Assembly: GCA_963741955.1 (NCBI GenBank)
Contig: CAVUKB010000004.1
Coordinates: 448,001 to 512,000, forward strand
DNA: 64,000 nt
Source of the DNA: an uncultured Acidobacteriota bacterium
Lineage (GTDB): Bacteria > Acidobacteriota > Thermoanaerobaculia > Gp7-AA8
Direction: 5' to 3'
Part shown: positions 1-64,000 of the stretch, one piece after another
How the letters are laid out: each line of letters starts with the position of its first letter
How positions within the stretch are numbered: the stretch's first letter is position 1
Program-made: the position numbers and the translations under genes
The notes under the pieces: generated by a model
Told to the model about the DNA's origin: nothing
Databases searched by the model: none
Seen by the model: the letters and a program-made list of their open reading frames with translations, nothing else

Positions 1-328
1 GGGGGACGGCGGGATCGTTGAAGAGGCGGACGACGTGAACCAGGGCGTCGTTGTTTTTCACCGCGGAGAGGAAGGACGTCGTGAACTGGGTGCTGCCGGC
101 GCCGCCCTTTTTCAGCCCGACCGCGTCGACGAACTCGATCGTGGCGTGGACGGTCTTCTTCGGAGAGAAAATCTCGGAGCAGCGCTCGAGGCGCGGGTCC
201 GGCACTTTCACCACCCCGACGTGCGCCTCCATCTTCGCCAGCGCCGCTTCGTCGAGATGAGTTCTGGTGACTGCCTGGAAGAGGGTCGATTTACCTGACG
301 TGGGAAGCCCGACGATTCCGATCTGCAT
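1..328 (-). CDS. ychF: YchF/Obg-family ATPase, N-terminal part (runs off window)
   Basis: Hand translation from ATG 328: MQIGIVGLPTSGKSTLFQAVT...GVVKVPDPRLE...PKKTVHATIEFVDAVGL...DALVHVVRLF; SD-like GAGGAG upstream; not in ORF track because it is truncated. Confidence 0.92.
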   Translation of the reverse strand, partial: MQIGIVGLPTSGKSTLFQAVTRTHLDEAALAKMEAHVGVVKVPDPRLERCSEIFSPKKTVHATIEFVDAVGLKKGGAGSTQFTTSFLSAVKNNDALVHVVRLFNDPAVP

Positions 329-441
329 GGGACGATCTCCTCGATATTCAGATACGCGATTGCCGTGCAGTCCAACCCTATCGCATTCCGGGGGTGGAGG
401 GTGAATCCGGAGCGCGCGTGGCTCGCGGCGACGCAGGACAC

Positions 442-1056
442 TCAGTGCATCCGGATGGCGGTCACCAGCTGCCAGACGCCGATCGCAGCGAGGGCCGCGG
501 CGGACATGGCCATCAGGATACGGCGGGCGCGGGGGCCGAGAATGTGCGCGGTTCCGAACAGAAAGATGATCGCGGCGAGCGAGACGAGCATGGTGAGGTA
601 GAACGCCGCGACGAGAGCGACTCCGTTCGATGGCGCGCGATGCCACGCGGCGATGATCAACGGCCCGAGGACCAGGCTCCATCCGAGCCAGGCATTCGGA
701 TTGAGGAAGTTGACGGTCGCCGCCTCGAGGACGGTTCGGGGAGCCGAAGAGGTGGCCGTCGCGTCGAGAGCAGCGGCGGGCTTTCGGAGATCGCGCAGAG
801 TCATCACCGTGAGGTAGAGGAGGAAGAATCCTCCTGCGAATCGAAGCCCTCGCTGCATCGTGAGGGTCAGGTGTTGAATGACGGTGAGGACGATGATCGC
901 GATCGGGCCGTCACTGACCAGCGGCGAGAGTGCGGCCGGCATGGTGGCCCGCCATCCGCGGCTCGCTGCGCGCGAGAGAAGGAACGCGAGGAGCGGCCCC
1001 GGCTGAACGGCGGCGGCGAAAGCGAATCCGGTGCCGATGAGGATCGATTCGAGCAT
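442..1056 (-). CDS. LysE/RhtB family translocator
   Basis: Hydrophobic 204 aa with QPGP in first helix pair and NFLNPNAW motif. Confidence 0.85.
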   Translation of the reverse strand: MLESILIGTGFAFAAAVQPGPLLAFLLSRAASRGWRATMPAALSPLVSDGPIAIIVLTVIQHLTLTMQRGLRFAGGFFLLYLTVMTLRDLRKPAAALDATATSSAPRTVLEAATVNFLNPNAWLGWSLVLGPLIIAAWHRAPSNGVALVAAFYLTMLVSLAAIIFLFGTAHILGPRARRILMAMSAAALAAIGVWQLVTAIRMH

Positions 1057-1098
1057 GGGCGAGAGACCGCGACGGCGGCGGAGGGATTGTAGCGCCGG

Positions 1099-1156
1099 CC
1101 CGGATTATTCACGAGATTTCGTCGCTTCGCAGCAGAAGTCCCGTGAATGATCCGGG
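1099..1156. repeat. 22-bp imperfect inverted repeat (hairpin; terminator or mini-MITE)
   Basis: CCCGGATTATTCACGAGATTTC ... GAAGTCCCGTGAATGATCCGGG, 14-nt loop, no U-tract. Confidence 0.7.
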
Positions 1157-1257
1157 GTGGTGAGTCTTCGCGCGCCGTGCCTCCAGCATGAATTCACCCG
1201 AAGCTCCAAGGCGTGACGCGGGAGTTTTACACGGAGGCGCGGTTCATCGGACGCGGC

Positions 1258-2265
1258 TCACTCTTTCCGGCTGATCTTCGCCGTGGTGATGTGCCAGCGA
1301 CGCTGGGCGGGAGTGGAGCCCTCGATCACGGTGCGCCGCATCGTGTAGCTGCCGCGGAAATGCTGCGTTTCGCCCTCTTTTGTCGTGGCGGTGATCTCCA
1401 CCGGAATGCCGACGTAGCGTGAGCCGGCCGCTCCCTCCACGCGGCCGGGCGGGCCGGTCACCACAGCCGTCCTGGCCGTGCTCGCGAATCCGCTTCGGAA
1501 CTGGTCGAGCGTCTTCCCGCTGGCCTGTCCCGAATTACCCCAGTCGTGGTACGCAGTCTCGTAATCACCGCGGCCGATCGCGGCATAGTAGGACTCGACC
1601 ACCGCGGCCGCTCCGAGCGCATCGCCGCCGGAGGGAGTGCGGGGAGCGGAGCTCCACCAGCCGGAGATTTTCCATCCGTCGCCGGTGTGATCGAGCTCGA
1701 TCGCGACCGGCACTCGATCGACCGGTGCGCCGCCGCCTGCGCTGGAGACTTCCACCACGTCTCCGAAGAGGAGTGTTCGATCGGCACCGGATCGGTTTCG
1801 ATCGGTCCGAAGGATGTCGATGTGATCGGGCCACGGACTCGACGTGAGCCGGCCGGGAGCCTCTCCGGGATCGGTAATCCATCGGTTCAGGAGATCCGGG
1901 GTCACCAGCGCGCCGTACTCTTTCCGGATCGACGTACGAAGAGTCTCGGGAGGAGCGAGGAGGGAGACCTTCGCGAGCTTCCGCCCGAACGCGCGCACCG
2001 TCTGTTCCACTTCGTCCGGTGGTGTTTCCGTCGACGTGGCGGTCGCGGGAGCGGAGGATTGCACTGGAGCGGTCGTCGTCGATGGCGGCGCGGGGCGGGC
2101 GGTCGTCTCCGGCTGCCCGGCGGGAGATTCAGGTACGCTGGAGGAGCCTGCGCCGGCTCCGCATGCGATCGCGGAGAGAATCCCAGCCGCGAGCAGCACC
2201 TCGATGAGCGTGAGGGAGATGGATCTGCATGCTGTCTTTGCGGCCGGTCTCGCGCGATCTCGCAT
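1258..2265 (-). CDS. Hypothetical lipoprotein with Pro/Thr/Ser-rich linker
   Basis: SD GAGGAG before ATG; hydrophobic stretch ending LSAIAC (lipobox-like); low-complexity linker then two globular segments. Confidence 0.75.
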   Translation of the reverse strand: MRDRARPAAKTACRSISLTLIEVLLAAGILSAIACGAGAGSSSVPESPAGQPETTARPAPPSTTTAPVQSSAPATATSTETPPDEVEQTVRAFGRKLAKVSLLAPPETLRTSIRKEYGALVTPDLLNRWITDPGEAPGRLTSSPWPDHIDILRTDRNRSGADRTLLFGDVVEVSSAGGGAPVDRVPVAIELDHTGDGWKISGWWSSAPRTPSGGDALGAAAVVESYYAAIGRGDYETAYHDWGNSGQASGKTLDQFRSGFASTARTAVVTGPPGRVEGAAGSRYVGIPVEITATTKEGETQHFRGSYTMRRTVIEGSTPAQRRWHITTAKISRKE

Positions 2266-2370
2266 CGGATCTCCTCATGAATGGTTGCGGGTCTCTTTCA
2301 TTTGCGCCGGGCGGAAAGAGTGCAAGGAGCGTGCGGAACCGGCGGTTGGTCCGGAGCCGGATCGATGCGC

Positions 2371-3507
2371 TCAGTCGTGATACTTGTTCGCGCCGGTATT
2401 GAAGAGAACGATGGTCTCGTCTATGCGGATCTCTCCGCGCTCGACGAGGATCCGAAGCCCGGCCAGAACGGCGCCTCCTTCGGGACCGGCGTCGATTCCG
2501 TCGCGGGTGCGGATCTCGGCGGCGGCGGGCTCGATCGCGTTCTCGGGAACCGCGACGGCACCACCGTTCGACGCGCGCAGTGCGCGCAACATCAGCCGGT
2601 CGCCGACCGCTCGCGGGACGCGCAGTCCCCAGGCCGACGTGTTCGGTGACTCCCATGCAGGCGCATGGTCGAGCCCTTCTTCGAATGCGCGGACGATCGG
2701 GGCACAACCTGCAGACTGCACGGAATACATGCGCGGCCGCTCGGATCCGATCCAGCCGAGTTGCTCCATCTCGTCGAAGGCCTTCCACATTCCGATCAGG
2801 CCGGTACCTCCGCCGGTCGGATAGAGGATCGCGTCGGGGAGCCTGCCGAGGTCGTCGAGAAGCTCGTAGCCCATGGTCTTCTTTCCTTCGACCCGGTAGG
2901 GTTCCTTGAGGGTCGAGAGGTCGAAACCACCACTGCGGGCGATGAACTGCTGGACCTTCTTCGCCGCGTCGGTGATCACGCCCTGGACCAGCTCGACCTC
3001 CGCGCCATAGCTGCGGCACTCGTCGACGATCGATCGGGGCGTGTCGACGGGCATGGCGACGTAGACCGGAAGGGAAGCGCGTGCTCCATATGCGGAGAGC
3101 GCGCACCCGGCGTTTCCTGCGGTGGGAGCGGCGAGACTCTTCGCGCCGAGGTGCCTGGCCATGGTCACGGCGGCAGACATCCCGCGGGATTTGAACGAGC
3201 GGGTCGGATTCTGCGACTCGTCCTTGTAGAAGAGGTGCGCGAATCCTTCATCGCCGGCGATGGCCATGGAAGGAAGGAGCGGCGTGACGCCCTCTCCGAG
3301 CGAGACGATCCCGGTCTGATCCCGCATCGGCATCAGCTCGGCGAATCGCCACATGGTGGCGGGCCGCGTCCGCACCTCGTCGCGCAGTGACGGAGCGGGG
3401 GAGAGATCGTATCGGACGAGGATCGGCGCACTGCATTCGGGGCAGAGCCCGTACAGCGCATCGATCGGTGACGACCAGCTGCATTCGGAGCAGTGGAGAT
3501 CGGGCAT
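2371..3507 (-). CDS. thrC: Threonine synthase (fold-type II PLP enzyme) with N-terminal Cys4 ribbon
   Basis: CSEC...CPEC; NPTRSFKSRG PLP-lysine motif; PYRVEGKKTMGYE; PTGGGTG; start moved to ATG 3507 (SD GGGAGG). Confidence 0.85.
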   Translation of the reverse strand: MPDLHCSECSWSSPIDALYGLCPECSAPILVRYDLSPAPSLRDEVRTRPATMWRFAELMPMRDQTGIVSLGEGVTPLLPSMAIAGDEGFAHLFYKDESQNPTRSFKSRGMSAAVTMARHLGAKSLAAPTAGNAGCALSAYGARASLPVYVAMPVDTPRSIVDECRSYGAEVELVQGVITDAAKKVQQFIARSGGFDLSTLKEPYRVEGKKTMGYELLDDLGRLPDAILYPTGGGTGLIGMWKAFDEMEQLGWIGSERPRMYSVQSAGCAPIVRAFEEGLDHAPAWESPNTSAWGLRVPRAVGDRLMLRALRASNGGAVAVPENAIEPAAAEIRTRDGIDAGPEGGAVLAGLRILVERGEIRIDETIVLFNTGANKYHD

Positions 3508-3608
3508 GGTGTGCCTCCCGTGGCGGGTCGAGTCGGGGATGAGGGATGAGGTGGACGCCAACTGGCGTGGCGTCCACCTCTGGATGCTCAGTGAGGTGAA
3601 TCCGGAGC

Positions 3609-4400
3609 TTACTGGGCCTGTTTCTTCGCGTCGGAAGCGGCTTTGTCGAGCTTCTGCTCGAATTCGTTCACTTCCTTCTTCGATTCTTCTTCGTTGCCGC
3701 TCCACTTGGTCATTTCTGCGGCGAGGGCATTGAGCTCGTTGTCGTACTTGTTCAGGAGCTGCCGGTTATACACCACTGCCGGGTCGGGCTTCTCCTGTTC
3801 GCTCCGGGCGTCCTCCCTGTTCTTGTCGTACTGAGCGAGCATGTCGGCGTACATCTTCCTGGTGGTGTCGTCCTTCGCCTCGTCGTAGGCCTTCTTCATC
3901 TGCTGATAGGCCGAATCCGCCATGGCGGACGTTGCCTGCTGCAGCTTCTCCTGCATGGCATAGGTGGAGACTGCGAGGACCTGACCCTTCACCCACTGGT
4001 ATTCGGCGGTGTTGTAGCCGAGGTCCTTGGCGGCGCGGAGGTCGGCGGTTGCGATGTCGGCAACGGATCCGAGACCCTTGAACGCTTCCATCATTCCGGA
4101 GATCGATTTTTCCCCGCTCTCTTTCGCCTTCTGCTCGTGCTCGGCAAGCTCCTTGTGAGCGACCTTCGCGATCTCCTTCTCGTGTTCGCGGACCTTCAGG
4201 TACATCTTGATCTGGGCATCGGTCAGTTTGCCGTCCGCGGGGGGATCGTACTTGTCATCGGCGATCTCCTTCATGAGATCGGTGGTGCCGCGCTTATCGA
4301 GATCGTGTGAGATCGCGGCTGCATCGAGGGCTTTTTTGGCCTTGCATCCGAACGTGAGAACGAGAAGCAGCGAGACTGCGACAACGGTAAGACGACGCAT
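3609..4400 (-). CDS. Hypothetical helical lipoprotein
   Basis: SD AGGAGG then MRRLTVVAVSLLLVLTFGC lipobox; K/E/A-rich helical body. Confidence 0.8.
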   Translation of the reverse strand: MRRLTVVAVSLLLVLTFGCKAKKALDAAAISHDLDKRGTTDLMKEIADDKYDPPADGKLTDAQIKMYLKVREHEKEIAKVAHKELAEHEQKAKESGEKSISGMMEAFKGLGSVADIATADLRAAKDLGYNTAEYQWVKGQVLAVSTYAMQEKLQQATSAMADSAYQQMKKAYDEAKDDTTRKMYADMLAQYDKNREDARSEQEKPDPAVVYNRQLLNKYDNELNALAAEMTKWSGNEEESKKEVNEFEQKLDKAASDAKKQAQ

Positions 4401-4510
4401 GATTCCTCCTGGGAAATAATCGGTGATTCTGGCATCGAGCGGGTGGCCGCGCAATGGGATTGTCGATACGGAAGTGTGAGTCGGGATTCTCCAGCCGGGA
4501 GTGATGCGGG

Positions 4511-5707
4511 TCACGAACGATCGACGATTTTCCGGATGTCGGCCAGGGCCCGGGAAAGGACGTCCGCGATGGCCTTCTGATCGCGACGGAGGGCGTCGAG
4601 ATCCTGCCGGACGGCGGCGAGCTCCGCCGAGAGGGTTGCCGCGTCTTCGCTCGAGATTCCGCCCGGGGAAGCGGTTTCGCCGGTCTCGAAGGGGACGACG
4701 GTATCGTCGTGATCCGACTCGGGCTCGACGATCATCGCTTCGTCGAGAGCCTCGATCTCCTCGTCGGGCTCTTCAATGGTTTCCTCGTCGACTTCCTCGG
4801 CGGCCGGTTCCTCGAAAACTTCCTCGATCTGAACGGGAACGGGCACGTCGCCGCTCACGGTGGACGGACGATCGCGACCTTCGAGAAGCTGTTCGAGCGA
4901 GACTTCTTCCACCCTCTCGTACTCGCGTTCCATCGGCGTCTCTTCGGCCTGGGGAAAGGGGAGCGATTCCGCGAACGGACTCTCGAGGGGCTCCTGTTCC
5001 CCCTCCGACACGGCGGCGCCCACTGCGACCGGTTCCGGCTCGGCTTGCACCGGCTTCGGCTCGGAACGCTCTTTCTTCGTGGATTTCCGCAGTGGTTCGG
5101 GCTTGCTGCCGGACTTCGGTTTCAGCTTGTTGATCAGATGTTTCGCGGAGATCTTCGAGACGAGCTTGAAGGTTTCCATCACGCCGTCGCCATTGATGGC
5201 GGCAGCTTCGACGTAGGGATAGCCGTCGAACTCGAGCTTCTCCTGGAGATCATCCACCGGGAGGACTCCCGGGATGTCCCGCTTGTTGTACTGGATCACG
5301 ATCGGGATCTCGTTCGGGTCGATCTGGTTCTCTTCGAGATTCTCGAAGAGGTTCTGAAAGCTCTCCCGATTCGACTCGATCATGCTCGGTTGCGAGTCGG
5401 CTACGAAGACGACTGCGTCGGCTCCCTTCAGCACCAGCTTCCGCGTCTCGTTGTAGAACACCTGACCGGGGACGGTGTAGAGCTGGATCTTGAGACTGAA
5501 CGGTCCCACTTTTCCGATGTCGACCGGGAGGAGATCGAAGAAGAGAGTGCGGTCGGTCTTCGTGGCGAGGGAGAGCATCTTCCCGCGGTTCGACGGATCG
5601 AGCTTGTCGAAGATCACCAGCAGGTTCGTCGTCTTTCCGCACAGACCGGGACCGTAGTACACGATCTTGGCGGTCATTTCACGGGTGGCGTGATTGAACA
5701 GGACCAT
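4511..5707 (-). CDS. MglA-like small Ras-like GTPase with long acidic C-terminal extension
   Basis: KIVYYGPGLCGKTTNL, TDRTLFFD, LYTVPGQ, NKRD; about 200 extra residues, E/P-rich, ending in a probable coiled coil. Confidence 0.88.
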   Translation of the reverse strand: MVLFNHATREMTAKIVYYGPGLCGKTTNLLVIFDKLDPSNRGKMLSLATKTDRTLFFDLLPVDIGKVGPFSLKIQLYTVPGQVFYNETRKLVLKGADAVVFVADSQPSMIESNRESFQNLFENLEENQIDPNEIPIVIQYNKRDIPGVLPVDDLQEKLEFDGYPYVEAAAINGDGVMETFKLVSKISAKHLINKLKPKSGSKPEPLRKSTKKERSEPKPVQAEPEPVAVGAAVSEGEQEPLESPFAESLPFPQAEETPMEREYERVEEVSLEQLLEGRDRPSTVSGDVPVPVQIEEVFEEPAAEEVDEETIEEPDEEIEALDEAMIVEPESDHDDTVVPFETGETASPGGISSEDAATLSAELAAVRQDLDALRRDQKAIADVLSRALADIRKIVDRS

Positions 5708-5812
5708 CGCAGGAACCCTTCCAGTGGATTCGGATGAGACAGTATTACACATCGGGCACGAGCGTGCGAGTGGCGAGCGCGGTCGTGGCGATGCGAGCCC
5801 GGCGTGGTCCGC

Positions 5813-6091
5813 TCACGTGGTCGGGGCGAGGAGGACCACCGTCGCGCCCCATCCTCCACCGCCGGGGTCGGCGTCGTGGAATTCTTCGACCCAATCGAGG
5901 GAGGAGAGAAGGGAGCGGATGATCTCACGCTGCACTCCGATGCCGCGGCCGTGGATCAGGCGCACCTGCCGGTAGCCCTTCTCCCGCGCCGCGACGAGGT
6001 AATCGAGAGCGACCTCGCGGGAGTCGGAGGGGCGGAAAGAGTGGAGGTCGAGCACGTCACCGATCTCGATCCGGAATGGTTCTTCGTCCAT
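5813..6091 (-). CDS. Stand-alone Smr domain protein
   Basis: LDLHSF...VRLIHGRGIG...GGWGATVV motifs; start at ATG 6091 (MDEEPF). Confidence 0.88.
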   Translation of the reverse strand: MDEEPFRIEIGDVLDLHSFRPSDSREVALDYLVAAREKGYRQVRLIHGRGIGVQREIIRSLLSSLDWVEEFHDADPGGGGWGATVVLLAPTT

Positions 6092-6198
6092 TTGAGAGAT
6101 CTCCTTTCGAGAGCGACGGTTCGGGCCGCGTGCGAATTTCACCGCGGGTGATATTGTTACCGAGGCGTCCGAGCGGTAGAAGGAAATCAAGCCAGACT

Positions 6199-7233
6199 AT
6201 GTCGACTCTATTCGAAGAACTCCAGCGTGTACGGACATTCCAGTACACGGAAGAAGACGCCCGTGAATTCCAGGAGCTCCACGAGGAGATCCGGGAGCTG
6301 AAGAAAGAGCGCAACGCGGTGGTGGTGGCACACAACTACTACCGACCCGAGATCCTGAAGGTCGCGGACTTCGTGGGCGACTCGCTCGAGCTGTCGCTGA
6401 TGGCGGGGAAGGTCAAGGAAGCGGACGTCATCGAATTCTGCGGCGTCCACTTCATGGCGGAGACGGCGAAGATCGTGAATCCGAGCCGGACGGTGCTGCT
6501 GCCGAATCTTCTCGCTGGATGCCAGCTGGCGGATGCGGCTCCCGCGGAGGACGTCGCTGCGAAAATCGAGGAGTTGCGCGCCGACTATCCCGACCTTGCG
6601 GTGGTGAGTTACGTCAATACCACCGCCGCGACCAAGGCGCTCTCGGACGTGGTCTGCACGTCGTCGAACGCCGCACGAGTCGTGCGTGCGCTTCCGAATC
6701 AGCACATCCTCTTCCTCCCGGACCGTAACCTGGCCGCCCACGTCGCCCAGCAGGTGCCGGAGAAGACCATCATTCCGTGGGAAGGCTTCTGCTACGTACA
6801 CCAGCAGATCACTCCGGGGGAGATCAGCGAGATCCGGGAGAACGATCCGGAGCTGAAGATCCTGGTCCATCCGGAGTGCCGGCCCGACGTCGCCAGGCTC
6901 GCGGATGCGGTCCTCTCGACCTCCGGGATGGTGCGCTATGCGAAAGAGAATGCCGCGTCGCGCTTCCTGGTGGTCACCGAGTGCGGCCTGTCGGATCGTC
7001 TGGCGATGGAAGTCCCCGACAAGCAGTTTCTCAAGGGCTGCAAGCTCTGTACGTTCATGAAGGTCACCTCGCTCGAGGACGTGCGCGACTCACTGAAGCT
7101 GATGCGCTACCCGATCGAGGTTCCGGAAGAGATCCGGGTGGCGGCCGCGCGGTCCCTGAACCGGATGTTCGAGATCGAAGAAGCGGCGGGCGGAGAGGCC
7201 GCCCCAGCGCCCGCGATCCCGGCACACTGCTGA
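6199..7233 (+). CDS. nadA: Quinolinate synthase
   Basis: AHNYYRPE, GDSLELS, FCGVHFMAETAKI, YVNT, CTSSNA, CYVH, VHPEC, C-terminal Cys. Confidence 0.95.
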   Translation: MSTLFEELQRVRTFQYTEEDAREFQELHEEIRELKKERNAVVVAHNYYRPEILKVADFVGDSLELSLMAGKVKEADVIEFCGVHFMAETAKIVNPSRTVLLPNLLAGCQLADAAPAEDVAAKIEELRADYPDLAVVSYVNTTAATKALSDVVCTSSNAARVVRALPNQHILFLPDRNLAAHVAQQVPEKTIIPWEGFCYVHQQITPGEISEIRENDPELKILVHPECRPDVARLADAVLSTSGMVRYAKENAASRFLVVTECGLSDRLAMEVPDKQFLKGCKLCTFMKVTSLEDVRDSLKLMRYPIEVPEEIRVAAARSLNRMFEIEEAAGGEAAPAPAIPAHC

Positions 7234-7297
7234 GACAGAGCGCCGCATCAGTTCCGCCACTCGAGACCCACAATTGCCGGCCCGCACTGCGGGGCGG

Positions 7298-9748
7298 TCA
7301 CTTCCCGCAGATCGTCGCGTTGGTTCCGACGTAGTCGTCCTGCACGTCGTCGAGATCGCTCTTCATCTTCGCGAGGTTCCGCTGAAACTCGGGATCGCTC
7401 TGGAGCGACTCGAACCAGGGATGCTTCACGAAGAAGTACCAGCTGTGGTTCCCGAGCACCATCGCCTTCTTCATCCAGGCAATGGCTTCGTTCCGGTCTC
7501 CCAGCTTCGCGTAGCAGAGTGACGCGCGGAGAGCCGCCCAGTGGTTGCGGCTGGTGTCCGTCCGGATCTGGGCGAGGCGCCGCTCGACTTCGGCCCGGTT
7601 ACCGCGAGCGGCTGCGATCATGGCCGCCAGGCTGCGGGGGATGTAGTGTTCGGGAACGAGCTTTTCCGCCGCCTGCTGCTCGCGTTCGGCAGCGTCGAGA
7701 TCGCCGATCACCAGCCAGGCGAGGGCGCGCATGTCGTGCCCCGCGAGCGCCGTGTCGGGAGAGGCGAGCGCGTATTGCGACTCGCGGAGCGATCCTTCGG
7801 CGTCGACTGAGTTGACCTTCCAGTAGCCACGCGTTCTCGCCTCGTTCGACGAAGGGTCGAGCCGCACCAGACGCTCACCCGCGCATTGGGCTTTCTGCGT
7901 CTCACCGGTCGCCACGAAGTACGTCACCATGGTCCAGAGGGCCTGCGGATCGTTCGGATTGAGGCGCAATGCGGCGAGAGTTTCTCTCGCTGATTCCCTG
8001 AAGCGGTCGGGGAAGCGAACCAGGGCCCGACCGAGCGCGAGGTGTGCCTCGGCGAGATTGGAGTCGAGACGGATCGCCTGGCGTGCGTACCACTCGGCGC
8101 GCTTGTACTGCTCGGTCGTCGTTCCGAATCCGCGGACCTGCCGGAGCGAGAGGGCGATCGCCATGTCGGCGTACGCCGCGGCGAACTCCGGATCGAGCTC
8201 GATCGCCTTCGACAGCAACGCGACCTCCTCACTGCTCTCCTCCGGGCGGAGACTTCCCGCGATGGCTCGCGCGCGCACGTAGTACTCGAACGCCTTCGGA
8301 TTGGAGCTCTTCGGCTCGGAACGGATCGAGGGGGGCCGCATCGCGGCTTCCCGATCGAGCGCCGACGCGGTGCGGCCGGAGACGTCGTCGATCAGAGTGA
8401 GGAGATTGTCGCGGCTCCCCTCGACCGTGTCGGCCCAGACGCCGTACCCGCTGCGGGTGTCGGTCAGCTGCAGCGTGACCCGAAGCCGGGAGCCAGCGCT
8501 GAGAAAACGCCCCTCGAGGACGCCGTCGACGTCGAGCTGTTTTCCTCTGCTCTGCGCGTCGAGCCTCTTCCCTTCGAGCTGCACGGTGGACGAGGTCGGA
8601 CGGACCTGGAGAGCCGGATTCATCTGCAGTCGGGTGACCAGCGCGTCGGCCAGCCCTACGGAGAGGAATTGATCCTCCTTCTGCCCCGAGACATTCTCGA
8701 ACGGCACGACCGCGATGGAGTGGATCGAGCTCGGATCGGCCGGAGGCTCGGACTTCTCGCCGCCGGCCTGGTGCAGAAACCATCCGATCGCACTGCCAAG
8801 GATCAGCACGAGAAGGAGTGCGAGAAGTCCGATGATGCCGGTTCGACGGCGCGAAGCCCGCACCGTCTTTCCCAGCGTGGAGACGCGCCGGCTCTCGCGC
8901 ACGGTGTCGGAGGCCGGCCGCTCCGCCCCCTGCAGCGCGGTGAGATCCGCCGCCAGTTCTTCGGCCGACTGGTAACGGTCCTCGGGTGATTTCTGCAGGA
9001 GTTGCTCGATGATGCGGGTCGCTTCCGGAGGAAACTCGTCGATCGCTGGCTCGAACCGGTCCGGTTCGTCGTCGCGGATCCGTTCGAGGATCTGGAGTGG
9101 CGTGTCGGCTTCGAACGGAAGCTTTCCGGTGGCGAGCTCGTAGAGCACCACGCCGGTGGAAAAGAGATCGCTTCGCGCGTCGACGCGTCTTCCGGTCGCC
9201 TGCTCCGGCGAGAGATAGGGGATGGTGCCGTAGAAGTGGCCTCCGGTCGTCGCGAGACTGGCAGCGTCGGAGACGAGCTCGCGGGCAAGCCCGAAATCGA
9301 GAATCTTGATTCCGGAAGGGGAGGCGACGATGTTGGCGGTCTTGATGTCGCGATGGATCACGCCATTGCGGTGGGCGGCCGAAAGCCCTTCCGCGATCTG
9401 TCGTGCCCAGCGGAGAAAATCTCCCCTGCTGATCTCCGAGTCACGTCGCAGCTGCGCGAGAGTCGGTCCTTCGCAGTACTCCATGGCGATGAAGGGAAGG
9501 CCGACGTCGGTCTCGCCGATCTCGAAGATGGTCGCGACGTTCGGATGCGAAATGGAGGCGGCCGTCCTTGCTTCGCGCAGAAATCTCGAGCGCTGTTCAC
9601 TCCCTTCCAGATCCGAGGCGGTCAGCACCTTCAGGGCGACCTGCCGGCCGAGCTTCGAGTCGCGTGCGAGATAGACGACTCCCATCCCGCCGCGTCCCAG
9701 GATGCGGAGAACGTCGAAGTGTGCGATGCGCTGGGGAGCTCCGTACAT
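7298..9748 (-). CDS. Ser/Thr protein kinase with TM helix, TolB-like domain and TPR repeats
   Basis: GRGGMGVVY, VALKVL, HRDIKTAN, DFGLA, GTIPYLSPE; hydrophobic GIIGLLALLLVLILGSAIGWFL; SIAVVPFENVS; TPR-like KAIELDPEFAAAY. Confidence 0.9.
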   Translation of the reverse strand: MYGAPQRIAHFDVLRILGRGGMGVVYLARDSKLGRQVALKVLTASDLEGSEQRSRFLREARTAASISHPNVATIFEIGETDVGLPFIAMEYCEGPTLAQLRRDSEISRGDFLRWARQIAEGLSAAHRNGVIHRDIKTANIVASPSGIKILDFGLARELVSDAASLATTGGHFYGTIPYLSPEQATGRRVDARSDLFSTGVVLYELATGKLPFEADTPLQILERIRDDEPDRFEPAIDEFPPEATRIIEQLLQKSPEDRYQSAEELAADLTALQGAERPASDTVRESRRVSTLGKTVRASRRRTGIIGLLALLLVLILGSAIGWFLHQAGGEKSEPPADPSSIHSIAVVPFENVSGQKEDQFLSVGLADALVTRLQMNPALQVRPTSSTVQLEGKRLDAQSRGKQLDVDGVLEGRFLSAGSRLRVTLQLTDTRSGYGVWADTVEGSRDNLLTLIDDVSGRTASALDREAAMRPPSIRSEPKSSNPKAFEYYVRARAIAGSLRPEESSEEVALLSKAIELDPEFAAAYADMAIALSLRQVRGFGTTTEQYKRAEWYARQAIRLDSNLAEAHLALGRALVRFPDRFRESARETLAALRLNPNDPQALWTMVTYFVATGETQKAQCAGERLVRLDPSSNEARTRGYWKVNSVDAEGSLRESQYALASPDTALAGHDMRALAWLVIGDLDAAEREQQAAEKLVPEHYIPRSLAAMIAAARGNRAEVERRLAQIRTDTSRNHWAALRASLCYAKLGDRNEAIAWMKKAMVLGNHSWYFFVKHPWFESLQSDPEFQRNLAKMKSDLDDVQDDYVGTNATICGK

Positions 9749-10039
9749 GGACGTGAGGGTCGGGGGTAATTCTAACTCAGGAGGCGGTCCGACTCTATGG
9801 AAGCGTCCGCTGACGGAGCAAACCGGACGGTCGGTTGGGAACCTCGAGAGCGTCAGGTCCTTATGGGTCAAAAGTTGCGCTGAACGCGGGGGGATTTGTT
9901 TCCGGAATTCTACGGGGCCTCGGCGACGCCTAGCGGACTGCGCTGGCAAGTGCTGGAAAGGCGGCCGTTTGCGTCGAACCGCTCGGAAGGGTTACTCTTG
10001 CACCCACGGCCACCTCCTTGTTACATCTCAGAAACGCTC

Positions 10040-13000
10040 ATGACTGAAGCGGTTCAGACTTCGATCCAGCTTCCTGCCGCGTATGAGCTGCGCGGTACGT
10101 TGAAGGAGAGCAACTCGACCTCGGTGTACCGGGTCCGCGACCTGGTCCACGACCGCGAGGCTGCGATCAAGATTCTACGCCACGAATTCGATGCTCCCGA
10201 AGGCCTGCTGCAGTTCAGAAGCGAGTTCGCCACCCTCGCCTCCCTCGACCATCCTGCGATCATCAAGGTCTACGACTTCGGTCTGATCGAGGAGCGATAC
10301 CCGTACTTCACGATGGAGTACTTCGAAGGGAAGAAGATCACCGATTTCTTCGACGGGCGGGACTGGAACGGCCTGTTCGACGTGATCGTGCAGATCGCGT
10401 CCGGACTCCATCACATTCACCAGCTCGGGATCATTCATCTCGACGTCAAGCCCTCGAACATCCTGGTGAACGCGCGTGGAAAAGTGAAGATCATGGACTT
10501 CGGAGTTTCCGCCGAAGCCCACACTCTGTTCGACCGGAGAATCCGCGGGACTCTGCACTACATGGCGCCCGAAGTCCTCCGGCAGGATCAGGTCGATCTT
10601 CGCGCCGATCTGTTCGCGCTCGGAATGACGCTCTACGAGACGGTGACCGGAGCGCTTCCGACATTCGGCCGTCCTTCGATCGAGATCATCCGCCACCGGC
10701 TCGACGAAGCGGTACGCAAACCGTCCGCAATCAATCCCCACGTTCCCGACCGTCTGGAGCAGATCATCCTGAAGCTCCTGGAGCCGGATCCCCGTCACCG
10801 CTACTCTTCCGCGGCGATGCTTCTGCACGACGTGGCCAGAGCGGCGGCGATCGAAGTCACGCCGGGAGAGCTTCTGCTCGGGAGCGGCGAGCTTCTCGCG
10901 GCTCCGCTGATCGGCCATCAGGAGGAGATCGACCGGCTCACCTCCGCGATTCAGGGGGCGAGGGAGGGGAAGGGCGGCGGAGTGATCGTCCTCGGACCGG
11001 AAGGGATGGGGAAGAGCCGGATCGTGCGGGAAGCGACGGTCCGGGCGCAACTCGACGGCGCACGCGTTTTCGTCGGCCGTTGTCCGGTGAACCGGAAGAG
11101 TATCTACGCCCCCTTCTTCGAGATCTTCCAGCAACTGGTCCGTGCGCTGAATCCCGTCGCCGATGCGACCTCGGAGATCCGGCGCATCCTCCGGACGGTG
11201 ATCTCTTCTCCGGAGGAAGGGAAGCTCCGGCGCGGCGAGAAGTTTCGCCTTTATAACCGGGTCGTGCAGTCCATCCAGGATTTCTACGGCTATCTGAAGG
11301 CGGTCGGCGACGCCGGCTCGTCACCTCTGATCCTGATCGTGGAAGATCTTCAGTGGGCCGACCCGTCCAGTGCCGAGCTTTTCACCTTCCTGGTCGGTGA
11401 AGCACGGCAGTCGAATTTCCTGGTGGTGGGGACCCTCACGACCGGGAAAGACGCCGAACCGATGGTCGACGATGGCGCATCGACGAGCGTGGGCCAGTGG
11501 GAGCAGAGGGCACGCGAGAGCGGCATGACGCTGATCGAAGTCGGTCCGCTCTCGGAGGATCTCGTACGAGAGTACGTCGAAAGTCTGCTCGGAGAGGAGA
11601 GTCTCCCCCACGATCTGATCCGGTGGATCATGTGGGAATCGGGCGGCTCTCCGATGCTGGTCCGGCGCGTAGTCGACTTTCTCGCCACCCACGGTTACCT
11701 GCGCCTCGGCGTCGACGGGTGGTCCGCGGATCTCGAACGCATCCAGAATCTCCGGATTCCGGGAGGATCCGCCGCGGTCTGGAGCGAGAAGCTCGAACAA
11801 CTCTCCGAGGAGCACCGCCGGCTGCTCGAGACTGCGTCAGTGATGGGGGATCACTTCGAGACCTCCGTCCTCACCCGAATCGCGGGGGCGGACGCCGAGC
11901 ACGTTTTTCATCTGGTCCGACAGCTCTCGGCGAAGAATCTTCTCGACACGTCCGCCGATGGACGGGTCCTCGCGTTCCCGCAGGGAAGTCTTCGCGAGGC
12001 CGTATACGCACAGATGCCGGGCGACCTGCGGATCGCCGTGCATCAGCGGGCGGCGCGGGTTCTGGAAACGCTCCTGCTGGAGGGGGCGGCGGAGCTGCTG
12101 GGTCAGGTGGCGTATCACTACGCGCGCGGCAACGATCACATGAAGGGAATCGAGTACTCCATCCGGGCGGGAGTCCAGGCAGCTTCCGCTCTCGCACACG
12201 AGCAGGCGGCGGAATTCTACCGCATCGCCCTCGAACTGATGGACCTCTCCGGCGATCATGCGAGGCGACTGGAGATCCGCGAACGTCTGGGTGACGCGTA
12301 CTACCGGAACAACAACTTCAGGGGAGCAATGCAGGTCTATCAGTTCCTTCTCAAGAGCATTCAGTCTCGTGAAGCGGATGAGGAGAGTCAACTCGCGGCG
12401 GCCGGGATCATGAGAAAGATCGGAAAGCTCCTGGCGCGACGGGGAGAGAGCGATGCGGCGCTGACGTACTTCCAGGACGCGATGCAGATTCACGAGCGAC
12501 TGGGCTCGGCAACCGATGTCGCCGAGCTCCTGAACCGGACCGCGTGGATTCATCGCGATCGCGGCGAGTTCGCCGAAGCGGAGAGAACCGCGCAGCAGGC
12601 GTCTCGCATGATCGGTGGAGATCCGCTCTCGCCGCTTCACGGCTACGTCGAGGACATGCTCGGCGAGATCGCGTATGGGCGCGGCGACTGGGAGACCGCA
12701 CGCGTGCACTTCGAAAAGGCGTTCGAGACCGCGGAACGACTCGACTGTGAACAGCTTCGCCGAGTCTCGTCCCGACACCTCGGAAACGTTCTGTGGAAGG
12801 TGGGGGAGTGGGATGCTGCGTTGCAGCATCATCGGCGCAATCTCGACAAGTCGGAGACGGATGGTGATCTGTGGGACCTGGTGACGGCCTACAACAACGT
12901 CGCGGTGATCGAGCTGAGTCGCGGAAACTTCCATGCCGCCGCGCAGCTTTTCCAGAAGAGCTACCACCTCGGTGAGAAGCTCGGATCGCCGGAAAGCGAA

Positions 13001-15325
13001 TCAGTCGCGCTCGAATATCTGGGGCAGTCGCTCGAGCGTCTCGGGCGGTGGAACGACGCGATGGCCCGCTACCAGCAGGCGGTGCGTCTCGAAGGTTTCG
13101 ACGAGAATCGCCCTTCCCGAGTCTCGGTGTACGTCCCTCTCGCCAGACTCACGGCCCGGCGAGGCGACATCGCCCGGGCGTTGCAGTACGCGCAGAGGGT
13201 GTACGACCTCGCCGAGCGCACCCGGGACGAGAATCTCCTGGCTGAGGCGTCGTATGTGCTCGGCGTGATCGAAAAGAGACGGGAGAACTACGAAGAAGCG
13301 GCAGAGCACATCGAATCGGCCATGGAGCTCTTCACCCGGAACGGAACCCGTCACGGGATCGCGAGGACTCATGCGCTGATGGCGGATGTCGCAGTCCTCC
13401 GGCAGCGCTTCGACGACGCCGTCCATCACGCACGGGAAGCGATCGCGATCGCCACCGGACTGGGTGATCGATTCACGGTAGCGACGAGCGACTGGATGCT
13501 GGGCCGCGCGCTCTCCTTCTCCGGTTCGCGCGAGGAAGGAGAGGAGCGTTTCGCCGCGGCGCAGCGAGCCTTCGAAGATCTCGATACGCCGTACGAGCTC
13601 GGACGTCTGCTGTTCGATCTCGGACTCCTGCGCGACGATCCGGAAGAGGCGACTCAGATCATCCGTCGAGCCGTGTCGATCTTCGAGCGGCTGCAGGCGA
13701 CGCCCGATCTCGAACGTGCCCGCGGTGCGCTCTTCCGCATCCGTCCTTCGGGACGTGCTGCGGAGAACAGCGTGGTCGGCCTTTACGAGATCGTCAAGAT
13801 CATCAACTCGACTCTGAGGGTCGAGGACGTCCTCAATCGGGTCCTGGAGATCGTTCTGAAACGGATTCGTGCGGAACGGGGAATGATCCTGGTGATCGAC
13901 CCGATCACCAGTGCGCTGCGGACCCGGGTGGTCAGGAACATCCGCGAGGAAGACGGTTCGAAGCGCTCACCGCAGGCCGTGGTGCGCGACGTGATCGAGA
14001 CGGGCCGCTCGGTCATTTCAGCCGACGCCCGCGCAGACGAGCGGTTCGTCGACTCGGAGACGGTGATCTCCGAGAACATCGTCTCCATTCTCTGCGTCCC
14101 TCTGGTGATCCGGGAGCGCATCGCCGGAGCGATCTACGTCGACCACCGTGAGGCGAGACACCTCTTTTCGCAACGCGACCTGAGCTTCCTCGAAGCGTTC
14201 GCCGATCAGGCTGCGATCGCGATCGAGAATGCGCGGCTCTACGAAGAGCTCGAGCAGGCACGGCTACGGCTCTCTCTGGAGAACGAATCGCTCCGAAAGG
14301 AGGTGCTGGTCGACAAACATCTCGACTCGGTGGTCGGCCAGTCCGAAGCGGTGGCCCGGATCCAGTTCACGGTGCGGAAAGCCGCGGCGTCCGCGTCGAC
14401 GGTACTGATCCGCGGTGAATCGGGGACCGGCAAGGGGCTCGTCGCGCGGATCATCCACAACATCGGTCCGCGCCGCAACGGGCCATTCATCAAGTTCAAC
14501 TGCGCGGCGCTCCCGGAGACCCTCGCCGAGTCCGAGCTGTTCGGCCATGAGAAGGGTGCGTTCACCGGAGCGGAGCGGAGGAAGCTCGGACGGTTCGAGC
14601 TCGCCAACGGCGGGACCATCTTCCTCGACGAGATCGGGAAAGTGAGTCTTGCCATGCAGGCGAAACTCCTCCGGATCGTGGAGGAGAAGGAGTTCGAGCG
14701 GGTTGGCGGCACACAGACCATCCAGTGTGACGCGAAGATCATCGCAGCGACGAACCTGGACCTCGAAAAGGCGATCGAAGAGGGCGTCTTTCGTGAGGAT
14801 CTCTTCTATCGGCTGAATATCATTCCCATCCTCCTTCCTCCGCTGCGTGACCGGAAGGAAGACATACCTCTGCTGGTCGAACACTTCATCCGGAAGATCT
14901 GCTACGACCTCGGCATCGAACCGAAACCGATCGAGCCGGGAGTGCTCGACCTGTTCAACGCGTGTGAGTGGCCGGGTAACGTCCGGGAGCTCGAAGCGAC
15001 CCTCCACCGGGCAATCGTCATGTCGAACGACGACATTCTCACCCGACGCGACTTCTACGGGCTGATCAGCGATCCGAACAAGTCGATCCCGGAGATTCCT
15101 CTGGAGTCGATCTCGAACGACCTTCTCCTCGGCATGATCCGGAAGATGGAGATCACGTCCGACGTCTATGACGATCTGATGCAGCGGGTCGAGAAACATC
15201 TGATCGAGCAGGCTCTGTTGTTGGCGAAGGGAAAGATCCGGGAGACCGCCAGGCGCCTCGGACTCGCGCGGAACACGCTCAAGTCCAAGATGCAGAAGTA
15301 CAACCTCGCTGGAAACGGCAGCTGA
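10040..15325 (+). CDS. Multidomain sigma54-dependent activator: kinase + AAA/STAND-type ATPase + TPR + GAF + sigma54 AAA+ + Fis HTH
   Basis: HLDVKPSN/DFG/YMAPE; GPEGMGKS and LIVEDLQWAD; TPR-like repeats; GAF (LCVPL...GAIYVD...AAIAIENARLY); GESGTGK, GAFTGA, FLDEIG, FREDLFYRL, WPGNVREL; ARRLGLARNTL. Confidence 0.92.
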   Translation: MTEAVQTSIQLPAAYELRGTLKESNSTSVYRVRDLVHDREAAIKILRHEFDAPEGLLQFRSEFATLASLDHPAIIKVYDFGLIEERYPYFTMEYFEGKKITDFFDGRDWNGLFDVIVQIASGLHHIHQLGIIHLDVKPSNILVNARGKVKIMDFGVSAEAHTLFDRRIRGTLHYMAPEVLRQDQVDLRADLFALGMTLYETVTGALPTFGRPSIEIIRHRLDEAVRKPSAINPHVPDRLEQIILKLLEPDPRHRYSSAAMLLHDVARAAAIEVTPGELLLGSGELLAAPLIGHQEEIDRLTSAIQGAREGKGGGVIVLGPEGMGKSRIVREATVRAQLDGARVFVGRCPVNRKSIYAPFFEIFQQLVRALNPVADATSEIRRILRTVISSPEEGKLRRGEKFRLYNRVVQSIQDFYGYLKAVGDAGSSPLILIVEDLQWADPSSAELFTFLVGEARQSNFLVVGTLTTGKDAEPMVDDGASTSVGQWEQRARESGMTLIEVGPLSEDLVREYVESLLGEESLPHDLIRWIMWESGGSPMLVRRVVDFLATHGYLRLGVDGWSADLERIQNLRIPGGSAAVWSEKLEQLSEEHRRLLETASVMGDHFETSVLTRIAGADAEHVFHLVRQLSAKNLLDTSADGRVLAFPQGSLREAVYAQMPGDLRIAVHQRAARVLETLLLEGAAELLGQVAYHYARGNDHMKGIEYSIRAGVQAASALAHEQAAEFYRIALELMDLSGDHARRLEIRERLGDAYYRNNNFRGAMQVYQFLLKSIQSREADEESQLAAAGIMRKIGKLLARRGESDAALTYFQDAMQIHERLGSATDVAELLNRTAWIHRDRGEFAEAERTAQQASRMIGGDPLSPLHGYVEDMLGEIAYGRGDWETARVHFEKAFETAERLDCEQLRRVSSRHLGNVLWKVGEWDAALQHHRRNLDKSETDGDLWDLVTAYNNVAVIELSRGNFHAAAQLFQKSYHLGEKLGSPESESVALEYLGQSLERLGRWNDAMARYQQAVRLEGFDENRPSRVSVYVPLARLTARRGDIARALQYAQRVYDLAERTRDENLLAEASYVLGVIEKRRENYEEAAEHIESAMELFTRNGTRHGIARTHALMADVAVLRQRFDDAVHHAREAIAIATGLGDRFTVATSDWMLGRALSFSGSREEGEERFAAAQRAFEDLDTPYELGRLLFDLGLLRDDPEEATQIIRRAVSIFERLQATPDLERARGALFRIRPSGRAAENSVVGLYEIVKIINSTLRVEDVLNRVLEIVLKRIRAERGMILVIDPITSALRTRVVRNIREEDGSKRSPQAVVRDVIETGRSVISADARADERFVDSETVISENIVSILCVPLVIRERIAGAIYVDHREARHLFSQRDLSFLEAFADQAAIAIENARLYEELEQARLRLSLENESLRKEVLVDKHLDSVVGQSEAVARIQFTVRKAAASASTVLIRGESGTGKGLVARIIHNIGPRRNGPFIKFNCAALPETLAESELFGHEKGAFTGAERRKLGRFELANGGTIFLDEIGKVSLAMQAKLLRIVEEKEFERVGGTQTIQCDAKIIAATNLDLEKAIEEGVFREDLFYRLNIIPILLPPLRDRKEDIPLLVEHFIRKICYDLGIEPKPIEPGVLDLFNACEWPGNVRELEATLHRAIVMSNDDILTRRDFYGLISDPNKSIPEIPLESISNDLLLGMIRKMEITSDVYDDLMQRVEKHLIEQALLLAKGKIRETARRLGLARNTLKSKMQKYNLAGNGS

Positions 15326-15635
15326 CCGCCCGCCCCGGATTTCGCACTACCGGATCGTCTCATTCCCACCGGCGATACCTACCGCGCCGACTTCGAGCCC
15401 GGGCGCGGCCGCGTAGCGTCAGCTGCTCGGGGCCGCCGCGCTTCTTCCGCCGCCGGCGGGACGGCAGAAGCGGCGGAGGGGGAATGTGCATGGTGGAGCG
15501 TCCTGGCTTTCCATGAGTGATTCGTTCTCGGGACGGAACGGAGCCGCGAGCGTGCGGTGTATGATGACGTCATCTCGAGGCTCCGTCCGGGATTCACGGG
15601 GTCAGGATTACAGTTGCAATGTCACGGAGGAACGC

Positions 15636-16064
15636 GTGAGTCACGAATTGTTCAGTGAACCATGGCTCGCGGACTGGGTCGATAAGATCCGCGCGAGTGA
15701 GAAATACAAGGTCGCGGCGAGAAACTGGCAATGGCCGATGATTCTGATCATGGAACGGGATCCGAGTCTCGGGTTCCCGCAGGACCGGGCTCTCTATCTC
15801 GATCTGTTCAAAGGCGATTGCCGTGAAGGAAAGCTCGCCGGTCAGACCGAGATGGAGTCGACTCCGTTCATCATCAGCGCGGACGCGTTCACATGGAAGC
15901 AGGTGCTGGAACGGAAGCTCGAGCCGATCTCCGGTCTGATCCGCGGGAAGCTCAAACTGAAGAAGGGGAATCTCGCCACGCTCATCCCGTACGTGCTCGC
16001 CGCGAAGGAGCTCGTGAACACGGCCACTGAGGTTCCGACGTCGTTTCCGGAGGCGATGGCGTGA
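15636..16064 (+). CDS. SCP2 sterol/lipid-binding domain protein
   Basis: SD GGAGG then GTG; LFSEPW...WKQVLERKLEPISGLIRGKLKLKKG; stop overlaps next GTG. Confidence 0.8.
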   Translation: MSHELFSEPWLADWVDKIRASEKYKVAARNWQWPMILIMERDPSLGFPQDRALYLDLFKGDCREGKLAGQTEMESTPFIISADAFTWKQVLERKLEPISGLIRGKLKLKKGNLATLIPYVLAAKELVNTATEVPTSFPEAMA

Positions 16065-17101
16065 AGGCCGTCACCTGGCAGGACGTGCGCGACGTGCGGC
16101 TCGACGACGTCCCCGAGCCGGAGCTCGAGTCGCCGGGCGACGTGATCATCCGCGTCACGTGCGCCGCGATCTGCGGCTCCGACCTCCACGTCTTTCACGG
16201 CGAAGTCCCGGGGATGCTTCCGGGGACGATCTGCGGACACGAGTTCACCGGCGTCATCGAATCAGCCGGCGATCAGGTGTACGGATTCTCGAAAGGGGAT
16301 CGAGTGGTCGGCCCCTTCACCATCTCGTGCGGTCTCTGTCCTCCCTGCCGGCGTGGCGAGTATCACCTCTGCCGGGAGAACATCGTTCTCGGATGGGGGA
16401 TGGTGTTCGGGGGAGTGGCGGGGACACAGGCGCAGTACGCGCGGATCCCGCACGCCGACATCAATCTTCGGCGAATCCCCGACGGGATGGATGACGAGAA
16501 GGCGATCTTCTGCGGCGACGTTCTGACCACTGCGTATGGCGCGGTGAGAAATGCGGATCTCCGTCCGGGTGACACCGTCGCGGTGGTCGGCTGCGGACCG
16601 GTCGGCATCATGGCCGTCCAGAGTGCTCTGGCGATGGGAGCCTCCCGCGTCTGGGCGATCGACCTGGTCGAGGAGCGTGCGGCTCTCGCCGCGAGCGCGG
16701 GCGCGGAGCCCATCGTCTCGAGCCGGACCAATCCCGTCAGCCGGATCAACGAAGCCACGGACGGCGAAGGTGTCGACGTGGTGATCGAGGCGGTCGGCGG
16801 AACGAAGACCCTCGAGCTGGCCTTCGATCTGGTCCGTCCCGGAGGACGCATCGCTGCGGTCGGCATCAGTGCCGCGGAGTCGTTTCAATATCCGCTGATG
16901 AGTGCTCTGGCGAAGGACGTGAGCTTCCGAATCGGAGTGGCGAACGTCCTGCGGGACATCGATGCGACATTGAAGCTCGTCGAGACGGGACGCATCGATC
17001 CACTCCTGGTGGTCAGCCATCGAATCCCGCTCACCGACGCGGTCGAGGGCTACCGCCTCTTCGACGAGAAGAAGGCGAACAAGATCCTGATACATCCGTG
17101 A
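16061..17101 (+). CDS. Zinc-dependent alcohol dehydrogenase (MDR family)
   Basis: ICGSDLH, GHEFTG, CGLCPPC...C, GCGPVG. Confidence 0.93.
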   Translation: MKAVTWQDVRDVRLDDVPEPELESPGDVIIRVTCAAICGSDLHVFHGEVPGMLPGTICGHEFTGVIESAGDQVYGFSKGDRVVGPFTISCGLCPPCRRGEYHLCRENIVLGWGMVFGGVAGTQAQYARIPHADINLRRIPDGMDDEKAIFCGDVLTTAYGAVRNADLRPGDTVAVVGCGPVGIMAVQSALAMGASRVWAIDLVEERAALAASAGAEPIVSSRTNPVSRINEATDGEGVDVVIEAVGGTKTLELAFDLVRPGGRIAAVGISAAESFQYPLMSALAKDVSFRIGVANVLRDIDATLKLVETGRIDPLLVVSHRIPLTDAVEGYRLFDEKKANKILIHP

Positions 17102-17111
17102 GGGCCACGCG

Positions 17112-18608
17112 ATGACCGTGACACTGGAATCACCTTTCGTTTTCGATTCGGTCCGGCAGTTTCTCGCCTCTCCCCGGCGCATCCTCATCGGCGGACGGTG
17201 GGTGGAAGCGCAGAGCGGGCGCACCTTCGACGACATCGATCCCGCGACGGGAGAAGTGCTGGCGACGGTATGGGAAGCGGGGAAGGCGGAGGTCGATCTC
17301 GCGGTGACCGCCGCGCGGAGAGCGCTGGAGGGGACCTGGGGTTCTCTTCCTCCGGCCGAGCGCGCGCGGGTTCTTCTGAAGCTCGCGGATCTGATGGAAC
17401 AGAACGCGGACGAGCTCTCCCAGCTCGAGAGCCTCGACACCGGCAAGCCGCTCACCGAGGCGATGCTGGCGGATGTCCCACTCGCCATCGAGCACTTCCG
17501 ATACTTCGCGGGGTGGGCCACGAAGCTCACCGGCGAAGTCCTCCCGGTCTCGGTACCGGGACACTTTCTCGCCTATACCCGGCGTGAGCCGGTGGGAGTC
17601 GTCGGCGCGATCACTCCGTGGAACTTCCCTCTGATGATCACGTCGTGGAAGCTCGCTCCCGCCCTCGCGACCGGGAACACCGTCGTGCTCAAACCGAGCG
17701 AGCTCACGCCGCTCACTGCGCTCCGGCTTGGGGAGCTGATCGCCGAAGCCGATTTCCCTCCCGGTGTGGTGAACATTCTTCCGGGATTCGGGCCTCAGGC
17801 CGGGTCGGCGCTGGTGCAGCATCCGGACGTGAACAAGATCTCGTTCACCGGCTCTCCGCGGGTGGGTCGCGAGATCCTCCGCCATTCCGCGACCGATCTG
17901 AAGCGGGTGACACTGGAGCTCGGAGGAAAATCGCCCAACATCATCCTTCCCGACGCCGATCTGGACGAAGCGGTGGGCGGGGTGATGATGGGTATCTTCT
18001 TCAACCAGGGAGAGGTCTGCTGTGCGGGATCCCGCCTTTTCGTGCCGCGCCGGAGCTTCGATCAGACCCTCTCCGCCGTGGTCGAGAGGGCGCGCTCGAT
18101 CCAGCAGGGCCCGGGCGTCGACCCGGCCACCCAGATGGGAGCACTGATCAGCCGTGCGCACATGGAGCGCGTTCTGTCGTACGTCGATGCGGGGATCGCG
18201 GAAGGCGCCGAGCTCCTCACCGGAGGGAAGCGCAACGAGGCGGCGGGATCGGGATGGTTCGTGGAACCGACGGTTCTCCGCGCCCGCGACGAGATGACGA
18301 TCGCGCGAGAGGAAGTCTTCGGACCGGTGCTCTCCGCGCTCTCGTTCGATGATCTCGACGAAGTCGCGGAGCGTGCGAACGCGTCGACGTACGGACTGGC
18401 GGCCGGGATCTGGACCCGCGATCTCAAGCAGGGGATCCGTCTCGCGGAGAAGCTGAAGGCAGGAACGATCTGGATCAATGGATACAACCTCCTCGATGCG
18501 ACCAGCCCGTGGGGTGGATTCAAGCAGAGCGGCATCGGACGCGAGATGGGGCGCCACGCGCTCGATGCCTACACCGAAGTCAAGAGCATCTGGGTCAATC
18601 TGACCTGA
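17112..18608 (+). CDS. Aldehyde dehydrogenase
   Basis: PWNFP, FTGS, LELGGKSP, QGEVCCAG, EEVFGPV, GGFKQSG. Confidence 0.95.
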   Translation: MTVTLESPFVFDSVRQFLASPRRILIGGRWVEAQSGRTFDDIDPATGEVLATVWEAGKAEVDLAVTAARRALEGTWGSLPPAERARVLLKLADLMEQNADELSQLESLDTGKPLTEAMLADVPLAIEHFRYFAGWATKLTGEVLPVSVPGHFLAYTRREPVGVVGAITPWNFPLMITSWKLAPALATGNTVVLKPSELTPLTALRLGELIAEADFPPGVVNILPGFGPQAGSALVQHPDVNKISFTGSPRVGREILRHSATDLKRVTLELGGKSPNIILPDADLDEAVGGVMMGIFFNQGEVCCAGSRLFVPRRSFDQTLSAVVERARSIQQGPGVDPATQMGALISRAHMERVLSYVDAGIAEGAELLTGGKRNEAAGSGWFVEPTVLRARDEMTIAREEVFGPVLSALSFDDLDEVAERANASTYGLAAGIWTRDLKQGIRLAEKLKAGTIWINGYNLLDATSPWGGFKQSGIGREMGRHALDAYTEVKSIWVNLT

Positions 18609-18704
18609 GAGACGGGGTCATGTCTACAGTCTGTCCTTCGTGGAGAGCCGTGACTGCACGAGCGGTCGCCGCGGGGCGCCGACCCTTCATGGAGCTTTGG
18701 ACTG

Positions 18705-18885
18705 GCCCACATTTCTCACACCATCTCTGCTGCGGAGCCGGATAGCGGCCTGTCTGCTGCGTTGAGCCCCGCTTCGGCTCCTCAACACATAGTCACCACT
18801 ATGCCTTCGTCGCCGAAGCGGGGCGCGCCTTGCATCCAGGCCACTCTCCGCCTCCTCGCGACGGGATGGTGTGAGAAATGAGGGC
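18705..18885. mobile_element. MITE-like palindromic element, family C, complete copy
   Basis: ~23-bp TIRs GCCCACATTTCTCACACCATCTC / GGGATGGTGTGAGAAATGAGGGC, nested internal IRs, flanked by TG on both sides; followed by 12-bp family-B end GGAGTCTGCGCG at 18888. Confidence 0.8.
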
Positions 18886-18959
18886 TGGGAGTCTGCGCGT
18901 TCCGGGCCGGTCGGGAAGAGGAAGCGCTGTGAGAGGGTTGGCTACCCCGTACCTGAGGG

Positions 18960-19511
18960 GTGAGGTGCCGGACGAGCGAGACAGTCCCGAAGTACGTCAC
19001 CCGGGAGGATTTCTTGGAAGATCAGGCGTTCACACTGGTGGAGGATCACATCCCTCTCGCTGGCCTCGAGGAGACCGCGCGCGAGCTGGTGGGAATCTTC
19101 GGTGGAACGATGAAGTCCGTCGGCGACGACGAGATGCGATTCATCCTTCCCGAACGACGAGGCGTCGCGGCCAGCGGCGGAGTCGAATTCCATCTGAGAT
19201 GGGAAGAAGGGGGAAGCGAAGGGGGAACCGTCACCCTCACCGGTGAGCGCGAGGTCGCTGCGCCGAAGCTGCAGAGCATCGCGGTGCTGCTGGTGGGAGT
19301 GGTCGGCGCGCTCTTCTTCCTCGTCTGGCCGTTCTTCCCGAACCTCGGCGCGGTATCGTGGGTCGGCGGCATCCTCGCGCTCGGCGCGTACTTCATCACC
19401 CTGCGGCACAGCAAAGCGGGTGTGGCCGCGGATCTCCTCTCCCGGCTGGCGGATACGCAGCGCGTCGGGAGGAATGAAGAGGAGACGCCGGAGAGCGAGC
19501 CGCCGGCATAG
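18960..19511 (+). CDS. Hypothetical membrane protein (2 C-terminal TM helices)
   Basis: Protein-like composition; IAVLLVGVVGALFFLVWPFF and WVGGILALGAYFI; start uncertain. Confidence 0.75.
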   Translation: MRCRTSETVPKYVTREDFLEDQAFTLVEDHIPLAGLEETARELVGIFGGTMKSVGDDEMRFILPERRGVAASGGVEFHLRWEEGGSEGGTVTLTGEREVAAPKLQSIAVLLVGVVGALFFLVWPFFPNLGAVSWVGGILALGAYFITLRHSKAGVAADLLSRLADTQRVGRNEEETPESEPPA

Positions 19512-19579
19512 CGCGCAGACCCCGGGGTGCGGACCCCGCCCGGCGGGATCCGCTTCGAGATCGTGTTCTGTGCGACGGA

Positions 19580-20758
19580 TCAGAGCTTTTCGGTGAGGAT
19601 CGTCTTCGCGATCGTGGCGAGCTGCATGTTCGACGTTCCTTCGTAGATCTTTCCGATCTTCGAATCGCGCCAGAACTTCTCCACCGGATACTCCTTCGTG
19701 TAGCCGTTCCCGCCGAAGATCTCCACGACCAGCGATGTCACGTGCTCGCAGACCTGTGACGAGAAGAGCTTGGCCATCGCCGCCTCCCGGACGAACGGCT
19801 GACCTGCATCCTTGAGCCGCGCGGCGTTGTAGACCATCAGACGGGCCGCTTCGAGATCCGTCGCGGCCTGGGCGATCTGGAACTGGATGCCCTGGAAATC
19901 GGCGATCGGTTTTCCGAACTGGCGTCGTTCCTTCGAGAACGCGACCGCGTGCTCGAGCGCACCGCGCGCGATGCCGATCATCTGCGCCCCGATGCCGATC
20001 CGTCCTTCGTTCAGCGTCTCGATGGCGATCTTGTAGCCGCGACCGACTTCGCCGAGGACGTTCTCCTTCGGGACGTGGCACTCTTCGAGAATCAGCTCGC
20101 AGGTGGAAGAGGCGCGGATGCCGGTCTTGTCTTCCTTCTTACCGACAGTGAAGCCGGGGAAGTCACGTTCGATGAGGAACGCGGTGATTCCCTTGTATCC
20201 GGCGTCGGGATTCGCGTTGGCGAAGACGATGAAGAGCTGAGCCTCGCCGGCGTTGGTGATCCAGAGCTTCTGGCCGTTGAGAACCCAGTGGTCACCCTTG
20301 TCCGCTGCCTTGCAGGAGAGGGCGAACGCGTCGGAGCCCGAACCGGCCTCGGAGAGTGCGTATGCGCCGACCCACTCGCTGGCGAGCTTCGAGAGGTACT
20401 TCGCCTTCTGATCTTCCGAGCCCCAACGGATCACGGCATTGTTGACCAGAGTGTTCTGCACGTCGACCAGAACGCCGCAGGAGGCGTCGACGTGCGAGAG
20501 CTCCTCGACGACCAGGACCGCGTTGAAGAAGCTCGATCCGGCGCCGCCGAACTGTTCCGGTGTTTCGATCCCCATGATTCCGAGCTCGAAGAAGCTGCGA
20601 ACCAGATCGGGATCCATCTTCGCATCGTGATCCATCTTGTGGACCAGCGGGCGGATTTTCTCGACGGCGAAATCGCGCACGCTTTCCTGGAACATCTGCT
20701 CTTCCTCTGAGAGGGAGGTCAGGGGAAGGTGGGTTGTTTCGAGAGTTTCGACAGACAT
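19580..20758 (-). CDS. Acyl-CoA dehydrogenase (short/branched-chain type)
   Basis: ALSEAGSGSD, LNGQKLWITNA, GRIGIGAQ, RRQFGKPI, FGGNGY, KIYEGTSNMQ. Confidence 0.95.
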   Translation of the reverse strand: MSVETLETTHLPLTSLSEEEQMFQESVRDFAVEKIRPLVHKMDHDAKMDPDLVRSFFELGIMGIETPEQFGGAGSSFFNAVLVVEELSHVDASCGVLVDVQNTLVNNAVIRWGSEDQKAKYLSKLASEWVGAYALSEAGSGSDAFALSCKAADKGDHWVLNGQKLWITNAGEAQLFIVFANANPDAGYKGITAFLIERDFPGFTVGKKEDKTGIRASSTCELILEECHVPKENVLGEVGRGYKIAIETLNEGRIGIGAQMIGIARGALEHAVAFSKERRQFGKPIADFQGIQFQIAQAATDLEAARLMVYNAARLKDAGQPFVREAAMAKLFSSQVCEHVTSLVVEIFGGNGYTKEYPVEKFWRDSKIGKIYEGTSNMQLATIAKTILTEKL

Positions 20759-20901
20759 GAGGGGAACCTCCGCGGCGGCCGCGGAGGCGGCCATCCAGTG
20801 ATTTGGAGTGTGATTCTTTCCTGTTTGAAAGAGCGAGTCAACGTCGAGCTCGCAACGGACGGAACCGAGTGATGTCGGTACTTCGGGGACAGCATTGCCG
20901 G

Positions 20902-20990
20902 TGGTGCCCCGGGCCGGAATCGAACCGGCACGCCGCTCACGCGACTCGGGATTTTAAGTCCCGTGCGTCTACCAGTTCCGCCACCGGGGC
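20902..20990 (-). tRNA. tRNA-Leu(TAA)
   Basis: GCCCCGGTGGCGGAACTGGTAGACGC-ACGGGA-CTTAAAA-TCCCG, long variable arm, GGTTCGATTCC, CCA end. Confidence 0.97.
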
Positions 20991-21104
20991 CTTTACTGAA
21001 TCGTGGAGCCTCGAGCGGCGCCGGAATCGTTTCAGTTCGGCAGGACGATGATATCCCAATCCGGACCGGCGCCGGGAGCGCATTCCGAGGAAGGATGGGG
21101 AGGG

Positions 21105-21137
21105 GAAAAATGAAAAGGGCGCCGAAGAACGGCGCCC
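21105..21137 (-). terminator. Intrinsic terminator closing the candidate ncRNA
   Basis: GGGCGCCG-TTCTT-CGGCGCCC-TTTTCATTTTT on minus strand. Confidence 0.85.
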
Positions 21138-21462
21138 ATGGGGTGGGGTTACGAGCTACTTACCCCCGAACTATTAGAATCTTCCATCGAACCTAGTACC
21201 TCCTCCCCACTGAATTTCCGGCGGACCCACGTCAGCGAGACATGCCCGGTGGACGTGCCTCCCACCCCGCCTGCAGCGTGGACCGGATCGACCGCTCCTA
21301 CGCACCCTGTGGTGGAAGGGAGGAGCGGGAACTCGAATTCGTATCAAAGAGCGACGCGCTGCGACACCGGCGGCCACATTGCTGAGAACGCATCCGGCAT
21401 CAGTTCATTCCAACCAATTTCGGGAAGGGGCGTTCGGGAAGTTTTTTTGTACATCGGATTGC
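21113..21462 (-). ncRNA. Candidate structured ncRNA (~350 nt, long rod-like fold; 6S-like or novel)
   Basis: Own extended -10 promoter and terminator, no convincing long ORF, nested 5'/3' complementarity along the whole length. Confidence 0.6.
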
Positions 21463-21468
21463 GAAGAC

Positions 21469-21507
21469 ATTATAGCAACAATTTTTCGCAGCAGTATCAG
21501 AAAAATT
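21469..21507 (-). promoter_or_regulatory. Extended -10 sigma70 promoter with overlapping inverted repeat
   Basis: TGCTATAAT (21477-21469); AATTTTTC-N12-GAAAAATT at 21480-21507. Confidence 0.75.
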
Positions 21508-21557
21508 CGCGACTGCAAAACTGCTCCGGTCCGGTCCGAATGCATCCGTCATACCAG

Positions 21558-21592
21558 AAAAAAGCCGCGGCTCATCGAGGAGCCGCGGCTTT
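21558..21592 (-). terminator. rpoD intrinsic terminator
   Basis: AAAGCCGCGGCTC-CTCGAT-GAGCCGCGGCTTTTTT on minus strand. Confidence 0.88.
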
Positions 21593-21617
21593 CGATTCTG
21601 TCATTCAGTGACGCCGA

Positions 21618-23390
21618 TCAGAACGTGGCGTCGAGAAAGGGCCGGAGCTTCTTCGACCGCGACGGATGACGGAGCTTGCGGAGCGCCTTCGACTCGATCT
21701 GCCGGATCCGCTCACGGGTGACGTTGAACGAGCGGCCGACTTCCTCCAGGGTGTGCTCGGAGCCGTCGCCGACGCCGAAGCGCATCTTCAGGACCTGCTC
21801 CTCGCGCGGAGTGAGGGTCCGAAGCACCTTGTTCGTCTGCTCCTTGAGGTTCGACACGATCACGTGATCGATCGGTGAGACCGCGCTGCGGTCTTCGATG
21901 AAATCGCCGAGATGCGAATCTTCCTCTTCGCCGATCGGCGTCTCGAGGGAGATCGGCTCCTGGGCGATCTTCATGATCTTCCGCACCTTGCTGACCACCA
22001 TGTCCATCCGCTCCGCGATCTCCTCGGCGTTCGGCTCGCGGCCGAGCTCCTGAACCAGAGCGCGCGAAGTGCGGGTCAGTTTGTTGATCGTCTCGATCAT
22101 GTGTACCGGAATCCGGATGGTGCGCGCCTGGTCGGCGATCGCGCGGGTGATCGCCTGACGGATCCACCACGTCGCGTACGTCGAGAACTTGTAGCCGCGG
22201 CGGTACTCGAACTTCTCGACCGCTTTCATCAGCCCGATGTTCCCTTCCTGAATCAGGTCGAGAAACTGCAGGCCGCGATTGGTGTACTTCTTGGCGATGG
22301 AGACGACCAGGCGGAGGTTCGCGACGATCAGCTCCTGCTTGGCCTGTTCCGCGTCGTCCTCACCCTGGCGGATCTCCCGGATGGTCTTCTTGATGTCTTC
22401 GTGGGACGAGCCGTACCGCTCCTCGAGCTCGACCAGTCGGTCCTGGTACTTGTGAATGCGGCGCTTGTAGAAGTCGCGACGGGTCTTGTCCTTCTCCCGC
22501 TTGAGCTGCTGGTCGTCGTTGCGGACCATCGCCACGGTCTGGGAGAGCTCGGAGTCGATCTCGCGGAGCTTGTTGATCATCCGATTGCGGGTCTGAGGAG
22601 TGAAGTCGACCCGGCGCATCAGATTCGCGAGATCTTCCTTCCATCGCTCGATGTTGCGCTCGACGGTGGCCGGCTTCTTCGCGTCGGCCAGCTTCGCCTT
22701 GCCGTCCTTGATCTTCCGGTCGAGTTTCGCAATCTGATCGAAGATCTTGGTGATCTCGGCGATCTTGTCGGCGCCGGTCGCATCGCCGTCCATCTCGTCG
22801 TCGTTCGCGGCGAGATTGATCATCTCCTTGAACACCCGCGAATCCTTCCGGGCGCTCTCGTTGATCTTCAGGATCTCTTCGAGAATGATGCGATTCTGCG
22901 AGAGCGCCTTGTAGACGCGGCGCTCGCCGGCTTCGATCCGTTTCGCGATCTCGACCTCTCCCTCGCGATCGAGAAGCTTGACCGTACCCATCTCTCGCAG
23001 GTACATGCGGACCGGGTCGTTGGTCTTGTCGACGATCCCTGCAGCCGCTGCAGCGATCTCGGCCTGGATCTCCTCACGCTGGTCGACTTCCTTCTCTTCG
23101 CCGGAGTCGTCCATCGCCCCTCCCTTCTGGGAAGGGAGCTTCTCCGCGTCTTCGACCACTTCGATGCCGAGGTCGTTGAATCGGATGTAGATCTCGTCGA
23201 GCTCTTCCGGGATACTGGTGACTTCCTCGGGAAGGGTGTCGTAGATCTCGTCGTAGAGGAGGTATCCTTTTTCTTTGCCGATCGAAATGAGCTGTTTGAC
23301 CTCAGCGTACTTCTCTTCCACGCTCACATCGCCGACGCCCTGATCGATTGAATCTTCCAGTTCGAAGTCCGCTGAACCAAGACGTGACAT
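21618..23390 (-). CDS. rpoD: RNA polymerase primary sigma factor
   Basis: Region 1.1 ([12 protein letters not shown]), [63 protein letters not shown]; start uncertain. Confidence 0.97.
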
Positions 23391-23534
23391 ACGTTCCGTA
23401 GCTCCTTCCTCTGGTCGCGCTGAGGCTGTTCTGCCTCGATGGGGCCGCATCCCGGGTGCCGGGCCGCGCGGGCGCGCAGACGCATATTGCGGCCTTTGGG
23501 CGAGGACACCTTCGTAATCGCTGGAGGACAATAA

Positions 23535-25277
23535 TTATTTCAGTTTGTGCAGCTTTCGCGAGAGCTCACTCTTCTCGCCGAGCAGGCGGATCTCCTTCTC
23601 TCCATCACCTTCCCTCTGGGCCTCTTGCAGTGCGCTCTGGATTTCCCGGAGCTGCCGGTTGATGAACCGTCGCTCCAGGTGTTGGATGGTCGTCTCGAGA
23701 GAATCGAAACCACGCTCTTCGCTTTCTTCCCCTAGTGCAATCTCGGAAAGTCGCGTCAGAACAGCCTCGCCCCTAAGATGGGTCGCGATTTTCGAGAAAT
23801 CAAGAGGCTCCGTAGCTGGAAGTGAGTCTTTGATGGTAAGATAGATCGTTTTGCAGGCATCGTCCTCGAAATATTCTTCCCGCAATCTTTCAACCGTTTC
23901 CGCCGGCATCCCATTTCCGAGAACCGCCGCGAGGACTCTTCGCTCGCCATCCGCGACCGGCGCCATCGCGACCTTTTCCCGTGTCGAGCCCTGCCCCCCC
24001 CGCCCTCGAAGCATTGACCAGACCGTCTCGAATTCCAGCCGGAGTCCGTCCGCGATCCGCTGCGCGGCGTCATTTCGCGACACGCCGGTCACCGCCGAGA
24101 GGAGAGGGACGAACGATTCGAGCTTCTCCTGCTTTTCGCGCGATCCCATCGCCGAGGGATTCGGCGCGAACTCCCGGAGCGCGAACTCGAAGACGTCATC
24201 GGCGTTTCCGAGCGCCTCCATGAACGCTTCCAGTCCGTGCTCGCGCAGGTAGCTGTCCGGATCGGAACCGCGCTCCAGCGCGAGCACTTCCACCGCCACC
24301 CCCGCGGAGAGAAGGATCGGTGCGGCGCGGAGTGCGGCCTTGCGTCCGGCATCGTCTCCGTCGTAGGAGATCACCACCCGGCGACAGAGCCGGCCGAGGA
24401 TGCTCGCCTGCGCCGGAGTGAGGGCGGTACCCATCGAAGCGACGACGCCGTTCACTCCTGCTGCGTCGAGAGTGATGCAGTCGAAGTACCCTTCGACCAG
24501 AATCGCGCGATCCATCCGGCGGATCTGATCCTTCGCCCGGTGAAGATTGAACAGTAGCTGCGACTTGTTGAACAGCTGCGATTCCGGCGAGTTGAGATAC
24601 TTCGGATCACTTCCGTCCAGCGACCGTCCGCCGAAGCCGAGGACCGTTCCTGATTCCGAGTGGATCGGAACGATCAGCCGGTTCCGGAAGCGGTCGTAGT
24701 GCCCCGATCCGCTCTTGCGCGGGAGAATCAGCCCGGCCGCTTCGAGCCGCTCGGCGTTGTGCTTCCGTCCGAGCCGCCGCAGGAGATAGTCCCACGCGTC
24801 GGGGGCGTAACCGAACCCGTACTTCTTCCACACTTCCCGCGCGACTCCGCGCGTGGCGAGATATTGAATGGCGGGATTCGGTTCCCACTCCAGCGCCTGG
24901 TGGAACGCTTCTGCAGCTTCCTCGACGATCGATCCGAGCTCGTCGCGCTCCCGGTTCTCCTTCTCCCGCACCCGGCGTTTGGGAAGTTCGATTCCCACCC
25001 GCTCCGCGATGGACGCAACGGCCTCCGGAAACGTCATCCGTTCGGTCAGCATGAGGAACTTGAAAACGTCACCTCCGGCCTGGCAGCCGAAGCAGTAGAA
25101 GAGCCCTTTTTCGCGATCGACCGTGAAGGATGGAGTCTTCTCGCGATGGAACGGACAGAGCCCCTTGTGCCGGCGTCCCGCCGACTTGAGCGGCGTGACC
25201 TGACCGACGATCTCCACCAGGTCGGCCGACTGCCGCACCTGAGAGATGATCGCGTCGTTGAGATCTACGAAAGACAT
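23535..25277 (-). CDS. dnaG: DNA primase
   Basis: CPFHREKTPSF...CFGC zinc finger, YDRFRNR, KYLNSPES, VEGYFD, YDGDDAG, DPD. Confidence 0.97.
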   Translation of the reverse strand: MSFVDLNDAIISQVRQSADLVEIVGQVTPLKSAGRRHKGLCPFHREKTPSFTVDREKGLFYCFGCQAGGDVFKFLMLTERMTFPEAVASIAERVGIELPKRRVREKENRERDELGSIVEEAAEAFHQALEWEPNPAIQYLATRGVAREVWKKYGFGYAPDAWDYLLRRLGRKHNAERLEAAGLILPRKSGSGHYDRFRNRLIVPIHSESGTVLGFGGRSLDGSDPKYLNSPESQLFNKSQLLFNLHRAKDQIRRMDRAILVEGYFDCITLDAAGVNGVVASMGTALTPAQASILGRLCRRVVISYDGDDAGRKAALRAAPILLSAGVAVEVLALERGSDPDSYLREHGLEAFMEALGNADDVFEFALREFAPNPSAMGSREKQEKLESFVPLLSAVTGVSRNDAAQRIADGLRLEFETVWSMLRGRGGQGSTREKVAMAPVADGERRVLAAVLGNGMPAETVERLREEYFEDDACKTIYLTIKDSLPATEPLDFSKIATHLRGEAVLTRLSEIALGEESEERGFDSLETTIQHLERRFINRQLREIQSALQEAQREGDGEKEIRLLGEKSELSRKLHKLK

Positions 25278-25438
25278 GAGAGTGATCGCGGATCGCGGAT
25301 CGAGGATCTGCGATCTGTCGTCGGCTGTCGCTTATCTGTCATCGGTCGTGGCCGAGTGGATTTCCAATAATCTTAATGTCGGATCCGGCGTCTGTCTCAC
25401 GGAGGCGACCGCGAATCGCGATGCTCCGGCCCGCGATC

Positions 25439-27895
25439 TCACGTATCCAGCACGGCGACGGTCGCGCCGTCGCCTCCTTCGCGCTCGTTGCCGGGACGGA
25501 AGGAACGGACGCCGGGATGCGATCGGAGCTGCTCCCGCAGCGCCTTCCGAAGTGTTCCGGTTCCGAAGCCATGGATCAATCGGACCGCGCCGCGTCCCTC
25601 CAGAAGAGAGCGGTCGAGGAACCGATCGGATTCCTCCAGAGCGTCCTCCACCCTCTTGCCGATCAGATTCAGCTCGGCGCTCACCGAAGGCTCGGAGAGT
25701 GGCTCGTCCGATCCGCTCTTCTTTTTCGGGACAGCCGCACGTTTCGCGGCTTCCTTCTTTCCGGCGTTCTGTACCGAGAGAAGATCGTTCCGTTCGACCT
25801 GGATCTTCTTTCCGCCGACTGCAAGGGTGACCCTGTCGCCGTCGATGGCGTCAATCCGCCCCTTGATTCCGAAGTGCCGGTGCTCGACCTCCTGGCCGAT
25901 CTCGATCTGCCCGAGCGGCTCTGCGCGAAACTCCGCCGGCTCGCTCTCTTCGACGATGGTCTCCGCGATCCTGCGCGCGCTCGCGTGCTCGCGCTCCTCG
26001 CGATCGGCCTCGCGCAGCCGGCGCAGCTCGCGGGTGATCCGCGCCGAGACGTCGCTCTTGAACTGCTCCATCTCGCTCCGCATCGCGCGCGCGATGCGGC
26101 TACGCTCCTCATCGAGCTTCGCCCGCTCGGCGGCGTTCTCTTCGAGTCGTTTCGAGAGCTCGTCCCGGTCATGCCGGATCCGTTCTTCAGTGACCACCAC
26201 CTCGGACATCTTCCGTTGAAGCTCCGACACGAGGGCGTCGAGCTCTCCGTAACGCTCACCCAGTCGCGCGCGCGCCGATTCCACGACCGCTCGCGGGAGG
26301 CCCATCATCTGCGCGATGTCGATCGCCCGGCTCCGCCCCGGCACGCCGGGGATGAGCCTGTAAGTCGGACGTCCCGTCGCACCGTCGAACTCCATCGCCG
26401 CGTTCGCGACGTGCACGTCCCCGACTGCGAAGCTCTTCAATGCCGAAAGATGTGTGGTCACGATGGTGAGACATCCGACCCCCACCAGGTGCTCGATCAC
26501 TGCGGCCGCCAGCGCGGAGCCTTCTTCCGGATCCGTTCCGCCGCCCAACTCGTCGAGGAGGACGAGCGAGCGTTCCGTCGCGCGCTCCAGGACGTGCCGC
26601 AGCCGGACCAGGTACGCCGAGAACGTCGACAGGTGTTCGAGGACGTCCTGATCGTCGCCGATCAGAACGAACGAAGAGTCGACGACCGGGACGATCGAAC
26701 CTTCGGCCGCCGGAACGGGGAAACCGGCGGCGGCCATCGCGGTGAGGAGGCCTGCGGTCTTGAGCGCGACGGTCTTCCCTCCCGCGTTCGGACCGGTGAC
26801 CACGAGAGCGCGCTGTTCGGAGAGGACCTCAATGGTCAGCGGCACGACGCTGCTCGCATCGCGCTCACCGAACGCCGTCTCGCGCATCGAGGCGATCCGT
26901 TCGTCGATCAGAGGGTGCCGTGCGTCGATGAGCTTCATCCGCCGCTCGGTGGTGAAGGACGGACGGTTCGCTTCGAGGTGCCGGTGCATCACCGCGCAGG
27001 CCTGAATCCCGTCGAGAATGCCCGCTCCCTCGATCGAGGCGAGGATCTGCGGGGATGCCGCGATCAGGTTCTGCGCGATGTGCCGCGTGATACGCGCGAT
27101 CTCTTCCCGTTCCTGGATCAGCAGCTCCGCCAGATCGTTGTTCGTCTCCACGACCGCCATCGGCTCGATGAAGACCGAAGCGCCCGAGCCGGAGCGTTCA
27201 TGCAGAATTCCCGGAATTTCGCTTCGCCGTTCGGTGCGGACCGGGATGCAGTAGCGGTCGTTACGAAGTGTGACGATCGGATCCTGGATCGCCTCGGCGT
27301 GGCGATTCATCAGATCGCTCAGCGTTTTCTGGATTGCACTCCGCTTCGCATGGATTCGGCTGCGGATCGAGCGGAGCTGCGGCGAAGCGTCGTCCCGGAG
27401 TTTGCCTTCGCGACTGAAAAACTTCCCGATGTTCGAGATCACCGGACCGAGATCTTCGATTCCTTCCGCGATCGGAATCAGATGGGGGAGCGGCGTCGTG
27501 AGCCGGAGGATGGCTTCCCGCACTGCCTGGGTTCCTCGCATCGCGCGGAGCACGATCCACGACTCAGGGATCTCGAGAGGCGCCGATCCGGTCAGCAGAG
27601 CCTCGACGTCCGTCACTCCCGCCAGGGGGAGATATCCTTCCCCGGAGATGAAACGGATCATCTCGCTCAATTCGGCCTGGCGCCGTTCACACTCTTCGAG
27701 CGTCCGTGCCGGCGTGCGGGCGAGAACGGCCCGGCGGCCCGGCTCGCTCTTCGCTTCGAGAGCGACGAGGCGAGCCACACGATCGAATTCGAGAGATTGC
27801 AGCGAAGATGCGGTCCGTCCCGGCGGTTTCGGGCCCTCGGAGCTCACGTCTGCCGAAACCAGGGGACGACTGGTTTCCTTCCTTCGAGGAGCCAC
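25439..27895 (-). CDS. mutS2: MutS2 ATPase with C-terminal KOW and Smr domains
   Basis: ARHPLI, TGPNAGGKT, IGDDQ...LSTFS, LLDELGGGTDPEEG, TTH, GVPGRSRA, IHGFGTG...GGDGAT. Confidence 0.95.
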   Translation of the reverse strand: MAPRRKETSRPLVSADVSSEGPKPPGRTASSLQSLEFDRVARLVALEAKSEPGRRAVLARTPARTLEECERRQAELSEMIRFISGEGYLPLAGVTDVEALLTGSAPLEIPESWIVLRAMRGTQAVREAILRLTTPLPHLIPIAEGIEDLGPVISNIGKFFSREGKLRDDASPQLRSIRSRIHAKRSAIQKTLSDLMNRHAEAIQDPIVTLRNDRYCIPVRTERRSEIPGILHERSGSGASVFIEPMAVVETNNDLAELLIQEREEIARITRHIAQNLIAASPQILASIEGAGILDGIQACAVMHRHLEANRPSFTTERRMKLIDARHPLIDERIASMRETAFGERDASSVVPLTIEVLSEQRALVVTGPNAGGKTVALKTAGLLTAMAAAGFPVPAAEGSIVPVVDSSFVLIGDDQDVLEHLSTFSAYLVRLRHVLERATERSLVLLDELGGGTDPEEGSALAAAVIEHLVGVGCLTIVTTHLSALKSFAVGDVHVANAAMEFDGATGRPTYRLIPGVPGRSRAIDIAQMMGLPRAVVESARARLGERYGELDALVSELQRKMSEVVVTEERIRHDRDELSKRLEENAAERAKLDEERSRIARAMRSEMEQFKSDVSARITRELRRLREADREEREHASARRIAETIVEESEPAEFRAEPLGQIEIGQEVEHRHFGIKGRIDAIDGDRVTLAVGGKKIQVERNDLLSVQNAGKKEAAKRAAVPKKKSGSDEPLSEPSVSAELNLIGKRVEDALEESDRFLDRSLLEGRGAVRLIHGFGTGTLRKALREQLRSHPGVRSFRPGNEREGGDGATVAVLDT

Positions 27896-27900
27896 ACGAC

Positions 27901-27934
27901 AAAGAAAGAGAGGAGCCTTGCGGCTCCTCTCTTC
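27901..27934 (-). terminator. Intrinsic terminator between rpsU and mutS2
   Basis: AAGAGAGGAGCC-GCAA-GGCTCCTCTCTTTCTTT on minus strand. Confidence 0.8.
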
Positions 27935-27956
27935 AACGGTTCTTTTTTGAGACGGA

Positions 27957-28163
27957 TCAATATCCGGTGCGACGTTCCTCGGCCAGCTTACGGAGGACCT
28001 TCTTACGAGCTGCGATCGCTTTCCGCTTCCGCTTCTCGCTCGGCTTCTCGTAGTGCTGCCGTTTCTTCAGCTCCGACAGAATGCCGGATTTCTCGCACTT
28101 CCGTTTGAAGCGCCGTAGCGCATTCTCGAATGATTCGTCTTCTTTGACGACGACGAGAGGCAA
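27957..28163 (-). CDS. rpsU: 30S ribosomal protein S21 (TTG start)
   Basis: [39 protein letters not shown]. Confidence 0.97.
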
Positions 28164-28221
28164 TTCCCATCCCCCCCTTCTGTGTGGCGCTGGACCTCTC
28201 GAACCACCATGACTCCAGGTG

Positions 28222-28251
28222 ATTCTATTGAACGGTCGGGGCGGTGGTCAA
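28222..28251 (-). promoter_or_regulatory. sigma70 promoter of rpsU operon
   Basis: TTGACC-N18-TAGAAT about 60 nt upstream of rpsU. Confidence 0.7.
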
Positions 28252-28492
28252 TCGAGTTGAAGCCCGAGCTGACCGCCGGCTCATCCCTCAACCGGTGGCG
28301 TTACCGCGAGATTCCCAGCGGTCGATTATTGGTTCAAGACTCTCTGCAGGCGAGACTTACGCGCCTGAATCTCCCGCGGGCGCTCCTGTCGGAGGAAAAA
28401 GGACGGATGCAGATTTTCGAGCTTACCGGCTCCTCGATTCCGAATCCGGTGGGTGATCAGGGCGTCAGGACCGTCGTCCTCGAGTCCGGTGG

Positions 28493-29113
28493 TCAGGCGG
28501 CGAGGAGATGCTCGACCCGGGAGATGATCGCGTCGAGAGCGACCTGATTCTCGCCTCCTTCGGGGATGATCAGATCCGCGTACCTCTTCGACGGTTCGAC
28601 GAATTCTTCGTGCATCGGTCTGACGGTGCGGAGGTATTGGTCGATCACGGATGCGACGGAGCGTCCGCGGGATTCGATGTCCCGCCGAAGCCGCCGGAGG
28701 AACCGGATGTCAGGTGGAGTGTCGACATAGAGCTTGATGTCGATGCGACGCCGGATCTCCGGTTCCGCCAGCACCAGAATGCCTTCGACGATGATCACCT
28801 TGCGCGGGCGAACGAGGCGCGTCTCGGGACAGCGGCTGTGCATGCTGAAGTCGTAGATGGGGACTTCGATCGGTTCACCCGTCATCAGCCGGTCGAGATG
28901 GCGGACCAGGAGCTCGGTCTCCAGCGAGTCGGGATGATCGAAGTTGATCTGGTGTTTCGCCTCCGGGTCGAGACCGGTGAAGTCGCGGTAATAGGAGTCG
29001 TGCGAGACCCATTCGATGCGGTCCCGGCCGACGCGGTCATAGATCGCCTGCGCGACAGTGGTCTTGCCGGAGCCGGTTCCTCCGGCGATGCCGATGATGA
29101 CGGGGCTGCTCAT
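28493..29113 (-). CDS. udk: Uridine kinase
   Basis: IGIAGGTGSGKTT, DSYY, NFDHPD, IVEGIL, RRLRRDI, MHEEFVEPSKRYADLIIPEGG. Confidence 0.96.
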   Translation of the reverse strand: MSSPVIIGIAGGTGSGKTTVAQAIYDRVGRDRIEWVSHDSYYRDFTGLDPEAKHQINFDHPDSLETELLVRHLDRLMTGEPIEVPIYDFSMHSRCPETRLVRPRKVIIVEGILVLAEPEIRRRIDIKLYVDTPPDIRFLRRLRRDIESRGRSVASVIDQYLRTVRPMHEEFVEPSKRYADLIIPEGGENQVALDAIISRVEHLLAA

Positions 29114-29126
29114 GGGGGGAGGATTG

Positions 29127-29285
29127 TTACTCCTGTTCGTCGAGCTCCGTCTCGGTCATGAACTCCGACGGGTCGTCATTGCCGCAGGTGGTGCAGATTG
29201 CGGAGGTGATCTTTCCATCCTCCCATTCGAACACGTAAGTGGGCGTGTCGCACGAGAGACAGATCAGATACTCGGGCTCGCTCAT
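29127..29285 (-). CDS. Small acidic zinc-ribbon protein (52 aa)
   Basis: Hand translation MSEPEYLICLSCDTPTYVFEWEDGKITSAICTTCGNDDPSEFMTETELDEQE; two CxxC motifs; GC3-rich codons; fills the gap between genes; below ORF-track cutoff. Confidence 0.8.
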   Translation of the reverse strand: MSEPEYLICLSCDTPTYVFEWEDGKITSAICTTCGNDDPSEFMTETELDEQE

Positions 29286-29336
29286 TCCGGGAGAAGGATA
29301 TCTCCGGGCGACGGCGAATTCCAGACGTTTCCGGCA

Positions 29337-30107
29337 TTACGGAAACGTGGAAGCCGGCGAGGGGCCGACGAATACGGCGTCATTCGAACCGTTACGGATC
29401 ACCGAACCATAGAAGGAGCACGCCGGGTTGGATGCGACGGCGGCGACGGAGAAGCCCGACCCCTCCGAGACGAGAGGGAAGAAAAACTGGAGTGGTGCCT
29501 GGATGAGAGATTGTGGGCCGAGGCGAAACGTCGTTTCGGCGAGCACCCGTCCCTCGACGCGCTGGAGGATGAGCGAGACCACCGCCTCCTCCTCGCCGAG
29601 GTTCGCCACGCCGATGTTGGTGCGATGAGTCTCGTCGATGAGAAGCCCCGACACGCGCTGAGGAACCTGCATCGGTTCGTCATAGACGATCGCGAGATCC
29701 TCCGCCGTGCCCGGCCCGTTCGCATCGACCGGGTACGCGGTCGCGCGGACGCTCACCGGAATGTTGCCGGTGTTTCGGATCTCGAGAGGAGAGAGCCTCC
29801 CCGGACTTCCGAACGTCTCGGTGGCAATGTTGGTGTAGGTGATCACCTGTCCCGGCTGCATGGAGATGAACGTGACCGGCTGTTCGGGAGCTGCGACCAT
29901 GGTCAGCACGACGATGGTGTCGCGGCCGGTGTAGTTCGCGACCGTGACGTCGGTGCGCCACTGGATTCCCCCGGGGCCCGGGACCGTACCGATCACCGGG
30001 ACCCATGTCCTGCTCACCGCGCCGTCTCCGCCCAGCTCGATCTGTGCGGATCCCGTCTGTGCGACGAGTGCCAGAGCCAGCAGGAGGAGAAGGGCTCTGA
30101 ATCGCAT
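29337..30107 (-). CDS. Hypothetical secreted protein (uncharacterised beta-rich domain)
   Basis: Signal peptide MRFRALLLLLALALVAQTGSA; motifs shared with the 54238 protein. Confidence 0.8.
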   Translation of the reverse strand: MRFRALLLLLALALVAQTGSAQIELGGDGAVSRTWVPVIGTVPGPGGIQWRTDVTVANYTGRDTIVVLTMVAAPEQPVTFISMQPGQVITYTNIATETFGSPGRLSPLEIRNTGNIPVSVRATAYPVDANGPGTAEDLAIVYDEPMQVPQRVSGLLIDETHRTNIGVANLGEEEAVVSLILQRVEGRVLAETTFRLGPQSLIQAPLQFFFPLVSEGSGFSVAAVASNPACSFYGSVIRNGSNDAVFVGPSPASTFP

Positions 30108-30211
30108 CGCAGTCGATTGTAGGAAGCCGCGGCGCAACCGGCAACCGATCGGTTCCATTCTCACGTCTGGTTCGACGGGCGCGGCAGCTCCGGGGTTCCC
30201 GAATGAGTCGA

Positions 30212-31084
30212 TCAGACGAATCGCGGATTGAGCAGTCGCCCCGCCACCACCGAGATCTTCGCCGGAAACGACAGCGCCACGCGACGGTGGAGCGGAGCGA
30301 ATGGATTACGGCGGATCCGGCGGAGGACGGTGGAGTAGACACTCCCCATCAGGAGTGTCGGGAAGCGCGAATCGAACGAGAGCTCCTCGAGGAGCGGCTC
30401 GGCGGCTCGGAAGTATTGCTCGGCGCGATCGACCTGAAAGAGGATCAGTTGCCTCACGTTCTCGGTTTCGCGCCGCTGCACCAGATCCGACTCGGTCACC
30501 TCGAATCTCTCCATTTCGTCGGCGGGAACGTAGATGCGATCGCGCTCGAGATCGTCGCCGATGTCACGGGTCACATTCGTGAGCTGGAGAGCGGTGGAGA
30601 GATTGCGGCCGTACCGGGGAGCCTGGCCGGTGCGATGGCCGAAGATGGAGAGCGAGATGTCGGAGATGGACGAGGCAACCAGATCGCAGTAGTGGAGCAG
30701 TTCGTCGAACGTCTGGTAGCGGCTCTTGGTCATGTCCTGCCGGCAACCCTCGATCAATGCACGAAACGCGCTCTTCGGGATCGCGAAGTGCTGGAGGGCA
30801 TCCGCAAGGGCGATGGTGATCGCGTGCCGCGGCTGCTGGGCGTAGCAGGAATCGAGCTCGCGCTCCCACGCATCGAGGCGAGATGCGATGTCCGTTCCGG
30901 GATCGTCCGCGATGTCGTCCGCCCATCGGCAGAAGGCATACGCGGCGTACACCGCACGCCGCTTCACCGTGGGGAGGAAACGGAATCCGACCGAGAAGTT
31001 CGCTCCGTGCTTGTGGGTGATCGCCCTGCAGAGAGCATAAGCGTCGCTCGAGCTCATCGGACCCTTCGAAACAGCGCCGCTCAC
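30212..31084 (-). CDS. Phytoene/squalene synthase family protein (CrtB/HpnD-like)
   Basis: YAFCRWADDIADD, YQTFDELLHYCDLVA, ALQLTNVTRDIGDD, RIYVP; GTGA overlap with upstream gene. Confidence 0.9.
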   Translation of the reverse strand: MSGAVSKGPMSSSDAYALCRAITHKHGANFSVGFRFLPTVKRRAVYAAYAFCRWADDIADDPGTDIASRLDAWERELDSCYAQQPRHAITIALADALQHFAIPKSAFRALIEGCRQDMTKSRYQTFDELLHYCDLVASSISDISLSIFGHRTGQAPRYGRNLSTALQLTNVTRDIGDDLERDRIYVPADEMERFEVTESDLVQRRETENVRQLILFQVDRAEQYFRAAEPLLEELSFDSRFPTLLMGSVYSTVLRRIRRNPFAPLHRRVALSFPAKISVVAGRLLNPRFV

Positions 31085-32241
31085 GATCGCTCCTCCGCGG
31101 GTCCGAGCGGCGGGGTCTTCATCTCCGTGTCACGGGCGCGGCACCAGTGCTCACCCGGTTTGTGCTGGCAGCGTCCCTTCTGCTTCCAGAGTCGCTCGAC
31201 GAGGGGGAGAAGTGGTCGCTTCCACCAGCTGTACCGGTGCCATCCCGCGAGGTAGCGCCGGAAGTCCTTCGCGCCGCCTGCCTGCCGGATGAAGAGCGAC
31301 AGTCCGGCGTTCCCTCCGCTCTCGTAGAGGAAACGATTGACCAGGCCGGTCTTCTGTCTCGCGCCGATCTCGGCCATCCAGAGCTCGTCGTAGCTGCGGT
31401 TCTCGAGAATGCTCCTCGCGGCGAGATGGCCGGTGGTGATGGCGTATCGGATTCCGAGGCCGAACAGATAGTCCTGAAATCCGCCGGCCTCGCCGACGTA
31501 TCTCGAACCATTCTTCGAAGCGTGCTCTTTGAGGTGAAAGTTCATGTACGAATAGCCGGTGCGGAGCTCGCGCCCATGATCGAACGGACGAATCGCCTCC
31601 GCCGCAGCGAGTGCCCGCTCGAAATATCCGTCGATATTGCGGAAGTCGGAGACGATCGCGCAACCGAACGTTCCGACGCCATCGAGGATGAAGAGATACG
31701 AGTATCCCCCCGGAGAGACGCGGTGATCGAAGTAGACTTCGACCCGTTCCGCTTCGCTCGAGACGAACGTGATCTCACGGGCCAGCCCGTCCGGAGTGGC
31801 CGGACCGGTGGCGACGATCGCAGCCTCGTCGGGCGCGAGACGGCTGCCGAAGCGGACGTCGACCCCGAGGGCGAGAGCCTGCGCGAGGAGCCCACGGTCG
31901 AGCGAACCTTCGATCGGTCCCCGCCGGATGAAATATCCGTACGGCACGCTGCTGCGAATCGCGCGTGAGCGGCCGCGGTGATCGTAAAACCTCGCCTCGG
32001 TGGACGGCCGAACGTAGAAGTTCGTCTCGATCCCGATGCGACGGAGAAAGTCGGGGACGGTCTCTTCGGCCGACGCGTTCTCGATGATCTGCAGGTCACC
32101 GATGAATCGGGCGCCGACGTCGGGCTTCGCCTCGTGCACCTCCACCATACGGTCCGCGCGGGCGAGCGTGATCGCGGCAGCCAATCCGGACGGGCCGGCG
32201 CCGGCGATGCGAATCGGTGGTGTGTTCCCGGTCTGTGTCAC
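31081..32241 (-). CDS. FAD-dependent oxidoreductase, geranylgeranyl-reductase-like
   Basis: IAGAGPSGLAAA, PGGYSYLF, VGEAGGFQDYLFGLGIRYAITTGHLAA. Confidence 0.75.
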   Translation of the reverse strand: MTQTGNTPPIRIAGAGPSGLAAAITLARADRMVEVHEAKPDVGARFIGDLQIIENASAEETVPDFLRRIGIETNFYVRPSTEARFYDHRGRSRAIRSSVPYGYFIRRGPIEGSLDRGLLAQALALGVDVRFGSRLAPDEAAIVATGPATPDGLAREITFVSSEAERVEVYFDHRVSPGGYSYLFILDGVGTFGCAIVSDFRNIDGYFERALAAAEAIRPFDHGRELRTGYSYMNFHLKEHASKNGSRYVGEAGGFQDYLFGLGIRYAITTGHLAARSILENRSYDELWMAEIGARQKTGLVNRFLYESGGNAGLSLFIRQAGGAKDFRRYLAGWHRYSWWKRPLLPLVERLWKQKGRCQHKPGEHWCRARDTEMKTPPLGPAEERS

Positions 32242-32326
32242 GTCCGTCGATTCCGCGTATCATTCCGCAGCAACCGCTGCGATCAACCGGGGTGTGTGGG
32301 TCCGAATTCCGCAGAGCAGGGGAGGA

Positions 32327-34033
32327 ATGAGTATCGAACCAGCCGACCAGAAGGAGCGGGAGGAGGAACCGGGCCGGCGCGTAGACCGCCACGGCGGACA
32401 CGGGGCAGGATACGCCATCCTCGTGGCGCTCGGGATCTTCCTCAGCCGCGTCGCCGGACTGATCCGCCAGCGGGTCTTCGCTCACTACTTCGGCAAGTCG
32501 ATGGCCGCCGGCATCTTCCAGGCCGGGCTGCGGATTCCGAATTTTCTGCAGAATCTTTTCGGCGAGGGAGTTCTCTCCGCGGCATTCATCCCGGTCTACT
32601 CGCGGCTCCTCGCGGAGGGTGACGAAGAGACGGCGGGACGGGTGGCGGGTGCGGTGGCGGCGCTCCTGGCCCTGATCATCTCCGTGATCGTGCTGATCGC
32701 AGTTCTGACTACGCCGTGGATCGTCAATTTGATCGTGCCCGGGTTCGAAGGGGTGGCACGTGACCTCACCATTCGGGTGGTGCGGATCCTCTTTCCGGGT
32801 GTGGGACTGCTGGTGCTGAGTGCGTGGTGTCTCGGAGTGCTGAACAGCCACCGGAAGTTCTTCCTCTCCTACGTCGCACCGGTGCTCTGGAATGCGGCGA
32901 TGATCACGACCATGATCGCACTCGGCGGCGCGCTCCGTCAGGCCGATCTGGCCGTCGCACTGGCGTGGGGGACGGTCGTGGGGTCAGGACTCCAGTTCGG
33001 GGTCCAGCTGCCATTCGTCTTCCGTTACGCTCCGAAACTCCACTTTCGCCTCGACACGCTTCTCCGGCCGGTGAGGACGGTGATCCGGAATACCGGTCCG
33101 GTCATCCTCAGCCGAGGCGTGGTCCAGATCAGCGCGTACGTCGACCAGGTCATCGCGAGTTATCTTCAAAATGGTCCGGGAGCGGTGGCGATCCTCGGAT
33201 ACGCGCAGACGCTCTATCTCCTCCCGATCAGCCTGTTCGGAATGTCGGTCGCGGCCGCGGAGCTGCCCCAGATGTCGAGCGCTGTGGGCACGCCGGAGGA
33301 AGTCGCCGAAGCTCTCAGGCGACGTCTCTCTGCCGGGGTGCGTCAGATCGCGTTCTTCGTCATCCCGACCGTGGTCGGGTTTCTCCTGGTCGGTCGCGCG
33401 CTCGTCGCAGCGCTCTACCAGACCGGCCACTTCGGCGGCGCCGACAGCGTCTATGTCTGGTACGTGCTGGCGGGATCGACCATCGGGCTTCTCGCGGTCA
33501 CCCGGGGTCGTCTCTACAATTCGGCGTTCTACGCTCTGCACGACACGAAAACGCCTCTCTGGTTCGCGATGATCCGGGTCACGCTGACTGCGCTGCTCGG
33601 ATTTCTCTTCGCCTTCCCGCTCCGGCCGGTGGTCGCGTGGGTCATCGTCACTCTGCTCCACCTTCCCGCGCCTCGTGCGGTCGATGCAGCGATGGTCTTC
33701 GGGACGGCAGGGCTGACCGCGTCCGCGGGGATGTCGGGATGGCTCGAATACCTCCTGCTCAGGAGAGCGATGCAGAGGAGGATCGGCCGAGTGACCGTCG
33801 CGCTGAAGTACCACCTCAAACTGTGGGGAAGCGCTCTGATTGCGGGAGCTGCGTCGCTGGCGGCATACGTCACGGTCATGCCGCGGCTCTCGGCCGTCCT
33901 TCCATCGAACCTCGCTCCAGTGGCCGCGGGTGCAGCGGTGCTCGCGGTCTTCGCGGTCATTTACCTTCCGGGAACCTGGCTGCTCGGAGTCGAAGAGTCG
34001 TCGAGGCTCGTGAAACGGCTGAGGCGAGGGTAG
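32327..34033 (+). CDS. murJ: Lipid II flippase MurJ
   Basis: SRVAGLIR, RIPNFLQNLFGEGVLSAAFIP, LPISLFG, AFYALHDTKTP; about 14 TM helices. Confidence 0.93.
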   Translation: MSIEPADQKEREEEPGRRVDRHGGHGAGYAILVALGIFLSRVAGLIRQRVFAHYFGKSMAAGIFQAGLRIPNFLQNLFGEGVLSAAFIPVYSRLLAEGDEETAGRVAGAVAALLALIISVIVLIAVLTTPWIVNLIVPGFEGVARDLTIRVVRILFPGVGLLVLSAWCLGVLNSHRKFFLSYVAPVLWNAAMITTMIALGGALRQADLAVALAWGTVVGSGLQFGVQLPFVFRYAPKLHFRLDTLLRPVRTVIRNTGPVILSRGVVQISAYVDQVIASYLQNGPGAVAILGYAQTLYLLPISLFGMSVAAAELPQMSSAVGTPEEVAEALRRRLSAGVRQIAFFVIPTVVGFLLVGRALVAALYQTGHFGGADSVYVWYVLAGSTIGLLAVTRGRLYNSAFYALHDTKTPLWFAMIRVTLTALLGFLFAFPLRPVVAWVIVTLLHLPAPRAVDAAMVFGTAGLTASAGMSGWLEYLLLRRAMQRRIGRVTVALKYHLKLWGSALIAGAASLAAYVTVMPRLSAVLPSNLAPVAAGAAVLAVFAVIYLPGTWLLGVEESSRLVKRLRRG

Positions 34034-34059
34034 TCCGGGGGGATCGCGCAACCCTCGCC

Positions 34060-34107
34060 CAGGCCGCTATCCGTCTCCGCAGCAGAGACGGTGTGAGAAA
34101 TGCGGGC
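34060..34107 (-). mobile_element. Family C MITE, truncated end
   Basis: Reverse complement matches 18705-18752 with 3 mismatches; joined via TA to family B. Confidence 0.8.
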
Positions 34108-34109
34108 TA

Positions 34110-34270
34110 GGAGTCTGCGCGGTAGAAACTGTCCTACTGCGAAAGCGGATCAACGGTCCAAATCCACCCGGATTTTCGGCGAGTAGCCACCGCTACGCAC
34201 CTCAAATCCGAACGAATTTGGCCTCGTTGCTCCGCTTTCTCGCTACGGACGTTTCTATCGCGCAGACTCC
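34110..34270 (+). mobile_element. Family B 161-bp palindromic MITE, copy 1
   Basis: 20-bp TIRs GGAGTCTGCGCGGTAGAAAC / GTTTCTATCGCGCAGACTCC; TA on both sides (CTAG context). Confidence 0.88.
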
Positions 34271-34272
34271 TA

Positions 34273-34433
34273 GGAGTCTGCGCGGTAGAAACTGTCCTAC
34301 TGCGAAAGCGGAGCAGCGGTCCAAATCCGCCCGGATTTTCGGCGAGTAGCCACCGCTACGCACCTCAAATCCGAACGAATTTGGCCTCGCTGCTCCGCTT
34401 GCTCGCTACGGACGTTTCTACCGCGCAGATTCC
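34273..34433 (+). mobile_element. Family B 161-bp MITE, copy 2 (tandem)
   Basis: Near-identical to copy 1, separated only by TA. Confidence 0.88.
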
Positions 34434-34445
34434 GAGCGCTTCTCT

Positions 34446-37142
34446 TTACTCCTTCACGACGCGGAACCCGATGTACTCCGGCGCGGTGGTCGGCTCTCCT
34501 TCCCTCCCGTCGAACGGACGATCCGCGGAAGCGCCCATCGCTTTGCCACTCCCATCCGGCATTACCACCCATTCGGCCGCGTTGCCATCGAGATCGAACA
34601 CGGGATCGTCTCCGGAACCCTTGAAGCTTCCGACCGGTTTGAGGAGAACCGTTCCGCTGCCGAGCTTCGCAATCTCGGGAGCCAGCCTCGCCGCGTCGTC
34701 GGGATTGACTGCGTATCCGGCCCAGTAGTCGAGAGTGTTCCCGTGCCCATCTCCGTCGTAAAGCTTCGTCGCTTCCTCCTGGTTCGGAAGGCGGTAATGC
34801 TCACCGCTCTTCTGCGACAGCCATGCGCAATACGCGATTGCCTTCTCGAGCGGAACTCCGGTGACCGGATAGTTCTCCGTTCCGGTGGCGACGGCGTAAC
34901 TCGGATCGAAGCGGGCGTACTCTGCCCGGGTCACCTCGAACCGTCCGACCTGCACTCCGTGATGCTTCACCACCTGGGGCGCGCGTACGCCGTCGCGGTC
35001 GACTCCCGGGGCGTTCGGTGAGCTCCCGGCGTGCAGCCGCAGCGCGACGTCGAGAGGTGAGCCGGGCTGCAGCGCCTCGTTCTTCACGTCTGGGTCGTTG
35101 AAGAGGTACTTGTCGAACCACGCCAGCTCTTCGACCAGCTTCCGGTGCTGATGAGTGAGCTTGCTGGGGCCATGACCTTCGCCGGGAAAGAGGACGAAGC
35201 GGACGTCCGTCTTGCCGAGTTGCTGGAGTGCCCGGTAATGCATCCACCCCTGCTGCGTCGGAACCTTGCGGTCTTCGGTCCCGAAGAAGATCAGGGTCGG
35301 AGTGGTGACGCGGTCGAGGTGGTAGAACGGCGACTTCGACATGTAGAGCTGAGGATCTTCCAGCGGTGATTTGCCGAAGTAGTAGTTGTCGAACGACGCG
35401 CCGAACTCGCAATTGCCCCAGTCGCTCGCCCAGTCGACGTCCCCCGCTCCGGAGGAGGCGACTTTGTATCGATTCGTGGCGACGGTGAGGGCGGTGGTGA
35501 GGATGCCGCCGTTCGACCATCCCATCACCCCGAGCTGGTTCGGGTCGACCAGACCCTTCGCGATCACGGCATCCACTCCCGATTCGATGTCGGGGATCTC
35601 GAGCTCGTAGTACTTCCCACCGGAGATCGATTCGGCCCAGTCGAGTCCATATCCGGAACTGCCGTGGTAGTTGACCTTCAGAACGAACGCACCCCGTTCG
35701 GTCATCAGCATCGCGGGATACGCCCATCGTTCCTGCCAGGCGTCGAGGTCGACGCCGGTGGGACCACCGTGGATCATCACCACCAGAGGCGACTTCGTTC
35801 CCTTCTTCCAGTCCATGGGGTAGTAGAGGAGTCCTTCGACCTGGTCTCCTCCCGCCCCTTTCCAGTGCACCGTCTCGACGCGAGGCTTCGGTTTGTCCTT
35901 GAACGAAGGGTTCAACTTGGTGATCTGAAGAGGTGCGCCGAGGGTGTTTCCGTCCAGCGACGCGCGAAACCACTGGTCGGGCGTATTCGCGGTGCTGTAG
36001 TGATAGACCACCGACTTCCCGTCCCGGGCAGCTTCGATGCCGAAGATGTGACCGGCGTTCGGTCCTTCGACGAGGAAGCGCTCCCATTCACCGCGGCTCC
36101 GCTTCATCAGAGCGAGCTTGTTGGTGACGCCGTCGGCGAGAAGGGCGAGGAATCCATCCGGAACCACTGCGATGTCTTCGGCCAGCCCCTTGTCCCATGC
36201 CGTGTAGATCTTCTGTGGTCCTTCGCCTCCGACGGTGTATTCGTACACCTCGGTGATCGTGGCGTTCACGTATCGGGGATCGCGGGTGGTTTCGCTGGTC
36301 ACGTAGAACCGGTGGTCATTGGCCCAGTGAATCGAGCGGACGTTGTAGAGCGGCTCGGCGAAGATCGGCGTGCTGGTGCGGCTGGTCAGATCCCACAAAC
36401 GCACCGCGGGCTTTACTTTCTGATCATAGACGTAGTGGAGGCTGCGGTCGTGGATGGTGACCGCCCAGCGGCCGTCGGGTGACACCGCGACCGAACCGAT
36501 CCGGTCCTGATTGTTGGTCAACCTCTCGACCTTCTTCTCTTTCACCCCGATTCGAAAGAGCCGGACCGGCGGTTCGTGAATCTCATCGTCCACCACGCGG
36601 GAAGAGTCCTTCCGCTTTTTCGTCTCCTGCTCGTAGCGGGAGGGTTCTTCCTTTGCCGTGAAGACGAGATTGTCCGGTCCGGCCCAGGAGAGCTCTTCGA
36701 CGTCACGATCGGACTTCGTGAGCTGCCACGGTTCGCCTCCGTTCGGGTCGATCAGCCAGATCTGGCGCTTCGGTTCCTTGGAATCGTCACCCGCCGAAGA
36801 ATCCGAGCGGCGGGAGACGAACGCGATCAGCTTTCCATCCGGAGCCCATTTCGGGTCGGATGCCCCTTCCGGACCACGGGTCAGCTCGATGCTGCTGCCG
36901 TCCGCGAGACGAGTGAGCACGAGGTTGTCCACTCGGCGATCCTTTTTCTCATCGGCAGTATTGCGAACCCAGACCACTCGGTCGCCGAGCGGCGAGATCT
37001 CGAACGACCGTCCCTGCTGGGCAAGGATCAGATCGCTTGGTTTCCAGGAGAAATCCCGCGCGGAAGCAGATTCGGTGAATCCGGCAGCGGCGGCGACGGC
37101 GAGAAGAGAGGCGAGAGAGAGAAGCGCAAAGCCGCGTTTCAT
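34446..37142 (-). CDS. Secreted S9 prolyl oligopeptidase-family peptidase with C-terminal FGE/SUMF1-like domain
   Basis: Signal peptide; WD40/PD40-like propeller repeats; IHGGP, GWSNGG, DRKVP, GEGHG; C-terminal FEVTRAEY...YRLP...DLDGNAAEW...IGFRVV. Confidence 0.9.
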   Translation of the reverse strand: MKRGFALLSLASLLAVAAAAGFTESASARDFSWKPSDLILAQQGRSFEISPLGDRVVWVRNTADEKKDRRVDNLVLTRLADGSSIELTRGPEGASDPKWAPDGKLIAFVSRRSDSSAGDDSKEPKRQIWLIDPNGGEPWQLTKSDRDVEELSWAGPDNLVFTAKEEPSRYEQETKKRKDSSRVVDDEIHEPPVRLFRIGVKEKKVERLTNNQDRIGSVAVSPDGRWAVTIHDRSLHYVYDQKVKPAVRLWDLTSRTSTPIFAEPLYNVRSIHWANDHRFYVTSETTRDPRYVNATITEVYEYTVGGEGPQKIYTAWDKGLAEDIAVVPDGFLALLADGVTNKLALMKRSRGEWERFLVEGPNAGHIFGIEAARDGKSVVYHYSTANTPDQWFRASLDGNTLGAPLQITKLNPSFKDKPKPRVETVHWKGAGGDQVEGLLYYPMDWKKGTKSPLVVMIHGGPTGVDLDAWQERWAYPAMLMTERGAFVLKVNYHGSSGYGLDWAESISGGKYYELEIPDIESGVDAVIAKGLVDPNQLGVMGWSNGGILTTALTVATNRYKVASSGAGDVDWASDWGNCEFGASFDNYYFGKSPLEDPQLYMSKSPFYHLDRVTTPTLIFFGTEDRKVPTQQGWMHYRALQQLGKTDVRFVLFPGEGHGPSKLTHQHRKLVEELAWFDKYLFNDPDVKNEALQPGSPLDVALRLHAGSSPNAPGVDRDGVRAPQVVKHHGVQVGRFEVTRAEYARFDPSYAVATGTENYPVTGVPLEKAIAYCAWLSQKSGEHYRLPNQEEATKLYDGDGHGNTLDYWAGYAVNPDDAARLAPEIAKLGSGTVLLKPVGSFKGSGDDPVFDLDGNAAEWVVMPDGSGKAMGASADRPFDGREGEPTTAPEYIGFRVVKE

Positions 37143-37329
37143 GAAGGCTCCTTGGACGGCGTGGTGGTGCGAGGGCCGCCGGCCGATTGTACGGGAGGAA
37201 CTGCCGGGGAGAAAACCGGAGGTCCTCGGATGCGAACCTGGCATCGCTCTTTCTTGTTAACATGCCGTGGTCTTGAGCGAAGGAGTCGAAAAGCCGGTCA
37301 TGGGACCTTCCGGGGGGGAGGTCCTCGGC

Positions 37330-38349
37330 ATGCATCGGGAGGCGGCGGGCGAGCCGCTGCTGGAGATCCGCGACCTCACCACGGCTTTTTACTCGGAACG
37401 CGGCGCCGCCCGCGCAGTCGACCGCATTTCTTTTGCTCTTCCGAAAGGTGAGGCGACCGCGCTGGTCGGGGAATCGGGGTCGGGAAAGAGCGTGACGGCG
37501 CTCTCGATCATGCGCCTGATCTCTCCCCCGGGGAAGATTCTGTCGGGGGAGATCCTCTTCCGCGGTGACGATCTCCTGAAGCTTCCCGAGTCGGAAATGC
37601 GGCGGCGCCGCGGAAACGACATCGCGATGATTTTCCAGGAGCCGATGACTTCCCTCAATCCGGTCTTCCGAGTCGGCTATCAGATCGCCGAAGCGATCCG
37701 GCTCCACCGTGACGTCAGCAAGAAAGAGGCGAAGGAGCAGGCCGCGGCGATGCTCGAGCTGGTGGCCATTCCCGATCCGCACAAGCGTCTCGACGACTAT
37801 CCCCATCAGATGTCCGGCGGGATGCGGCAGAGGGTGATGATCGCGATGGCTCTCGCCTGCGAGCCGGAGCTGCTGATCGCGGACGAGCCGACTACGGCAC
37901 TCGACGTCACGATCCAGGCGCAGATCATGGAGATCCTCGCCAACCTTCAGGAGAAGCTCGGGCTCACGGTTCTGCTCATCACCCACGATCTCGGCGTCGT
38001 CGCGGAGTTCTGCCATCGGGTGGTGGTCATGTACACCGGGCGAGTGGTCGAAGAAGCATCGGTCCGGGAGCTCTTTGCCGACCCGAGACATCCGTACACC
38101 CGAGGACTTCTCGGCTCGCTCCCTTCGCTCGACGAGTCAGGATCTCCGGAGAAGAGGCTTCCGGCCATCCCGGGAATGGTTCCGGGGATCGGGAATCTTC
38201 CTCGGGGGTGCAAGTTCAACACGCGTTGCCAGGACGTGATGCCGGTCTGCTATGGACTCGAGCCGGCGCGCATCGTCGTCGGAGAGGACCACGACGCGCG
38301 CTGTTATCTCTACGGGGAAGAGGCCGATCCCGAGAGGGTGGAGGATTGA
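37330..38349 (+). CDS. Oligopeptide/dipeptide ABC ATP-binding protein (OppD/DppD-like)
   Basis: [34 protein letters not shown], Cys-rich C-terminus; start uncertain. Confidence 0.92.
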
Positions 38350-39410
38350 TGCTCGCGTCCCGTGCCCCTGAACTTTCGAATCCGGAGCCGACTCCGGTCA
38401 TTCCCAGAGGAGATGGCGAGACACTCCTTGAACTGGCGGGTCTGGCGAAGTACTTCCCGGTCAAGCGAGGGCTCCTCGCGTCGACGGTCGCGGAAGTGAA
38501 AGCCGTCGACGGGATCAGCTTTGCAGTCTCCCGTGGCGAGACGGTCGGACTGGTCGGTGAATCGGGTTCCGGAAAGACCACAGTCGGACGCTGCATCCTT
38601 CGACTGATCGAGCCGACCGCGGGAAGCATGAAGTACGGCGACATCGATCTTCTCTCGCTCGATTCGAATGCGATGCGGCGGATGCGGCGGCGGATGCAGA
38701 TCGTTTTTCAGGATCCGTACGGTTCGCTGAATCCGCGGATGCGGATCGGTCCCATCGTCGAGGAGCCTCTGATCATTCACACCGGGGCGGGGAGTGCGGA
38801 GCGGAAGCGGCGCGTCGCGGAGCTCCTCGAGCGGGTGGGGCTCGATCCGAGCTACGGCCGCCGGTACCCGCACGAGTTTTCCGGTGGGCAACGGCAGCGG
38901 ATCGGGATCGCGCGGGCCATCGCCACGAACCCCGAGTTCCTGGTACTCGACGAGCCGGTCTCGGCGCTCGACGTCTCGATCCAGGCCCAGGTGATCAATC
39001 TGCTCCAGGATCTGCAGCGCGATCTCGGCCTGACGTATCTGTTCATCGCTCACGATCTGGCGGTGGTGCGGCACATCTCGCATCGCGTCGCGGTGATGTA
39101 CCTGGGGAAATTGATGGAGCTCTCGAGCCGGGACGATCTGTACCAGGATCCCCTCCATCCGTATACCAGGGCGCTTCTTTCCGCCGTGCCGGTACCGAAG
39201 CCCGAATCGCACAAGAAGCGGGTGATCCTCTCCGGCGACGTGCCGACCCCGATCAACCCTCCGACCGGTTGCGTCTTTCACACCCGTTGCCCGATCGCGC
39301 AGTTCCCCATCTGTTCGGCCGAAGTTCCACCGCTGATCGAGCACAAGCCGCGACACTTCGCCGCCTGTCACTTTGCCGGAGAACCGATACCCGAATCCGG
39401 CAAGTCCTGA
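38349..39410 (+). CDS. Oligopeptide/dipeptide ABC ATP-binding protein (OppF/DppF-like)
   Basis: [40 protein letters not shown]; TGATG overlap. Confidence 0.92.
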
Positions 39411-39601
39411 CCGGCGAGCTGATGGAGCGTGACCGGCCGCATGAAACCGGCCAGTAAACTTCCCGTCAGGCGGCCAACTGAGCAAGTCCAAGTGCGTCAT
39501 TCTCCGATAGAATGTCGCGTCTTCCGGCGCCGGATCGCCCGTTTCTGATCGTTTACGAAACTCTTCGCGTCGTGATCCGTACACAGCCGTGACGAGGAGG
39601 A

Positions 39602-41317
39602 ATGCGCATGAAGTTTCTCATCCGCTGCTTGATCATCACCTGCCTGACGGCTCTTCCGGCCTTCGCCCAGGAGCCTGGGACGACGACGTCGAGTGGCGCA
39701 GCTCAGCCGGAGCGTGTGCAGACGCCACAGACCTCCGTCACCACACAGGCCCCGCCGAGCGCCACGCAGGACGTGGAGAATCCCAACGCGATGAAGCTGT
39801 CGCTCGAGGACGCGATCCACGCTGCGGTCGAGCAGAACCTGCAGGTCCAGCTCCAGAGCTACGACTATCGGATCATCGGTCAGGATCTCCGGGCGAGCCA
39901 TGGGATCTTCGACTGGTTCACCGACGCGACGATCTCCAAGAGCAGCTCGAAGCAGCCGGTCGTCTCGGCTCTCTCTGCATCGCAGAGCAGTTCCCTGAGA
40001 GCCGATTTCGGTGTGCAGCAGTTGATTCCCACCGGCGGGACGTACCAGCTCTCGTTCAACAATTCCCGTTCGTCGAGCAATAACCAGTTCACGTTCTTCA
40101 ATCCGTACTATCAATCGAGTCTCGGGCTGGGCCTGACCCAACCGCTGCTCAGGAACTTCGGTGTCGACGTCACCGAGCGCGGGATCTTCATCGCCCGGAA
40201 CAATCTCGGGATCAGCCGCGAGCAGTTCCGCGGAGCGATGATCAATGCGGTGCAGGCCGTCGAACAGTCGTACCTCGACCTCGCGTTCGCACGGCAGAAC
40301 CTGCAGGTGAAAGAGCAGTCGCTCGCGCTCGCGCAGGATCAGGCGCGGATCACCCAGATCCGTATCGACGTCGGCGCCGCGGCGCCGCTGGACATCCTCG
40401 AGCCTCGAGTCGCGATCTACACCCGGCAGGAAGAAGTGATCGCCGCGCAGGCACAGGTCCGTGCAGCCGAGGACCGGCTACGGCAGCTGATGAACGTTCC
40501 GCCGTCCGACTGGGACCGGCCGATCGTCACCACCGATCCCGTCGAGTACCAGCCCATCGACATCGACGTCGATCAGGCGGTGCAGAAGGCGATGCAGCAG
40601 CGACCGGAGATCGAGCAGGCGTCGCTCGCCACTCAGAATCAGAAGGTGCAGTACACGTACGCGAGGAACCAGGTCCTTCCGAAACTCGACCTCAACGTGA
40701 ACTACGGCTTCTCGGGTGTCGGTCCGGAGCCGATTCGCGACCCTGTAACCGGCGACATCGTCGGAACAAAGGGGGGATACAGCACGGCATTCAACCAGGT
40801 CACCGGGTTCGACTATCCGGGATGGACGGTCGGTGTGAACATCGGCGTGCCGGTGATGAACATTCAGGCAAGGGCGGAAGCGAAGCGTGCGGGCCTGGAA
40901 CTCGACAAGTCGAAGACCACCGAGGCGCAGACGAAGCAGACCGTTGCAATCCAGGTCCGGACGACGGTCCGCGACATCCACACTGCAGCGCAGCAGATCG
41001 AAGCGGCGAAAGCGGCACGTGAAGCCGCGGAGCAGAACCTGGAAGCGGAGCGGAAAAAGTACGAGAACGGTCTGAGCACGAACTTCGACGTCCTTCGCGT
41101 ACAGAATGACCTTTCCAATGCGCGCAGCAGCGAGCTGCAGGCACTGGTCTCTTATGAGAAGTCCCTCGCCGCGTACCATCAGGCGATCGGCGATCTGCTG
41201 GAGTCGCAGAACATCGTGATCCAGGAGCCGGAGAAGTTCTCGACCGGCCCGAGCCGACTTGAAACGATGCGCTGGCTGCAATACGGTACGTATTCAGGTA
41301 CCGACGAAAAAAAGTGA
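39602..41317 (+). CDS. TolC-family outer membrane efflux protein
   Basis: Signal peptide; LSLEDAI, LTQPLLRNFG, RPEI, LPKLDL, YENGLSTNFDVL. Confidence 0.9.
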   Translation: MRMKFLIRCLIITCLTALPAFAQEPGTTTSSGAAQPERVQTPQTSVTTQAPPSATQDVENPNAMKLSLEDAIHAAVEQNLQVQLQSYDYRIIGQDLRASHGIFDWFTDATISKSSSKQPVVSALSASQSSSLRADFGVQQLIPTGGTYQLSFNNSRSSSNNQFTFFNPYYQSSLGLGLTQPLLRNFGVDVTERGIFIARNNLGISREQFRGAMINAVQAVEQSYLDLAFARQNLQVKEQSLALAQDQARITQIRIDVGAAAPLDILEPRVAIYTRQEEVIAAQAQVRAAEDRLRQLMNVPPSDWDRPIVTTDPVEYQPIDIDVDQAVQKAMQQRPEIEQASLATQNQKVQYTYARNQVLPKLDLNVNYGFSGVGPEPIRDPVTGDIVGTKGGYSTAFNQVTGFDYPGWTVGVNIGVPVMNIQARAEAKRAGLELDKSKTTEAQTKQTVAIQVRTTVRDIHTAAQQIEAAKAAREAAEQNLEAERKKYENGLSTNFDVLRVQNDLSNARSSELQALVSYEKSLAAYHQAIGDLLESQNIVIQEPEKFSTGPSRLETMRWLQYGTYSGTDEKK

Positions 41318-41324
41318 GAATGCG

Positions 41325-42068
41325 ATGAATGAATTTGTGGAGCCCCAGGGGCCTCCCGTTCCGGCCCCGAAGCCGAATCCCTTCGAGCGGTTGTTCGGAG
41401 TCCTCTTTTCTCCGGGCGAGGCGATGGCGAGTATCGCCTCGAAGCCGACCTGGTTGATTCCGATGGTCGTTCTGATCCTCGTGTCGGTCGGTACGTCGAT
41501 CGTGGTCAAGCCCCACATCGACATCGAGTCGGCGATGCGCAAGCAGTTCGAAGAGCGCAACGTGCCGCAGGATCAACAGGAGACCGCGATTGCGGTCGCC
41601 ACGACGATGCAGAAGGTCTCGGTCTACCTGTCGGTGGTCTGGGTCCCGGTCTCGATCCTGATCGTCGCCGCAGTGTTTCTCCTGGTCTTCAAGACCTTCG
41701 GAGGGACGGGGACGTTCGGCCAGTTCTTTGGAGTGACTGTCTGGGCCTGGATTCCGGCGGCGCTGAAATGGATCCTCTTCGCGGGCATTCTATCGACGAA
41801 AGGGATGGTGGATCCGACACAGATCCCGGTGATGATCAAGTCGAGTCTCGCGTTTCTCTCCTCCCCGTCGCATCCGATGATGTTCGCGTTTCTTTCCTCG
41901 ATCGACATCTTCGCGCTGTGGACTCTTGCGCTTCTGGTGCTCGGCTATGCCGCGAGCTCGAAGTTCTCGCGGACGAAGAGCGCGGTCCTGGTGTTCAGTG
42001 TGTGGGCCATCGTGATCCTCGGTAAAGTCGGCCTCGCATCGCTGCAGACCCTTGGAGGAAAGGTTTGA
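41325..42068 (+). CDS. Yip1-family membrane protein (YknW-like)
   Basis: GVLFSPGEAM...KPTW, five hydrophobic helices, IDIFALW. Confidence 0.75.
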   Translation: MNEFVEPQGPPVPAPKPNPFERLFGVLFSPGEAMASIASKPTWLIPMVVLILVSVGTSIVVKPHIDIESAMRKQFEERNVPQDQQETAIAVATTMQKVSVYLSVVWVPVSILIVAAVFLLVFKTFGGTGTFGQFFGVTVWAWIPAALKWILFAGILSTKGMVDPTQIPVMIKSSLAFLSSPSHPMMFAFLSSIDIFALWTLALLVLGYAASSKFSRTKSAVLVFSVWAIVILGKVGLASLQTLGGKV

Positions 42069-43345
42069 GCCGACGCTGGATCGGGATTGCCGCGGGCGTC
42101 GTGGTCCTGACGGTCATCGTCGTAGCCAGTGTCCGGAGCGGCGGAAATGATGGCGAGAAGGTCTACGTCGAGCCGGTCACCCGTCGAAACATCGAATCGA
42201 TCGTCTCGGCGCCTGGCGCCATCGACCCGCGGGTGAAGGTCAACATCAGCGCCCACGTGATCGGGAAGATCGAAAAGCTCTACTTCGAAGAAGGCGACAC
42301 GGTGAAGAAGGGGCAGAAGCTCGTGGAGCTGGAGAAGGTTGCCTACCAGGCGGCTGTCGAGCGCTCCAGGGCGGAGCTCGCGAGCCGCCGCATCGAGCTG
42401 CACCGCGCACGAGTGAGCGAGGCCAATGCGGAGCTTCAGTTCAAACGGGCGCAGCAGCTTCAGACCGAAGGGATTCAGGCCCAGCAGCTCTACGAGGACG
42501 CTCAGATGCAGCTGGCCAACGCGAAAGCGGCGCTGATGTCCGCAGACGAAGGAGTCCGGCAGGCGCAGGCGACTCTCGAGCAGACCCTCGACGACCTCTC
42601 CCGCACCACCATCCTCGCGCCGATGTCCGGCAAGATCGTCCAGCTCAACGCGCACGAAGGCGAAGTGGTGATCACCGGGACGATGAACAATCCCGGATCG
42701 GTGATCGCCGTGCTCGCGGACCTCTCCGAGATACTCGCCGTGGCGGAAGTCGGTGAGACGGAAGTGGTGCGGGTCCACGAAAACCAGACCGCGCGCATTC
42801 ACGTCGATGCCATTCCCGACAAGGAGTACCAGGGTCACGTGGTGGAGATCGGAAGCTCGGCGCAGACGAAGACGGCGAGCTCCGGACTCCGCTACTTCAA
42901 CGTGAAGGTCGCGATCGACAACGCCGACGATCGGTTGCGTCCCGGAATGACCGCACAGGTGGACATCGTCACCGACACCGCGACCAGCGCGCTCTCCGTC
43001 CCGGTTCAGAGCGTCGTCGAGAGGGTTCCGGGACAGAAGGGCGCCAATAAGCCGAAGGACGTCTCGGACGAGACTCCGAAGAAGAAGTACGTCTTCGTGC
43101 TCGATGGCGAGAAAGTGCATCAGAAGGAGGTCACCACCGGAATCAGCAACGATAGGTACGTGGTGATCACCTCCGGTCTGACCGGAAAAGAGAAGGTGGT
43201 CACCGGTCCGTTCCGGACACTCAAGAAGATCGAAGACGGCGCGCACGTGACCCCCGAGGTCGAAGGGAAAGGCGGTAGCGGCACTTCGGACGAAGGAACG
43301 ACGTCGGGCTCGGATGACGAGAGGAAGGACGGGTCGGAATCGTGA
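42065..43345 (+). CDS. Efflux periplasmic adaptor (MacA/HlyD-like)
   Basis: N-terminal anchor, [18 protein letters not shown], coiled hairpin, [15 protein letters not shown]. Confidence 0.92.
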
Positions 43346-44061
43346 CCATGACCATGACAGACGCACCAGGGGCGCAGCCGTCGCGTAACGGGGCCCATCT
43401 GATCGAGATGGAGGAGATCTACCGGATCTACGAACTGGGTCCGGACAAGATCTTCGCCCTGAACGGTCTCTCGCTGACCATCGAGCACGGTGAATACGTC
43501 GCCATCATGGGACCCTCCGGCTCGGGTAAGTCGACCCTGATGAACATCATCGGCTGTCTCGACACGCCCACCTCGGGGAGCTATCACCTCGACGGGGTTG
43601 CGGTGGAGAGCATGACCGACGACGAACTGGCCGCAGTCCGGAACCTGAAGATCGGATTCGTGTTCCAGACGTTCAATCTCCTCGCCCGGACCACCGCGCT
43701 CCACAACGTGGAGCTCCCGCTGATCTACGCGCGGATTCCGCGAGCCGAGCGCCGCCGGAAAGCGGAAGAAGCGCTGCGACACGTCGGACTCGCCGAGCGT
43801 ATCAATCATCAGCCGAACGAGCTGTCGGGCGGCCAGCGTCAGCGCGTCGCAGTCGCCAGGGCGCTGGTCAACGGGCCTTCTCTGCTGCTCGCCGACGAGC
43901 CGACCGGGAATCTCGATACCAAGACCGGGCGCGAGATTCTCGATCTCTTCCGAGAGCTGCACGACCGGGGAAACTCCATCATCATGGTCACCCACGAGGA
44001 AGACGTGGCCCGTGAGGCGAAGCGCGTGATCCACATCCGGGACGGAGTAGTGAGCCAGTAG
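43342..44061 (+). CDS. MacB/LolD-type ABC ATP-binding protein
   Basis: [35 protein letters not shown]. Confidence 0.95.
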
Positions 44062-44079
44062 GCAGCCGCGGGCGACGAC

Positions 44080-45303
44080 ATGTTTCTCGAGAACCTAAGC
44101 ATTGCACTCAAGGCCATCTGGGCCAACAAGATGAGGTCCGTCCTCACCACGCTCGGGATCATCGTCGGCGTCTCATCGGTCATCGCGGTCGTGTCGCTCG
44201 TACAGGGGATGCAGTTCAGCATCTCCAACGAGCTCCAGGGGGTCGGCTCCACCTACATCATCGTCGTCCCCGAGGCGGATCGGGAACACCGGACGATGGA
44301 CCAGCGGATTCCCGAGCTCAATTATCAGGACGGCCTCGCCGTTCTCCGCCAGGCCCCCGAGATCAAAGAGTTCACGCCGATCTTCTTCACCGGGGCGCAG
44401 ACGAAATTCCGCGACAACACCCACTCCACGACGCTCCTCGGCGTCGGAGAGTCGTACCAGGAAGTGGTGAATCACTGGGTCGATCGCGGCCGCTTCTTCA
44501 CGCCATTGGACGTGGAGGCGCGGAAACGCGTTGCTCTCGTCGGAATCGAAGCGGCGAAGAAACTCGGAATCGACGAAGCTCCGCTCGGCAAGAGCATCCA
44601 GATCAACGGAACGCCCTTCACGGTGATCGGGATCATGGAGAAGAAGGGGAGGATGTTCGGACAGGACAACGACGACGTGGTCCTGATTCCCTTCTCCACG
44701 GCGGCGGTGGTGTACGGTCCCGACGCGGTTCGGACCATCCGGCTCGACTTTCAGGCCCGCGATCCGAAGACCATGGATCTCGCGAAGGAACAGATCAATG
44801 AGGTGCTCCGGGCGAGGCACCATCTGAAGAAAGACGCCAAGGACGACTTCCGGATCATTCTCCAGGAAGAGCTTCTCAACACGATCTCGAAAGTACTGAG
44901 GTCGACCACGCTGGTCATGGCCGCAGTGGTCGGAATCGCGCTTCTGGTCGGAGGCATCGGGATCATGAACATCATGCTCGTCTCGGTGACCGAGAGGACC
45001 AGGGAGATCGGGATCCGGAAGGCCGTGGGCGCGCGTCGCGCCGACGTCCTCCAGCAGTTTCTGATCGAAGCGATCACCCTCTCGGGTGTCGGAGGCGGAT
45101 TGGGAATCGTCTTCGGAGTGGGGCTGGGGATGCTGGTCCGAAAGCTCCTGGCACGGCTCGTCGAGTTCCCGGCGGTTCACACTCCGCTCTGGGCAGTCGG
45201 ACTCTCAGTCGGATTCTGCGCTCTGCTGGGCATCATCTTCGGGATCTATCCGGCCGCGAAGGCGTCGAAGCTCGATCCGATCGAAGCGCTCCGCTACGAG
45301 TAG
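44080..45303 (+). CDS. MacB-type ABC permease
   Basis: RSVLTTLGIIVG, GGIGIMNIMLVSVTERTREIGIRKAVGA, PAAKASKLDPIEALRYE. Confidence 0.95.
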   Translation: MFLENLSIALKAIWANKMRSVLTTLGIIVGVSSVIAVVSLVQGMQFSISNELQGVGSTYIIVVPEADREHRTMDQRIPELNYQDGLAVLRQAPEIKEFTPIFFTGAQTKFRDNTHSTTLLGVGESYQEVVNHWVDRGRFFTPLDVEARKRVALVGIEAAKKLGIDEAPLGKSIQINGTPFTVIGIMEKKGRMFGQDNDDVVLIPFSTAAVVYGPDAVRTIRLDFQARDPKTMDLAKEQINEVLRARHHLKKDAKDDFRIILQEELLNTISKVLRSTTLVMAAVVGIALLVGGIGIMNIMLVSVTERTREIGIRKAVGARRADVLQQFLIEAITLSGVGGGLGIVFGVGLGMLVRKLLARLVEFPAVHTPLWAVGLSVGFCALLGIIFGIYPAAKASKLDPIEALRYE

Positions 45304-45339
45304 CACCCGATCCGCAGGACGCCGGGCTGATCCCCTCTG

Positions 45340-45897
45340 CTATTTCGCGCGCTCGATATAGCGATTGTCGGAAGGATCGACGATCAGCTCTTCTCCGTCG
45401 CTGACGAAGGGAGGGACCTGGATGACCACTCCGTTCTCGAGCGTGGCGGGTTTGTACGAGGCGGACGCGGTGCCACCCTTCACCTCGGGCTGGGTCTCGA
45501 CCACTTTGGCTCGGATGGTCTTCGGAAGGTCCACGCCGATCGGACGTGCTTCGTAGAACTGGACCGAGATCTTCAGCCCCGGCGTCAGCCACTGGGCGGC
45601 GTTCCCCAGGTCGTCGCCGGTCATCTCGATCTGTTCGAAGTTTTCGGTGTTCATGAAGTGATGAGCCGATCCGTCGGAGTAGAGGTACTCCATCTCGTGC
45701 GTCTCGATGAAGGCCTGGTCGATCGAGTCGCCGGAGCGGAAGCGATGCTCGAACTGATTCCCCGTCCTGAGATTCCGGAGCTTGGCCTGCACCATGGCGC
45801 GGAGGTTTCCGGGGGTGTGGTGGCGGAACTCCATCACCTTGCAGAGGTCCCCGTTGAAGAGGATGATCATGTTGTTGCGGAGGTCATTGGCTTGCAT
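45340..45897 (-). CDS. efp: Elongation factor P
   Basis: HHTPGNLRA loop, YLYSDG, FMNTENFEQ, KGGTA...KPATLENG...VPPFV, YIER. Confidence 0.95.
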   Translation of the reverse strand: MQANDLRNNMIILFNGDLCKVMEFRHHTPGNLRAMVQAKLRNLRTGNQFEHRFRSGDSIDQAFIETHEMEYLYSDGSAHHFMNTENFEQIEMTGDDLGNAAQWLTPGLKISVQFYEARPIGVDLPKTIRAKVVETQPEVKGGTASASYKPATLENGVVIQVPPFVSDGEELIVDPSDNRYIERAK

Positions 45898-46161
45898 GAG
45901 GGCGCGTCAATCCTTTCGTTCGTTTCAGGCGCAAATTCGGTGTCCCGGGGGGAGCGCTGCGGGGCGCGTCGGGCGTCGCCGGCACACGCACCTCGAGCAC
46001 GCGAACGTCCGGCGTCACACAGCCGGGAAACGCCACGGGGCGAGGAACCTATTCCGCCTTCGATGGAGTCGGCGTTTCACTCTGGGGAAGAAATCGCGGT
46101 AAAATCCGGAGTCGAAGTCCAAAATAACGTTCCAATCCCTGAAAGTTGACCGAGGTGGCCG

Positions 46162-47334
46162 GTGCACATCAATGACTTACTCAAAATCGCGACCGAACGT
46201 CGGGCGTCGGATCTTCACCTGAAGGTCGGCTCACATCCCGTGATTCGTGTCGACGGGCAGCTGATCCCGCTGGTCGAGCTCAAGCGCCTGATGCAGGAAG
46301 ATACGATCGCGATGGCTTTCTCCATGATGTCGTCCCGGCAGAAGGAGAAGTTCAAGAACAACTACGAGATCGACTTCGCATACTCGGTCCCCGGCCTCGG
46401 CCGGTTTCGCTGCAACATCTTTCAGCAGCGCGGGACGGTGGGCCTCGTCCTTCGCGTCATTCCGGTCAAGATCGCGACCGTCCGTGAGCTGATGCTCCCG
46501 GTGATCCTGGAGAAGGTCTGCGAAGAACAGCGTGGACTGATCCTCTGCACCGGGACCACCGGATCCGGTAAGTCGACCACCCTCGCCGCGATGATCGATT
46601 ACATCAACGCCCACCGCACCGAGCACATCATCACGGTCGAAGACCCGATCGAGTTTCTCCACCGGGACAAGAAGTCGATCGTCAATCAGCGCGAGGTGGA
46701 AGTCGACACCAAGTCATTCTCCCAGGCGCTCCGCTCGGCACTCCGTCAGGATCCCGACGTGATCCTGGTCGGTGAAATGCGTGACTACGAAACCATCGAG
46801 ACGGCGCTCACCGCAGCAGAGACGGGACACCTCGTCCTTTCGACGCTCCACACCATGGACGCCACGGAGACGATCAACCGCATCATCGCGGTCTTCCCGC
46901 CGCACCAGCAGAAGCAGATCCGTCTGCAGCTCGCGGCGGTACTCAAGGCGGTCATCTCGCTCCGCCTCCTCCCGCGAGCGGACGGGCTGGGACGAGTTCC
47001 GGCCTGTGAAGTACTGATCTCGACCAACTACATCCGCGACTGTATCGAGAACAAGGACAAGACGAAGCTGATCAAGGACGCCATCACCCAGGGTACTTCG
47101 CAGTACGGGATGCAGACGTTCGATCAGTCGATCTTCATCCTGTACAAGAACGGCCTGATCACTCTGGAGGAGGCGCTGCGCCGGGCCTCGAATCCCGACG
47201 AGTTCAAACTTCGCATCCAGGGAATCCAGTCGACCGCCGACGCCTCCCGGGAGGAGATGGAAGGAAAGCTTCAGATGGCGCAGGAGGATCCTTTCTCCGA
47301 GGATTCTCCGTTCGATTTTTCGAATCAGGTCTGA
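46162..47334 (+). CDS. pilT: Type IV pilus retraction ATPase PilT/PilU family
   Basis: ASDLHL, GTTGSGKST, TVEDPIEF, LRQDPDVILVGEMRD, AETGHLVLSTLHT, GMQTFDQ. Confidence 0.9.
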   Translation: MHINDLLKIATERRASDLHLKVGSHPVIRVDGQLIPLVELKRLMQEDTIAMAFSMMSSRQKEKFKNNYEIDFAYSVPGLGRFRCNIFQQRGTVGLVLRVIPVKIATVRELMLPVILEKVCEEQRGLILCTGTTGSGKSTTLAAMIDYINAHRTEHIITVEDPIEFLHRDKKSIVNQREVEVDTKSFSQALRSALRQDPDVILVGEMRDYETIETALTAAETGHLVLSTLHTMDATETINRIIAVFPPHQQKQIRLQLAAVLKAVISLRLLPRADGLGRVPACEVLISTNYIRDCIENKDKTKLIKDAITQGTSQYGMQTFDQSIFILYKNGLITLEEALRRASNPDEFKLRIQGIQSTADASREEMEGKLQMAQEDPFSEDSPFDFSNQV

Positions 47335-47356
47335 GGGAGCTCCGGAAACCGAAGTT

Positions 47357-47392
47357 GCGCGAAATGCGCGAATCGCGCGATTCGCGCGATTT
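47357..47392. repeat. 4 x 9-bp degenerate tandem repeat that is also palindromic
   Basis: GCGCGAAAT GCGCGAATC GCGCGATTC GCGCGATTT after the pilT stop. Confidence 0.7.
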
Positions 47393-47526
47393 TTCTGCGG
47401 TCCGATTCGGCGCGGAAACGGCCGGCCGCCCGACGCAGCGTGGCTTCCGCGTCAGGTCTCGATCGATTCGCGCAATTCGGATCGGATCCCTCTGACACGA
47501 GGTGGGCACGTTAGAATGACCCCGCC

Positions 47527-48063
47527 ATGCCGCGCCGACCTTCCCCCGACCAGCCGCCGATCGAAGATCCCGAAAAGTGCTACGAGGCGGCACTGCGTCT
47601 GCTCGGGTACCGATGGAGGAGCTCGGAGGAATTGCGGCTGCGCCTCCGACGACGGAACTTCTCGGCCGCAGTGATCGAGCGGACGATCGAGCGGCTGACC
47701 GGAGCGGGGTGGGTGGACGACGAGCGATTCGCTTCCGAAATGGCGCGATCGCTTCTGCGGCGCAAGCGCGGTCCGCGAAGGGTGCTGCAGGAGCTCCGGC
47801 AATTCGGTATCGATCAGGCGGGGAGGGAAGCGGCGCTCTCGGGAGCCCTGCAGGAGGAGCCTGCGGAACGGCATCTCCGGGAGCTCTGCCGGAGGAGAAT
47901 CCGGATGGCCGTACGCTCCCGCGGCCGGGAGTGGCTCGTCTCGGATCAGGAAAGAAACAAATTGATCGCATATCTGTTGAATCACGGGTACGACTACGAA
48001 TCGGTTGCGGACGTGGTGAAAGACGAGCTCCAGCGCGCCGCGTCGAACGAAGCGGAGTCGTGA
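47527..48063 (+). CDS. recX: Regulatory protein RecX
   Basis: ALRLLGYRWRSSEELRLRL, GWVDDERFA, GPRRVLQELRQFGI, YLLNHGY. Confidence 0.88.
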   Translation: MPRRPSPDQPPIEDPEKCYEAALRLLGYRWRSSEELRLRLRRRNFSAAVIERTIERLTGAGWVDDERFASEMARSLLRRKRGPRRVLQELRQFGIDQAGREAALSGALQEEPAERHLRELCRRRIRMAVRSRGREWLVSDQERNKLIAYLLNHGYDYESVADVVKDELQRAASNEAES

Positions 48064-48126
48064 TCCCCGCGGCCCGACCGGTCCGGGCCGGAACCGAATT
48101 TCTGAGACAGGAGAGCGGAATTCCCG

Positions 48127-50799
<2,673 letters not shown>

Positions 50800-50822
50800 A
50801 GACCTGACCCTTTTTTCGAATC

Positions 50823-51584
50823 ATGACCGACACGAGGACGCACGCCTGGGGGACGCAGCCCGAGATGTTCGGGCCGCGTCACGAATACCGGCTGGCGATG
50901 TTTCTCAGAGAGACGCGTTCCCTCCCGAGACCCTCGCGGATCCTGGACGGAGCGGTGGGGCTCGGCCAGCTCGCCTCGAAGCTGAAGAGTCAGGGCCATC
51001 GGGTCTTCGGGATCGATGCTTCATTCGCTGCGGCGCTCCATTCGTCCCGATCAGGGATTCCGTCGGTTGCCGGCGATCTGACGCGGATGCCGTTTCGGCG
51101 GGAGGTTTTCGACGCCGTGACGTCGGGCGAGACGCTCGAGCATCTCGACGCCGATGCACCCGCAGTAAGCGAGATGGCGCGAGTGGGACGGGAGGGAGCG
51201 AAGCTGGTGATCACCGTTCCGGCGCTGCGCGCACTCTGGACGCGATCGGACGACTACTACGAGCACCGGCGGCGCTACTCGCGCCGCGAGCTGACGGGAC
51301 TCTTTCGAGCGGCATCGCTGACGGTGCAGAAGGCGCGGTTCTGGGGATTCCCCGTCGTGCTCGTCTATGACACGCTCTTTCTTCTTCCGATGAATCTCCG
51401 GCGTGCACGGCGAGCAGTGGAGGAGGATCGTGCGCTCCGCTCGGTGGCCGTGGCCGGCCGCGCACGCTGGCTCGTTCACGTCGTCCAGGCGGTGTTCTCG
51501 ATCGACCGCCTTTTTTCTTTCGTTCCGTTTGGTCCGGGATTGCTCCTCGTTGCACGCAAGCCCCGGTCGGGTGAGCGAGGGTGA
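50823..51584 (+). CDS. Class I SAM-dependent methyltransferase
   Basis: ILDGAVGLG, GDLTRMPF, FDAV...ETLEHL, ITVPA...W...D...HRRRY. Confidence 0.82.
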   Translation: MTDTRTHAWGTQPEMFGPRHEYRLAMFLRETRSLPRPSRILDGAVGLGQLASKLKSQGHRVFGIDASFAAALHSSRSGIPSVAGDLTRMPFRREVFDAVTSGETLEHLDADAPAVSEMARVGREGAKLVITVPALRALWTRSDDYYEHRRRYSRRELTGLFRAASLTVQKARFWGFPVVLVYDTLFLLPMNLRRARRAVEEDRALRSVAVAGRARWLVHVVQAVFSIDRLFSFVPFGPGLLLVARKPRSGERG

Positions 51585-52210
51585 TGCCGTCCGAACCGAC
51601 CGCGCGTGTCGTCATCGTGACGCGCCCGATCGACGCGGCGACCTTCGACCGGCTGGACCGCGACGCGGACATCATCGCCCTCTGCGGCGATTCGCTGGAG
51701 GTCGCAGAACCGGCACTTTTCGAGCCCGTCCTCGACCGTCGCTCGCTTCTGGTGGTCGGGCTGGACCGGACGTCTCGTTCTTTTCCTTTCGCACTCGGAA
51801 TGGTCGCGGACGTTTTCGCGGTACACGTCGAATCCTCCGTGACACTGAACCCGCGAAATCCGGAGATCCTCACCGGAATCGGTTCCAGAATAGGGCGGGA
51901 GGCAATCCGGTTGCTGTTCGATGGGCCGGTCTCGATCGACGGGCGCGGCCTGTGCGACGCCGGGCTTTGCGATGCGCTTGTCGAGAAAAGCGAGGATTCG
52001 GTAAAGTGGATCGACTCGTGGCTCGGGAAGAGGAGCGTTCTCGCGCTCGCGGCTGCGGGCCGTCTCATACGGAGCCGTGGAGGTGACGTTCTCGAGCGTT
52101 TCGAGTTCGGACGGCTTTTCGCGGCGGGCGAGCCGCAACGGGGGCTGGAGAAATTCTTGAAGAAGCTTCCTCTGGATTTCACCGGAAAGACGATCGTGGA
52201 GAGGTTATGA
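51581..52210 (+). CDS. Degenerate enoyl-CoA hydratase/crotonase-like protein
   Basis: LGMVAD...[23 protein letters not shown] and E...FGRLF...[19 protein letters not shown] resemble a crotonase C-terminus; both ends overlap neighbouring genes. Confidence 0.6.
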
Positions 52211-53973
52211 GCCGAAGCGAAATGGACCTGGAGAAGAAGCCTGCCGACGTGAGACCGGTCGCAGGAGAGGTAGAAGCGCAGCAGTTGTCGCTCTTTGCAC
52301 CCGAAGCGCTCGGTGAGATCCGCGAAGAGGAAGTGCGCTGGCGAAAGGCCACTCATGATCCTGTTGCGTCGAAGCGCGGCACGTGGAAGAAGGACTTCAC
52401 CACGGTCAGCGGAATGGACGTGAATCCGCTAGCCACTCCGCTGTCGATCGAGAAACTCGATTTCGACCGTGATCTCGCATTCCCGGGTGAGTTCCCGTAC
52501 ACCCGCGGAATTCATCCGATGGGGTATCGAGGGCGGCTGTGGACCATGCGGCAGTTTGCCGGCTTCGGTACCGCGGCTCAAACCAACGAGCGGTTCAAGT
52601 ATCTCCTCAGCCAGGGGCAGACCGGTCTTTCCGTCGCCTTCCACCTGCCGACCCTCTACGGCTACGACTCCGATCATCCGTTCAGCGCGGGAGAAGTCGG
52701 CAAGTGCGGCGTGGCGATCGATTCGCTCGCGGACATGGAAACGCTGTTCGAGGGGATCGATCTCGAGGAAGTGACGGTCTCCATGACCATCAACTCGACT
52801 TCTCCGATCGCGCTGGCGATGTACCTCGCGGTCGCGGAGAAGGAGGGGGCCGACTGGAAGAAGATCTCCGGCACGCTTCAGAACGACATTCTGAAAGAGT
52901 ACATCGCACAGAAGGAGTACATCTACCCGCCGCGTCCTTCCATGCGGCTGATCACCGACATCTTCAGGTTCTGCACCGAGCGCGTGCCGAAGTACAACAC
53001 CATCTCAATCTCCGGCTATCACATCCGCGAGGCAGGCTCGACCGCTCTGCAGGAACTCGCATTCACTCTTCGCGATGGAATGGAGTACGTCGAGTACGGC
53101 ACGCGCGCGGGTCTCGACATCGACGAGTTCGCGCCGCGTCTGTCCTTCTTCTTCAACTCCCACAACGACCTGTTCGAAGAAGTGGCGAAGTTCCGTGCGG
53201 CCCGCCGGGTGTGGGCGAAAGTGATGCGCGACCGCTACGGCGCGAAGGATCCCCGCTCCTGGATGCTCCGTTTCCACACCCAGACCGCGGGGTGCAGTCT
53301 CACTGCCCAGCAGCCCTACAACAACATCGTCCGGGTCACCGTTCAGGCCCTCGCCGCGGTTCTCGGCGGAACCCAGTCGCTCCACACGAATTCGCTCGAC
53401 GAGACGCTTGCGCTTCCGACGGAGAAGTCTGCCCGGATCGCTCTTCGAACCCAGCAGATCCTCGCGAACGAGTCGGGAGTGATCAACACCACCGATCCCC
53501 TTGGCGGCTCCTATTTCGTGGAAGAGCTCACCGACCGGATGGAGAAGGGTTGCTTCGAGTACATCGAGAAGATCGACCAGTACGGCGGCATGGTCGAAGC
53601 GATCGAAGCCGGCTTCCCGCAGAAGGAGATCTGGGATGCGTCTTACCAGTACCAGCGCTCCATCGAATCGAACGAGAAGCTGATCGTCGGCGTGAACGCG
53701 TTCCAGATGGAACAGGAAGAGCCGTACGACATCCTCTACATCGACGAGTCGGTCGGAGACGAGCAGATCCGGCTTCTCAGAGACCTCCGGCAGCGGCGTG
53801 ATTCGAAGAAAGTCGACGAGACCCTCTCCGCACTCCGTAAAGCCGCGTCGGAAGAGGCGACGAACACCATGCCCTTCATCATCGAGTGCGTGAAGGCCTA
53901 CGCTACGGTGGGGGAGATCTCGGATGTCTTCCGCGAGGTGTTCGGTACGTACGAGGAGCCGGCGCTTTTCTGA
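52207..53973 (+). CDS. icmA: B12-dependent acyl-CoA mutase large subunit, isobutyryl-CoA mutase-like
   Basis: [54 protein letters not shown]; no B12-binding domain. Confidence 0.8.
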
Positions 53974-53990
53974 AGTCGACCTGAGCCCCT

Positions 53991-54047
53991 CGGATTTGGA
54001 CCGCTGATCCGCTTTCGCCGTAGGACAGTTCCTACCGCGCAGACTCC
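53991..54047 (-). mobile_element. Family B MITE, half copy
   Basis: Reverse complement GGAGTCTGCGCGGTAGGAACTGTCCTACGGCGAAAGCGGATCAGCGGTCCAAATCCG matches the left arm of family B. Confidence 0.82.
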
Positions 54048-54077
54048 CCGGTCAACAATCTGCGACAACCTTTCCCG

Positions 54078-54101
54078 ACCGGCGCTACGAGCGCCGGTTT
54101 T
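54078..54101 (+). terminator. Probable intrinsic terminator after mutase operon
   Basis: ACCGGCGCT-ACG-AGCGCCGGT-TTT. Confidence 0.6.
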
Positions 54102-54237
54102 CGCTTATCCTTCCGTTACCGTCAAAACCGAGAGATTCGAAGCGGCGCCAGAATGGCTTCCGGTGCAGTGTCACCTCCCGCCGTTGCTGGTGCTCCAATC
54201 GTTGAATGAGGCAGGACTGAAAACGAGGAGGAGGAAA

Positions 54238-55317
54238 ATGCGCACTCGTACGGGAATCCTTGCACTGATTGCCACGCTCGCTTTGCCGTTGACACTATTC
54301 GCGAATGACGTATGGATCCCGGTCGCGGGGCGTATCCAGGGAGGCAATTTCTTCCGGAGCGACCTGACGGTGGTCAATCCGTCCGGGACGGCCGATGCGG
54401 CGGTGACGATCGCGTACCTTCCGGTCGACAACGTTCCGGCTCCTTCGCCGGTGACAGAGACGATTCCGAGACGTCAGATGAAGGTTTACACGGACGTCGT
54501 CGGCACGCTGTTCAACATCAACGGTCTCGGAGTGATCCACGTCTCGACGCCCGCCGGCGTCGACGTGATCGCGACCTCTCGCATCTTCACCGACACCACC
54601 TGTACGGATCCGGCAGTGCAGGGGGGAACCTACGGACAATTCGTCCCGGGGTTCACCACTTCACAGGCGCTGATGAAAGGGGTGATTCCGCAACTCGCCT
54701 ACAACGCCGACACCTCGTCCGGATTCCGTTCCAACGTCGGTTTCGCCAATCCGAACAACACCGACGCCGCGGTAGTCGTCACCCTGCACAAGGCCGACGG
54801 CTCGATTGTCGGAAAGCAGAACACGATCAACCTGAAGCCGCACGGCGGACTCTCTCCGACCAGTCTCCCGAACCTGGTCACCGAACCCGGGCTCGACCTG
54901 GCGAGCGGATTCGTGACCTTCTCCGCCGCGCTTCCGATCATCGGCTACGGTTCGGTGGTCGACAACCGGTCGGCCGATCAGATCTTCGTCGCGGCGGTTG
55001 CGGACACGGGCACCGATCCGGTGCAGCCGCAACCGCAGACGGTGACCGTCAACGTCGGACCGGGCCTGTCGTTCAGCCCCGAGGAAGTGACGATCAAGCC
55101 CGGCGACACGGTGCGCTGGGTGCTCCAGGGGGGCATCCACACTACGACCAGTGACAGTCCAACCGGTCCGGAGTCGTGGAACTCCGGGACGATGCAGAAC
55201 AGCGGGCAGGCGTTCAGCCACACGTTCCACACGGTGGGTGATTATCCGTATTACTGCAAGATTCACAGCTCTCCCGGCGGAACGGCGATGAATGGCGTCG
55301 TCCACGTCGTACAGTGA
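54238..55317 (+). CDS. Secreted protein: uncharacterised N-terminal domain + plastocyanin/cupredoxin domain
   Basis: SD GGAGGAGG; signal peptide; FSPEEVTIKPGDTVRW...HTTT...YYCKIH...MNGVV (type 1 Cu ligands H, C, H, M). Confidence 0.87.
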   Translation: MRTRTGILALIATLALPLTLFANDVWIPVAGRIQGGNFFRSDLTVVNPSGTADAAVTIAYLPVDNVPAPSPVTETIPRRQMKVYTDVVGTLFNINGLGVIHVSTPAGVDVIATSRIFTDTTCTDPAVQGGTYGQFVPGFTTSQALMKGVIPQLAYNADTSSGFRSNVGFANPNNTDAAVVVTLHKADGSIVGKQNTINLKPHGGLSPTSLPNLVTEPGLDLASGFVTFSAALPIIGYGSVVDNRSADQIFVAAVADTGTDPVQPQPQTVTVNVGPGLSFSPEEVTIKPGDTVRWVLQGGIHTTTSDSPTGPESWNSGTMQNSGQAFSHTFHTVGDYPYYCKIHSSPGGTAMNGVVHVVQ

Positions 55318-55481
55318 GCGTATCTCGATGAGGAACGCGGAATCGTGCTCGATCGCATGGTCGAGCACGATTCCTGCAGGCTCCCCTCGCATCCGGAGAC
55401 GAGACCGATTTCGCTGTCACTCGCTCTCCGTATCTGTTAGTATTTACGAAGGCTACGACGACTAGTGTGCGTGTTGGGGGT

Positions 55482-57995
55482 GTGGAGCTGCGTCAATTTC
55501 TGAAGAGCCGGCGCGGCGGAGAGCTGATCGGAATCGTGATCTCCGCCATCGGGGTGGTCGTCGCGGCGTCCCTCGTCACGTACCACCCCACGGATTCGTC
55601 CGCCTTCTTCACCTCCTCCACGGTCGAGATCCGCAACGCCATCGGTTATTACGGTGCGACGCTCGCGTGGATTCTCGTCAGTTTCTTCGGATTTGCGAGC
55701 CTTCTGTTCCCGCTCACACTGCTGGTGATCGGCTGGAACCGCTTCTGGGGCCGTGAGCTCGAATTCGTCCAGACGAAACTGATCGGATTCATCGTCCTCG
55801 CTCTCTCGGTGCCGCCTCTGTTCGATCTGCTGTTCGCGAAGATCTGGTTCCGTCGCGCCTTCATCCAGGCGGGCGGATATCTCGGAAGCGAGATCGACGG
55901 GGCGGTGCGAGCGAACTTCAACGGAATCGGAGCAGGGATCGTATTCGTGACTGCGCTCCTGGTCGGAGTCCTTCTCGCGACCCGGATCAGTCTCGGCTCG
56001 GTCTTTCTCCGGCTCAAAGAGCTGCTCATCGTAGCTGGACGCGCGCTGCACGTGCGATGGGTGCGGCTGGTCGAACGTCGCCGCAAGGAAAAGATGAAGA
56101 CCGATGTGATCCGAAAGCACCTCGACCGGGCCGTGGAGATCCACGCGACCCCGAATTCGGAACACGACGAGCGGGGAGTGGTGGTCCGCGAAGTTCGAGG
56201 AGAGGGTCGTTTTCAGATCCGCAAAGTCACCCGCGCGGATCTGCGGAAGGCGGCGGAAGAGATTGCCATTCACGGCAGCCGTGACCCGTGGGAGCGGTGG
56301 GCCGAACAGGAGAGTTTCGACGATCTTCTCCCGGAAAACGTCACCCCGATCCGAAGTCAGTCCGCGGAGGAGATGGAAGAAGAGCGCGAGATTCAGGAGC
56401 GTCCGTCACGACGGTCACGCACCATCCCGAAGCCGCAGGCTCGGCGGACGAAGGCTTCCAGCTCGTCTCTGCGCCGCACCGCACTCGCCCGCGGTTCGAA
56501 TCTTTCGCGTGAGCGGCTGCCGTACGTCGGACTCCTCACTCCCGGTCCTCAGAACGACGGAATCACGGAAGAGGTGCATCGGAAGTTTCTCGACGTCGGG
56601 AAGGTCATCGAAGAGCGCTGCCGCGAGTTTTCGGTGGAAGGAGAGGTGACCGCGTACCATCCCGGTCCGGTCGTCACCACGTTCGAGTTCAAGCCGTCGG
56701 CCGGCGTCAAGTACGCCAAAGTGGTGAACCTCGGCGACGATCTCGCGCTGGGCCTGAAGGCGGAGTCGATCCGTATCGAGCGGATCTCGGGATCGTCGAC
56801 GGTCGGAATCGAAGTTCCGAACCGGAAACGCGATCTGATCGCGCTCCACGACATCATCGACAGCGACGCTTTCGTACAGTCGCAATCTCTGATGACCGTC
56901 GCACTCGGAAAGGACATTCACGGCGATCCGTTCGTGACCGATCTCGCGAGGATGCCGCATCTGCTGGTCGCGGGCGCAACCGGCGCCGGAAAGTCGGTCG
57001 GCCTGAACTCGATGATCGTCTCGCTTCTCTACAAGGCGCTTCCGAGCCAGCTGCGGCTGCTGATGATCGATCCGAAGATGGTCGAGCTGAAGATGTACGA
57101 AGACATTCCGCATCTTCTGCATCCCATCGTCACTGATCCGAAGCTCGCTTCGAATGCGCTGATCTGGGCAGTGCAGGAGATGGAAGGTCGATACCGGCAG
57201 CTCGCGGAGTGCGGGGTCCGCAACATCGACCAGTACAACGCGCTGCTGCAGGACTCCGAGGCGTGGCAACGGGTGGTACGTCGCAACGGAGGCGACATTG
57301 AAGCGCCCGTTCCCGATCCGATGCAGTTCGTGGTCATCATCATCGACGAGTTCGCGGACCTGATGATGGTCGCCTCGAAAGACGTCGAGGACTCGGTGAC
57401 CCGACTCGCTCAGAAGGCGCGCGCGGTCGGAATCCACCTGATCGTGGCGACGCAGCGCCCGTCAGTGGATGTCATCACGGGAGTGATCAAAGCCAACTTC
57501 CCATCGCGCATCTCCTACCAGGTTGCTTCGAAGATCGACTCGCGGACCATTCTCGATACTCAGGGGGCCGAAAAGCTCCTCGGCAACGGCGACATGCTCT
57601 TCCTCCCTCCCGGGACCGCGAGAATCCGGCGAATCCACGGAGCGTACGTGTCGGAGAAGGAGATCGGCGAGATCGTCGACTTCGTGAAGAAGAACCAGGG
57701 CGAGCCGAAGTTCATGGAAGAGATCACCAGGCCGACCGAGGAGAAGGGCGGCGCGGACGGGATCGAATACCTCAGCGACCCGAAGTACGACGACGCGGTT
57801 CGAGTGGTCCTGACCACCGGACAGGCATCCGCTTCCTATCTTCAGCGCCGTCTCAAGCTCGGTTACTCGCGTGCAGCCCGGCTGATCGAGATCATGGAAG
57901 CGAACGGAATCGTCGGCCCCAGCCAGGGATCGAAGCCGCGCGAGATCCTCGTTCGTGCCGACGATTATCCGGGCATCATGGAGATGGGCTCCTAG
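55482..57995 (+). CDS. ftsK: DNA translocase FtsK
   Basis: N-terminal TM helices, GPVVTTFE, MPHLLVAGATGAGKS, IIDEFADLMM, ATQRPSVD, LQRRLKLGYSRAARL; start 55467 or 55482. Confidence 0.96.
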   Translation: MELRQFLKSRRGGELIGIVISAIGVVVAASLVTYHPTDSSAFFTSSTVEIRNAIGYYGATLAWILVSFFGFASLLFPLTLLVIGWNRFWGRELEFVQTKLIGFIVLALSVPPLFDLLFAKIWFRRAFIQAGGYLGSEIDGAVRANFNGIGAGIVFVTALLVGVLLATRISLGSVFLRLKELLIVAGRALHVRWVRLVERRRKEKMKTDVIRKHLDRAVEIHATPNSEHDERGVVVREVRGEGRFQIRKVTRADLRKAAEEIAIHGSRDPWERWAEQESFDDLLPENVTPIRSQSAEEMEEEREIQERPSRRSRTIPKPQARRTKASSSSLRRTALARGSNLSRERLPYVGLLTPGPQNDGITEEVHRKFLDVGKVIEERCREFSVEGEVTAYHPGPVVTTFEFKPSAGVKYAKVVNLGDDLALGLKAESIRIERISGSSTVGIEVPNRKRDLIALHDIIDSDAFVQSQSLMTVALGKDIHGDPFVTDLARMPHLLVAGATGAGKSVGLNSMIVSLLYKALPSQLRLLMIDPKMVELKMYEDIPHLLHPIVTDPKLASNALIWAVQEMEGRYRQLAECGVRNIDQYNALLQDSEAWQRVVRRNGGDIEAPVPDPMQFVVIIIDEFADLMMVASKDVEDSVTRLAQKARAVGIHLIVATQRPSVDVITGVIKANFPSRISYQVASKIDSRTILDTQGAEKLLGNGDMLFLPPGTARIRRIHGAYVSEKEIGEIVDFVKKNQGEPKFMEEITRPTEEKGGADGIEYLSDPKYDDAVRVVLTTGQASASYLQRRLKLGYSRAARLIEIMEANGIVGPSQGSKPREILVRADDYPGIMEMGS

Positions 57996-58231
57996 CCCCA
58001 ATGGCCCGAACTACTTAAGCAAAATCCGCGTCTCAGCCGGGAGTCGGCGCGAGCTTGATGGGCAGCCAAGGATCCCCTTTCCGAGGCTCCGAGGGGCGCC
58101 ACGGCTCCCGCCGTGGCCGCGCAGATCGCCTTCAGAACGCAACGAGACGACACCTGCGGCAGATGCGCAGTAACTCCGCGCATCGGCTCTGTGAACACCC
58201 ACAGCGCCCCTTAAGTTCGGGCCATTGCTCC
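57995..58231. mobile_element. Family A MITE-like element (single copy in window)
   Basis: 14-bp perfect subterminal IR CAATGGCCCGAACT / AGTTCGGGCCATTG; CTAG at both ends; central hairpin GCCACGGC-TCCC-GCCGTGGC. Confidence 0.7.
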
Positions 58232-58233
58232 TA

Positions 58234-58394
58234 GGAGTCTGCGCGATAGAAACTGTCCTGCTGCGAAAACGGATCAGCGGTCCAAATCCGTCCGGATTTT
58301 CGGCGAGTAGCCACCGCTACGCACCTCAAATCCGAACGAATTTGGCCTCGCTGCTCCGCTTTCTCGCTACGGACGTTTCTACCGCGCAGACTCC
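58234..58394 (+). mobile_element. Family B 161-bp MITE, copy 3
   Basis: Near-identical to 34110-34270; TA on the left, TG on the right. Confidence 0.88.
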
Positions 58395-58396
58395 TG

Positions 58397-58422
58397 GCCC
58401 GCATTTCTCACACCATCTCTGC
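58397..58422 (+). mobile_element. Family C MITE, terminal fragment
   Basis: GCCCGCATTTCTCACACCATCTCTGC matches 18705-18730. Confidence 0.75.
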
Positions 58423-58648
58423 GGGCAGGTTTGCAGCCCGGGCATCCCTCGCACTGCACCAGCGCGCCGCAGGAACCATCCGAGTTCGCCGACTTCTGCT
58501 CCCGGATGATCCGGAGGTATGCGTGAGGCGACGGCTCGTCTGACCCGTGGAGCTCCTGCTGCAATTTCGGCAGCGGAGCAGACGTTGCGGACGATCGGAG
58601 TTGCCGGATCGCTGCGGCTGCTTTACAATCCCCCGGTTTTCGCATCGC

Positions 58649-58725
58649 GCGCCCATAGCTCAGCTGGATAGAGCGTCGGCCTCCGGAGCCGAAGGTCAGA
58701 GGTTCGAATCCTCTTGGGCGCACCA
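58649..58725 (+). tRNA. tRNA-Arg(CCG)
   Basis: GCGCCCATAGCTCAGCTGGATAGAGCG-TCGGC-CTCCGGA-GCCGA-AGGTC-AGAGGTTCGAATCCTCT-TGGGCGC-ACCA. Confidence 0.97.
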
Positions 58726-58897
58726 CCTCTCTTTTTCTCTTGCGTTCTCTGCCGGCCGGAGGGAGCTTTCTGATTTTCGCTGCCTCTCGTCCCGTCGATT
58801 TCGCACGTTCTTCCGATTCTCTTGATCCGCCGTTTCCCATTTCTCCGCGGCTCGGTATAATGCCCCCGCCAACCGCCGATCGAGGTCGTTCGCCTGC

Positions 58898-59842
58898 ATG
58901 TACGGACCACTGAAAGTATTCACGGGAAGGGCCCATCCATCGCTCGCTCACGAGATCTGTAACATCCTCGGCATTGCGCCGGGGAGGGTTTCGCTCTACA
59001 ACTTCTCGGACGGCGAAAACTACGTTCAGATCGACGAGAACGTTCGCGGCGCGGACGTCTTCATCATTCAGCCGACCTGCCCTCCGGTGAACGACAACCT
59101 GCTCGAGCTGCTGATCATGCTCGATGCGTTCAAGCGGTCGTCGGCCAGCCGGATCACGGCGGTGATCCCGTACTACGGCTACGCACGGCAGGATCGGAAA
59201 GACAAACCTCGCGTTCCGATCACCTCGAAGCTGGCGGCGGATCTCCTGACTGCGGCCGGCGCGAACCGGATCCTCACCATGGACCTTCACGCGCCGCAGA
59301 TCCAGGGCTTCTTCGACATCCCGGTGGACCATCTCTTCGCGGCGCCGGTGCTCGTACGGCACCTGAAGACTCTCGAGCTCCCGGACCTGACCATCGTTTC
59401 TCCGGACGCCGGCGGAGTCGAGCGCGCCAGAGCGTACGCCAAGAGACTCGGGGCGTCCCTTGCGATCGTCGACAAGCGAAGAATCGCCAAGAACCAGACC
59501 GAGGTCATGAACATCATCGGTGAGGTCGAGGGACGGAACGTCTTCATCGTCGACGACATCATCGACACGGCAGGGACCCTGATCCACACCGTTCAGGCCC
59601 TGACCGAACAGGGAGCCAAATCCGTCTCCACGGCCTGCACCCACGCAGTCCTTTCGGGGCCGGCGATCCAGCGAATCCGCGACTCGGATCTCGAGCGCGT
59701 CACCGTGACCAACACCATCCCCACCTCGGAGAAGGAGTCACGCTGTCCGAGCATCACCTCGCTCTCGATCGCGGATCTTCTCTCCGAGGCGATCAAGCGG
59801 ATTCACAACGAGGATTCGGTCAGCTCCCTTTTCGAGATGTGA
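58898..59842 (+). CDS. prs: Ribose-phosphate pyrophosphokinase
   Basis: FSDGE, PYYGYARQDRK, MDLHAPQIQGFF, SPDAGG, VDDIIDTAGT; TATAAT at 58856. Confidence 0.97.
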   Translation: MYGPLKVFTGRAHPSLAHEICNILGIAPGRVSLYNFSDGENYVQIDENVRGADVFIIQPTCPPVNDNLLELLIMLDAFKRSSASRITAVIPYYGYARQDRKDKPRVPITSKLAADLLTAAGANRILTMDLHAPQIQGFFDIPVDHLFAAPVLVRHLKTLELPDLTIVSPDAGGVERARAYAKRLGASLAIVDKRRIAKNQTEVMNIIGEVEGRNVFIVDDIIDTAGTLIHTVQALTEQGAKSVSTACTHAVLSGPAIQRIRDSDLERVTVTNTIPTSEKESRCPSITSLSIADLLSEAIKRIHNEDSVSSLFEM

Positions 59843-59975
59843 GCCCCCCGGGCGTCGCTTCCGGTCGGATAGGAAAAGGACCGGATTCGGAGTAGAATCG
59901 GCGGCCCGCTGGAATATTCAGCGCCACAACCAGCTTTGAAATGCGTCGTTTGCACGATTTAAGGAGCTTTCTGAC

Positions 59976-60626
59976 ATGGCCGAGCTGCAATTGGAAGTTT
60001 CTCGCCGCGACCGCACCGGGAAAGAATACGCGAAGAAACTTCGGCGAAACGGAGTGATCCCGGCGGTCGTCTACGGTGGGCACCGCGAGCCGGTACCGAT
60101 CGAGGTCGACCGGAAACAGGTGACGGAGCTCGTCACCAAGAGTCAGCACGGACTCCGTTCGATCTTCCTGCTGAAGATGAAGGACAGTGACCAGCAGCGT
60201 CACGCGATGATCAAGGAGATCGACGTCGATCCGGTGAGCCGGACGATGCGGCACATCGACTTCGTCCGGGTGGTAATGGACGAAATCGTCCGGGTCACGA
60301 TTCCGATTCATCACGTCGGGACCGCGGTCGGGCTCAAGATGGGTGGCCTGCTCGATTTCCAGCTCCGCGAGCTCCACGTCGAGTGTCTGCCGGATGCGAT
60401 TCCGGACACGATCGACATCGACGTGACTGCACTGGAGGTCGGGCACTTCTACCGGATCTCGGATCTGAACCTCCCCGAAGGAGTGAAGGTCCTGGACGAT
60501 CCGGAGCGCGTGGTGGTGAGTGTGTCCATGCCGCGAGCCGAAGTCGTCGAGGAAGCGGCCGAAGAGGAGACCGAAGCCGCCGAACCGGAGCTCATCCGGA
60601 AGGCAAAGGACGAAGAAGAGGAGTGA
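59976..60626 (+). CDS. rplY: 50S ribosomal protein L25 / general stress protein Ctc
   Basis: GKEYAKKLRRNGVIPAVVYG, HIDF, acidic tail; follows prs. Confidence 0.95.
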   Translation: MAELQLEVSRRDRTGKEYAKKLRRNGVIPAVVYGGHREPVPIEVDRKQVTELVTKSQHGLRSIFLLKMKDSDQQRHAMIKEIDVDPVSRTMRHIDFVRVVMDEIVRVTIPIHHVGTAVGLKMGGLLDFQLRELHVECLPDAIPDTIDIDVTALEVGHFYRISDLNLPEGVKVLDDPERVVVSVSMPRAEVVEEAAEEETEAAEPELIRKAKDEEEE

Positions 60627-60648
60627 GCCACTCCACTCTCGATTTTCC

Positions 60649-60681
60649 ACGCCCCGCCACAGTGCGGGGCGTTTTCATTTT
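60649..60681 (+). terminator. Intrinsic terminator after rplY
   Basis: ACGCCCCGC-CACAGT-GCGGGGCGT-TTTCATTTT. Confidence 0.85.
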
Positions 60682-60764
60682 GAGCCGAGTGCCTCCCGCG
60701 GAGGGAAGAGAGCCGCGTTCCACCTCGTTGAGATAGCAGAGTCGATCGAGCAAAGAGGAGCTTC

Positions 60765-61364
60765 ATGAAACGCATCGTCACGATTCTCGCTACGCTCTCC
60801 CTTCCCTGGATCCTTGTGGCCGGTTGCGCTCGTCGGGAGACTCCCGTCCAGGCGCCGGCATCACCCACAGCGAATGCCGCTGCCGATGTGGCCCCCGAAG
60901 CTCCGTCGGTCACCGGCGCGCCGCAGGGTGTCACCGCCGCGACACTCTCCGATTGGCACGCCAACAAGCTCGACGGCGGAACTTTCCAGGTCGCCGACAT
61001 GAAGGGGCAAGTGGTCCTGCTCAACGTGTGGGCTACCTGGTGTCCTCCGTGCCGTCAGGAGGTTCCGGATCTGATTCGTCTTCAGAAGCAGTTCGGAGAG
61101 AAGGGTCTCAAGGTGGTCGGTGTCAGCGTCGACGACGGTAAGGACATGGAAGACGTGCGGAAGTTCGTGTCGAATTACGCGATCAACTATCCGGTGGTGC
61201 TCGACCCCACCTCCGAGATCGCGAACAAGCTGCAGTCGACAGTCATCCCCATCTCGGTTCTTCTGGACAAGGAGGGGAGGATGGTCTGGTACCAGCAGGG
61301 ATCGATCATTGCGGGAGACCCGCAACTTCTTTCCGCCATCGAGCGAACCCTGACCGCCAGCTGA
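60765..61364 (+). CDS. TlpA/ResA-family thiol-disulfide oxidoreductase lipoprotein
   Basis: Lipobox LVAGC; NVWATWCPPCRQEVP; VIPIS cis-Pro motif. Confidence 0.9.
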   Translation: MKRIVTILATLSLPWILVAGCARRETPVQAPASPTANAAADVAPEAPSVTGAPQGVTAATLSDWHANKLDGGTFQVADMKGQVVLLNVWATWCPPCRQEVPDLIRLQKQFGEKGLKVVGVSVDDGKDMEDVRKFVSNYAINYPVVLDPTSEIANKLQSTVIPISVLLDKEGRMVWYQQGSIIAGDPQLLSAIERTLTAS

Positions 61365-61580
61365 CCGGAGGGGCTCCGCGGCAGGTCATCGCGCTGTTGG
61401 GGCGCGAAGTTCGTAGGTCGCGAGTCGTGGGACTCCGCCACTCCTCTCCCTGCACCGCGAGTGGGGACATTTAATCCGCCGCGCGAGGATTGCGCCACGC
61501 GACCGCTCGGGGCCGGAGGCGGATGGCGCGGAGCGGGTCCGCGCCTCGCAGAAACTTCTTCGTGGGGGATCGTGCGAGCT

Positions 61581-61781
61581 TTACGCGCTCTTGCGCCGAT
61601 CCGGCGTCCGTCGCGGTCGACCCCGTCTTTCCTGACGTCTCTTCACCCACTGCCGGACGTTGGTGGCGACATTCCGGGCGATGGTGTCGACTGCCAGTCG
61701 CATCGGGACGTACGCGAGCATCAGGCCGACCACGATGGTGGCGGCCAGGAACGCGAGCGCGATGATCAGAGTCAGAGGCAT
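61581..61781 (-). CDS. Small single-TM protein with Arg-rich tail (66 aa)
   Basis: MPLTLIIALAFLAATIVVGLMLAYVPMRL...RRQERRGRPRRTPDRRKSA. Confidence 0.65.
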   Translation of the reverse strand: MPLTLIIALAFLAATIVVGLMLAYVPMRLAVDTIARNVATNVRQWVKRRQERRGRPRRTPDRRKSA

Positions 61782-61821
61782 GGTTTTTCCGTTTGGCCGG
61801 GTTCTCCCGGCGAGAGATACG

Positions 61822-61837
61822 TGCAAATCGGCGGCCG
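61822..61837 (-). promoter_or_regulatory. Putative sigma54 (-24/-12) promoter
   Basis: CGGCCGCCGATTTGCA: GG-N10-GC with TTGCA, about 40 nt upstream of ATG 61781. Confidence 0.5.
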
Positions 61838-61857
61838 GAATTCGGAGGGATCTGATC

Positions 61858-62262
61858 TCAGCCCGTCTTGCCGGGTCGCAGCCGGTGCTCTCGTTTGGCG
61901 AAGTCTCGCGCCGTCCGAAGCAGCACGCTCAGGTCGAATGGTTTCATCAGCACACGGCCGACGGTCCGGTCGAGCTTGTGGGACGGCATCGCGGTCATCA
62001 CGATGACATTCTCGAGATTTTCCGGGTCCTTCCGGCGCAGATGCTGGAGAACGCCATAGCCATCGATTCTCGGCATCATCAGATCGAGCAGAATCACGTC
62101 GAATTTGCTCTCGTCGATCCGTTCGATCGCCTCGAACCCGTTCTCTGCGGTCGTGACGTCGAAGTCGTTGCGCTCGAGCATCTTCGAGACCATCGCCCTG
62201 ATCGCTTCGTCGTCGTCGACGACGAGAACCTTCGCGTGGTGATTTTCAAACTGATGCTCCAT
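61858..62262 (-). CDS. Single-domain response regulator receiver
   Basis: VLVVDDD, LLDLMMP, MTA, KPF. Confidence 0.9.
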   Translation of the reverse strand: MEHQFENHHAKVLVVDDDEAIRAMVSKMLERNDFDVTTAENGFEAIERIDESKFDVILLDLMMPRIDGYGVLQHLRRKDPENLENVIVMTAMPSHKLDRTVGRVLMKPFDLSVLLRTARDFAKREHRLRPGKTG

Positions 62263-62286
62263 ACAGGAGTGCCCTGTCGGGGAAGA

Positions 62287-62303
62287 AGCAAATAACTTGC
62301 CAG
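62287..62303 (-). promoter_or_regulatory. sigma54 (-24/-12) promoter
   Basis: CTGGCAAGTTATTTGCT, near-perfect match to TGGCAC-N5-TTGCW, in the intergenic gap 24 nt upstream of the receiver gene. Confidence 0.75.
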
Positions 62304-62338
62304 GCTCGGTCAGCGCGGGACGGAGGTGGCGTGATTCA

Positions 62339-63103
62339 CTAGTGGAACCACGATCCGCCGTTGATGTCGATCGTCGCCCCTGCGAGGTAATCCGAGAGGG
62401 GAGAGGCGAGAAACAGGATCGTGTTCGCCACTTCTTCGGCTGTTCCGATCCGTCCCGTCGGCACTTGCGCCGTGAGCTCTGCCCGCTTGTTCTGCAGTTC
62501 GCTCTGCGCCATGTCGGTCTCGATGAATCCGGGGGCGACGCACGTCGCGATGATCCCGTCGCCGGCACATGCGCGGGCGAGCGAACGCGTCAGATTCACC
62601 AGCGCCGCCTTCGATGCGCCGTAATCGGCGAATTCCGTCTCTCCACGGAATGCCGCGCGGGATGCGACGTTGATGATCTTTCCTCCACCCTGGGCGCGCA
62701 TGAGTGGGAGCACGAGGTGCACGAGGTTGGCCGCGCCGAAGACGTTCACTTCGAACGTCCGGTGCCAGCCTCGCTGCCAGTTCTCGTAGTCGCCGCCGTA
62801 GAACGGGTTGTACGCGAAGATCGCCGCGTTGTTCACGAGGACGTCGATCCTTCCGAATCGATCCACCACCTCGTCGACCATGTTCGAACAATCGGACGGA
62901 TTCCCGACGTCAGCCTTCACCGCGAACGCTCGCTCGGCTCCGATCGACGTGACGACTTCCTGCGCCGCAGCTTCACGCGAGAGGAAGTTCACCGCGACAT
63001 ACGCGCCGGCCCGTCCGAGAAGAATTGCGGCTTCCCGCCCGATTCCTCGTGAAGCTCCGGTGATCAGAATCGATTTTCCGCTGAGGTCGATCTCCATCCC
63101 CAT
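62339..63103 (-). CDS. SDR family oxidoreductase
   Basis: TGASRGIG, LVNNA, YGASK, APGFIETDM, INGG. Confidence 0.93.
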   Translation of the reverse strand: MGMEIDLSGKSILITGASRGIGREAAILLGRAGAYVAVNFLSREAAAQEVVTSIGAERAFAVKADVGNPSDCSNMVDEVVDRFGRIDVLVNNAAIFAYNPFYGGDYENWQRGWHRTFEVNVFGAANLVHLVLPLMRAQGGGKIINVASRAAFRGETEFADYGASKAALVNLTRSLARACAGDGIIATCVAPGFIETDMAQSELQNKRAELTAQVPTGRIGTAEEVANTILFLASPLSDYLAGATIDINGGSWFH

Positions 63104-63183
63104 GATCCAGCCTCCGTGGTGAGATGCGGGAAACCTTACCAGAGAAGAGAGTACGTCGCGGCACGAGGTCGTACAATCGGCAC

Positions 63184-63483
63184 GTGCCACTCTTCAGACG
63201 AACGAGCAACGACGAGCGTGCAGTTCCGGTCGAGATCTACTCGCGCCGCGAGTGTCACCTCTGCGATGTCGCGGAGGGCCTGATCGAGAGTCTCGCGCTC
63301 GAGCACCATCTGGTTCTGGATGTGCGGGTGATCGACGTCGATTCCGACGCGGAACTCCGCAGGTTGTATGGAGAGCTCGTTCCCGTCGTCTTCGTCGATG
63401 GAAAGAAGGCGTTCAAGTTTCGGGTCGATCCGGAGAAGTTCGTCACCAGGGTCCGCCATGCGGCATCGAAACGTCGAAAGTGA
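63184..63483 (+). CDS. Glutaredoxin-like protein (DUF836-type)
   Basis: IYSRRECHLC, IDVDSD...YGELVPVVFVDG; GTG start 6 nt after TACAAT. Confidence 0.85.
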   Translation: MPLFRRTSNDERAVPVEIYSRRECHLCDVAEGLIESLALEHHLVLDVRVIDVDSDAELRRLYGELVPVVFVDGKKAFKFRVDPEKFVTRVRHAASKRRK

Positions 63484-63499
63484 CATCAGGAGGTCGCCA

Positions 63500-63823
63500 A
63501 TGGGTCTGGCCGAGAAGGAATGCATCTCCTGCCGCGGAGGCGTCCCGCCGTTGGGAGCAGACGACGTGACCCGCCTTCTCGCGGAGCTGGGCGGCGGATG
63601 GGTGGCGGCCGAGCGGCACCATCTCGAAAAGGAGTTCCGGTTCGACGACTTCCGCGCGGCTCTCGATTTCACGAACCGCATCGGTGCCCTCGCGGAGCAG
63701 CAGGGCCATCACCCCGACATCCACCTCTCGTGGGGAAGGGTCCGGGTCGAGATCTGGACCCACAAGATCGACGGGCTCACCGAGAGCGACTTCATTCTCG
63801 CCGCGAAAATCGACCAGGTGTGA
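63500..63823 (+). CDS. Pterin-4a-carbinolamine dehydratase
   Basis: SD AGGAGG; CISC, AEQQGHHPDI, WTHKIDGLTESDFILAAKID. Confidence 0.93.
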   Translation: MGLAEKECISCRGGVPPLGADDVTRLLAELGGGWVAAERHHLEKEFRFDDFRAALDFTNRIGALAEQQGHHPDIHLSWGRVRVEIWTHKIDGLTESDFILAAKIDQV

Positions 63824-63879
63824 GACAACGAGCTCCGGTCCGTCCGCCGCCACTCCATCGCTGAACCGGGATTCTTCGA

Positions 63880-64000
63880 TCAGAGCACCCGGTGGCTCTG
63901 GAGCTCTCTCTTCACGAAGGTGTAGATGATCGGCCCGAGCACCAGTCCCTGCAGCCCGAACGCGACCTGACCGGCGAAGAGGGCAAGGAGGATCTCCCAC
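63880..64000 (-). CDS. C-terminus of membrane protein, probably AI-2E family (runs off window)
   Basis: Hand translation ...WEILLALFAGQVAFGLQGLVLGPIIYTFVKRELQSHRVL*. Confidence 0.65.
   Translation of the reverse strand, partial: WEILLALFAGQVAFGLQGLVLGPIIYTFVKRELQSHRVL

Follow-up and report, generated by a model that had tools for sequence, protein, structure and literature searches.

The stretch of DNA following rpoD in the window (64,000 nt of a contig from an uncultured Acidobacteriota bacterium) appears, from comparative sequence analysis, to be a stand-alone gene for a structured RNA of ~355 nt on the minus strand. This RNA is predicted to represent an undescribed, tightly conserved and pseudoknotted family that is probably specific to one order of Thermoanaerobaculia (soil Acidobacteriota). 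Its core fold is supported by covariation and looks aptamer-like, and is joined to an invariant Shine-Dalgarno sequence and a conserved frame of 12 codons. We tentatively propose, at a probability of about 0.4, that the RNA may be a self-contained translational switch or a dual-function RNA, a function predicted from these features.

Boundaries of the transcription unit

The rpoD ORF (21618-23531), in which Sigma70 regions 1.1-4 are detected, ends with a stop codon at 21620-21618 (minus strand). It is followed on the same strand by an intrinsic terminator, readable directly from the sequence as a hairpin (AGCCGCGGCUC / GAGCCGCGGCU) with a U-run at about 21590-21557, which is the upstream boundary and lies outside the RNA gene. 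An extended -10-like promoter element, TGCTATAAT, can likewise be read directly at 21477-21469 (minus strand), and the RNA is predicted to start near 21462. The 3' end of the RNA is defined by a second intrinsic terminator, GGGCGCCG-UUCUU-CGGCGCCC plus a U-run (21137-21107, minus strand), which is also listed by the terminator scan, with 8 pairs that are all G-C, and is conserved across the alignments of relatives. Both terminators and the promoter had been named in the original prediction and are present in the sequence. Among the relatives, an aligned TTGCNA as -35 box and TATCAT-like -10 boxes 16-17 nt further on are found in 85 of 102 sequences; the promoter layout therefore differs in this genome.

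The region has a promoter-like site and a terminator of its own and lacks a credible long ORF, in agreement with the earlier proposal of a stand-alone transcription unit. Long ORFs across it were rejected: three overlapping ones matched 0 Pfam families, and the P3 loop and other stretches vary in length by -4 to +6 among relatives, which would break any long frame across the region.

The pseudoknotted core

The core (21331-21198, minus strand, about 125 nt) consists of helices P1/P1b, P2/P2b and P3 and a loop pseudoknot. Its 40 pairs are formed in 96.5% of alignment cells, compared to 37-55% when the partners are slid. The core is nearly invariant at every position; compensatory changes occur at 24 of the 40 pairs, a number reached by 0 of 500 shuffles.

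P1 (21328-21323 with 21297-21292) and P1b (21320-21317 with 21308-21305) form a hairpin with a C-rich 5' strand, CCGCUCCUCCCU; they are paired in 99.8% and 99.3% of cells, with U-A/C-G/U-G and C-G/U-A/U-G exchanges. The P1b loop CCACC (21315-21311) pairs with GGUGG (21266-21262) to form the pseudoknot, which has 5/5 pairs in this sequence and is paired in 99.6% of cells; at column pair 119/176, 93 rows have C-G and 9 have U-A. P2 (21287-21282 with 21222-21217) is invariant in sequence and paired in 100% of cells. P2b (21281-21275 with 21233-21227) is paired in 97.3%, with compensatory change at 5/7 pairs, and P3 (21261-21256 with 21242-21237, in the register of this sequence's own fold) in 98.7%, with compensatory change at 6/6 pairs.

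The 5' arm of the RNA (21462-21351, minus strand) is variable and poorly conserved in the alignments. Its 3' end in relatives is a small covarying hairpin, P0, after which comes UCUUUGA (here 21350-21344). All 6 pairs of P0 show compensatory changes, but only 79.5% of its cells are paired. Two other candidate features, a hairpin of UCUUUGA with the bases that immediately precede P1 and, in relatives, a second ORF from the conserved CAUGCAC close to the predicted RNA start, were judged by eye on the alignments and are not consistently present.

Distribution and novelty

The RNA gene is single-copy in the genome (one BLAST match and one covariance-model match) and is therefore not a MITE, the alternative raised in the original prediction. 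BLAST identifies matches in 24 of 41 relatives, namely 21/24 genomes of the same family, 2/2 of the sister family and 0/14 of other families. The covariance model finds the RNA in 35/35 genomes of the family and in the 1/1 sister-family genome; no credible match is found in the other 114 genomes of the class or in the other 145 of the phylum. In another family of the class, one match of 24.6 bits was rejected, as it lies inside an apparent coding region and has no Shine-Dalgarno sequence, frame or terminator. Two matches in the phylum sample score ~21 bits, as chance would produce in a search of 151 genomes.

Rfam 15 gives no match for this RNA at the gathering score on the window, nor at E<=10 on 20950-21650. 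On 20 homologous loci, E<=10 returns only tRNAs and scattered sub-threshold matches on the terminator hairpin (BjrC68, ctRNA_p42d, STnc40 and SorX). In the parts of the literature covered, within which a motif given only in a motif-discovery supplement could escape, no description of this RNA was found. These results are in line with an undescribed class of non-coding RNA, one of the two identities suggested originally. To our knowledge, almost no regulatory RNA has been characterised in the Acidobacteriota, a soil-abundant and mostly uncultured phylum, to which this family, if upheld, would add a large RNA of complex fold that is universally retained within its lineage.

The rod-shaped fold and comparison with 6S RNA

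The other suggested identity was an elongated 6S-like RNA that binds sigma-70 holoenzyme, based on a fully nested rod-shaped pairing of the transcript. Every complementarity listed for this rod does exist in this one sequence (9/9, 5/5, 9/10, 5/5, 4/4, 5/5, 6/6, 6/6, 6/6 and 4/4 pairs within H1-H8). However, the minimum free energy of -132.7 kcal/mol is not distinguishable from that of 100 dinucleotide shuffles (-133.6 +/- 5.8 kcal/mol, z 0.15), 48 of which fold at least as stably as the native RNA. In 101 relatives, the outer helices H1-H6, which are six of the eight helices proposed, are paired in only 23-45% of cells. The apical two, which correspond to P1 and P1b, are paired in 98-100%. 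Strands assigned to H3b, H5 and H6 belong instead to the covariation-supported P2, P3 loop and P2b. RNAalifold on full-length relatives yields no rod and no long-range 5'-3' pairing, and the complementarity between the 5' arm and the AUG/ORF region (RNAduplex, 60 shuffles each) has a mean z of -0.28 over 102 sequences, with 9 sequences below z -2 and this sequence at +0.72. The feature conserved among relatives is the pseudoknotted core and not the rod. The original prediction had overlooked the pseudoknot as well as the 12-codon frame (21187-21149) and the strong Shine-Dalgarno sequence. A visually convincing rod in a GC-rich sequence carried no signal, and only comparison with relatives revealed the real structure.

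The 6S model RF00013 has no match at the gathering score on the window, nor at E<=10 on 20950-21650. A canonical 6S RNA, whose presence elsewhere in the genome had been proposed as a check, is found on the same contig (92.5 bits, RF00013); tmRNA, RNase P RNA and SRP RNA are also each found elsewhere in the genome. Like 6S RNA (SsrS), the present RNA is a stand-alone gene of the abundant type that adjoins rpoD in this genome; unlike it, it is about twice as long, and its rod and bubble are not conserved. The position next to rpoD, which could speak for a 6S-like role, is real here and recurs in the sister family, and rpoD lies on the same strand 0.4-7.4 kb upstream in 32 loci; as a general feature, however, the adjacency fails, with rpoD within 551 nt in only 3 of 128 loci. 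The 6S-like reading is already contradicted on structure, and we regard it as scarcely credible.

Shine-Dalgarno sequence and competing pairings

Next after the core comes an invariant purine tract, the Shine-Dalgarno sequence GGGGAGGAGGU (21208-21198, minus strand), which is conserved exactly in 128/128 and 35/35 loci. The 3' end of the 16S rRNA in this genome reads ...GGAUCACCUCCUUUCU, and GGGGAGGAGGU can form 8 Watson-Crick and 3 G-U pairs with its last 11 nt. GGAGG and the AUG are separated by 11 nt in this genome and by 11-14 nt in relatives, compared to a genome-wide peak of 4-7 nt.

GGGGAGGAGGU is also complementary to the 5' strand of P1/P1b. Pairing in this alternative helix is possible in 97.7% of cells, with 9 pairs available in 83 of 102 sequences and 8 pairs in 15. 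When the core and the Shine-Dalgarno sequence are folded freely, at least 6 of 9 Shine-Dalgarno bases are placed on the P1 5' strand in 89/102 sequences, and the optimum with this alternative pairing is more stable than the covariation-supported fold by a median 8.3 kcal/mol, the pseudoknot not being counted. Two bases of the P1 internal loop (CU), which are pairable only in the alternative helix, are conserved. The two competing pairings are both possible. The alternative helix shows no covariation among the 102 sequences; variants of its 5' strand (13 and 5 rows) either follow P1 or break the helix uncompensated, giving 18 uncompensated mismatches.

The mini-ORF and the 3' region

A mini-ORF of 12 codons and a stop codon (AUG ... 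UCG UAA; 21187-21149, minus strand; peptide MEDSNSSGVSSS) begins 11 nt past GGAGG. It is retained in 128/128 loci, with AUG as start in 127 and GUG in one. The frames encode 12 (101 loci), 13 (17), 16 (5) or 11 (4) residues and end with UAG (82), UAA (34) or UGA (11), never with UGG at this position. In the alignment, the AUG-to-stop interval spans 36 nt in 83 rows, 39 in 11, 33 in 2 and 48 in 3; the exceptions are one row off by -1 and two that are due to alignment quirks. Of the 62 distinct length differences in other variable stretches of the RNA, only 15 are multiples of three. Ser is the final residue of 61/61 12-codon frames, with one AGC among the UCN codons, and Cys occupies position 3 in 46/61.

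The peptides differ almost wholly between lineages (MEDSNSSGVSSS, MDCSNKPEGASS, MSDHKSEEGRSS, MVSNKRHMGDGS and MNQSYIRTGADS), and the conserved Gly codon falls on a G-run for which pairing is predicted. The frame has no codon periodicity (entropy 0.80/0.76/0.71 at codon positions 1/2/3) and no synonymous excess (share 0.30, versus 0.36 and 0.30 in the other frames). Thus, there is no sequence sign of a selected peptide, and the case for translation is carried solely by the conservation of the frame.

Between the stop codon and the terminator lies a C-rich tract, CCCCACCCC (21148-21140, minus strand), for which RNAalifold predicts two partners: the G-run of the ORF, giving a hairpin in which the stop codon lies, and the leading Gs of the Shine-Dalgarno sequence (P4). 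Of 93 single-sequence folds, 76 place three or more pairs around the stop codon; P4 is paired in 93.2% of cells and shows no covariation. The stop codon and the terminator stem are 11 nt apart in this genome, and among relatives this distance differs by as much as about 29 nt.

A possible mechanism

These features suggest that the C-rich 5' strand of P1/P1b may have two competing partners. In one state, the strand would be paired inside the core, as backed by covariation, leaving the ribosome-binding site open; in the other, corresponding to the calculated optimum, it would be paired with GGGGAGGAG of the ribosome-binding site, which would be blocked. Ribosome loading would then be decided by whatever stabilises the pseudoknotted core, candidates being a ligand, a protein, Mg2+ or temperature. 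Ribosomes would traverse the 12 codons and, since the peptide does not appear to be selected, their passage rather than the peptide would be what matters. This passage could melt the stop-codon hairpin and either free or occupy the C-rich 3' tract. We infer switching, translation of the frame and the nature of the output from the conserved fold and frame.

Several observations weigh against the switch reading. As described, changes in the 5' strand of the alternative helix follow P1 or break the helix, the spacing of GGAGG and AUG falls outside the usual range, and the frame shows neither codon periodicity nor synonymous excess. In addition, no regulated gene lies downstream, unlike in known riboswitches, and no result suggests a ligand or partner.

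A further-reaching version, which we consider quite unlikely, would be a "translated non-coding RNA", in which the 11-nt Shine-Dalgarno sequence, matching the whole 16S 3' tail, docks the 30S subunit on a pseudoknotted sensor. Ribosome passage over a fixed 12-codon track would be the signal for translation capacity or bound ligand, freeing the C-rich 3' tract for a role in trans. If true, such an RNA would fall outside both riboswitches, as it has no gene to regulate, and classical small RNAs. The design is unusual in combining a sensor-like pseudoknot, a maximal ribosome-binding site and a mini-frame conserved in length and free in sequence, with no target gene, and if upheld would allow a concrete test of whether a regulatory RNA can have ribosome transit itself as its output.

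Alternative explanations

The RNA could instead be purely non-coding, a trans-acting regulator or ribonucleoprotein scaffold in which the frame is a by-product and the purine tract, the C-tracts and the region of the AUG serve structure or binding (of the 30S subunit, a protein or the 16S 3' tail, for example). The near-invariant core and a pseudoknot typical of RNAs that bind conserved partners would fit this explanation, as would the lack of codon periodicity and synonymous excess, the Shine-Dalgarno-AUG spacing outside the 4-7 nt peak, and the predicted pairing of the G-run and stop-codon region. We nevertheless consider it rather unlikely, as the AUG-to-stop length changes in threes, unlike every other variable stretch, the start is kept in all 128 loci (the sole change being AUG to GUG), the stops interchange and never become UGG, and Ser remains the last residue whether it is encoded by UCN or by AGC. 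Moreover, neither Hfq nor CsrA is detected in this 99.1%-complete genome. A protein sponge of the CsrB/RsmZ type was rejected on the same ground, the CsrA family (PF02599) having no match.

The conserved start, stop and frame, the very strong ribosome-binding site, the invariant C-terminal Ser and the frequent Cys at position 3 would also be expected of a small-protein gene, with the 12-residue peptide as the functional product and the folded RNA only as its regulatory 5' leader. Such a gene seems improbable given peptides that are almost entirely different between lineages, the absence of synonymous excess, the position of the conserved Gly codon in a G-run predicted to pair, and the absence of modifying or export genes conserved alongside. 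Finally, the frame ends 11 nt before the terminator stem in this genome, as in a leader-peptide attenuator, which might control read-through into the tRNA-Leu(UAA) gene, located downstream on the same strand here, or into an acyl-CoA dehydrogenase gene, found downstream on the same strand in 60 loci. However, the tRNA gene shares the strand of the RNA gene in 28 loci and is opposite to it in 48, the dehydrogenase gene lies opposite in 12, the distance from stop to terminator is variable, and the frame has no run of regulatory codons, making attenuation very improbable.

Comparison with known RNA systems

Like translational ON-riboswitches, the RNA has a compact core in which helices covary, junction bases are invariant and a loop takes part in a pseudoknot, and one of its strands can pair either inside the core or with the ribosome-binding site. 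It differs from them in having nothing to regulate but a 12-codon frame, with the terminator at once after it, and in having no Rfam riboswitch match and no covariation in the switching helix. No ligand-related gene is found downstream, where there are only the 12-codon frame and the terminator, and the strands of the neighbours are variable.

Dual-function small RNAs that encode a small peptide include SgrS/SgrT, RNAIII/delta-haemolysin, SR1/SR1P and Spot 42/SpfP. The present RNA shares with them its own promoter and terminator, a folded part, a short frame and a ribosome-binding site, all as predicted from sequence. Its frame is shorter (12 codons), the peptide is not conserved, and no Hfq is detected in this genome. 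The attenuator rnTrpL/peTrpL of Sinorhizobium is a leader-peptide system whose released RNA and peptide reportedly act independently. As in that system, the short frame ends near an intrinsic terminator and the terminated RNA would be the product; unlike there, the frame has no biosynthetic operon downstream and no regulatory codon runs, and a large pseudoknotted domain precedes it.

Like tmRNA (SsrA), the RNA is pseudoknotted and has a short frame with its stop codon in a hairpin, combining RNA and message. In contrast to tmRNA, it has no tRNA-like domain, and its frame has a start codon and a Shine-Dalgarno sequence, unlike the tag frame. Identity with tmRNA (RF00023) was rejected, as there is no tRNA-like domain and no Rfam match, and a normal tmRNA is encoded elsewhere (198.9 bits). 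ARAGORN over 19000-23000 finds only the tRNA-Leu.

Genomic neighbours

The genes next to the RNA gene were typed by tblastn with three query proteins. In this survey, no modifying or export genes are conserved beside the RNA gene. The upstream neighbour is a divergent cupredoxin-like gene in 111 of the 128 loci.

Organization of the locus

The RNA gene lies on the minus strand downstream of rpoD (21618–23531, minus strand; Sigma70 regions 1.1–4), whose end at 21618 is followed by a terminator hairpin with a U-run (~21590–21557). A promoter-like element, TGCTATAAT, can be read in the sequence at 21477–21469, and a strong terminator consisting of 8 G-C pairs and a U-run is located at 21137–21107. 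The gene for tRNA-Leu(UAA) (20990–20902) comes next on the same strand, with an acyl-CoA dehydrogenase gene beyond it. The original prediction placed the rpoD end, both terminators and TGCTATAAT correctly, and it was right in seeing a stand-alone RNA gene here. On the other side, dnaG (primase; 23535–25277, minus strand) adjoins rpoD on the same strand with a gap of 3 nt, the classic macromolecular-synthesis gene order. A second tRNA gene of the window is found at 58649–58722 on the plus strand (72.5 bits).

Distribution of the RNA element

The element is not a dispersed repeat, being single-copy in its genome. By BLAST, 24 of 41 genomes, counting that of the window, carry it: 21/24 of the same family, 2/2 of the order's sister family and 0/14 from the remaining families of the class. 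When genomes, one for each species, were scanned for exact copies of a 20-base pattern taken from the conserved part, 108 stretches matched; the 80 titles listed are all of metagenome-assembled genomes from Thermoanaerobaculia or Acidobacteriota. A covariance model built on the core (152 positions, 29 pairs) and applied to a class sample identified one copy each in 35/35 family genomes and 1/1 sister-family genome, plus a second, weak match (E 0.003) in one family genome, G022. The other 114 genomes of this sample gave one match (24.6 bits), which we rejected as a homologue since it lies within coding-looking sequence and lacks every other feature. In a phylum sample, 4/4 and 1/1 genomes of the two families matched, and two matches outside them, at ~21 bits, are at chance level. 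The exact pattern is also kept in all 35 loci that were recruited with the model and not with the pattern; thus, the invariance of this stretch is not a search artefact. G022 (locus L014) is an unpublished genome that accounts for one row of the alignment and for one unit each in the BLAST and covariance-model tallies, and no claim hinges on it. The 128 pattern loci include 119 with full flanks, of which 102 are distinct and make up our alignments A2 and A3.

No Rfam 15 family matches the element, whether at gathering score or at E ≤10, and none matches across 20 homologous loci, in keeping with the earlier suggestion of a class not yet known. No description was found in the part of the literature covered. 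We conclude that the element represents an undescribed RNA family.

The proposed 6S-like rod

The original prediction folded the transcript into a rod of nested helices (H1–H8), as an elongated 6S-like RNA. Every complementarity that it listed is present in the window. The rod itself is rejected on stability, conservation and consensus folding. The minimum free energy of 21465–21100 is −132.7 kcal/mol, compared to −133.6 ± 5.8 kcal/mol for 100 dinucleotide shuffles (z 0.15), 48 of which fold at least as well. When the helices were projected onto a MAFFT alignment of the 102 distinct full-length homologues, H1–H6 were paired in 23–45% of the cells of the 101 relatives, and the two apical helices in 99.8% and 98.5%. 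RNAalifold found no 5′–3′ pairing in this alignment, and, in terms of energy, duplexes of the 5′ arm with the AUG/ORF region were not better than those of shuffles (mean z −0.28 for 102 sequences; +0.72 for the window). The same genome also encodes a canonical 6S RNA (RF00013, 92.5 bits) on the plus strand at 555271–555468 of contig C4, ~43 kb past the window end, as well as tmRNA (C7:535055–535405, 198.9 bits), RNase P RNA (C5:115801–116172, 303.1 bits) and SRP RNA (C13:13808–13905, 67.9 bits).

A covarying pseudoknotted core

Covariation supports a pseudoknotted core instead of the nested rod. The structure tested comprises 40 pairs in seven helices (P0, P1, P1b, the pseudoknot, P2, P2b and P3). 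Standard pairs occupy 96.5% of its 3974 cells, compared to only 37–55% when the 3′ partners are slid by 1–3 columns. Changes on both sides occur in 24 of the 40 tested pairs, and none of 500 column shuffles matched the observed value on any of five measures.

P1 (21328–21323 with 21297–21292; 99.8% of cells paired) contains a pair that is U-A in 76, C-G in 12 and U-G in 13 sequences. The closing pair of P1b (21320–21317 with 21308–21305; 99.3%) is C-G in 42, U-A in 30 and U-G in 25. The loop of P1b (CCACC) forms the pseudoknot with GGUGG directly before P3 (21315–21311 with 21266–21262; 99.6%), where one pair is C-G in 93 and U-A in 9 sequences and another is U-A once. Compensatory changes affect 5/7 pairs of P2b (21281–21275 with 21233–21227; 97.3%) and 6/6 pairs of P3 (21261–21256 with 21242–21237; 98.7%). 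P2 (21287–21282 with 21222–21217; 100%) is invariant and, hence, uninformative on covariation. P0, a small hairpin in the poorly aligned 5′ arm, is paired in 79.5% of cells, with 6/6 compensatory pairs. The window's own P3 is a compensated variant, GAGGCA/UGUCUC, which MAFFT set two columns off.

Predicted ribosome-binding site and mini-ORF

The purine tract GGGGAGGAGGU (21208–21198, minus strand), 7–9 bases 3′ of P2, is invariant in all loci examined. As the 16S rRNA of the window's genome ends in ...GGAUCACCUCCUUUCU, the final 11 nt of this rRNA can base-pair with the tract (8 Watson-Crick and 3 G-U pairs). The 11-mer of the tract is found at 7 places in the genome (5.4 Mb). The AUG that follows (21187–21185) is conserved in 127/128 loci, the sole change being GUG, and opens a mini-ORF (21187–21149) reading MEDSNSSGVSSS. 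The frame has 12 codons in 101 loci, 13 in 17, 16 in 5 and 11 in 4, and stops at UAG (82), UAA (34) or UGA (11). A C-rich tract, CCCCACCCC (21148–21140), separates the stop codon from the terminator. Of 96 distinct 3′ halves, three mis-trimmed ones were dropped and 93 were folded singly; in 76/93, three or more pairs contributed by the latter half of the frame enclose the stop codon, and in 45/93, the final CCCC is paired with the four leading Gs of the purine tract. RNAalifold predicts the same G-tract/C-tract helix, which has 93.2% of cells paired and zero covariation.

Several features of the frame favor translation. In alignment A2, which was built without regard to frames, AUG and the aligned stop columns are separated by 36 nt in 83 rows, by 39 nt in 11, by 33 nt in 2 and by 48 nt in 3; a further row is off by −1, with a new in-frame stop two codons further, and two are off by +1 and +2 purely from how gaps were placed. 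Elsewhere in the RNA, seven variable stretches show multiples of three in only 15/62 distinct length differences. UGG never occurs at the stop triplet, where variation is confined to the three stop codons. The final sense codon encodes Ser in 61/61 distinct 12-codon frames (UCG, UCC, UCU, UCA and once AGC). Codon composition, peptide sequence and spacing speak against translation. For these frames (61 of 80 distinct frames), entropy at codon positions 1/2/3 is 0.80/0.76/0.71, and, of the codon differences that involve a single base, a share of 0.30 is synonymous, compared to 0.36 and 0.30 in the two other frames. The flat entropy and lack of synonymous excess indicate that the peptide is not under ordinary selection; peptides are unrelated between lineages. 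GGAGG lies 11 nt from AUG in the window and 11–14 nt in relatives; the genome's GGAGG excess before candidate starts of long ORFs peaks at 4–7 nt, with a small bump at 11. Judging from these sequence patterns, the mini-ORF is probably translated, with roughly two chances in three. If translation occurs, the conserved feature would be passage of the ribosome, not the product.

Possible competing pairings of the P1 strand

Within the purine tract, GGGGAGGAG is exactly complementary to CUCCUCCCY, the 5′ strand of P1/P1b. The alternative helix between the two could form 9 pairs in 83 of the 102 sequences, 8 in 15, 7 in 3 and 6 in 1. On free folding of core and purine tract with pseudoknots left out, the optimum includes this helix (median difference 0.0 kcal/mol), at least 6 of the 9 bases in the tract are paired to the P1 strand in 89/102 sequences, and the covariation-supported fold lies a median of 8.3 kcal/mol above the optimum. 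In the alternative fold, the pseudoknot's five pairs are nested, which makes them compatible with both states. Two internal-loop bases of P1 are conserved and could pair only in the alternative helix. No compensatory change was found in this helix, which is broken by a C at one position in 13 rows, covarying with P1 rather than with the alternative helix, and by another change in 5 rows. Given this lack of compensation, a two-state switch is a conserved possibility, not a demonstrated one.

Promoter and genomic neighborhood

Predicted promoters of the relatives (85/102) consist of TTGCGA or TTGCTA, 16–17 nt and a TATCAT-like box, at a median of 230 nt upstream of the anchor, giving an RNA similar in length to the ~355 nt predicted in the window from TGCTATAAT. 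The promoter appears to have turned over in the window: the relatives' −35 word now falls within the extended −10 (21469–21478), and the aligned −10 box (TATCAT in relatives) is degenerate.

In 111/128 loci (the sequence available sufficed for a call in 114), the immediate upstream neighbor is a divergent gene for a secreted, cupredoxin-like protein of ~220 residues (for example, L007:594–1262, minus strand, in one relative), with its aligned start ~280–350 nt from the anchor. Its only Pfam match is to CarboxypepD_reg, below threshold; by eye, it has a His...Cys-x2-His-x-x-Met pattern reminiscent of type-1 copper sites. No close copy was found in the window's genome, where the best match (contig C6) is 30% identical. 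rpoD is upstream on the same strand at 0.4–7.4 kb in 32 loci and adjacent (≤551 nt) in 3, including the window and the sister family. On the downstream side, 72 loci have the acyl-CoA dehydrogenase gene (on the same strand in 60 and the opposite one in 12), and 76 have tRNA-Leu(UAA) at a distance of up to 3 kb (same strand in 28, opposite in 48). The RNA gene thus has a conserved neighborhood, with no fixed strand or distance relative to any single neighbor.

Functional interpretation

The element combines a sensor-like pseudoknotted core, a maximal ribosome-binding site, a mini-frame of conserved length and a terminator. We favor, at a probability of about 0.4, a self-contained translational switch whose output would be the transit of ribosomes through the 3′ hairpins. 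The closest rival, somewhat less probable, is an RNA with a solely non-coding role or an RNP scaffold; the conserved core and the unconstrained peptide are consistent with it, and the preserved frame speaks against it. The frame and the strong ribosome-binding site would also suit a small-peptide gene, which the codon analysis renders improbable.

An attenuator for downstream genes would fit the terminator and the tRNA-Leu gene behind it; with the downstream neighbors on either strand among the loci, we consider it very improbable. Least credible is a 6S-like RNA, which has the position after rpoD and the complementarities of the window on its side, and the poorly conserved H1–H6 and the separate canonical 6S RNA against it. 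Neither CsrA nor Hfq was detected in the window's genome (99.1% complete).

Additional sequence features

In relatives, the 5′-arm motifs CUGCAAUAAAC and CCUAGUAUACG resemble, rather than complement, the mini-ORF words UCUAAUAAACC and CCUAGUAAACC. This likeness, absent from the window's own sequence, could possibly reflect an old internal duplication or paired binding sites. Beside the RNA locus of one relative, a long, perfect-looking hairpin (L174:6–97) matches several plant microRNA-precursor models on both strands with 30–49 bits; it is probably an inverted repeat or terminator instead of a microRNA.
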